From: Eledone cirrhosa
Lineage: Eukaryota
Direction of reading: 5' to 3'
DNA length: 64,000 nucleotides
Assembly (NCBI GenBank): GCA_964016885.1
Contig: OZ024750.1
Span: 35,960,001-36,024,000, forward strand
The notes beneath the pieces were generated by a model, which made no database searches, was not told the origin of the DNA, and worked only from the letters and a program-made list of their open reading frames with translations. The position numbers and the translations under genes were made by a program. This document shows, piece by piece, positions 1 through 64,000 of the stretch (within the stretch, counting starts at the first letter, position 1; the number at the start of each line of letters is the position of its first letter).

Positions 1-408
1 ACTTTACAGTGTGGGCTGGGTGCTTTTTTGCCATGGCACCTCCATGACCACCTTGCAGTGGGAGGGTGTAGGGGCATATTGTCTATATGCTTCAGCTTGT
101 ACCCATGGGAGGTCGGGTACTCTCTATTACTGCGTGATGCCAGAAGTCACAGTCGTGTCTCATCGCCTTTGAGAGGTGTAATTGGGTAAGGTCGGCTTTT
201 ATCACCTCATCCCAGGTCTTCTTGGGTCGCCCCACTCTGCGGTTTCCATTGACTTCTAGTGCTCTGCACCTTTTTATGCAGCTGTCATCCTTCATACGCA
301 TCACATGTCCATACCAATGCAACCGCCTCTCCTGCACACAGCATTTGATTCCTTTGATGCTCAGTCTCTCTCTCAATTCATTTATGCTTTGTCGTTCGCG
401 TATATTAC

Positions 409-409
<1 letters not shown>
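1..409 (-). mobile_element. 5'-truncated RTE-clade LINE 3' end (family A), running off the left edge of the window
   Basis: ORF 92..376(-) has the RTE C-terminal motif 'QERRLHWYGHVMRM...GRPKKTWDEVI'. Near-identical sequence occurs at 38890-39530(-), 18081-18470(+) and 49061-49530(+). Confidence 0.85.

Positions 410-478
<69 letters not shown>
410..478. repeat. (TA)n microsatellite
   Basis: Direct reading. Confidence 0.95.
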
Positions 479-480
<2 letters not shown>

Positions 481-614
481 GTCTAGAGGTGGAAGATAAT
501 TGTGTCTGTAAGCAGTATGCCAGGTGAGCACTCGATGCTCTTGCAGAGCAGAGTATTAATAGTATAAGAATAAAGGAACCAAGAATCAGTAGTGCATCAT
601 AACATATTTAATAA

Positions 615-727
615 CATATTACATATGTTTCACTGTCGATCAGCTCGAGGAACCATCTATTATTGATTGAACCTGACTCTGGAATCGAATATGATATGCT
701 TCAATATGTAAGCTCCTCTCAGATATA
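615..727 (-). ncRNA. degenerate hammerhead-ribozyme-like motif in a probable PLE 3' end
   Basis: Minus strand reads CTGAGAG...GAAACATATGTA with a palindromic stem III (ACATATGT). The core lacks one nucleotide of CUGANGA. It lies between (TA)n tracts. Confidence 0.35.
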
Positions 728-952
728 TATATATATAGATATTAATAATAATTGTTTCTACTTTTGGCACAAGGCTAGCAATTACCCCAGTGCATTACTG
801 GTACTTTATTTTATTGACCCCTAATAATAGAGAGGGTCGCAGCCCTATGACTGAACTCTTGCCGTTTCAACAGCTAATCCCAGACTCTAATATACTCACT
901 CTCTACTGTATATACATCATAACATATTTAATAAATATTTTCCATTTTTTAC

Positions 953-987
<35 letters not shown>

Positions 988-1099
988 GTTGAGTAATAAT
1001 TCAAGAGCACTTTTTTTTAATTTAAAAATGCACAGACCAAAATACTTGAGCAAAAAAATGCTCATGAATTATTACTCAACCTTATATATATATATATAT

Positions 1100-1195
1100 C
1101 ATCATCATTCTACGTTCGCTTTTCCCTGTTTGCAAGGGTTGGACGGGTCCTATTCAGCACAGCATCTCTCCACTTGTCACGGTCCTTCGTCATCC
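1100..1195 (-). mobile_element. short RTE 3'-end fragment (family B)
   Basis: Matches 32541-32640 and ends in a (CAT)n tail. Confidence 0.7.
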
Positions 1196-2620
1196 CACCC
1201 ACCCCCACATAACCCATCACACTTCATACCCCACACCCTGTACAGTGACAAGTTCCCTTGGATACCTTCATTGATGCCCGCCATAGCATAGTAAACCAAT
1301 TTGACTTCTGCCACCACTCCAAATGGAGTAACATCATTTGGGGTGAACTCCTCGCTCTCTGCTCCCTCCGTAACCACAATGACATCATCAAACTGGTGGA
1401 CAAGGACGGTGCCGTGGTGAATCGTGCACAGACCTTTACATAGCTGAGGATATCAGGCAGTCCGCAACCCCCTCTTCTACTGCCTCTTACTCTCTTACCC
1501 TCTGATCCCCCCCCCCACTACCAGCAACAAGTTTCCTCCACCATCCAACACCTCGTCTCCTCCTCCCTTTTACATCCAACTGCCTCCAACCTCATCGTCC
1601 ATGCCCCTACAATCTACTTCCTCCCCAAATTTCACAAACCCGACACCCCCGGCTGCCCCCATCGTCTCCGCCTGCCACTGCCCCCATCGTCTCCGCCTGC
1701 CACTGCCCTACCGATCTAATCTCTGCTTTCTTTGACTCCATCCCCCACCTCCCTTGTTACAGCTCTCACATTTCTGACACCAACCACACGCCCCCCCCCC
1801 ACCTTTCCACCTGGCCCACCTGCCCTCTTCACCCATGACATAAAATCCCTTTACACTGTCATCTCCCATGGTGATGGCCTACGTGCCCTCCAACACTACC
1901 ATGACCTTCGCCCCTCCCCCTTCCCCTGCACCTCCACGCTCCTCCGCCTTGCCTAGCTGATCCTCACTCTTAACTGCTTCTCTTTCTCAGGTGAATTTTA
2001 CCAGCAAGTCACCGGGGTAGCCATTGGCACAAGAATGGGCCTCATCTACGGCAACCTTTTCGTTGGCCACTTTGAGGCCCAGATCTTTGCCCAATACACT
2101 GGTCCCACCCCTGAACTATACAGTCATTATATTGACGACTATATCAGTGCCACGACTCTCACCCGGGAACAGTTCGACTCCTTTCTCTCTTTCCTCTGCT
2201 CCTTCCATCCATCCCTCCCTCCGTCCACCACCACCTCCATCCACTTCTTGGACATCTCCATCGCCATCGACTCCCCCACACCACCACCACCGCTCACTCA
2301 TCACCTCTACTTTCTTTAAACCTACTGACTCCCACTCCTACCTCGACTTTACCTCCTCCCACCCCACTCACACCAAACACTCCATTCCCTACTCCCAAAT
2401 TCTCCAGATCTGCTGCTATTGCAGCCCGTGATGTGGACTTTGAAACCCAAGCCCTTTCTCTGGTTCATTTCACCCAAGGCGTTAACACCCTCCCCTCCTT
2501 TTTCCATGCCGCCCTTACCCGTGCCACCACCCTACCCCAAGCCCTTTCCCTCTCACCTACAACCCCGCCACCCTACCCCTCTAACGAACCATCCTGTCTC
2601 TTCCAACAGTAAGACCACTC
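1196..2620 (+). mobile_element. degenerate Penelope-like element, reverse transcriptase region
   Basis: Frameshifted PLE RT motifs in order: DKDGAVV, IYFLPKFHKPDTPG, LFTHDIKSLYT, YQQVTGVAIGTRMG..YGNLFVG, YSHYIDD, IHFLDISI, FFKPTDSHSYLDFTSSHP..TKHSIPYSQ. Confidence 0.85.
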
Positions 2621-2638
2621 CACCCACCCCATCTTAGA

Positions 2639-2862
2639 GATGCCTCTACAGCATGTATGGATGTCTGTACAACATGTATGTATGCCTGTACAACATGTAT
2701 GGATGTCTGTAAAATGTAGAGATGCCTGTACAACATGTATGGTTGTCTGTACAACATGTATGTATGCCTGTACAACATGTATGGATGTCTGTACTACATG
2801 TATGGATGTCTGTACTACATGTATGTATGTCTGTACTACATTTGTGGATGCCTCTAAAATGT
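2639..2862. repeat. 21-bp minisatellite (GATGTCTGTACAACATGTATG), about 10 copies
   Basis: Direct tandem periodicity. Confidence 0.9.
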
Positions 2863-3259
2863 AGGGATCAGTTTCCTCAGTCATGCATGAGAAATACAAT
2901 AAGAACATACAAGAAGGGAAAATATGAAAGGAACTAGTTGGAAACAAAGAAAAGCCACTGCTGACATCAGCACTGAAAGACAGATGTACCATTGGAAGAT
3001 AAAACAAAAATAGAAAACTATTGGAAATTAAATCTGTATTTGTTTTTATTTTTTTAATCTGAAAAAACTAATATTCTAAATATATTTCTTTGTTATTAAT
3101 ACAAATAATATATATGTCTTTGTTATAGATATGAAGTGAATAGATTAGAAATATATGTATTGATATGTTTATCTCATCACAGAATATATATCTCTATAGC
3201 CAAGTTGTCTACCTCTGAAGAAAAAATATATTAAAACATTGATGTATTATTTGATATAC

Positions 3260-3456
3260 AGGGTGGTGGATTGGCAGTATCGGTAGAGGGTCAGATGCCA
3301 TGCTTTGCAGCAAAGAGTTACGCCCCTTTATGGTCTGAGTTCAAATCTCGCCGAGGTTAACTTTGCCTTTCATCCTTACGGGGGTCGATAAAATAAAGTA
3401 CCAGTAATACACTGGTATAATTGCTGGCCCTGTGCCAAAAAGTAGAAACAATTATT
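3260..3456 (+). mobile_element. tRNA-derived SINE, group 1 (central CTTTCATCCTTACGGGGTCGATAAAATAAAGTACCAG domain, (ATT)n tail)
   Basis: A-box-like TGGCAGTATCGG and B-box GAGTTCAAATC. About 20 copies in the window. The central domain resembles the Nin/Deu-type SINE core (from memory). Confidence 0.85.
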
Positions 3457-3696
3457 TGATATACAGACAGATATGTCATATATCTTAACCCTTTAGCATG
3501 TAAGCTGGCCATATCCGGCCAGAATTCTCTCACTTCTTTCTGTTCAAACTAGCCATAACCGACTGGTTGTTAAGGAGCAACAGATTTGCTGTGGAATCCA
3601 AAATGTGACATCTACTTCTTACCAAGGAGCAAAGGGTAAGTCCTTCTGGCTTCTTTCCATCAACTCTGGACTATCTGGCCTGTTGGCTGGCTCCAG

Positions 3697-4149
3697 AAAT
3701 GGGGTCATATTTACTTTATATCATGCCCTAGTGATCTTGGGCTTTTGAGAATTTCAGAGTGAATGGGGTCATATTTGCTTTACATCCTGCCCTAGTGATC
3801 TTGGGCTTTTGAGAATTTCAGAATGAATTGGGTCATATTTGCTTTACATCATGCCCTAGTGATCTTGGGCTTTTGAGAATTTTAGAGTGAATTGGGTCAT
3901 ATTTGCTTTACATCATACCCTAGTGATCTTGGGCTTTTGAGAATTTCAGAGTGAATTGGGTCATATTTGCTTTACATCATGCCCTAGTGATCTTGGGCTT
4001 TTGAGAATTTCAGAGTGAATGGGGTGATATTTGCTTTACATCATGCCCAAGTGATCTTGGGCTTTTGAGAATTTCAGAGTGAACGGGGTGATATTTGCTT
4101 TACATCATGCCCTAGTGATCTTGGGCGTTTGAAAATTTCAGAGTGAATG
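3697..4149. repeat. 64-bp tandem repeat, about 7 copies
   Basis: Unit GAGTGAATGGGGTCATATTTGCTTTACATCATGCCCTAGTGATCTTGGGCTTTTGAGAATTTCA recurs at 3757, 3821 and onward. Confidence 0.9.
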
Positions 4150-4477
4150 ATGTTGTTACCATTGGCTTCAGTAAAGCTTTCATTCATGTATAACTGTTGC
4201 TTGTGGTGGTGATAGGATTAACAGCATCTTGTTGATCTAGTTGATCTTATCAATACTCCCTGGTCCGTGGCATGGAAGCTCCTATCTTGTGTGTGACTGT
4301 GGCATCGAACTACAGACTACACAGACTAAATATGCCCCCTACAGAGAATTGGACTTGGCAGAGTTTAATGAGACAGGACAGCAATATGTTCAGCTGTGGC
4401 GGAACCACATCTAGCCAAGCTCTGTAGCTGACACTCTTGTGGACACGATAAGGAGTCATATATAGTATAAGTTAAAT

Positions 4478-4778
4478 TGTATGTCTGTTTGTTTAGCCTG
4501 CCTTTTTGTCTGTCTGTCTGCACGTCTGTTGTCTGTCTGCCTGATTGTCTGTCTGCCACCCTGTCTGTCTGTGTGTCCGTATGTTCATCAGGTTGTCTGT
4601 CTGTAGAGTCTGCCTGCCTCTGTCAGTCTGTCTCCACGTCTGTCAGTCAGTCTGTCTGCCTATCTGTCAGTCAGTATGTCACTATGCCTGTCAGTCAGTA
4701 TGTCACTCTGCTTGTCAGTCAGTCTGTCACTCTGCCTGTCTGCCTGTCTGACTGATTGTCTGTCTGTCTGTCTGTCTG
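4478..4778. repeat. imperfect (TCTG/TCAG)n microsatellite that continues at 10393-10450
   Basis: Direct reading. The tract is split by the LINE insertion. Confidence 0.9.
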
Positions 4779-4952
4779 AGGATAGTAGACGTGTGTCATA
4801 TCGCTCTGTGATTTGGATTTTTACCTGCTAATTTTGTGAGTGGATTTTTTTGAATTATTTTGTATAATTAACTGTAACCCCTAGTCTGGGACTCTAGACG
4901 TCGGGTAAATATATTTTCACCCCTTTTGGGGTGAAAAATAAATATTTGAGAA

Positions 4953-6707
4953 ATGTTTATCGATATCGTTGATAACGATATCGTCGAAAACGATATCGCC
5001 ATATTGGAAGCGAACGCCACGCCGACCAAAAAAACAAGCGGGAAAGAGGGAACAACAGTTCAAACTGTTGAACAACCCCTCCTCTCCAATGAAAAAAAGA
5101 ATTTCAATTCAAATGAAAAAATTAATTTTGAAGAAAAAAATAGCACCACAAATAAGGAAACCAACAACATTACAACAACAAACAAAGACAAAATTTCTTT
5201 TGCCCAAACACTTAGGAGAGCCACGGAATACAAAGCCATTGACATCACGAACGCCAAGGAAAATTTGCTAGAGGCTAGAAAATACGTATCTTTTGGAGAG
5301 GATGGTTCTTTTACGATCAACTCCCCAGAAGAAGTGCGTGAACAGATTTACAAGAATACCGTAAGCTACAGAACCATAACCAACGAAACGAGAAAGCCAG
5401 CGCAATTGACCGAAAGTCAAATCGAGCTGGTTCTGAAAGAAATTAAAAATGACATACTCTTTATTCAAAGAGGAAAGCTGTATGCCAGCATTATGGTCCG
5501 AATGAAGGACGAAATGCTGGCTCAGAAATATTCGGTGGCACCTATAGTGTCACCACATTACACCTTCTTCCCCACATATAAAGGAAGAAGAACACAAAGG
5601 ATAAGAATGTGGAGCCCTACGCCAGAAATTAACATCTGGTCCGTCCTAACAGGATTTACCGACCTAGATAAGGACATACTAATTTCAGCAGGGGAGTCCA
5701 CCAGTGGACTGTTCGGGGGGAAAAGTCTGGAGGTTCTCTTACAGATGACACCTGAGAGAATCTCCGGAATACCCGACCGAGTGCTACTGGATGGGCGAAC
5801 CTACATAAATATCACAGTGGAAGGCAGGAGACCCTCATGTTACCACTGCGCTGGCAGAGGTCACCTGAGGACGGCCTGCCCTCTACTAACAACAAAAAAA
5901 CCACTGCTACAAACACCACAACAACAACAAAAACAACCAGCACCACCATCGCAAAAACAACAAAATACACTACCATCACCACCAGAACAACAAAAACCAA
6001 CAACACCACCACCACCACAACAACAACAACAACATCAACAACAACTCAAGAAAACAACCCAAAACACGGTCCCACCCAGCCCCACCCCACAGAACACAAA
6101 TACAAAAACAGTTCATACACAACCCGGAGATATACCCCTCCCCTCCAATACGGAAGAGGAGCTCATATCGTCGGAAGACGAGGGGGCTCCCTTCCAAAAA
6201 GTGAAAAGAAAAAAACGTACACACACCACAACAACAAAAATAACCCCACCTGACAACACAACACAGACAATAAAACGCAAACTCACTCAACAACAACAAG
6301 CAAAAACAAACACAACAACACAAAAACTCTACACATACATAAACAAAAACAATGAAAACCTAACTTTAAAAATAGAAACCAACCCTTCGATACAAACCGA
6401 AGGGCCGAATTTCGTAACGGCAATGGGGCTCCCTAACCTGAAAATGGTGAAAATCCCACTTGACATTTTTAAAACTTTAAAAGACATGTACCCTGAGGAC
6501 GTGGGCCCACCCTGCACCAGGCCACTCAACCGCGTCCTCCTGAAAGGTTTTCCCCTCCCCTCCTCAAACACCCACACAACTCCAAAGATCCCAACCCCTC
6601 CACACACCAATACCCCCACACCACCACAAACCACCACCCCACCCATCAACCCCGCCACCAGCCCCATGGAAACTGAGCGACCCGAACCCCGGGACGCAGA
6701 GAGGTAA
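4953..6707 (+). CDS. LINE ORF1 (gag-like nucleic-acid-binding protein), 584 aa
   Basis: CX2CX4HX4C zinc knuckle CYHCAGRGHLRTAC, Q/P/T-rich low-complexity C-terminal half, basic KVKRKKR patch. Sits 23 nt upstream of ORF2. Confidence 0.88.
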   Translation: MFIDIVDNDIVENDIAILEANATPTKKTSGKEGTTVQTVEQPLLSNEKKNFNSNEKINFEEKNSTTNKETNNITTTNKDKISFAQTLRRATEYKAIDITNAKENLLEARKYVSFGEDGSFTINSPEEVREQIYKNTVSYRTITNETRKPAQLTESQIELVLKEIKNDILFIQRGKLYASIMVRMKDEMLAQKYSVAPIVSPHYTFFPTYKGRRTQRIRMWSPTPEINIWSVLTGFTDLDKDILISAGESTSGLFGGKSLEVLLQMTPERISGIPDRVLLDGRTYINITVEGRRPSCYHCAGRGHLRTACPLLTTKKPLLQTPQQQQKQPAPPSQKQQNTLPSPPEQQKPTTPPPPQQQQQHQQQLKKTTQNTVPPSPTPQNTNTKTVHTQPGDIPLPSNTEEELISSEDEGAPFQKVKRKKRTHTTTTKITPPDNTTQTIKRKLTQQQQAKTNTTTQKLYTYINKNNENLTLKIETNPSIQTEGPNFVTAMGLPNLKMVKIPLDIFKTLKDMYPEDVGPPCTRPLNRVLLKGFPLPSSNTHTTPKIPTPPHTNTPTPPQTTTPPINPATSPMETERPEPRDAER

Positions 6708-6730
6708 GTGCCTCTTTCTTTGCCACCAAC

Positions 6731-9700
6731 ATGGCTGTCTTAAGAGTGGGTTGTCTAAATGCGCGTGGCCTGGGCTCACCTTGGAAGCAAGCTAAACTTC
6801 TAAGTGACCTCAGGTCACAATGTGTAAATGTGATGGTTATTTGCGAGGCCCGGATCAGCAGCATGCGACAGCTAACCCCCACCTTTGATGACTTTGAGAT
6901 GCACGCATCTCTCTGTCAGCCCGGAGGTGGGGGTGGGGTTGTCGTTCTGCTGCAAAAACATCTGGGTCTCGCTACACAGACGGTACACTTGGACCCGGAG
7001 GGTCGACTCGTGGTTCTGGACCTTGGCAATGGCGAAGGCGAAGCTTTTAGGCTTGTCGCCGTATACGCCCCTTTTGGGGCAATGCGGTCGGACTTCTTCC
7101 ATCGTCTGGAGACTTTTCTAGGGACGTCCCGCTCCTTGCTTTTAGTGGGGGACTGGAATGGTATCCTAGATGCACGTTGGGACTATGTAGGGGCATGTCC
7201 CGATAGAGGGGGGTGTAACAGCCTTAAGGGGTTAATCGGCCGATTCGACCTGGCCGATAGATACCGACTAGATTTTCCGACTGTACCAACCTGGACCTGG
7301 TCAAATAACAGTGGTCAATCTAGATCGTACCTAGATAGGTTCTTAGTTAGAATTAAGGATAGGGACTTTTTAAGTTGTCCAGAAATGCTCATGGTGGGCT
7401 ATTCAGACCACAAGTTAGTGACCTGCGTAGTCCACCTTGATAGAACGCATAGGCAGGGGCCCGGTTACTGGAAGCTCAACTTGTCCTTACCGGCAAGTAG
7501 AGCTTACAGGGACCGGATTAGAACCTTAGTTAAGGAGCAGTTGACGGGCGCCATCGTCAACAACAGGTGGTGGGGCTCTCTAAAAAGAGAGATTAGAGTA
7601 GTTTCAATAGGAGTTAGTAAGGAGTTAGCCTCAGATAGAAATAGGAAGGAAAGGGAGTTGGTAGTTAATGTTGAAGAGGCAATGAGAAGCGGCAACGTGG
7701 CCAGAGTGCAAGCGTCGAGAACGGTCTTGAACCAGTTCTTCGACGCGAAACACGAAGGCTGCGTTGTCCGAAGCAAAATACGTGCTCTGGGAAACGAGGG
7801 GACCAAAGCTGTTAGCTGGGCCCGCGTGACAGAAGCGAAAAGTGGGATTAAATCCACTATCCGGTCTTTGCGAGACCAGGATGGACGGCTGATCCTTGAA
7901 CCTAAGCAAATGTGCGAGGCCTTTCAAAGGCACTTTGCCCAATTGTTCGGGAGGGGCGGGGAGCCGGTTGGAGATGTGGATTTCGGTCCATACCTCGACG
8001 GCCTGCCGCGTCTTTCGGACAGGGAGGCGAGGTCCTGCGACGGGCCGATCTCAGCTGCTGAAATAGGGGACGTGCTGAGCCTATGCGGCAAACGCAAATC
8101 TCCAGGACTCGATGGTCTGCCCTACGAACTATATATTAATATGCCGGACTTGTTCCCCGATCTCCTCGAGGCGGTCTACTGCAACTGGCAACAGAACGGG
8201 AGAATTCCCTGTTCTGTGACCAAGGGCGTAGTCTCGCTAGTGAGGAAGGACGAGAACAAGGGGGATGACATTAGTAATTTTAGGCCCATAACTCTGCTAA
8301 ATGCAGAGTTAAAGATTTTGGCGAAGGTGTTAGCGAAGAGGTTGGCGCTTGTCGTGGGGGGCCTGGTGGGAGATGCGCAGACATGCGCTATCCCGTCCAG
8401 GTCCATCCACGACAACCTCCACCTCATGCGATACATCATAGAGAGGGTTGGGAACGAACCCGGCTTTGGTGGGGCCCTGATAAATTTAGATCAGTCTAAA
8501 GCGTTCGATAGGGTGGACCATGGTTACCTGGATGCGGTGCTAGCGGCGGCTGGGTTCGGACCCGTTTTCAGGGGCTGGATCACTGCCATGCACAGCAGCC
8601 GCATCTGCTCTAGAATCAAGGTGAACGGCTACCTTTCGGAGCCGTTCGAAATCACCCGCTCCATCCGACAGGGGTGCCCTCTCTCCTCCCTTCTGTATGT
8701 ATTGACTCTCGAGCCATTACTGCGGAAGTTGGAGTTGTTGCAGGGCATCCCTTTGGAACCGGGATTGCGCAAAGCGGTGTCGGCCTACGCCGATGACGTA
8801 ACAGTAATGGTGTCGACCGCCTCGGAAATCGAGGCAATCGGCACCTTACTAGAGGAGTACGAAAGGTTGACAGGGGCTAAGCTGAACCGGGACAAGTCAG
8901 TCGCTTTGCAACTCGGCGAGTGGAGGGGCAAAGCGATGTCGTGCGACGGTATCGTCGGACGGTGGACGGAGGGCCCGGTGAAGTTGCTTGGGGTCTGGTT
9001 CGGACCGGACCTCCAGGTGGAGAAAAACTGGGGTGAGGTGACGAATAGGGTGTTTGCACTAACCCAGAAGTGGGCCGAGTGCAAACTATCCCTAAAAGGT
9101 CGGGCGGAGGTGGCGAACGCTTACATAGCGTCCGTCATCTATTACCGCTTGACTGTCGTGCCTTGCCCGGGTGAGATCCTCGCCAAAATGGAGCGCGCCC
9201 TCTTTTATTTCCTTTGGAAGAAGAGGTCTCCTCTAGTGAGGAGATCCATCTGCTGTCAACACCCTTTGAAAGGAGGGCTGGGGATGCCGTGGCTAAAAAT
9301 GCGTAAACACGCATTGAGGCTAAGGCACCTCCACGTATTCCTCACCGGTCAACCGGTGTGGGCCCCGTTTGTGAGGCGAGCCTTCCCGAGGCTCGTCTCG
9401 CTCACCGAGCTGCAGTCCTGGGTGAAGCAAAGACCGAGAAAACTGGGCGACTGGCACACCGAGTGTGCCCAGGCGCTCACGGCTCTCTGGCAGGCGGACC
9501 CGGCTATCGACGGAGACTCCACCTCGTCATTCTATAGAGGGCTGGTGGTTAGCGGGTGCGACGACGCCCTTGGAGAAGCCCTAGGCATGGAGGAGGACGA
9601 ACTGGCCAGTCTATTCGGTAGGACTTTCGGCCCGGGACCTATGGACAACTTCCAGAAGTCCTTGGCCTGGCAGTGCTACCGAGGGGCTCTGCCCGTTCGG

Positions 9701-10168
9701 GATAAGCTCTACAGACACGGGCGCCCGGGTAGGGACCCCTCGAAAAAGATCTGTCCCAGATGCGTGCGCGACGAGGAAACCGTCGCGCACGCATTGGTGC
9801 ACTGCCCGGGCGTTGCCGATCTGTGGGGCTATGTCGAACAACTGCTGTCACGGGTGGGACCAATTAGGTTGACCACCGAGTCCATTGTAACGATCAAGCC
9901 GCCTCCCCCCTTCAAAAATGAAGGAGAGGCGGTCTTCCTCTGTGTAATAGCCATGGTAAAAGAGGCTATATGGTGGACGCGTCTGAAAGGGCTGAGGTCG
10001 GACACCTTTCTCTCCGGCCAACAACTGGTCCTTTTCTTCCGATACCATTTCGGAAGAAGGATCAGGATGGAGAGAGAGGTGCTCCACTCCAGCCAGTTTT
10101 ATGAAAGGTGGGTGAAAGTTGCGAGAATGGCCCGTGTGAATGGGCCTTCTCTCTACCTCAGCCTGTAG
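6731..10168 (+). CDS. LINE ORF2: APE endonuclease + reverse transcriptase + C-terminal zinc finger, 1145 aa
   Basis: APE motifs LNARGL, AVYAP, VGDWN, SYLDRF, SDHK. GPGYWKLN linker typical of Tx1/L1. RT motifs KSPGLDG, FRPITLLN, LDQSKAFDRV, RQGCPLS, YADD, LLGVWF. Zinc finger CPRC..EETVAHALVHC. No stops. Confidence 0.95.
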   Translation: MAVLRVGCLNARGLGSPWKQAKLLSDLRSQCVNVMVICEARISSMRQLTPTFDDFEMHASLCQPGGGGGVVVLLQKHLGLATQTVHLDPEGRLVVLDLGNGEGEAFRLVAVYAPFGAMRSDFFHRLETFLGTSRSLLLVGDWNGILDARWDYVGACPDRGGCNSLKGLIGRFDLADRYRLDFPTVPTWTWSNNSGQSRSYLDRFLVRIKDRDFLSCPEMLMVGYSDHKLVTCVVHLDRTHRQGPGYWKLNLSLPASRAYRDRIRTLVKEQLTGAIVNNRWWGSLKREIRVVSIGVSKELASDRNRKERELVVNVEEAMRSGNVARVQASRTVLNQFFDAKHEGCVVRSKIRALGNEGTKAVSWARVTEAKSGIKSTIRSLRDQDGRLILEPKQMCEAFQRHFAQLFGRGGEPVGDVDFGPYLDGLPRLSDREARSCDGPISAAEIGDVLSLCGKRKSPGLDGLPYELYINMPDLFPDLLEAVYCNWQQNGRIPCSVTKGVVSLVRKDENKGDDISNFRPITLLNAELKILAKVLAKRLALVVGGLVGDAQTCAIPSRSIHDNLHLMRYIIERVGNEPGFGGALINLDQSKAFDRVDHGYLDAVLAAAGFGPVFRGWITAMHSSRICSRIKVNGYLSEPFEITRSIRQGCPLSSLLYVLTLEPLLRKLELLQGIPLEPGLRKAVSAYADDVTVMVSTASEIEAIGTLLEEYERLTGAKLNRDKSVALQLGEWRGKAMSCDGIVGRWTEGPVKLLGVWFGPDLQVEKNWGEVTNRVFALTQKWAECKLSLKGRAEVANAYIASVIYYRLTVVPCPGEILAKMERALFYFLWKKRSPLVRRSICCQHPLKGGLGMPWLKMRKHALRLRHLHVFLTGQPVWAPFVRRAFPRLVSLTELQSWVKQRPRKLGDWHTECAQALTALWQADPAIDGDSTSSFYRGLVVSGCDDALGEALGMEEDELASLFGRTFGPGPMDNFQKSLAWQCYRGALPVRDKLYRHGRPGRDPSKKICPRCVRDEETVAHALVHCPGVADLWGYVEQLLSRVGPIRLTTESIVTIKPPPPFKNEGEAVFLCVIAMVKEAIWWTRLKGLRSDTFLSGQQLVLFFRYHFGRRIRMEREVLHSSQFYERWVKVARMARVNGPSLYLSL

Positions 10169-10660
10169 GTGGAACAGAAAGAAGGGAGCACCCTCTCTTT
10201 GTGCTCCCGTGGAGAAGGGTCGCACACTTTTTTTCGGGGGTGTGTGTGACCCCAAAACGATCCCTCCCTATTGAGGACCTTCTTGTTATTATTTTGTTTG
10301 TTATATTTTTCTTACTCGATTTTTATGTAAACTCCCCCCACCCATGTACATGTCCCTTTCTTTTGTGCCCTAGTGGCAAATAAACAGAAATTTGTCTGTC
10401 TGACTGTCTGTGTGTCAGTATGCCAGTCTGTCTGCCTGTCTGTCAGTCTGCAACTGGCAGAGTTTATTGTCACAAGAGAGATAACTTAACGATCCATTAT
10501 TGTTCCTTAACTCTCTACAGACAACTCTAATATACAAACAAATAGAGACCTTTAGGAACATTGACCTTGTACGACATGACATAATTACATGTCAAGCTGG
10601 CCAGCTACAGGCAGTTACCTACACATTCCTTTCCATATATATATCGTATATATATATATA

Positions 10661-21923: not shown

Positions 21924-23459
21924 TTTACATAATGGACTGACTGGTAGGTTGAACACACCAACAATTTAATAGGTGTATAATATAAATCATTGTCAAACAT
22001 AGTATTTGTTAAAATATTACTTTGCTTGGAGATGAATTAAGAAAATTGACAGGAACATATATTTTGTGTAAGGAAGATAAAATGTTGATGATATCCTAAA
22101 TGAATTTAATGGAAAAATCTTCTCAGCCTAAGATAATATAATAGCAGAAATACAAGAGTTGGATGTGATTGGAGATTAGATTGTTTGAAGTCATCGCTGC
22201 TGCCTCCTCCTCTGTTGTTCCACACTTGCATGGGTTGGACAGGTCCTTCTCTGTAAAGCATCTTTCCACTTGTTGCGTCCTTTGAAATATAGCATAAAAT
22301 GGGGAATGCGATGGTGAAAACAAAATTAATAGTTCAGAAAATTTAGATAAATATCATAGCAACACATTCCAAATATTCAGAAATGGAATTTCAGAAAAAT
22401 CTTACATTTAAATACTTATGTTGAGGATTGGTTTCTATGTTATCTAATGTGAAACTATTAAAATTTATAATTTAATAGAATATTTATTGAACATATAACA
22501 CCATGATAATTACTGGTATCATATAAGATAAAATGATTATTGGACATAAATAATAAAATGTACTAATATTATCCCGCTGAGGTTTACTTTGCCTTTCATC
22601 CTTACGGGGTCGATAAAATAAAGTACCAGTAATACACTGGATAATTGCTGGCCTTGTGCCTAAAGTAGAAACAATTATATAAAGTAAAGCATTTATTAGG
22701 TAGATAGTCCAAACATTTTTTTCAACTAATTTACATTCTATAATTGCATTGAGAAGCTGTAGTGAATGTGATATTTGAATATCTTAGGTCAGCTTTGATC
22801 TTTTGAACAAATCTCGCATATCAGATTTAGTGGAGGGAAACTACTCAAGTAAATACATATGCATATCGTCTGTTTTCTGCATTAACAAGAACAATATTCT
22901 TCATAACCCCATTCTGAAATGAAGAGATAAGAGTAGGTAATATTTGTCAATAGAAAGAAGAGAGAAAAAAAAAGACAATTCTAGAAAGGAAATGGCAGTA
23001 TTTATCTCACCAACAATCCATAGCGTTTTATATCTTAATTCAAACATTATTATTGTTCATGTTCACTGCATGTGTAGATTTGTTGGTGCCATACCATTCC
23101 AGCCAGTACAATAAAACCAATAAGAAATAAACTATATTTTCTTTGTATTTAGGATACAAATGTGTTTGTGTTTCCACTCATTAATTTCCATTCCTTTAAA
23201 CTCTAACTCTACTCTTTCTGAACATTACTTTTCTGGTTTCAACAAACATTTTTCATAAAAGACCTACAGAAGCTATGGGCACAGATCCTAATATCTAAAG
23301 CTCCATATAAATATTCACTGTTAATCAATATTGAAGTTTTTTTTTTTTAAATATTTACTTTTGTATATTTCATAGGTTCTTATATGTCATGGTAAGGCAT
23401 ATAAATGACAGTTTATATATATATATATGTGTGTGTGTGTATATATGTTTATAAATGTG

Positions 23460-23523
<64 letters not shown>

Positions 23524-25155
23524 CTGTGTATAAATGTATATGTTTATAAATGTATATATATATATATGTGTATAAATGTATATATATTTATAAATGTGTG
23601 TATGTATGTGTATATATATATATATATGTATGTGTGTGTAATAGTTTACATATGTGCATACATGTAAGTACACCTAAATCTATCAGCATGAGTGGGTTAT
23701 TACATTAGCATGTGTATCGGCTGCATATACTTAAATGCATTCTTGTAAAATGACACACTCTCTGTGGCTTCAAATTACCATTTCTTACAGAGAAATTTCT
23801 GTTTCCAAGGCTTCTGCACGCAATGTAATAACAAATGCCACAAGATAAATATGAAGAAGAAATACATTTCCCACATATACCGAATAGCAAATCAATTTTA
23901 AAATGAAAGACCAGTTACGATTAAACTGATAGTATTATTAACAACAGCACAACTATTCAGCTTTATTACTAATGGAGATTATTGTTACTGTTCTAGAAAT
24001 ACAGAGCAAAGTTACAATGTCTGCAAGTCAAACAGTTTACATTACATTTTAAATACAAATCTGAAATTATTGAAATCTTGACATATTTTATATATATATA
24101 TGTGTATATATGTGTGTATATATGTGTATAGTTTTATTTCTTTAATACTACTTCTCTGCCTGATATCAGTTTCTTGTAATTTTTTCTCTCTCTTTCTTCC
24201 CTTACCTTCTCTATCTATTTTGTTCTTTCCTCCTCCCCCTCTATCTATCTATCTCTCTTTCTCCTGCTTCTTGTTTTGCCTTCTCTATCTATTCCTTCCT
24301 CTCTTCTCTCCCCTCCTCTCTCCTATTCTCTCTCTCTCTCTCTCCTATCCTCTCTTCCCCCTCTCTTCTCAATCTCTATGGCTGCATCTATTACAGTAAT
24401 AATATATGGCATTCATCTTTGATGAAAGCTTAAACCCCCCCCCCCTTCTCCCATTCACTACAGTAAACCTATTATCTATCATAAATTAACCTATCTCTAC
24501 AACCTCTTTCCTCTTTCACACCATACACTTGGAGTAGGGAGGTGGTGGTTATCAACTTTTGTTGAAAATAGACACAGAATAATCCTAATGAGAAGAGATT
24601 TTTCCTTTTATCTCTTAAAAAAAAAATCTATTTAGTTTATAAGGAATGACCTTTGCTTTTAGAATTCTTCAGATGTAGGCTGCTCTTTTAATATATTTAC
24701 TTCAAAATTTTCCTGCTGGTATAAACTACATAGTTCTACATATTTTAATTTTTCTATGAATTCTTCCTAATGTTTAAGAATCGGTAATTATGTACAAGAA
24801 TTCTCTATTTCCAGCTATGCTGACGGAGGCGACACGTAAAATAATCTAATCTACAGATATAAATTACAATTCTACCCATCTACAAATAGATTTTTTTCTT
24901 CTTTCTCTCTCTCATGTTTTATTCCAAAACAAAATAAGGTTTAAATTAATTCCAAAAAATAACAAGAATAATAAATACACACAAAAAAAAAAAAAATCTA
25001 AAAATCTTTTATTTGTTTTATAAAAAAAACTATCTAATGCTTGTGGAATATCAATATTGGAGTTGTTTAAAGTACCAATAGATACTTTAATATTGATATG
25101 TTTAGAGAGTGGCAGAGAAGAAGCAGACATGATAGAGTTTCACGAACAGGGTGAA

Positions 25156-25393
25156 AGTGTTCTCTTTCTATATTCTGTGTTCTCTTTCTATATTCTATAT
25201 TCTGTGTTCTATATTCTGTGTTCTCTTTCTATATTCTGTGTTCTCTTTCTATATTCTATATTCTGTGTTCTATATTCTGTGTTCTCTTTCTATATTCTAT
25301 ATTCTGTGTTCTATATTCTGTGTTCTCTTTCTATGTTCTGTGTTCTCTTTCTATATTCTATGTTCTGTGTTCTCTTTCTATATTCTATGTTCT
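25156..25393. repeat. TATTCTG/TGTTCTC-type minisatellite
   Basis: Direct reading. Confidence 0.85.
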
Positions 25394-25865
25394 GGCAGGG
25401 CTCTGCCTCTTTCTCCCTGCTAGGGAGGATTTAATTCACTATACTACAATTGGTAGGGATCTGCTGCATATGGCATACATCTTTTCTTTCAAGATATTCA
25501 GTGTTATTGATATCCTAAAGAGGTGGCAAATTGGCAGAGTCGTTAAAACATCAGATAGAATGCTTTGTGGTATTAATTTTGGCTCTCTGTGATCTGAGTT
25601 CAAATCCCACCAGGGTCAATTTTGCCTTTCATCATTTCAAAGTCAATAAAAGGTGCCAGTCCAGTACAGGGGTCTAACCCCCCCCCCCCTCTCTGTCTGA
25701 ATTCTGCCAGGTTTTAAAAAAATGCCTTTGATATGTCATATGTCATTATAACATCTTTATGACTCCATCAGGAGTTACTTGTCCATGGATACATATAGAT
25801 ATCTGAAAGATGTAATGCTTTGACTTCATGTAGAATTACTTGACACTGCTGTGCTAAATATATAA

Positions 25866-26280
25866 TTATGACACTGTACTCAGTCATATATTATGACACT
25901 GAACTTAATGACACATTAATTATGACACTGGACTTAATGACACATTAATTATGACACTGGACTTAATGACACATTAATTATGACACTGGACTTAATGACA
26001 CATTAATTATGACACTGGACTTAATGACAATATTAATTATGACACTGTACTTAATGACATATTAATTATGACATTGTACTTAATGACATATTAATTACGA
26101 CACTGGACTTAATGACACATTAATTATGACACTGTACTTAATGACATATTAATTATGACACTGTACTTAATGACATATTAATTATGACATTGTACTTAAT
26201 GACATTAATTATGACACTGTACTTAATGACATTAATTATGACACTGTACTTAATGGTATGTTAATTATGACACTGTACTC
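25866..26280. repeat. 27-29-bp minisatellite (TATGACACTGKACTTAATGACACATTAAT), about 14 copies
   Basis: Period 29 (25921, 25950 and onward). Confidence 0.9.
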
Positions 26281-26548
26281 GATCATATATTACTTATAAC
26301 GTTACTGTATTTATTCTGATATTGATTATAACACAGCTATACTCAATAACATATGTTTCATCATTAAACACAATCTCCTCATGTAATTCTAAAAAAAAGC
26401 TGACAACAGTCTAATTTAACAAAACACTATTCAGCTGTATACTGTGATCTTGACACTGTTGTTAAAATTTAGTAGCTTCAGGTCAGCTCTGATTGGGTAC
26501 GATCATCAAATCAAATCCATCTATTCATCCATATCATCATCATCATCA

Positions 26549-26773
26549 TTTAACCTTTTAGCATTTAAACTGGCTGTATCCAGCCATACTTCTCTCATCT
26601 CTTTCTGTTCAAACTGTCCATAACTGGCCCCTCATACCGACTTAAAGGTATTGTTCTCCAAATAAATAATATTAAAATCTCATAGATTTGATATTATGTG
26701 AGATGATTATGTGAGATAAAGCCTTTACCATGAAAATATAATAGTATATATAGAGTAATGTAAATGTTAAAGG
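26549..26773 (+). mobile_element. piggyBac-type MITE, near full length
   Basis: TTAACCTTTTAGCATTTA ... TAAATGTTAAAGGG. Confidence 0.7.
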
Positions 26774-27814
26774 GATATATATATATAAACATTTTTATGA
26801 GAGACCAGCAATTGTCCTTCATACCTGCAAATCTCCCTACTTTATGTCATTGATGTTGCTGAAGACAACAGCTAATACCACTTGTACACCTTTATTGTCT
26901 TAGACATCAGAATACAAAGAATCTAATCAAATATGGTCTGTATCAAAAAGGCTATATTTCAAAAGTATATTTTTGAAACAAATGGCCATATAATCATGTA
27001 GTAACTTGTTCAATTCTTGTCTGAATATAAAGTTTTATTCTTTACTTTTACACATTTTTATAAAGTTATTTACATATTGAGCATTTGTAAAAATTGTAAA
27101 TAAAAGCAGATGATTTGTTTTGATACACACTGTACTTCAACTACAAGACCTTTTATCTAACAATCAAACTATTCTACCAATCATGGAACATTTTTACTTA
27201 CAATATAAATTTGGCCGTATTCTAACAACCAAGAGGTGTTTCATTTTTAACTACTTCAGCATCAACCAGTACATCACATTTATGACATCATGTTTATTCA
27301 AACCAAAGTATTTCATAACTATTACTAAAATGTTCCTAACTGAAATCTTTCTACTTTCATCAGTTATAAGAGAAACATTTATTATTTTGTTATCACTAAC
27401 TTTTCATGTAAAGCTTGTTCAATCCTGAATGACATGAAAACTTTGTTCTTTTCGTTGATAATTTTTCTCTGATCTGAATGTCTGTATATAACACTGTTAT
27501 ATGCTAAAGGAATGTTATCTTGAGAAACAAAGCCAGCAATATGAAGTTCGGTTTCAACTCAATGTTTACTCTTTATTGACTTCATTTTCATCATCAGTTG
27601 AATACTATCAACACTGGGTTTAGTTACATCAAAACAAGCTTTATTGAACGTTTTTGTCTTTCATTAACAAGGATTTATTTGCATTTCTCAGAGTGTCATT
27701 GCGCAGTTTACAGCAGGTAACTTAATCTTGAATGGTAGCACATGCCATTTCTGTTATTATTCTTTCATTTAATGGAACTTGCATCATTTCATCAGTTATT
27801 ATGATAGAAAAAAG

Positions 27815-28265
27815 GGCACTGGATTGGCAGTATCAGTAGAGCATCAGACACCATGCTTTGCAGCATAGAACTATGGCCCTTTACGTTCTGAGTTAAAATA
27901 CCGCCAAGGTTAGCTTTGCCTTTCATCCTTACGGGGGTCTATAAAATAAAGTACCAGTAATGCACTGGAGCCATTTAACTGACTTTCCCTTCCCCCAAAT
28001 TTGTTGGTTGTGTGCCTAAATCAGAAACCAAGAAAAAGTCTGCTGCATTTGCAGAATCAGTAGAATGTCAGACAGCATGATGTGCAGCATACAGTGAAAA
28101 GTTAGGGCCCTTCACGGTCTAAGTTCAAATCCTGCCAAGGTTAGCTTTAGCTTTCATCCTTGTGGAGGTTGATGAAATAAAGTACCAGTAATGCACTGGG
28201 GTTGATTTAATCGACTTTATTCTCCACCAAAAATTGCTGGTCTTGTGCTTAAATCAGAAACTATT
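27815..28265 (+). mobile_element. two tandem SINE group 1 copies
   Basis: Similar to 3260-3456. Confidence 0.75.
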
Positions 28266-28297
28266 ATGTTAGAGAAAAAGACAATAGAAACCTGATA

Positions 28298-28754
28298 TAT
28301 ATATACTAGAACAGCCGAGACCTGTTGGGTCACGTTATATATACTAGAACAGCCGAGACCTGTTGGGTCACGTTATATATACTAGAACAGCCGAGACCTG
28401 TTGGGTCACGTTCTATATACTAGAACAGCCGAGACCTGTTGGGTCACGTTATATATACTAGAACAGCCGAGACCTGTTGGGTCACATTATATATACTAGA
28501 ACACCCGAGACCTGTTGGGTCACGTTATATATACTAGAACAGCCGAGACCTGTTGGGTCACGTTATATATACTAGAACAGCCGAGACCTGTTGGGTCACG
28601 TTATATATACTAGAACACCCGAGACCTGTTGGGTCACGTTATATATACTAGACCAGCCGAGACCTGTTGGGTCACGTTATATATACTAGAACACCCGAGA
28701 CCTGTTGGGTCACGTTATATATACTAGAACACTCGAGACCTGTTGGGTCACGTT
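28298..28754. repeat. 38-bp tandem array (about 12 copies) corresponding to a Helitron 3' terminus
   Basis: Unit ATACTAGAACAGCCGAGACCTGTTGGGTCACGTTATAT. The minus strand reads short hairpin, then CTAG, then T. Confidence 0.85.
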
Positions 28755-29598
28755 CACTTTAAAATAATTTAAAAAATCATGTTCACTTAAAAATAATTTT
28801 TAAACAATTAAATACAGACATGTCTTTAATGTAAAATTAAATTTTCAATCTACTCTCTCACAACCACGCTCTCACAACCACGCTCTCACAACCTCGCTCT
28901 CACAACCACTCTCTCACAACCACTCTCTCACAACCACTCTCTCACAACCACTCTCTCACAACCACTCTCTCACAACCACTCTCTCACAACCACTCTCTCA
29001 CAACCACTCTCTCACAATCACTCTCTCACAATCACTCTCTCACAACCACTCTCTCACAGCCACTCTCTCACAACCACTCTCTCACAACCACTCTCGCACA
29101 ACCACTCTCTCTCCCCATGTCTTTCTTTCAATCTACTCTCTCACAACCACTCTCTCACAACCACTCTCTCACAACCACTCTCTCACAACCACTCTCTCTC
29201 AACCACTCTCTCTCAACCACTCTCTCACAACCTCGCTCTCACAACCTCTCTCTCACAACCACTCTCTCACAATCACTCTCTCACAATCACTCTCTCACAA
29301 CCACTCTCTCACAACCACTCTCTCTTTACCACTCTCTCTCCCCATGTCTCTCTTTCAATCTACGGCTCTCATAACCACTATCTCCTTTTCTCTATCTTTC
29401 TCACTCTCTAGTTATGAAGGTACCTGGAAAACCCCCGTATCTTGGGAAGCTCTGCTCCGATTTATGTTAAACTTGTTTTATTCCATTTGTATTCCCATTT
29501 CAGGGTCAACTTCTTTTCAAAGTATTTTCCCATCATGCACCATTTTGGCTGTATTACATTACAGACAAGCACACAATCACAGAGTTTTAGTAGTATAT
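28724..29598 (-). mobile_element. probable non-autonomous Helitron with an internal 12-bp (CTCTCACAACCA)n minisatellite
   Basis: Minus-strand start TATACTACTAAAACTC (degenerate TC end) and 3' hairpin-CTAG at the left. Minisatellite at 28850-29340. Confidence 0.6.
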
Positions 29599-30091
29599 AT
29601 ATATATATATCATCATAAGTATGTGTGTATGTGTAAATTTGTTAATGTGTCTGTGAATATGTTAATATGTGTATATATGGGAATGCGTTAATATGGGTGT
29701 GTGTGTGTGAATGTGTTAGCGTGTGTGTATATGTGAATGCGTTAATATGGGTGTGTGTGTGTGTGTGTGTGAATGTGTTAGCGTGTGTGTTAATGTGTGT
29801 GTGTCTGTTAATATGTGTGTAGTTGTCTGTGTCCATGACTTTAGTTATGTGAATGTGTTAGCGTGTGTGTATATGTGAATGTGTTAATATGTGTGTGTGT
29901 GTGTCTGTTAATATGCGTGTAGTTGTCTGTGTCCATGACTTTAGTTATGTTGATACATTTAACAACTATTTTCCGCTTATGTATTGCAACTTAGCAGTTT
30001 GACAAACGATGATTGATAAAATGTGCAGCAAACTCAAAAGTAGATAATAGTCAAAATAATTACCTAAAAGCAATACTAACAATGCATTTAC

Positions 30092-30225
30092 GCCAATACA
30101 TTACTGGTATTTTATTTTATCGACCCCGTAAGGATGAAAGGCAAAGTTAACCTCGGCGGGATTTGAACTCAGACTGTAAAGGGCCGTAACTCTATGTGGC
30201 AAAGCATGCCGTCGTGCCCCAGCAT
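30092..30225 (-). mobile_element. SINE group 1 fragment
   Basis: Central domain and B box. Confidence 0.75.
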
Positions 30226-30417
30226 GGCCTTATTTTGATATATGCACTCTAGTATTTTACAACAGTCTCAATAACTGGATATTACCTCATGCCAACTCTG
30301 ACCAGAAGTTAGTTAAGTGATTTTAATTATTATTTTACAGAAACAATTTAATTAATATACAGCTTCATTGATAAATTTAAATTTAAATCCTTTGCAATTG
30401 CATATTAATATAAGCTT

Positions 30418-30528
30418 GTACACACACATATATATATATATATACACACACACACATGCCCACACATACATGCACATGCATACATATACATGCTCACACG
30501 CATATATACATGCACATATACATAGATT

Positions 30529-30592
<64 letters not shown>

Positions 30593-30690
30593 TATATATA
30601 TATATACACACACTCACATGCCCACACATACATACACATGCATACATATACATGCTCACACGCATATATACTTTAACATATACATAGATT

Positions 30691-30728
<38 letters not shown>

Positions 30729-31357
30729 CACACACACATGCACATGCATACATATACATGCTCACACACATATATACATGCACATATACATAGATTCACA
30801 CACACACACACATATACATATATACATGCTCACACATGCACACACATACAGATACATATAAACAGACATACATATACACACATACATATACATGCACACA
30901 CATACATATACACACATGCACACACATACATATACACACATGCATGTACATGCACACACATACATATACACACATGCACACATATACACGCATGCATGTA
31001 CATGCACACACATACATATACACACATACATATACATGCTCACACATACATGCATGTACATGCACACACATACATATACATGCTCACATATATACATGCA
31101 AACACACACACCACTTGTAGACACACATGCACACACACACACACATGTACACACACACACGCACACATGTACACACCACATAATTCACACATGTGCACAC
31201 AAACATACAGACACATACACAGACACTCATTCAAATACACACATGCACACACACACATACACTATTCAAACATCACATACACACGTCCACACATACAAGC
31301 GCACACACGCATACATACATACATACATATATATATATATACACAGGCACGATTCAA

Positions 31358-31388
<31 letters not shown>

Positions 31389-31487
31389 CACAGGCATGAT
31401 TCAAACACACACATACAAACAAACACACATTCAAACATACACACACATGGACATACAGACACATTGAAACATACACACACACACATA
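30418..31487. repeat. complex (CA)n/(TA)n microsatellite
   Basis: Direct reading. Confidence 0.95.
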
Positions 31488-32198
31488 GATGATGGAGGTA
31501 ACAAATAGAGCAATCTGCTATACAGTTAAGTAGCAAGCTATCTAACATGTGTATTATTTCCAGATTTGTGGTTTCAAAATGATAGTTATATTCCTGGAAG
31601 CCATGATATGCTTAACTAGCAATTATAATTCTTTCTTAACTGGGAAAAAATATTTTTCAAAATGATGGGGGGGAAAAAAGTCAAAGAATATTGTTTATTT
31701 TATTTTTACTGTTTTAAAAACTTCAATCTTTCGATTGGAACTATCCTGAAGCTTTACAATGAAAGATGTTATTGGCTCCGAGTACTTATTTTATCAAAGA
31801 CATTAAACTGTTGGATGAAATTATTAAAGAAACAAGAGGTGTTTTAGCACAAATAAATTGGAAAAGAATCAAATTTGATGAGATTGCAGTTTGGATTTGT
31901 GCCAACATGGAGTACCACTGATGTCCTTGTCTTAGCAAGACAAATGTAAATGTTTTTAGCTAGCTATAGGCTACTATATTATATCGAGATTTTATTGAAC
32001 AGGAGAAGGTCTTTCACAGAGTACCACAATATATGCAATACGATGCAAGCATGGAAAAACTGACATAAAAGTGATGATGATATATATATATGTGTGTGTG
32101 CGAGTGTGTGTCCTGGGTTTGATCAGAGGTAACCACACTAAGTAAGGTACTCAATACATTAGTAGAGTGTATACAACAAAATTTAATATAGAAATGGC

Positions 32199-32290
32199 TT
32201 CTACAGGATTAGAACTGTTTCATTTGAAGGAAATCATCAGGGCTTTTCCTGATGATTTTCTTCGAATGAAACAGTTCTAGTCGTGTAGAA
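32199..32290. ncRNA. inverted pair of degenerate hammerhead-like motifs forming a ~43-bp-arm hairpin
   Basis: CCTGATGATTTTCTTCGAATGAAACAGTTCTA on the plus strand (from 32248) and its imperfect inverse ending at 32241. Confidence 0.5.
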
Positions 32291-32540
32291 CCAAAGCTGT
32301 GTCCATTCTATTCGATAAGCTTTGTCTCTTAATTATATGATATTAATAAATGGAGAAGCTGTGTCTCTTAATTATATCATATTAATAAATGGAAACTATA
32401 TTTATAAAACCATATTTATTCTATTATATATATTTCAAGGGCATCAAAACTTAGGTATGCTCTCATTAGATAAAATACAAAGTTTGTTTTATAAATAGTG
32501 ACATACCCAGGAATCAGACCTTAACAGTTCAAGTTCCGAA

Positions 32541-34975
32541 TCATCATCATTTTACGTCCGTTTTTCCCTGCTTGAAAGGGCGGGACAGGTCCTCTTCAGC
32601 ACAGCATCTCTCCACTCGTCACAGTCCCTCGTCATCTCCTCTGTGAGCTTCAGCGATCTGAGGTCAACTCTCACCACCTCCGCCCATGATTTTCGTGGTC
32701 TTCCTCTACTGCGTCTTCCTTCCACTGGGATTTCTTGGCACTTCTTCACCCAGCGGTCATCTTCCATGCACATCACATGTCCATACCAATGCTGTCTTCT
32801 CTCCTGCACACTATAGCCTATCTCTCTTTTACACAGTTTCTCTCTCAACTCGTCTATGGTTGGTCATTCACGCACATTGACATTGCACATCCATTGGAGC
32901 ATGCTTGCTTCATTTCTCTCCATCCGTCACATAAACTCTGCAATTGCTGCCCATGTCTCACCCCCATGCAGCACCGCACATCTCAAACTGGCATCATATA
33001 ATCGGACTTTCGTTCGTAGGGAGAAACCCTTCTTTGTCAACAGAGGAAGCAACTCCCTAAACTTGTTCCAACCCGTCCTTATTCTGGATACTAAGGCCTC
33101 GGAGCACCTCCTTCCTTACTAATTTGATCACCTAGGTATTGAAAGCTATCAACCACCTCTATAGATCCTACCTGTATTTGAAAAATGTCTCTATAACTGC
33201 GACTTTTACTGTCAAATTTCCCTGAACATCTACCACATATGAAGTTTTCCCTTCCTGTAAGTTTGCCTGCTATCCCACTACACCTCTAGTGTACCCAAGA
33301 TCTTCATTGTGTACATTTTGTAGAGTTTATGCCAACTCCTTTTCTACATATCAAACATGGCCATTTCCCAGATGGAATCAGTTTTTTCCTCTTACCTACT
33401 TATCAACACTTTATTCTTTGCTAGGTTCACTCTGTCCTCTTGATTCCAACTGCTGTTTCCATAGCCAGAATTTATTCTTTAGCTCTTCTACTGATTCTGC
33501 TATAAGTACCAGATCATCAGTATAGAGAGGTTCCCATGGGCAGCCAGTTTTAAATTCCTCTATTATGGCCTGGAGAACTATAATGAATAAGAGTGGGCCG
33601 AGGACCAAACCCTGATGAACTCCTACTTGTATCTGGAATTCCTACTCCCACTTTACTGACAGCAACCCTGTACATAGCTTGCACTGTCCTCATAAGCCAT
33701 TCCTCTACATCTAGTTTCCTTAGGGACCACTAGATGACAGATCGGGGTACCCTATCAAAGGCCTTCTCTAGGTCAACAAAAGCTAAGTATAGTGGCTTAT
33801 TCTTCTCTAAGAACCTCTCTTGTAGTTGCCTCACTAAGAAGATGGCATCTGTTGTACTTTTCCGAGACACAAAGCCAAACTGCATCTCATCTAATGTGAC
33901 CCTTTCTCTTACTAGTTGTGCTATCATTCTTTCTGCCACTTTCATAACCTGATCCATCAGCTTTATACACCTTTACTTGCTCCTCTCCAGAACATCCCCT
34001 TTAACTTTGTAGCAATTTCCAAGAATACTGCTGCACCAGTCTTTGGGTGTGACTCCGCCATATATAGCTTGATTGACTATGCATGCAACCAGTTTAGTTC
34101 CTACTTCTCCTGATGCCTTTAGCATCTCAGCAACTATCCCTGACAGTCCAGCAGCCTTACCACTTTTCATTTCCTTAATTGCCTCTTTGACCCTATAGTC
34201 GTCAACCTCAATAGCTGGTCCCTCTGTTGGGTCTACTGGGGGTAGTTTCTCTCTCTCCCATTCATTCTCAACATTCATCAGTCTCTCATAATGACATTTC
34301 CAGGCATCCTTTTTCTGAGCATCAGTGACACTCAGTACACCAGCATCATTTCAGACACACTTATCTCCAACATCCTGATTTACACTGACACACTACCTTG
34401 CAATGCGGAACACCGCACATCTCTGATCCTCTTTTAGCGGAGAACTGGGTTGTATGAATGTAACACGGTGACATGGTTTGTGTGTATAATATTTAATCAA
34501 CAATTTAACAGTATAGTTGACAGGTCAATGAAATAGATGAAAGAATGAAGCAAAGTTAGTAGTTACCGTTTTGATTGCCAGGCAAACACGAGACGCCTGG
34601 CGAAGGCCAGGCGCCGGAAGGGCAAATGAGAGAGTGAGAACTTAAAGTTGTTAGTTTTATAGGGTTCTGACCGGAAGTTACAGAAAGGGTTCTACTTCCT
34701 GTCTAGATGGTGTTGTGAATGTCACAACAAGGGAGGCAACTGCTACACTCTCATCACAGAACATTGGCAAACCTCCTACTCTCAGCTTCCCTGCATGCTA
34801 AGTATACCTGGTGTCTAGCCTCTCTTTTAGCAGCTGAGTATCAATCTCTACTCCCTCTATTTTTCCAATCCTTCCATGCTTGCCTATTGTCTCTAATGAC
34901 CCTATCTACTGTGCTGTTCCACCACCATGTCACCCTCTGTCTGGTTGGAGCTTTGCACTCTGGTGTACCTACAGT
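32541..34975 (-). mobile_element. degenerate RTE LINE (family B), RT and C-terminus, interrupted by a solo LTR
   Basis: VTWWWN, MNVENEW, KSGKAAG, EMQFGF, FVDLEKAFDRV, GCPWEPLYTDDL, a Cys-rich insert and QERRQHWYGHV, with many stops and frameshifts. (CAT)n tail at 32541. Confidence 0.9.
34433..34747 (-). mobile_element. solo LTR (315 bp) with a 4-bp TSD
   Basis: Minus strand begins TGTAGCAG and the other end is an imperfect inverted repeat (TTTAGCGG on plus). CTCT is duplicated at 34429-34432 and 34748-34751. TATAAAA on the minus strand. Removing the insert rejoins the RTE sequence. Confidence 0.75.
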
Positions 34976-34985
34976 AAGTGGATGT

Positions 34986-35800
34986 TCATCATCATCATCA
35001 TCATCATCAGGTTTAGCGTCCGTGTTCCACGCTTGCATGGGTTTGGACGGGGGTTTTCCCACTTGAGGCAAGAGTGGTTGTCTTGCTCGCATAGGACTGT
35101 CTGGCGGGTTTTCTACAGTTGGATGCCCTTCCTAACACCAACCACATTTACAGTGTGGGGCTGGGAGGTTTTTACCGTGTTGCCTACACGGCCACATTAC
35201 AGCGTGGACTGTCTGGCGGGTTTTCTACAGCTGGATGCCCTTCCTAACACCAACCACATTTACAGTGTGGGGCCGGGAGGTTTTTACCGTGTTGCCTACA
35301 CGGCCACATTTACAGCGTGGACTGTGTGTTTTTTGTCGTGACACCTACACGATCTCATTTGTTTCGGCCTGGATGTTGTGGGACCAACATAACTTTACAT
35401 TGAAAGGGGCGGTGTGGGTGGGGTGGAGGTGGAGGTGGTGGGACGGGGGTGTGTTTTGATAGAGGTGCCTACTGACTGTAGTAGGTTTTTACTTTGTATT
35501 TAGGTAAGGCGGGTCTTCTCTATTACTGAGTACCGCCAAAGGTCTCGGTCCAGTGACATTGTCTTGGAGAGGTGTAAGCGTGTGAGGTCGGAAATTATCA
35601 GCTCGTCCCATGTTTTTCTGGGTCTGCCTACTCCGTGGCTACCGTCTATCTTTATTGCCCTGCACTTTGTTATACAGCTGTCGTCTTTCATGCGCATCAC
35701 GTGACCGTACCAACGTAGCCTTCTCTCGAGTAAACAACATCTGATCCCTCTTATTTCTAATTTTTTCCTTAGTTCGTTTATGCTTTGCCGTTCACGTATA
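34986..35800 (-). mobile_element. RTE 3' end (family C) with a ~112-bp internal tandem duplication
   Basis: 'MRMKDDSC...GRPRKTWDELI'. Duplicated blocks start at 35094 and 35206. The same 3' UTR occurs at 56066-56457(+). Confidence 0.85.
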
Positions 35801-37310
35801 TAATTTTTTCCTTAGTTCGTTATATATATATATAGTTAGAGAGAAATAAATAAATAACTACATATGTGCACTATATACAGTCGGTTCCCAACTGGATTAG
35901 AAAATCTCACCGTATATCAAAATATTGTAGAGAACTCATCCTTCTCTGCATTCTCATTCAAATGTCCACCATCTTTGTAAACATATCTTACATTGACAGT
36001 CATTAACTAGTTATGTGGTATCAACTATTATTATAAATGTATCTCACACTGCCAACAACTGACTCACTCACTAGTTACATCTATTCACCATCTTTGTAAA
36101 AGTTGAAATTCTGAACTTCAAAATTTTTATTTTGGTTTTGAACTCTATATTGGACATATATGCCTCCTGGCCCATCTGAGAGGTCAGTAGATCTGTTTGA
36201 GTACTGGTTCTGTCTGTGATGACCTGTCCAACCCTTGCTAGCAGGGAAAAATGGACATTAAATGATGAAGGTGATGATGATTAAGAGATATCTGAAGTAG
36301 GATGATAACCAAAAGAACAAAAATGTAGTAATGAAATGCAAAGTAGCCGAAAGAACTATGGTGATAAGGCTGTCGCTATGCAAAGAATGACATAAAATAT
36401 AATAGAATTGAACAGTAAAGACAGAAATGTCCCATTAATTGCAGATATAAAGACCACTGGGGGTTGACTGGTCGTCATAGCGTCTCATTTCTAGCTTTCA
36501 GCTAAAAACAGAAAGTACAAAAGTATCGAATCTTCTTCAAAATTACTTGTTACCAAAAACGCCTACTACAGAAATCAATGTATTTTGTTTGAAGATGAAA
36601 GGTGATAATTATTTGTGTCTTTTAGAAGGCTGCCAAGATTAACAAAAGAACTGGCGTTAACCCTTTTGTTACCATATTTTTAATGAAAGAATCGACCTAT
36701 AAAATTTCAAGTCATTTTGAAAATAACCAAGAATTTAGAGAGATTTTGCTACAATATTTCTAATAAAAGATTCTATCTATGACTGTAAAGATGTCTGGTG
36801 TCCTTAGATTCCCCAGTCCCTCACTACTTATTTCCACCACAAAATCAGAAAGAGGAAGGAGCCTCATAAGGTGGGGTGGTTGTCTCACTGGCTATTCTCT
36901 GTTGCGATATCTTCACCATTCTGTCTGTGGGGCTTGGCTGAATCACCACCCTGGCTGGGGTGTAGAGTCTATCCCTCCTTTGTTCTCTCCCTCCCTCCTT
37001 ACCTCTCTTAGTTTCCTTCATTGCTTCATTCTCTTTTTTCTTTTTTCTCTTTCATTTTTTTGCTTCATTGACTTTTACTCCCATTGATTTCTGTTTTGAA
37101 AATAAGCAGGAATTTGGAGAGTTCTGACAATATAACTAACAGTTTTACTATTAAAATAGTATTTGGAACATAACTTAACTAAGGTTCTAGCATAAAATTA
37201 TGATGTAAGGTTTTTAAAGAAATGTAAACATGTAAAAATGTAAAAATGTAAAAATGTAAAAATGTAAACAACTTTTTATGATATGACCAGGGGTGATTTT
37301 AGACAGATTG

Positions 37311-38558
37311 GTAATGTGAAGGCACGTGGCCGAGCGGTAATGTGAAGGCACGTGGCTAAGCGGTAATGTGAAGGCACGTGGCCTAGTGGTAATGTGAAGG
37401 CACGTGGCCTAGTGGTAATGTGAAGGCACGTGGCCTAGTGGTAATGTGAAGGCATGTGGCTGAGTGGTAATGGGAAGGCACGTGGCCAAGTGGTAATGTG
37501 AAGGCACGTGGCCGAGCGGTAATGTGAAGGCACGTGGCCGAGCGGTAATGTGAAGGCACGTGGCCGAGCGGTAATGTGAAGGCACGTGGCCGAGCGGTAA
37601 TGTGAAGGCACGTGGCCGAGCGGTAATGTGAAGGCATGTGGCCGAGCGGTAATGTGAAGGCACGTGGCCTAGCGGTAATGTGAAGGCACGTGGCCGAGTG
37701 GTAATGTGAAGGCACGTGGCCTAGTGGTAATGTGAAGGCACGTGGCCGAGTGGTAATGTGAAGGTACGTGGCCGAGTGGTAATGTGAAGGCACGTGGCCG
37801 AGTGGCAATGTGAAGGCACGTGGCCTAGTGGTAATGTGAAGGCACGTGGCCTAGTGGTAATGTGAAGGCACGTGGCCGAGTGGTAATGTGAAGGCACGTG
37901 GCCGAGTGGTAATGTGAAGGCACGTGGCCGAGTGGTAATGTGAAGGCACGTGGCCGAGTGGTAATGTGAAGGCACGTGGCCGAGTGGTAATGTGAAGGCA
38001 CGTGGCCTAGTGGTAATGTGAAGGCACGTGGCCTAGTGGTAATGTGAAGGCACGTGGCCGAGTGGTAATGTGAAGGCATGTGGCCGAGTGGTAATGTGAA
38101 GGCACGTGGCCTAGTGGTAATGTGAAGGCACGTGACCTAGTGGTAATGTGAAGTCACGTGGCCTAGTGGTAATGTGAAGGTGTATAGCCTAGTGGTAATG
38201 TGAAGGTACGTGGCCTAGTGGTAATGTGAAGGTGTATAGCCTAGTGGTAATGTGAAGGTACGTGGCCTAGTGGTAATGTGAAGGTGTATAGCCTAGTGGT
38301 AATGTGAAGGCACGTGACCTAGTGGTAATGTGAAGTCACGTGGCCTAGTGGTAATGTGAAGGTGTATAGCCTAGTGGTAATGTGAAGGTACGTGACCTAG
38401 TGGTAATGTGAAGTCACGTGGCCTAGTGGTAATGTGAAGGTGTATAGCCTAGTGGTAATGTGAAGGTACGTGGCCTAGTGGTAATGTGAAGGTGTATAGC
38501 CTAGTGGTAATGTGAAGGTACGTGGCCTAGTGGTAATGTGAAGGCACGTGGCCTAGTG
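37311..38558 (+). repeat. 26-bp tandem array, 48 units, derived from a SINE 5' end that includes the Pol III A box
   Basis: Unit GTAATGTGAAGGCACGTGGCC(G/T)AG(T/C)G. (38533-37311)/26 = 47 intervals. The last unit continues into the SINE body. Confidence 0.92.
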
Positions 38559-38790
38559 GTAAGGGTGTTGGATTTACGATCATAATGCCATGGGTTCAAT
38601 CCCTGGGCTGGGTTGCGTGTTGTGTTCTTGAGCAAAACACTTCATTTCACATTGTTCCAGTATAATCAGCTGAAAATGAGTACCAGCAATAGCTGGGGGT
38701 TTAACCCTGCGATGGACTGATGTCCTGCCCAGGGTGGGATCTTGTAATCTCTGTTGCTTCGTGGCATGAAATTGGGATAAGCACCGGCTC
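38542..38790 (+). mobile_element. tRNA-derived SINE related to group 2 but with a different tail
   Basis: A box TGGCCTAGTGG, B box GGTTCAATCC, TTCTTGAGCAAAACAC domain. Confidence 0.8.
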
Positions 38791-38889
38791 AACATGTTGC
38801 TTGCAGCACATAAGGGCAATGCATGCTAATGGAAGAGTTAGGAACCTTTATAAACATTCAATATTGATGAAAGACAAATACAAGCTACA

Positions 38890-39530
38890 CATCATCATCA
38901 CCGTTTTACGTCCGTTCTTCCACGCTAGCATGGGTTAGACGGGTTGTCCTGTAGTGGGCAGTGTCTGGTCGGCTGACCATGCCTTGCTCATACAGGAACT
39001 GATTTGGGCTTGATTTCTACAGCTGGATGCCCTTCCTAACACCAACCTCATTTACAGTGAGTGCTGGGTGCTTTTTCGTGGCGCCTACACGTCCACTTTA
39101 CAGTGTGGGCTGGGTGCTTTTTTGCCGTGGCACCTCCACGACCACCTTGCAGTGGGGGGTGTGGGGGCATATTGTCTATATGCTTCAGCTTGTACCCATG
39201 GGAGGTCGGGTACTCAGTATTACTGCGTGACACCAGAGGTCACGGTCGTGTGTCATCGACTTTGAGAGGTGTAATTGGGTAAGGTCGGCTTTTATCACCT
39301 CATCCCAGGTCATCTTGGGTCTCCCCACTCCGCGGTTTCCATCGACTTTTAGTTCTCTGCACCTTTTTATGTAGCTGTCATCCTTCATACGCATCACATG
39401 TCCATACCAGCGTAACCGCCTCTCCTGCACACAGCATTTGATTCCTCTTATGCTCAGTCTCTCTCTCAATTCATTTATGCTTTGTCGTTGGCGTATATTA
39501 CTGTTACACATCCATCGGAGCCTGGATATG
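38890..39530 (-). mobile_element. RTE family A 3' end
   Basis: ORF 39185..39544 'RLRWMC...QERRLRWYGHVMRM', followed by 3' UTR and (CAT)n tail. Confidence 0.88.
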
Positions 39531-39639
39531 ACTGGAATAAGCATTCTACTAGTTTAACTAATCAGGATGTTCACAATACGATTAGAATATTAGATTAAAT
39601 AAATTTATTCAAAGATAGGGTATTAAATATGCTCACAGA

Positions 39640-41615
39640 TATAGGCATACACACACACACACTCACACACAGTATATTGAGAATGTACACATACATATAG
39701 GCACACTCACACTTACATAGGCACACACACATGGACACACACACACACAATCATATATACATAGGCACACACAGACACATAGGCATACACACATAGGCAC
39801 ACACATACGAACGCACACATAGGCGCTCACACAGACACATGGACACACACACACTGTATTGAGAATGCACACACAGACACATACAAACTCTCACACACAC
39901 GCATAGATGCACACACGTAGTGTATTCTGAATGCTCAGACACAAATAGACATACACACACTCATATATACATAGGCACACACAGACACATAGGCGCTCAC
40001 ACATAGGTGCTCACACAGAGGCGTACACATATAGGCACACACATAGGCACACACACATAGGCACACACACATAGGCGCTCACACATAGGCACACACACAC
40101 AGGCAAACACACATAGGCGCACACACATAGGCACACACACATAGGCAAACACACATAGGCACACACACATAGGCGCTCACACATAGGCACACACACACAG
40201 GCAAACACACATAGGCGCACACACATAGGCAAACACACATAGGCGCACACACATAGGCACACACACATAGGCAAACACACATAGGCACACACACATAGGC
40301 ACACACACATAGGCACACACACATAGGCAAACACACATAGGCAAACACACATAGGCGCTCACACATAGGCACACACACACAGGCAAACACACATAGGCAC
40401 ACACACACAGGCAAACACACATATGCACACACACATAGGCACACACACATAGGCAAACACACATAGGCACACACACATAGGCGCTCACACATAGGCACAC
40501 ACACACAGGCAAACACACATAGGCACACACACATAGGCGCTCACACATAGGCGCACACATAGGTGCTAACACATAGGTGCTCACACATAGGTGCTCACAC
40601 ATAGGCGCGCACACATATAGGCACACACACATAGGCATATACATAGGCACACACACATAGGCTCCCACACACACATAGGCATACACACACAGGAACACAC
40701 ACAGGAACACACACACAGGAACACACACATAGGCACACACACATAGGCACACACACATAGGCTCCCACACACAGGCACACACACATAGGCACACACACAT
40801 AGGCACACACACATAGGCACACACACAGGCACAAACACACAGGTACATACATATAGGTGCATACACATAGGCGCACACACACATAGGCGCTCAGACATAG
40901 GCACACGCACATAGGCACACACACACAGGCACACACACATAGGCACACACACATAAGCGCTCACACATATATGCGCTCACACATATATGCGCTCACACAT
41001 AAGCGCACACACATAGGCACACACACATAGGCCCACACACAAAGGCGCTCACACATAGGCACACACACACACACAGGCACACACACACACACACAGGCAC
41101 ATACACATAGGCGCTCACACATAGGCGCTCACACATAGGCACACTCACACATAGGCACACACACATAGGCACACACACATAGGAACACACACATAGGCGA
41201 TCCCACATAGGCACACACACATAGGCACAGACACACATAGGCACACACACATAGGCACACACACACACACAGGCACACACACACAGGCACATACACATAG
41301 GTGGTCACACACACAGGCACATACACATAGGCGCTCACACACAGGCACACACACATAGGCACACACACATAGGCGCTCACACATAGGTGCTCACACATAG
41401 GCACACACACAGGCACACACACACATAGGCACACACACATAGGCGCTCACACATAGGTGCTCACACATAGGCACACACACAGGCACACATACACATAGGC
41501 ACACACACAAAGGCGCTCACACATAGGCACACACACACACACACAGGCACATACACAGGCACATACACATAGGCACACACACATAGGCACACACACACAT
41601 AGGCACACACACATA
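39640..41615. repeat. (CA)n-ATAGG minisatellite of 12-14-bp units, ~2 kb
   Basis: Direct reading. Confidence 0.95.
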
Positions 41616-42034
41616 GAATAATGAACTAAATACCTGGTGCTATTTACATTGACAGATTAAAACACTGTAGGATTGATAAACTAATAAAGTACCAGTTAAT
41701 ATAACTGACTGTACTCAGATCCCCCCCTCCATAAATATGTCACCTTATCATCATCATCACCATTATACGTCCATTTTTCCACGCTAGCATGGGTTAGACG
41801 AGTTGTCCTGGTGTGGGCAATGGTAGGTCAGGTGACCATGTCATGCTTAAACAGAACTGATTTGGACTGGATTTCTACAGCTGGATGCTCTTCCTAACCC
41901 CAACCTCATTTACAGTGAATACTGAGTCTTTTTTGTCATGGCACCTACATGTTATTACTGCCTCCCCCAGCCCATCCTCCTTTATTGAGGCTTTGTTTAC
42001 TTCAGTATCATCACATCTTAGCCTGATGACTACC

Positions 42035-42780
42035 TCTGAACTAGAAGACCAACACTCAGATATGTAGCTACCATTTCTAGAAAGTTGTGTCACTACATAG
42101 ATGCTCTACCAATTATTATTGTAGTATGTTATTTAGGGATGTGAATATTTGCTAATAACTAGTATTATTAATGCCCTCCCATCCTCCTTTATTGAGGCTT
42201 TATTTACTTCAGTATCATCACATCAATCATTTCAAACGAATCTGTGAATCTCTATGCTGTTGCTTGACTTGCTATAAATAACAGACAAATCTCTACAAAG
42301 CCAGATATTATTGTTTGAAAAAATGAGTGTGTTTTTGGCAGTATCGGTAGAGGGTCGGACGCCATGCTTTGACGCATAGAGTTACGGTCCTTGCCATTCT
42401 GAGTTCAAATGCCGCCGAGGTTTACTTTGCCTTTCATCCTTACGGGGTCGATAAAATAAAGTACCAGTAATGCACTGGGTAATTGCTGGCCTTGTGCCAA
42501 AAGTAGAAACAATTATTGTTTGAAAAAATAGCACCAAATTGAATACTATATTCTAAGAGAGACTGGGTTGGAACATTGGATCTTAAGTTTGCTTGCTGGG
42601 GGCTGACCTAGGGTTAAATAATAATAACAGTTTCTGATTTAGGCACAAGGCCAACAATTTTGTGGGAGAGCAAAAGTCAATTAAATCGATCCCCCAGTGT
42701 GTTACTGGTACTTACTTTTATCAACTTCATAAGGATGAAAGGCAAAGCTCATCCTAGTAGGATTTGAACTCAGAATGTAA
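42035..42780 (+). repeat. local direct duplication, with the second copy at ~44974-45500
   Basis: Both begin CTGAACTAGAAGACCAACACTCAGATATG and are collinear apart from a SINE in this copy. Confidence 0.85.
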
Positions 42781-43025
42781 AGGGCCATAATTATATACCG
42801 CAAAGCATGTTGTCCAATGCTCAATTAAATTATTAAGGTGGTGGATTGGCAGAATCGGTAGAGGGTCGGACTCCATGCTTTGCAGCATAGAGTTACGCCC
42901 CTTTGCATTGTGAGTTCAAATTCCGCTGAGGTTAACTTAGCGTTTCATCCTTACAGGGTCGATAAAATAAAGTACCAGTAATGCACTGGGTAATTGCTGG
43001 CCTTGTGTCAAAAGTAGAAACAATT
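42325..43025. mobile_element. three SINE group 1 copies (+, -, +); the first has a 17-18-bp TSD
   Basis: TSD TTATTGTTTGAAAAAAT at 42308-42324 and 42513-42529. Confidence 0.85.
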
Positions 43026-43709
43026 AAATTATTAAGAACTGTTTAAACTATTTGAGAATATATTTTTCTTAGTCTATCCCTTTTTTTTAATGCAGAGTGT
43101 CCCCAAAAATGTATACACACTTCAACAACATTCTAATAAGTATTGCCTTACAGGTAATCGAAGTATGTATATATTTTGGGGCGACACCCTGTATGTATTT
43201 ATTTCTGCAGAAAATCATAATATTAAGCTGTTTTTCAAAGACAATAATATTTCATGTGTTGTTTCCATGGATTTCTTTATATGGTCTTATGATTGTCTTA
43301 TCTTTGCTTCATAGATAATTGTATAATTTGATAAAAAGCCTTTTCTGAAAATAAATATGTAGTGCTATCATATAGCTTTCATTTTTTTTTTTTAGATTTG
43401 TCTGTGCCATACTTAGAAGTAAATTTCTAATTATTTCTTTTATTTATTTGGATTACGCAGTCGTCTACTTTTTGTTTACTGTTTGAAGTCATTTGGTGGA
43501 ATTGCTTAAAGTAATTGTCGGTGAATTATGTCTGGCTAAATTACTCCAATATCTTGTTATTTCGTCAACAATGGCAATTAGTCTTTCTATAATTTCCTCT
43601 CATATAAACTTTGAATTATAAATAGAAGTTATTTTCTCGACCAAACTTATATCATTTCCTTCACAAATAGTGTTTGTTTCAGATGAAAATCTGGGACTAA
43701 TTCATCATG

Positions 43710-43751
<42 letters not shown>

Positions 43752-43903
43752 TTTGAGTGTATGTTGGTTGTTTACCGCCACCTCAGTATGCAGATTGGAG
43801 CACTCGACGATGTACGCAGGTTGGTTTGTTTACTCCGGAGTAATGTAAAATAATTAAGTCAAATATGTAAAATTTGGCTTTGTTTATTATAAATTATAGA
43901 TAT

Positions 43904-43958
43904 ACTGCTATATATATTTCGGTGACAGCCATCATTGGCTGTGACCTCTTCAGGCAGT
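43904..43958 (-). ncRNA. type-I hammerhead ribozyme (inverted copy of 44175-44229)
   Basis: Reverse complement of the plus-strand motif. Confidence 0.8.
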
Positions 43959-44174
43959 CCGAATTGGTGTGGGAAAGACCGGTACACATGTTGTTGAAGT
44001 GTGTTTCACTCTGTCAATACATCGATATGTCCAGCTCCTGGTTGTGTTGTTATTTCTCTGAGGAACTGGAATCAGAGAAATAACAACACAACCAGGAGCT
44101 GGACATATAGATGTATTGATGGAGTAAAACACACTTCAACAACATGTGTACCTGTTTTTCCCACACCAATTTGG

Positions 44175-44229
44175 ACTGCCTGAAGAGGTCACAGCCAATG
44201 ATGGCTGTCACCGAAATATATATAGCAGT
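44175..44229 (+). ncRNA. type-I hammerhead ribozyme
   Basis: ACTGC-CTGAAGA-GGTCACAGCCA-ATGA-TGGCTGTCACC-GAAA-TATATA-TA-GCAGT: 5-bp stem I, full core, 11-bp stem II with one mismatch, palindromic stem III. Predicted cleavage after A44224. Confidence 0.8.
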
Positions 44230-44469
44230 ATATCTATAATGGGAAAGAGATGATTATAATGAAAAAATTATTATAATGAAGAGGAAAGAAATAGATGCTT
44301 GTAGGCCTAAGCTATAAACTAGAGTATATATAACGTTGTTGTATAGTTATAGTTTCACTGGTTTGATATTGCTGAAAGCCTGATAGCTGTATTCCTCACT
44401 AGTTCCCCATTTAATCAAGCTCTATGGATTACATGTCCAATTCCTCTCCTTCTGGAGACTCAAGAACTC

Positions 44470-44670
44470 AATTCAAGCCATCACTGAAGAGTTTAAAACT
44501 GGCACTCCATAGGAACTCCTGTATGCTGATGGCTTAGTCCTTATAGCTGAATTTGTAGGAGAATTAGAGTAACCATGAATGAAGAATCTAGAGTAACCTA
44601 AAAGTAAACTTCGCAAAGACAAAAGTTTTGATAAGTAGGAAAGATGGTAAGAGGCTAGTACTATCAGAGA
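44470..44670 (+). mobile_element. RTE RT fragment, followed by a SINE group 1 copy at 44676-44862(-)
   Basis: IQAITEEFKTGTP*ELLYADGLVLIAE. Confidence 0.7.
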
Positions 44671-45899
44671 AGTGGTAATAATTGTTTCTACTTTTGGCAC
44701 AAGGCCAGCAATTACCTCAGTGAATTACTGGTACTTTATTTTATGGACCCCGTAAGGATGAAAGGCAAAGTTAACCTCGGCGGGATTTGAACTCAGATAG
44801 TTAAGGGACGTAACTATGCTGGAAAGCATGGCATCTGACCCTCTACCGATACTGCCAATCCAAATAATGATGATGATACTGATATGTATAACTGACAACA
44901 ACCAACTATTTGCTGTACAACCTGAAGTTTAGTGACATTTCATTAATTCTTGCTATTGTAACTGTTGCTTTGCCTGAACTAGAAGACCAACACTCAGATA
45001 TGTAGCTACCATTTCTAGAAAGTTGTGTCACTACATAGATGCTCTACCAATTATTGTTGTATTATGTTATTTAGGGATGTGAATATTTGCTAATAACTAG
45101 TATTATTAATGCCCCCCCCCCTCCCATCCTCCTTTATTGAGGCTTTGTTTACTTCAGTATCATCACATCAATCATTTCAAACGAATCTGTGAATCTCTAT
45201 GCTGTTGCTTGACTTGCTATAAATAACAGCCAAATCTCTACAAAGCCAAATGTTATTGTTTGAAAAAATAGCACCAAATTGAAATCTATATTCTAAGATA
45301 GACTGGATCGGAACATTGGATCTTAAGTTTGCTTGCTGGGGGCTGACCTAGAGTTAAATAATAATAACAGTTTCTGATTTAGGCACAAGGCCAACAATTT
45401 TGTGGGAGTGGGAAAGTCAATTAAATCAACCTGGTACTGGTACTTTCTTTTATCAACCTCGAATGACAGGCAAAGCTCATCCTGGTAGGATTTGAACTCA
45501 AATTTGAACTATGTGAGACGATATAGATGCTCTACCAATTATTGTTTTAGTAATCTGTTATTTAGATATGTGAATATTTGCTCACATAAAAAAAATGAAC
45601 CCCCCCTAAAAAAGAAAAAAAATATCTATATAGACTTTACTGAGATGCTGTTAAGATATAATTTATAATTTAGCAAATTTGAATAGGAAAAAACAATTTA
45701 CAAAAGTCTAATAAAAAGTCTGCTGCAGATGAAAGAAGTTGAAGAATTATCTCAAAGTGTTTATTTGCATGATGTATCTGTCTGTCTCTGTTAGCATTAA
45801 AGTTAGTATATGTTTAATTCATATATTTCATATAAATCAATTTATAGTGCTATAGCTATTTAAATATTTGTGACAGCTCCTGAAAGAAATTATCTTAAG

Positions 45900-46092
45900 A
45901 TGCTGTTGCTGCTGATGATGATGATGGTGATGGTGATAATGACGATGATGATGTTGGTAGTGGTGGTGATGGTGATAATGGTGAGGGTGATGGTAGTGGA
46001 GGAGATGGTGATGCTAATGATGGTGATATGATGGTGATGGTGATGATTGGTGATGATGATGAGGATGATGATGATAATGATAACGATGATGT
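45900..46092. repeat. (GAT/GGT)n tract
   Basis: Direct reading. Confidence 0.9.
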
Positions 46093-46562
46093 AGTTTTCA
46101 TTTGTCTCAGATATTCTTTCTGCAATATTAATGGTGGTCTCATTCTCTTATTAATTAGTCTCTCTCATTATAACTCTGAAGTATTATCAAGATTATATAA
46201 GCATATTATCCTGGATCCTTGGATATCCACAACTCCTGATAGAGTCGTAGGGGCGCTGTATCAACATTCGGCGTTTCTTGGGCATTTCAACCCTGGCGGA
46301 ACTCATTCCTCTGCAGGCCTGAGTACAGCAAATTTCTTCCAGTGAAAGTTAGAAGTTGAGAGAGAGGAAAGGAGAAAGAGATATAGAGGAAGAATCAACC
46401 CCAGTACTAGACTGGTACTTTTTTTATCGACCTCAAAAGGATGAAAAGCAAAGTTGACCGTGATGGGATTTGAACTTAGAGAACCGGAATGAATAACAAA
46501 AAAGCATTCTATTTGACGTTCTAACGACTCTATCAATTCACCACCTATACATATTATACATA

Positions 46563-46776
46563 TCAATATTATAATAAAGGGAGGAGTGTGGGTCAGCATA
46601 CGGTTTATATTTTGTAATCCAGTTAGTAAAATAAGTTGGATTACTTTGAATAAATAATGAATGAATATTACATAATTTATCTACTAAATTTCGTAACTCA
46701 TGATTGAATATAAATAATTTTATTTCTTATTTAAAATTGACTTCTTTTAAAAGTTTCAAATTTTTACACTTCTGGT
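46563..46776 (+). mobile_element. Helitron 5' fragment (family of 12310-12795)
   Basis: Matches 12310-12520. Confidence 0.75.
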
Positions 46777-46777
46777 T

Positions 46778-47298
46778 TTATTTATTTATTAACAACTCAG
46801 TTTAACTCTTTTTTTTTTTAAATCATTTGTATAAAAATTTAATATAAAGGTTACGTAACGAAAACACAAACAAATATAATATATGGAAAGGAAAGGAAAG
46901 GAAAAAAAGAAAGAGATAAAATTACACAAGCACGTAATACGCACATCTTAGACTGCATCAACAAAAGGCAGGCGAAAGGGGTGGACAAACGAGCCGCTAC
47001 CAGAACAAAAGATAACAATATAGCGAAGAGCACTGGGAAACCTCTCTAATAATTTTTGAGGCAAGCCAGCATGCTCGCAGCGTTACCTGGGGTGATGGTG
47101 AGGCTGAGGTGCTAGAACAACCACGTGCCTTCACGAGCATCACCAGTTACCTTTGTTTTGCGAGCTGCCAGTTAAAATAAGAACCTTGCTGTCAGTCGCC
47201 CGACTCCCCCAAACATCTTGAATGCCACAGGCTGGATAATGTAGTTAGCTGACAGAACACGGTATTTTAGGATTTTGTTCCGTTTAGCTGCGAATTGC
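46778..47298 (-). mobile_element. CRE-clade non-LTR retrotransposon 3' end (restriction-like endonuclease C-terminus), degenerate
   Basis: Manual translation of 47297->47046(-): QFAAKRNKILKYRVLSANYIIQPVAFKMFGGVG...TGDAREGTWLF*HLSLTITPGNAASML. This resembles the CRE motif K..KY..L..Y.F.P.A.ET.G..G...TGDPRE..FLFQRLS.AIQRGNAAS. Ends in an (AATA)n tail. Confidence 0.75.
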
Positions 47299-47332
47299 AT
47301 ATATATGTATATATATATACATACATACATAC

Positions 47333-47986
47333 ATGGTGGCTGCCAACTCGTTTTCGAGTACGGCCACTACTTTATATCCATGTAGGAGAAACCCTACCGA
47401 TGCGCTGAACGAGTGTGATTTTTAGTCCAGCCAGCAACTTGAAAACTCTGGTACAAACACTACACTTGTGACAATTATTGACACATAGTGCTGGGCCCAT
47501 GGTACCATGTGACGACAAGTGCAGAGAGATCTCCAGATATAAAGCAATGCCTGTGCCGTGAAGCTTTTATAGTGAGCAAAGGCACTGCACAAAGCCAGTC
47601 CCACTCTCTTAACCAAGATGATATTTACCAAAAAGAAGAACAAGTCAACATCATTGGATACCATCAGGGTTGCAGGTGTTATATCAGAGTTTTCCTTCTC
47701 CTAGAATTCTGCCTTGACAAAGGCTAAGGGGTCATCTCTCCCGGTGATTTTGGATGGCCATTGACTCTTAAGAGCTCCTTTGCCCTTTGACTGGTTTTGT
47801 TTTTAGTCCTGCAGGATGTCCAAAGTCACCCTCCTCACCAAGAAACCTTGGTGGGGTTGCCAGTTTAGTCGCCAACGACCCGAGCATTAGACAGGTTGTA
47901 CTGGGATACGTGTTACCAGTAGCAGGGGTTCTCCTACATGGATATAAAGTAGTGGCCGTACTAGAAAACGTGTTGGCAGCCACCAT
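47333..47986. mobile_element. unclassified 654-bp element with 63-bp terminal inverted repeats, set in (TA/TATG)n
   Basis: 47333-47395 and 47924-47986 are reverse complements with 3 mismatches. Confidence 0.6.
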
Positions 47987-48049
47987 ATATATGTATGTAT
48001 GTATATGCATATATATATGTATATATATATATATATGGATGTTTGTATG

Positions 48050-48103
<54 letters not shown>

Positions 48104-48189
48104 GGAAAAATATGAACAGGGACAAAACAGAGAGGCAGTACAATAAATGTTTATTAATTTCACGCTCAGGAGAGTGGGGGGTAGGTGGA

Positions 48190-48226
48190 GGACGACGTTT
48201 CGGGCATAAGCCCTTCCTCAAGTGAG
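48190..48226 (-). ncRNA. minimal hammerhead-like motif (PLE pseudo-LTR type)
   Basis: TTGAGGA-A-GGGC-TTAT-GCCC-GAAA-CG-TC. The first core C is replaced by T. Confidence 0.55.
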
Positions 48227-48336
48227 AAGTGTGTGGGAACAGAGTTCAAAAGGTGTGTAGGGGAGTGGTGGAGAGACATATAGCGAAAGGAAACGGTGCG
48301 CGCCAATGACATGTCGAATTCTGCGACGCCAATGAC

Positions 48337-49224
48337 ATGTCGATATGTAACACAAACTTTAAAAAACCCGACAACCACCTGATCACCTATAGATCAGGGG
48401 AGCACTCTAGTCAGTTAGATTTTATCCTCATCAGAGGACGTGACAGATGGACGGTCGTAAACACAAAAGCCTTCCCTAGTGAGGAATGTACATCCCAACA
48501 TAGCTTAGTTGTCAGCGACCTCACGGTCAGAACTAGACGAGCCCTGAAACAGAGGCCAACCTGGAGAAGAAAGATCTGGAAGCTGAAAGTCCCCTCAACC
48601 AGTAACAGATTTAAAGATATTTTACTCAATGCCTACGACAGTAAAGAAGAACAGATAGAGACATTTAACGTAGAAGAGAACTGGGAGTTCCTAAAAAATA
48701 ACTTACTAGAGGCGACGGATGAGGTTTGTGGCTGGAGTAAGACCTCAAGCAGGAGGAGAGTGACTTGGTGGTGGAACAATAAGGTAGATGAAGCAGTCAA
48801 GGCCAAGAGACAGGCATGGAAAGAATGGAAGAACGGGGGGAGCAGGGTACATTACATAGAGACCAAGAGGGAAGCTAGGCGACAAGTATACTTAGCTAGG
48901 AGGGAAGCAGAGGATAGAAAATTCAAGCATGTTTTACAACGTGAGGACCAGAAACAGGAGGTATTCAAGATTGCGAGGCAGTGTGTCAGAGATAGTTGTG
49001 ATGTCATTGGAGAGAAGTGTATCCGGAATGATAAAGGTGAGCTTGCCCTCACAAGTGCTGAGGGAGTGGGGAGACCCAAGATGACTTGGGATGAGGTGAT
49101 AAAAGCTGACCTTACCCAACTACACCTCTCAAAGTCAATGACACACGACCGTGACTTCTGGCGTCACGCAGTAATACAGGGTACCCGACCTCCCATGGGT
49201 ACATGCTGAAGCATATAAACAATA

Positions 49225-49256
<32 letters not shown>

Positions 49257-49530
49257 CCGCAAGGTGGTCGTGGAGGTGCCACGGCAAAAAAGCACCCAGC
49301 CCACACTGTAAAGTGGACGTGTAGGCGCCACGAAAAAGCACCCAGCACTCACTGTAAATGAGGTTGGTGTTAGGAAGGGCATCCAGCTGTAGAAATCAAG
49401 CCAGATCAGTTCCTGTATGAGCAAGGCATGGTCAGCCGACCAGACACTGCCCACAACAGGACAACCCGTCTAACCCATGCTAGCGTGGAAGAACGGACGT
49501 AAAACGGTGATGATGATGATGATGATGATG
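48337..49530 (+). mobile_element. internally deleted RTE family A element (APE C-terminus and linker fused in frame to the 3' end)
   Basis: ORF 48337..49209 reads SQLDFIL..SQHSLVV..VTWWWN..EKCIRNDKGELALTSAE|GVGRPKMTWDEVI. The RT domain is absent. (GAT)n tail. Confidence 0.88.
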
Positions 49531-49635
49531 ATATATAATCATCATCTTCGTTTAACGTCCATCTTCCATGCTAGCATGGGTTAGACTGAGTTGTCCCACT
49601 TGAGGCAAGGTTGGTCGGGTGACCGTGTCTAGCTC

Positions 49636-49636
49636 A

Positions 49637-49669
<33 letters not shown>

Positions 49670-50006
49670 ATATAAATATATGTATGTATATATATATAAA
49701 TATATGTATGTATATATAAATATATGTATGTATGTATATATAAATATATGTATGTATATATATATGTATGTATATATAAATGTATGTATGTATATATAAA
49801 TATATGTATGTATATATATATGTATGTATGTATATATAAATATATGTATATATAAATGTATGTATGTATATATAAATGTATGTATATATAAATGTATGTA
49901 TATATAAATGTATGTATGTATATATATATAAATATATGTATGTATATATATAAATATATGTATATATATATATAAATATATGTATATATATATATATAAA
50001 TATATG

Positions 50007-50044
<38 letters not shown>

Positions 50045-50146
50045 TATGTATATATATATATATATATATAAATATATGTATGTATATATGTATATATATA
50101 TATATATATAAATATATGTATGTATATATATATATATAAATATATG

Positions 50147-50229
<83 letters not shown>

Positions 50230-50793
50230 GTATGTATATATATATATATATATATATATAAATATATGTATGTATATATATATAAATATATGTATGTACA
50301 CAGAAAAAATGAAACGAAATTTCATTTCCCACTCTTAGTACGGCTGTTACTTAAATATAAGTATGTACACGTACATACATATATGTATACAGACGTACAG
50401 TAGTATGTATATATATATACATACATACATGCACACATATATATATGTACGTATGGATTCACCGAACATTTATTATAATGCTCGGTGTGTTTGTAAACAA
50501 ACATCCTGTATTAAGCCATAGTGTCCAGCAACAATCGTTGCTCATTTGTTCAACACTGACAAAGGAACGCTGTACTAGTTTCAAGCTTATTAGCTATCGT
50601 CAGCAACGTATACCTTCCTGCCATATAAATGTATGTATGTATATATATATATATAAATATATGTATGTATATATATATATATAAATATATGTATGTATAT
50701 ATACATATAAATATATGTATGTATGTATGTATATATATATATATATAAATATATGTATGTATGTATGTATATATATATATATATAAATATATG

Positions 50794-50867
<74 letters not shown>

Positions 50868-51039
50868 TATGTATGTATATATATATATATAAATATATGT
50901 ATGTATATATATATATATATATATAAATATATGTATGTATATATATATATATAAATATATGTATGTATGTATATATATATATATATATATATATAAATAT
51001 ATGTATGTATATATATATATATATAAATATATGTATGTA

Positions 51040-51090
<51 letters not shown>
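49636..51090. repeat. (TA)n-rich complex microsatellite split by a ~330-bp insert (50298-50622)
   Basis: Direct reading. Confidence 0.9.
50567..50609 (-). ncRNA. minimal type-I hammerhead-ribozyme motif
   Basis: ACGTTG-CTGACGA-T-AGCT-AATA-AGCT-T-GAAA-CTAG-TA-CAGCGT: 6-bp stem I with one G-U pair, intact core, palindromic stem III ACTAGT. The base of stem II is a U-U mismatch. Confidence 0.65.
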
Positions 51091-51091
<1 letters not shown>

Positions 51092-51180
51092 GGCAAAAAG
51101 TAAACAGAAACAACAAAACAAATGACACAACACAGTGAAGAAATATATTAGTTTAACATTTGATATAGTAGGGAAAAGAG

Positions 51181-51216
51181 TCTTAACATTTCAGTTGCTA
51201 GTCCTTCATCAGAAGA
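51181..51216 (-). ncRNA. degenerate hammerhead-like motif (related to 62337-62372)
   Basis: TCTT-CTGATGA-AGGACTAGCAACT-GAAA-TGTT-AAGA. Confidence 0.4.
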
Positions 51217-51324
51217 TAGAATGAGAAATAAAAGAAGAAATACAAAGACATGAGAGTGGGAGAGTGTGTGTATGTGAACATGCATGCTTGAGTGTATGTA
51301 TATCTGTGCATTATATGTTCAGTA

Positions 51325-51511
51325 AGGGCGGTGAATTGGCAGTATCGGTAGAGGCTCGGACATGCTTTCCTGCATAGTTACCTCCCTTTATGATCTGAGT
51401 TCAAATCCCGCCGAGGTTAACTTTGCCTTTTATCCATACGGGGTCGATAAAATAAAGTACCAGTAATGTACTGGGTAATTGCTGGCCTTGTGCCAAAAGT
51501 AGAAACAATTA
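51325..51511 (+). mobile_element. SINE group 1
   Basis: Full-length similarity to 3260-3456. Confidence 0.85.
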
Positions 51512-51615
51512 TATGTTCAGTAATTTTCTTTTATAAATCGAATTATTTCAAAAGTAACCCTTTCAAACTAAATATCTCATAGCAAAATTGTACTTTATTA
51601 TCCTGAAAAATATAA

Positions 51616-51948
51616 TTTCATTTCATTTCATTTAATTTTACGTCCGCTTTTCCCTGCTTGCAAGGGTTGGACGGGAACTGATTCTGGCTTGATTTCTACA
51701 GCTGGATGCCTTTCCTGTCACCAACCTCATTTACAGTGAGTGCTGGGTGCTTTTTTGCCGTGACACCTCCACGACCACTTTGCACAGGGACCCCAGTCCT
51801 ATCATCTCTGTTCTACAGCTGAGTAAACTGGAGCAATGTGAAATAAAGTGTCTTGCTCAAGGAAACAACACATCACCCGGTCTGAGAATTGAACTCACAA
51901 CCTTTCGATTGCAAGACCAATGCTCTAACCACTAAGCCATGTGCCTCC
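51616..51948 (-). mobile_element. SINE group 2
   Basis: Reverse complement of 10661-11008. Confidence 0.85.
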
Positions 51949-52242
51949 ATAATATGAAATAAATATTGATAGAATAATATTAAATCAATTGTTGATATAT
52001 ACAGAATGAAACCATTTACTGCAATCATATATTTGGCAACTTTCATACTTATATTTCTTGATGCAATATAGAAATGTTGGACTAATTCTATTGAAGAAAT
52101 ATTTCTTAAGCATTATAGCAATTCAAAATATATTCATATGTAAATTCAAAGGGAAAATAAGCTGCTTCAAGTAAAAGAGATATTTTTAAGATGAAAAAGC
52201 ATATATACATATATATATATGTATATATGTATGTATGTGTGT

Positions 52243-52284
<42 letters not shown>

Positions 52285-53141
52285 GTACACACACACATAC
52301 ACATATATGCATAATGTAATAAATAGAATCGTAATTTATAAAATAAAAAGTAAGAAATTAATTTTTCTATAAAACTTTGTACATTAAGAAGCATATTTGA
52401 TTAAATGTAAATTCAAAATTCTCTGAAAGGAATGATAAATAACACACCTCAGGTAAACATATTTTTATTTAAAGAATCAATGTTTATATCAAGAAGCCAA
52501 AATTATTTTCTATTTATAAGCAGCTATCTATCTCTCTGTCAATCAATGCTTTTTAAAATATCTTGCTTAAAACACGGAACATGGATAAATATATTGTTTG
52601 TATTTTGGTTGTTATATATGTGAAAAAGTAAACATATTACTGAAAATATTTCAAGAATATATTGATTTGTAATTACGTGTAAATAGCATTGGAATCACAA
52701 AAAGACAAAAACAAACTAAGATATATCTTTCAATTTGCTTATCTTGCTTAAAATCATCATTTTTTAAAAGATATATGCATTTATAAGAAGGATATATATG
52801 TGTATATATATATATATATTTATAAACATAGTATTTTGTAATTGAAGGATATATACTTTTATAAGAGGAATATATATATATATATATATACATACACACA
52901 TACACACACATACATACATATACTTTCCTGTAAATTTTATTCTTCAATCACTAATGTCTCAAATCTTCCATTTTCTATAATATAATTTATTATTTGACAT
53001 CCATCAGTTTTAATAAATATCACCCATTAAAGCTATCAGACTTTGTAATGGGCATAATTTTTAGTTGAAAAAAAAAAAAAGAAACCCAAAACAACCCACT
53101 GTTGTATTCCTTATTAAATACAGCAGTGGTTTATCTAATAT

Positions 53142-53363
53142 TTAACCCTTTAGTATTTACAATATACTCTATATTGACTATTGCATTTTCATGGTAAACA
53201 CTTTATTTCACATACTTATCTCACATAATATTGAATCTATGAGATTTTGATATTTATTTATTTTGAGAACAATACCTTAACATATGAGCAGCCGGCTAAG
53301 GCCTGTTTGAATAGAAAGAGATGAGGGAATTCTAGCAAGATATGACTGGTTTAAATGCTAAAT
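53142..53363 (-). mobile_element. piggyBac-type MITE
   Basis: TTAACCCTTTAGTATTTA ... TAAATGCTAAA. Confidence 0.7.
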
Positions 53364-53489
53364 AAACTTCTTAACGACACAGCTATGCTCGTACCATTGG
53401 TTTCATTGTATGTCTGCTTTACTCACCCTCATGGATACAGACTAATTTCTTATAATCTTTAACATTTAAAATTATGATTTTTGTGTCTT

Positions 53490-53940
53490 ATTCCATCTTT
53501 TTACGTGGTCGATAAAATAAAGTACCAGTAATACACTGGGGTAATTGCTGGCCTTGTGCCAAAAGTAGAAACAATTATTATTATTAGGGCAGTGGAAGGG
53601 CGATGGGTTGGCTATAGCTAGAGAGTCGGACGCCATGATTTCCAGCATAGTTACGTCCCTTTACAATCTGAGTTCAAATACCGCCCAGGTTAACTTTGCC
53701 ATTCATCCCTACGGGGTCGATAAAATAAAGTACCAGTAATGCACTGGGATAATTGCTGGCCTTGTGCCAAAAGTCGAAACAATTATTATTATTAGGGCAG
53801 TGGATTGGCAGAATCAGTAGAGGGTCAGAGACAATATGCTTAGTGGCATAGTTACGATTCTTTATGTTCTGAGTTCAAATCCTGTCATGGTTAGGTTTGC
53901 CTTTCATCCTTACAGGGTCGATAAAATAAAGTACCAGTAA
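53490..53940 (+). mobile_element. three tandem SINE group 1 copies (partial and full)
   Basis: Repeated central domain and ATT tails. Confidence 0.8.
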
Positions 53941-54154
53941 CGTACAACGGTAGAAGTAGTTGACTTTTAGTATTGCTATAACATTTGTGTATAGAGTATA
54001 TATAATTGATGTGACTGTTTGTCTCTTTTCAATTTTATTGGTGGCCTTTAGTAGGTTATCATTTTGACCAGTTTCCATTTTTTTTTCTTGTTGTTTTCTA
54101 ACTTGTTAAGTGTTTTGCAGGCATAGGCCTTCATAGATTCCAAATACATACTAT

Positions 54155-54485
54155 ATCATCATCATCATCATTCATCATTTAACGTCTGCTTTTCCTGCTA
54201 GCAAGGTGGTGGTGGTGGTGATGATGATGATGCTGGTGATGATGATGGTGGTAGTGAGGGTGGTGATATTGATGATGGTGGTGATGGTTATGATGGTATT
54301 GATGGTGGTGATGATGGTGATGATGGTTATGCTGGTAATGATGATGATGGTTATGATAGTGGGGATGGTAATGATGGTAATGTTGAGGGTGGTGGGGATG
54401 AGGATGATGATGATAATGATGATGATGGTGGTGGTTATGATGGTAATGATGGTGGTGATGATGATAGTTATGATCATGGTGATAA
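54155..54485. repeat. (CAT)n + RTE terminal motif + (GAT/GGT)n tract
   Basis: Direct reading. Confidence 0.85.
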
Positions 54486-54639
54486 TTTGTCTTTTCATCC
54501 ATCTTTGTTACACATGCTTTTGTTAGAATATGAACACTTTACTATATAAACAGTCAGTAAATGATATTTACATTCGTCAATTTACATAGTTAGAATGTCT
54601 CAGGAAAGAATTGGAAAGATTTGTAGCTTGGAGATCAAA

Positions 54640-55820
54640 GAGTCACTCCTGGTAGAGCCACTACTTCTTCAAATTGAGAGATCACAGCTCTGATACTATG
54701 GACATGTGGTTAGAATGTCTCAGGAAAGAATCACTGGAGAGTCACTCCTGGTAGAGCCACTACTTCTTCAAATTGAGAGATCACAGCTCTGATACTATGG
54801 ACATGTGGTTAGAATGTCTCAGGAAAGAATCACTGGAGAGTCACTCCTGGTAGAGCCACTACTTCTTCAAATTGAGAGATCACTGCTCTGATACTATGGA
54901 CATGTGGTTAGAATGTCTCAGGAAAGAATCACTGGAGAGTCACTCCTGGTAGAGCCACTACTTCTTCAAATTGAGAGATCACAGCTCTGATACTATGGAC
55001 ATGTGGTTAGAATGTCTCAGGAAAGAATCACTGGAGAGTCACTCCTGGTAGAGCCACTACTTCTTCAAATTGAGAGATCACTGCTCTGATACTATGGACA
55101 TGTGGTTAGAATGTCTCAGGAAAGAATCACTGGAGAGTCACTCCTGGTAGAGCCACTACTTCTTCAAATTGAGAGATCACAGCTCTGATACTATGGACAT
55201 GTGGTTAGAATGTCTCAGGAAAGAATCACTGGAGAGTCACTCCTGGTAGAGCCACTACTTCTTCAAATTGAGAGATCACTGCTCTGATACTATGGACATG
55301 TGGTTAGAATGTCTCAGGAAAGAATCACTGGAGAGTCACTCCTGGTAGAGCCACTACTTCTTCAAATTGAGAGATCACAGCTCTGATACTATGGACATGT
55401 GGTTAGAATGTCTCAGGAAAGAATCACTGGAGAGTCACTCCTGGTAGAGCCACTACTTCTTCAAATTGAGAGATCACTGCTCTGATACTATGGACATGTG
55501 GTTAGAATGTCTCAGGAAAGAATCACTGGAGAGTCACTCCTGGTAGAGCCACTACTTCTTCAAATTGAGAGATCACTGCTCTGATACTATGGACATGTGG
55601 TTAGAATGTCTCAGGAAAGAATCACTGGAGAGTCACTCCTGGTAGAGCCACTACTTCTTCAAATTGAGAGATCACTGCTCTGATACTATGGACATGTGGT
55701 TAGAATGTCTCAGGAAAGAATCACTGGAGAGTCACTCCTGGTAGAGCCACTAATTCTCCTAATTGAGAGATCACTGCTCTGATACTATGGACATGTGGTT
55801 AGAATGTCTCAGGAAAGAAT
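54640..55820 (+). repeat. 99-bp tandem array, 12 units, derived from RTE LINE coding sequence
   Basis: Period 99 (54640, 54739 ... 55729). The unit translates ESLLVEPLLLQIERSQL*YYGHVVRMSQERITG, a decayed RTE 'QLRWYGHV.RM' region. The last unit continues into an RTE-like 3' end. Confidence 0.9.
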
Positions 55821-56065
55821 TGTTGGACAGTTTTTACAGGGAAAAAACAGTTGCTTCTGACAGGACCCACTGGAAGGAGTATTTGAGGACTCTTCCCCCG
55901 CAACCCTCTCAGGAAAATGTGAGTGAAGGAGAAAAAGAATTTACATAGTTTTTGTTTTATTATTGTGTGTGTATGTTTTTTGCTTGTCATTGTTATTCTT
56001 TATGTCAGACGTTCTCAAATGTTGCTACAACACCCACTTTAGTGAAATAAAAGGATATATAATAT

Positions 56066-56457
56066 TTTTACATAGTATACCTACTACAGTCAGTAGGCAT
56101 CTCTAACAAAAGACACCCCGTCCCACCACCCCCACCCCATCCACGCCGCCCCTTTCAATGTAAAGTTATGTTGGTGCCACAACATCCAGGCCAAAACAAA
56201 TGAGGTCGTGTAGGTGTCACGACAAAAAACACACAGTCCACGCTGTAATGTGGCCATGTAGGCAACACGGTAAAAACCTCCCAGTCCCACACTGTAAATA
56301 TGGTTGTTGTTAGGAAGGGCATCCAGCTGTAGAAAACCCGCCAGACAGTCCTATGCGAGCAAGACAACCACTCTTGCCTCAAGTGGGAAAACTCCCGTCC
56401 AAACCCATGCAAGCGTGGAACATGGACGTTAAACGATGATGATGATGATGATGATGA
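56066..56457 (+). mobile_element. RTE family C 3' UTR
   Basis: Reverse complement of 34986-35490 without the duplication. (GAT)n tail. Confidence 0.85.
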
Positions 56458-56465
56458 TATATATA

Positions 56466-56745
56466 CTAGCAGAATGGCCTGGCGTTGCTCGGGATTCTAA
56501 ACATAGATTGGCATGTTTATTCCTCCTTTCTGAAACAGTTTCGTCATATGTTCACCAATTGATGCAGAAGTCCTAATAAAAAGTGAAGTCGCTTTGGGTG
56601 AATAGGCAAATAATTTTCCATTAAGATTTTTCAAAAGCATGTAATTGTGTTCCCTCTCTTTATTGTTGTTGTTTTTGCTGCTGTCATGAAATAAATACGT
56701 TTGTTTATATTTTGTTATTGTGTATGCAAAAATATCTGTACACGA

Positions 56746-56777
<32 letters not shown>

Positions 56778-56898
56778 TAAAATAACAGATTAAAGTTTAA
56801 GCAAAGAATCGCTGCTTTCACCCTTAACAGGATCTTCTGAAACTAAAAATATTAATCTGTGAACACAGAAGTAAATATTTCGAAAAAACGTTACGCAC

Positions 56899-56930
<32 letters not shown>

Positions 56931-57257
56931 CACACACTATATATACATATATACACACACACAGATAGCATCATAATGTCGTAATGCAGACAGCCAGACA
57001 TACAGACAGATATTATAAGGGCGCGACGTCGTAGCTATGTATCTATCTAAAATGATAGACTAAGAATTATAGAGAGATCGCTAAACGGCGCCTAATACGG
57101 TCCCTAGGGCAATGAAAATTTGAAATATTCTTTGCTCAAAACATTCACACGACCATAAGTATTACCTGTGTAAAGTTTGAAAAACAATGGTTGGGTGGTT
57201 CTTGAGTGTGAGGGAGTCAGGCAGACAGACAGAAACTCTCTGTTTTAGATATATAGA
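56466..57257 (-). mobile_element. non-autonomous Helitron (separate family)
   Basis: Minus strand: A|TCTATATATCTAAAAC ... CCCGAGCAACGCCAGG hairpin, CCATTCTGCTAG|T. Confidence 0.75.
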
Positions 57258-58614
57258 TAAATTAATAATTTTATTTATTATATATTATTTACAATATGCA
57301 TGTAGGTCTCTGGAAATAGGGGTGGGAGGCTCTGAGGTGGATGTGAGGGGAGCAATGCCCCCCCACCCCGCCCCCCAAAGTTTGAGAACTTCTGCTTTAC
57401 ATCAAGGTGTTATTGTTGTTGACATTGTTACTCTTTACATCAAGCTGTTGTTGTTGTTGTCATTGTTGTTGTTGACATTGCTACTCTTTACATCAAGCTG
57501 TTGTTGTTGTTGTCATTGCTACTCTTTACATCAAGCTGTTGTTGTTGTTGTCATTGTTACTCTTTACATCAAGGTGTTGTTGTTGTAAATCGGTCACCAT
57601 CAACAAAACAATAACATACTAAGTAAACGAGGGGGAAACATAATGGATGAGAGCCAAGAAGGCTTACCAAAAATAAATTGCATCATCCTAATAACATAAT
57701 TTCCTTTATCAACATTGTGTCCACGTGAGTAAAATTCAACAAGTTGAAAATTAGCCGCAACATCACATAGAGAGTTAAAGTGAGAACAAAGAGCATATTG
57801 AATCATGTAAGTAAAAAAAATAAATCAAGGTGGAGAGGGAAGTGCTACCTTCCAACCAGTTTGTTGAGAGGTGGGTGAGAGAGTCAAGAAAGGCCCCCAA
57901 AAAATTCAAACAACAAAATTACTGGTCCTAATTTTTCTAATTGACTGTCTCTGTTTATTTTTTATCAGATACTTCTTTCAAAATGGCATCAAGTTTGGCA
58001 CCAAAAAATTGAACATTATGGAAGAAGGGTGGGGATTTTCATTAATATCTCCTCTCTTTCTTTCTCTCTCTTTCTTTCCATATCTCTCTCCCTCTCTCTC
58101 TCTCCTCTTTCACTGCTTTCTCTCTCTCTCTCTACCCTTTATCTCCCCCATCTCTCTCTATCGCTCTCCCATTTTATCTCTCCCTCTTGCTCTCCTCTTT
58201 TATCTCCCCCATCTTTCTCTCTTTCAGTAACAGCAGTTTTCCATCATTAACACCTGCTGTCATCACTGCCATAAAAGCTGAAAAAAGATCAAAATGAAAA
58301 TATTTTATTTCTTTTTTTTTTTTTAGCATGAAAGAAAGTGCATGTTTGATGAGTACCAACGGAAAGATTATCAACAGATCAACATCAACAAGAAAAACAA
58401 CAGAAACCAAATCCAACATCAAAACAGCCACCGAAAGGAACTTTGTCAGAACAGCTCTCCCTCTCTTTGAAATAAAGGATAAAGGATAAAGATCCAATAA
58501 CTCCCTGTGGAGTCATAGAGGCACCATCATACAGCATGTCTAGGGCACTTTTATACCTGGCAGAGCCCAACCCTCTCCAGGTCTGGACACAGCCAATTTT
58601 TTCTGTAGAGGAAG

Positions 58615-58775
58615 AATCAACCCAGTACAGGACTGGTACTTTTTTTAATGACCTCAAAAGGATGAAAGGCAAAGTTGATAATGGCAGGATTTGAATTCAG
58701 AGCGCACAAAGAGGTGGAACGAATACCGTAAAGCATTCTATCAGACACCTTAACAACTCTGCTAACTTGCCGCCT
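58615..58775 (-). mobile_element. diverged SINE group 1 copy (similar copies at 46390-46545 and 25519-25680)
   Basis: B box and central domain recognisable. Confidence 0.65.
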
Positions 58776-60214
58776 TATCTTTCAAATATAAATCTACTTA
58801 AATTTCATCTCTTCGTTTGAGGGGGAGAGTATCCCATAACTCTCTCTTCTAAAAAAATACATTAAAAACTATAAAAACATTTTAAAAAAACAGTACCTTA
58901 TTTCAACCCAACACGCAATCACGACACCATGGCCAAAATAACACCCACACGAAACACTGATATACCTACAACTACACTATCTCTGCCACCCCCACTACCA
59001 CTTACAGACAGTTACAAGAAGTAAATACTCCCCCCCACCCTAAAAAAAACATTACCAGCAAACAAACATACAAACACAATAACAAAACTCATCCATGCCA
59101 ACGTTTGTGTTAATTAAAGATTCAAACAAAGATCTAGTGGCATTTATTGTACAAAGAAAAGATATTGAAACAGGTGTGGGGAGATTTAAAATGATTATGT
59201 CCTTAATGACAGTTGGGACCCTAATGTCAAGGTCACTGTCAGCATTGGCTATGTACAGAGTGCAGCCCTGTCTACACTGCCAATGTAGACAACAGCTTTC
59301 TCTCTGTATTGGCTATGTGCTGTTTATTTTTGCTTTTGTTTTGGTATTCTATTGTAGTGAAAATTACTCTGTAATATTTTTGCCATGCATTGTAGTGCTA
59401 CATTTTATATGTTTTGTATATCTGTAAATCCTGTACTTTTGCTTATGTATTGCTTTCGACACAGTGTCCACCACCCTCAGGACTTGCACCACTAACCACT
59501 TTCTCCAGCACTTCCTCTTCAGAATGTCAGTCACTTGGAATCATCTCCCAACCTCTTGGTTCATGTTTTTTTCTTGCAGCAATCAACATAGAATTTTCCA
59601 AGACAAATAATATCACCTCTGACTACTACATCCAAGAGAGAACTCAACAATTAACTAAAGAACAGTTTCATATATAAAGTACTATAGTTAATATGAAGCT
59701 TTGTGAGATATGTAATAAAAGACCCATAAGATTTTTTTTTTTAAATTGTACAATGTGGTAGAAATATATAACAGGCAAATGATGACAAATAAAATAATCT
59801 TTTCTATATTTCATCTGCCTGTCACCCACCTTGTAGATTGTCTCTCTGTTGACCATTGGACACTGGTCTCAGTGACATTTTTGCCCATCGCTGTCTTTGA
59901 CCAACATTTAGCTGTTTTAACAGCTGATCTAGCGATGAGTTTTCTCCCTTTTATATGTATTAAAATACACTCTTGCTTCATCTATATCAGAGACAACATT
60001 GTTTTTACATAAAACAAAGTAATATTTTACCCAGTATATTTCAACATGATATTTCAGGGCTAATACCCTCTTTTCAAATGGGAAACAGAAAGGGTGTGAA
60101 AACAAAACAAGTGATTGATATATTTTTATTTTATAAATATACTGGGTAAAACATTACTTTGTTTAGTTTTATTTGTCATCATTTGCCGTTTATATTTTAC
60201 TAATGCATTCTACT

Positions 60215-60516
60215 TAGGGAATTCGGCTCATGATCGTAAGGTCACAAGATTGATTCCCGGCGACACGCTATATTCTTGAGCAAAAAACTTTATTTCACAT
60301 TACTCCAGTCCACTCAGCTGGCAAAAATGAGTTGTACCTGTAATTCGAATGGCCAGCATTGTCACATTGTATGTTACGCTGATTCTCCCTGAGATCTACG
60401 TTAAGGATATGTGTGTTTGTGGAATTCTCAGCCACTTGCACGTTAATTTCATGAGGAGGCTGTTTCGTTGATTGGATCAACTGGAACACTTGTCATCATA
60501 ACCGAGAGATTGCCTT
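60215..60516 (+). mobile_element. tRNA-derived SINE with a TTCTTGAGCAA central domain (diverged)
   Basis: Shares CTTGAGCAA..ACTTTATTTCACATT.CTCCAGT.CACTCAGCTG with group 2. Confidence 0.6.
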
Positions 60517-60744
60517 CCAACTGCATTCTACTGGCTTTTTGAAATGTATCAGTTTCATATATGTTACAGACTGAACTGAAACAAAACTTCAATACACATT
60601 ATACAATTACTATATTGATGATGAAAATGTCTGTAGTTTAAGAATGTCTCATTAAAATGAAATATCATATAAGATATAATTCTTCCCTAACTTCCATAAC
60701 AGATATTTAGAATTGGTGCATATAACAAAATACTGAAGTAGTAA

Positions 60745-60957
60745 TAATAATAATAATAATAATAATAATTGTTTCTACTTTTTGGCACAAGGCCAGCAAT
60801 TATCCCAGTGTATTACTGGTACTTTATTTTATCGACCCCCGTAAGGATGAAAGGCAAAGTTAACCTCGGCGGGATTTGAACTCAATCCGTAAAGGGACGT
60901 AACTGTGCTGCAAAGCATGGCGTCCGACCCTCTACTCATACGGCCAATCCACCGCCT
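60745..60957 (-). mobile_element. SINE group 1 inserted in (AAT)n
   Basis: Full length, with (AAT)n on both sides. Confidence 0.85.
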
Positions 60958-61045
60958 TTATTATAATAATAATAATAATAATAGTATTGTCCTGTACTGT
61001 CCTTAATGTCTACTTTACGTAAACCCTTGTGGTTAATAAAGAAAG

Positions 61046-61076
<31 letters not shown>

Positions 61077-61694
61077 GTTATTGTTATTATTATTATTGTT
61101 ATTATTGTTACTGTTATTACATATAAAATAGAAATTACTAAGTGTTAAAATAAAGAACAGCTGGGAACTATTTTAATGATATGGTTTAGCAGTAGAATCG
61201 TTTGAGGATGAGGGGGAGGAAGGAGAGGAGGAGGAAGAGAAATAGTAGGAGAGCAGCAAGTGGGTAAAACTGGTCGATGAAGAGAAACTGGAGGGTGAGG
61301 AGGTAGAGCAGCAATGTTGAGGGGATAAAAAGAAGGGGAGGAGGAGAGAGTGAGATAGAGAAAGGTGTGGTAAATGGGAAAGTCTAGAGAAAGATATATT
61401 TATTATTATATATTAACGATTATTCAGTTCAGAGCATCTAATTTATTGGTCAAATTTAAAATATGGTAAAACACATCATTTTCGATTTTTAGGATTTTAT
61501 GAATTAGAAAAAAATGCAGAAAAAAAAAAGATTTACGTTTTGTTTTTGAAGTCCATAACCAGATTCTGCCTCATAACAACTGAAAGAATTGTATATATGT
61601 AATCCATCTCTCGGACTTTGTAAATGTATATTTATATGTGTTTATAAACACATATTCATATACACACACATGCACACACACACCTTTATATACG

Positions 61695-62105
61695 TTACCT
61701 ACATTTGAAAAATGTGTCTATCACTGCGACTTCTACTGTCAAATTTCCCTGTACATCTACTGCATATATAGTTTTCCCTACCTGTTAGTTTGCCTGCTAT
61801 CCCACTACATCTCTTGTGTATCCAAGACCTGCATTGTGTACATTTTATAGAGTTTATGCCAACTCCTTTTCTACATATCAAGCATGGCCATTTCCCTGAT
61901 GGAATCATAGTTTTGTCCTCTTTCCTACTTATCAACACTTTTGTCTTAGCTAGGTTTCCACTGCTGTTTCCATAGCTGGAATTTATTCTGTAGCTCCTCT
62001 ACTGATTTTGCTATAAGTACCAGATCGTCAGCATAAAGAAATTCTCATGGGCAACCAGTCTTAAACTCCTCTGATATGGCTTGGGGGACTATAATGAATA
62101 AGAGT
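61695..62105 (-). mobile_element. RTE RT fragment with a Cys-rich (PHD-like) insert
   Basis: LLFIIVPQAISEEFKTGCP, LYADDLVLIA, GKWPCLICRKGVGINSIKCTQCRSWIHKRCSGI...CSRC. Confidence 0.8.
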
Positions 62106-62179
62106 GTGCTGATAGAAACAGACATTGTATATGTATAGTCGACCTCCTGTACTTTGTAAATGTACCAATTTATAAACAT

Positions 62180-62240
<61 letters not shown>

Positions 62241-62336
62241 TGTGTGTTTTTTCTTTCCTCATCTTTTTCCTCATTTTTCTCCATTCCTTCTTCTTATCAC
62301 TTTTTACTTTCTATTTGTCTTCTATTTCTAACTCTA

Positions 62337-62372
62337 TCTTTTGATGAAGGACTAGTATCCGAAACGCCAAGA
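62337..62372 (+). ncRNA. degenerate hammerhead-like motif
   Basis: TCTT-TTGATGA-A-GGA-CTAGTA-TCC-GAAA-CG-CC-AAGA. The core C and the cleavage-site U are mutated. Lies in a short insert between microsatellites. Confidence 0.45.
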
Positions 62373-64000
62373 TTCTCTTCCTGCTATTTCAAGCATTAAA
62401 CTAGTATATTTCTTCTGTGTACTGTGCTGTTTGTTTTGTTATTTCTGTTTACCTTTTACATACACACACACACACATATATATAATGCATTAGATAAATG
62501 TTTTCCAAAATCACATAAATACAGACAAATCGTTATCAACACCCGATTAAACTTTCTTACTCAACAACCAAAAGCATAGCCCAGTATATAACGAAGATTA
62601 ATAATAGAAATCTGGGAATTAAACATAAAGAGAAAACACACAATAACAATCATAAAAACACTGATAGAGTAAACAGCAACTCGAACAACAGACATAACAC
62701 CATTGACACAAATGAGACAAACCAACGGACACACAGACACAGAGAAGCAACAGTAACGAGAATAATTGCAATTGTAGAGACCATAACAGATGTTCTATGC
62801 AAAATAATTGTTTAGATAAAGGTATTGTTTATGAATGGAGAGTAACAATTTCCAAAGCAATCTTTTATGAAGAACAGTCAGATAAAAATTTACCTAATTT
62901 TTCTTCTTAGTCTGTAGAAATTAACTAGACAAATAATCATTTAAACGGAGCTAAGTTTAGAATGTAAGTTTGAAGAAATAATAGATAAATGTTACCAATA
63001 TTCCTCTAGTCCCAACTGTCGACAGTTTCACTTGTACCTTGTGGAAATGTCTAATTGTTGCATTATCCATGAGGCTCCGAGCTTTTCAAGAGACTCCCTC
63101 AGTTAGGACCGAAATTTCGAAAGTGATCGCCGTCAGTAATGAATTCAAAATGAGTGAAAATCATCATGTGGCTAACGGTCAAGATAGAATTGTTGTGAAG
63201 GGTAGGCTGGTGGCAAATAAGTTCATTGCTAGAAGAAGCAGTTAGTTACCACCTAAGGATTACTCAACCGTAAGGGAGTATAGGACAAAGCCATAAAGAC
63301 ATATATATATATATATATAAAACAGACACTGAAGCACTGATGGGATAAAGTTAATATAAAGAGTGATGTGCGTTTGTATGGAGACACTATAAAATAGCTT
63401 ATAAAGCAAGAATCTTCACCCCTACTTTATAAGCCATTTTATAGCATCTCTGCACGTGAGCACACTGCTTTTTATATTTACTGAAAGAAATTTTGATATG
63501 TTCAGATTATAATTTGTAATGTAACCTTTCCCATAACTATTGCTTACTAGCACTGGAGAACAACCAATATTATTTGTAGAAATAATTGAAAAAGTGTGTG
63601 AAGTAGCAAGGAGCAAGAAGTAGGCTTTTGAAATATAATATGTAAAAAAAGAAAGAATAACAATATAAAAACAGTCCCAGACAACTGGTGGTAACTTTCA
63701 TTGCCAAGAATAATACAGTTTGTTAGTTTGGATCAATTTGTATAGCAGGGGGAGAAGACAAATCTGTCTTTTTAGGATGTCCCATCAACTGAGAGAGAGA
63801 TTTCAAACACATGGACAGTTTTTAGAAGCCTCATATTTCTCCTCTCTCCACTGCATACAAACTTATTGAAAGTAACTTTGCTTTTGAAACATAAGCACTT
63901 TATTTTCTTTACTGCTAGTTGTCAATATGTGTGTTTAATGGTGGGAATATTCTTCTAAGTTTTATATATAAAAAAATCTATTATATTCAACAGAAGACTG

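Follow-up and report, generated by a model that had tools for sequence, protein, structure and literature searches.

Several microsatellites are known as targets of LINEs, and the accessible text of one review names ACAY, AC, TC, TTC and TAA (PMC3812793). How site-specific LINEs acquire new targets is an open question, and the same review describes microsatellite targeting as not well understood. The closest described kind to the element analysed here are Kibi and Koshi of teleosts, which use (TC)n and (TTC)n, and the crocodilian Tx1 elements with (TTCC)n/(TTTC)n as target, as given in the available part of PMC4494074. R1Bm and SART1Bm are likewise site-specific APE elements, but they belong to another clade (R1) and target 28S rDNA and the telomere repeat. 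According to the accessible portion of PMC7265360, the 3' letters of their RNA anneal to the nicked target and R1Bm is reported to require the downstream target on its RNA; the pairing sets the accuracy of insertion, no target choice is reported there, and SART1 inserts poly(A). For Octopus vulgaris, the available part of PMC13282606 gives 80 L1-Tx1 families, of which 13 were recently active; the word 'target' is absent from its accessible text and supplement, which treat these families without a target analysis. An octopus LINE paper, PMC9115989, covers RTE and Dong elements in its available text.

The window, the whole 64-kb stretch of DNA that was analysed, comes from a 3.0-Gb genome. At 4779-10391 it contains an element of L1-type fold whose two ORFs are both open, and TRF found degenerate TGTC arrays on both flanks, at 4507-4778 and 10393-10450. 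The features of the locus are as follows.

4507..4755, + strand: degenerate TCTG/TCAG satellite, the pre-existing upstream part of the target (in the TRF array 4507-4778)
4756..4766, + strand: 5' copy of the target-site duplication (TSD), 11 nt, TTGTCTGTCTG, identical to 10392-10402
4767..4778, + strand: three additional TCTG units that the empty allele lacks, as deduced from the size of its contig
4779..4952, + strand: 5' UTR, with a 5' boundary common to 66 of 80 copies
4953..6707, + strand: ORF1, 584 aa, open frame; CX2CX4HX4C knuckle at 5838-5879, middle region of low complexity and rich in P/Q/T
6731..10168, + strand: ORF2, 1145 aa, with an APE endonuclease (residues ~1-235), a reverse transcriptase (512-756) and a C-terminal CX2CX8HX4C finger
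10169..10391, + strand: 3' UTR, AATAAA at 10379-10384, then CAGAAAT, no poly(A); end common to 211 copies
10392..10402, + strand: 3' copy of the TSD, with 10392 as the exact position at which the empty-allele contigs of runs X1 and X2 rejoin the window
10403..10450, + strand: downstream degenerate satellite (TRF), whose local variant GTCAGTATG is common to the upstream part

The ORF calls bore out the original prediction of two open frames. Pfam recognised Exo_endo_phos and RVT_1 in ORF2, and the residues E39, D141, N143, D202, D226, H227 and D689 were invariant among 75 aligned relatives. The zf-RVT family scored 26.3 bits, just below the cut-off of 27.5, and no RNase H family was matched in ORF2 by Pfam. 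ORF1 gave no Pfam match and was about 40-55% identical to the ORF1s of sister elements. All remaining element ORFs in the window are fragmentary, and none exceeds 299 codons, which agrees with the earlier description of the other elements as decayed or truncated. As had also been noted, no poly(A) follows AATAAA; CAGAAAT is followed by the repeat. The claim that the element splits a (TCTG)n tract held in so far as the repeat is found on both sides, but this repeat is not pure (TCTG)n; it is a satellite that is degenerate and specific to the locus.

The two ORFs with a zinc knuckle in ORF1, the N-terminal APE endonuclease with its catalytic residues followed by the reverse transcriptase, the C-terminal CCHC finger and the lack of an RNase H are features of the L1 group (L1/Tx1). 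The target-site duplications fit this group as well, many of them being impossible to delimit in pure repeat. The predicted structure of ORF2 (pLDDT 89.9) had human L1 ORF2p as its best structural match, with a whole-length fold match to PDB 9k6i, 8uw3 and 9hdr (E 8.8e-56) at 17-18% identity. Both proteins have the same domain order. L1 copies carry a poly(A) tail, use a loose T-tract target and are mostly truncated. Unlike L1, the copies of the window family are tailless, sit in a fixed register and are full length in 66 of 80 cases. Among the reverse transcriptase matches listed, the closest named relative was a hypothetical protein of Argonauta hians (68%), which points to an octopus-like host, and none was named Tx1. 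The element is a likely member of the Tx1 clade, and relatives of its family are probably among the L1-Tx1 families of O. vulgaris.

To see whether the locus exists without the element, we used read contigs. A 644-nt contig of run X1 matched the window at 4397-4712 and then at 10392-10676 with 43 letters between, and represents the locus without the element. Run X2 has a similar contig that also rejoins the window at 10392, and a contig of run X3 spans the element end into the flank. Sample S1 thus carries one allele with the element and one without it, and the insertion polymorphism that had been proposed for checking was found within one sample. Since X1-X3 are from this one sample, possibly the source of the assembly, they demonstrate two alleles and do not count as evidence from another individual. 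The number of letters between the two matches, 43, equals that of 4713-4755. Therefore, 4756-4766 duplicates 10392-10402, which leaves 12 extra bases at 4767-4778; both the 11-nt TSD with its 5' boundary and the 12 extra bases are deduced from the letter count of the contig, not from the letters themselves. In the same way, the upstream satellite of the empty allele is aligned up to 4712 and extends by length to 4755. The element had been placed at 4779..10392; the last inserted base is 10391 in view of the empty allele, and 4767-4778 were probably inserted too, likely as a leader that came with the RNA or through slippage. The RAD reads of X13 contained no joint spanning the element, and X4 did not cover the 3' junction, so that both were uninformative either way. 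In organism B (X5) the 5' UTR and early ORF1 were covered at a depth of 5-8 compared with 585-2087 in X1, values from contigs that cannot prove absence.

The exact 23-nt pattern of the 3' end had 211 matches in the genome and a shorter pattern had 284. We studied the first 80 of the 211 ends in genome order (all of contigs C1-C3 and two ends of C4), and because of this order they were not chosen by their flanks. After GAAA, the junction consensus of the 80 copies was T-T-T-G-T-C-T-G-T at 99, 81, 91, 89, 100, 96, 99, 85 and 93%. The TCT at positions 5-7 was thus present at 96-100% per position, whereas [T/A]GTCT in the same register occurs at 0.2% of the window positions, which speaks against chance. 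When one end per locus was counted, position 8 was G at 45 of 54 loci, and TCTA occupied positions 5-8 at 4 of 54. GTCT was found within the last 12 nt upstream of all 66 full-length copies, and hence the random 5' flanks that had been named as a refutation were not observed. The simply truncated copies had a TCTG/CCTG repeat upstream in 5 of 8 cases and a non-repeat 5' flank in 3 of 8. Since the flanks are locus-specific degenerate satellites common to both sides of a copy, the repeat pre-exists the insertion. Anchored duplications of about 11-18 nt were seen in seven copies (L061, L064, L069, L101, L103, L118 and L126). In pure repeat their limits cannot be set, and 26 of 80 copies had no match of at least 7 nt by the rule used. 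An A run after GAAA was found in 0 of 80 junctions, a feature that is R1Bm-like. We conclude that the window family is almost certainly target-specific, with the TCTG preference that the original prediction had suggested.

The family also exceeds the value of more than 20% of flanks that serves as the criterion of target preference in the accessible text of PMC4494074. It resembles Kibi, Koshi and the crocodilian Tx1 elements described there as a two-ORF APE-type LINE in the pyrimidine-rich, TC-containing strand of a microsatellite. In contrast to these, the unit is TCTG (TCTA in the sister families), the host is octopus-like, and a single genome displays close lineages that differ by a one-base switch. 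By its target the family is neither Kibi nor Koshi, because the first TCTx after the junction was TCTG in 68 of 80 copies and TCTC in 4, and the flanks and junctions of the 80 copies do not fit the target of the crocodilian group either. We could not find a Tx1 element targeting TCTG or TCTA in the open literature, although the supplements of PMC4494074, Repbase and Dfam may list such elements.

Four related 3'-end families had 10,040, 3,489, 1,565 and 925 matches, together more than 15,000 ends. From three of them the first 30, 25 and 25 listed ends were sampled, 80 in total. Position 8 of the sister junctions was A in 65 of 80 and G in 4 of 80, compared with G at 45 of 54 loci of the window family (Fisher p 4e-23). 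The fourth family (925 ends) had TCTA in 22 of the 24 ends tabulated, and for this reason a suspected second TCTG family upstream of L100, to which these ends belong, was dismissed. The genome has 5363 tract starts of (TCTG)4 and 16332 of (TCTA)4, so that 25% G would be expected; as both groups depart from this value, neither preference is mere availability. In the closest sisters, ORF2 is 85-89% and ORF1 about 50% identical to the window element. In a tree built from the proteins of 29 TCTG and 23 TCTA copies, the former formed a single clade (support 0.80) nested among TCTA lineages, in a tree that is weakened by the mosaic nature of the sister copies. L277 had been considered a chimera with a TCTG-type end, but over its whole length it proved to belong to the L226 sister family. 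The origin in a large TCTA-targeting radiation, like the frequent head-to-tail arrays, had been missed in the earlier reading of this DNA.

What chooses G over A? We favour, at little better than even confidence, a shared nick combined with repeat letters on the tailless RNA that pair with the target. The letters would come from the flank of the donor copy and the endonuclease is probably unchanged in its specificity. At several loci, the junction letters departed from the duplicated target toward TTTG, in L126 (target TCTA), L085 (TCAG) and L101 (TGTG), and also in L061, L103 and L064, where the target is TCTG. L069, L090 and L093 retained the target's own letters at positions 2-4, and L114 went in the opposite direction, with G in the target and A at the junction. 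A junction variant, C at position 2, was examined for inheritance in 92 of 101 copies, and the concordance of nearest neighbours was 0.21 vs 0.12 (p 0.20). Since the variants were not inherited and target letters were kept in these three copies, any overwriting by the RNA is short and variable. At the upstream side, a 16-nt variant was common to L056 (C22) and L075 (C1), which are 2 substitutions apart in 1077 columns, and a TCTC variant occurred at a fixed upstream place in 10 of 73 copies; this set is biased to young copies, because 15 extra copies were added to the leader test for their top identity to the window. The last 35-40 nt of the L226/L277 sister are nearly the same up to TTT, yet it sits in TCTA, and the difference therefore starts where the flank starts. 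RNA is cleaved 10-30 nt past AATAAA, and such a cut would fall in the flank.

The main rival explanation is a change in the ORF2 protein, by which the endonuclease or another surface reads G and not A, with RNA pairing setting only the start of reverse transcription. We regard this as possible at clearly less than even probability. The single switch on the tree, stable over ~10% divergence, would suit it, as would the junction variants that were not heritable in the sample. In the accessible text of PMC1950540, the Tx1L endonuclease is sequence-specific in vitro and nicks almost only its own site, and the available part of PMC3812793 credits endonuclease cleavage with what is presumed to be the major role. 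Moreover, 24 ORF2 positions were near-fixed on the TCTG stem, six of them in the endonuclease (31, 104, 118, 124, 208 and 235). However, the TCTG-type residues 118, 124 and 208 were also present in the TCTA copies L221/L223, and the 4 loci mentioned above show that insertion next to TCTA still occurs. We judged 29 endonuclease positions to be likely DNA-facing, a choice guided by one L1 alignment; none of them separated 28 TCTG from 23 TCTA copies, and none of the 24 near-fixed differences is among them.

The hairpin loop of the endonuclease, which the accessible part of PMC1950540 describes as important for target choice, was analysed by aligning the ORF2 loop with the L1 hairpin. Of 67 full copies, 66 had N193 and the other had a gap there, whereas all 14 sisters had R or H. 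The N193 loop was nevertheless rejected as the switch, since older TCTG copies carry H193. These older copies came from 29 further ends with a looser 3' pattern; 13 of them carry H193, and position 8 was G in 11 of the 13. The loop TWTWTNHSGQSRS occurred in older TCTG copies and also in the TCTA copy L232. Loop type and target are therefore not coupled. The switch was likely made by repeat letters on the RNA and not by a changed cutting enzyme.

Spread mostly by local duplication, survival only in repeats or an assembly artefact is a very improbable explanation. It draws on the 37 of 80 ends that lie within 11 head-to-tail arrays of 2-9 copies each and on local near-duplicates: L112 equals L113, L135/L137 are 1 substitution apart and L088/L089 3. 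Against it, the 80 ends fall into 54 loci, of which 43 hold one copy each and are spread over many contigs. The register is exact to the base, and independent read contigs show both alleles. Array members also often had their closest relative elsewhere (L109-L097 with 7, L073-L114 with 10 and L130-L096 with 11 substitutions). As the relatives are partly at other loci and partly local, both repeated insertion and duplication build the arrays. The explanation that the element itself makes the repeats, by an encoded tail and a leader and without a real target preference, is most improbable and is largely refuted at the window locus, where the satellite is already present on either side of the insertion point in the empty allele. 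In its favour, some copies bring junction positions 1-4 and up to 12-16 upstream bases with them, and the 5' flank is not repeat in 3 of the 8 simply truncated copies. Against it, the flanks are long and locus-specific with variants common to both sides, and 5 of 8 truncated, leaderless copies still have the TCTG/CCTG repeat upstream.

The family is young, as the original prediction had supposed. The tree is ladder-like, from ~6% divergence down to 7-16 substitutions in 5156 columns between nearest copies, and the window copy is 11 substitutions from its nearest relative. Together with the 211 exact 3' ends and the two alleles in one sample, this confirms recent mobility. Of 67 copies, the window copy counted, 29 have kept an ORF2 of 1100 aa or longer together with an ORF1 of 500 aa or longer, and the shared codon variants of ORF2 were 50 synonymous and 34 non-synonymous. 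Taken together, the window element is a young, dimorphic, microsatellite-specific LINE caught after a one-base target switch.

In the favoured RNA pairing mechanism, the element inserts into pre-existing repeats with short duplications and no poly(A), as a single clade among TCTA lineages. The endonuclease would nick the purine-rich strand on the 5'-ACAGA-3' side, ~2-4 nt from junction position 5. Processing past AATAAA would leave UUUG and some UCUG units on the RNA. These letters would pair with the freed end, so that reverse transcription would start inside the hybrid and leave poly(A) uncopied. A precedent for this read-through model is R1Bm, which is reported in the available text of PMC7265360 to need the downstream target on its RNA. 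Transcription may begin slightly upstream within the repeat, in part as the upstream variants suggest, and many copies would be full length because the leader would help to join the 5' end. Each insertion regenerates the target, and new copies therefore stack head to tail; arrays also grow through local duplication. The switch would have begun with the insertion of a TCTA-type ancestor into a TCTG tract, where it became the donor. It is doubtful that the change from TCTA to TCTG came about purely through the flank letters of the RNA, with an unchanged endonuclease specificity, as a self-perpetuating system that is reprogrammable at both RNA ends.

The analysis adds the empty allele, the nested switch from TCTA to TCTG and the failed test of the hairpin loop. 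The family builds arrays of tens of kb, and it also contributes 5.6-kb insertions that are polymorphic and lie in tetranucleotide repeats, where markers of this type would show null alleles. Since the lineages have intact ORFs, 85-89% identical ORF2 proteins and targets one base apart, their proteins and RNA ends are directly swappable. A switch by RNA letters, if true, would let target change in jumping genes be tested cleanly. If the RNA decides, the family would be a compact, mostly full-length L1-type integrator that is steerable by a few bases.

Three copies of the TCTG lineage, the clade of the element at 4779-10391 of the window, were located within or adjoining (CCTG)n (L283, L108 and L124), and therefore the first base of the repeat unit is read loosely away from the junction. 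Insertion next to older copies was observed for the copies L064 (C1:60614975) and L083 (C2:7399336), where the insertion point lies 6-10 nt 5' of the start of the older copy. At L064, a 12-nt duplication takes in the first two bases of that older copy.

The window itself contains the following other repeats and element fragments.

1957-2316: fragment, presumably a piece of a Penelope-like RT
15182-15823 and 17012-17383: inverted pair of fragments with what we take to be a GIY-YIG-like ending
37309-38562: minisatellite, 48 copies of a 26-bp unit
48310-49206: fragment of 299 codons, which we assume to be an RTE-like endonuclease piece
54639-55820: tandem array of twelve 99-bp units, 99% alike

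The 26-bp unit is similar to the head of a SINE-like repeat at about 10663, and the translation of the 99-bp units resembles what is presumably the C-terminal piece of an RTE-type ORF.

Among the related families that insert in TCTA repeats, different families alternate in mixed head-to-tail arrays at C1:50278700-50297600 of the Eledone cirrhosa assembly (G000; copies L231, L232 and L237) and at L224, with very short 3'-end fragments stacked and TCTA units between them. Directly past the TCTA or TTA tract, recurrent, unrelated-looking sequences were found in the 3' flanks of three groups of copies (L156, L168, L200 and L205; L157 and L199; L159 and L207). These are probably the 5' ends of additional repeat-targeting families. 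In the divergent relative L159 (C1:17006100, 72%), (TTA)n comes after an A-type 3' end, which may represent an additional target variant.

The sister copies L221, L223 and L225 on C1 are mosaics. L221 shares 97-99% identity with L223 across the initial 600 bases of ORF2, and 98-99% with L225 from about base 900 onward. Since L221 matches one sister early and the other later in ORF2, these identities point to recombination between the families.
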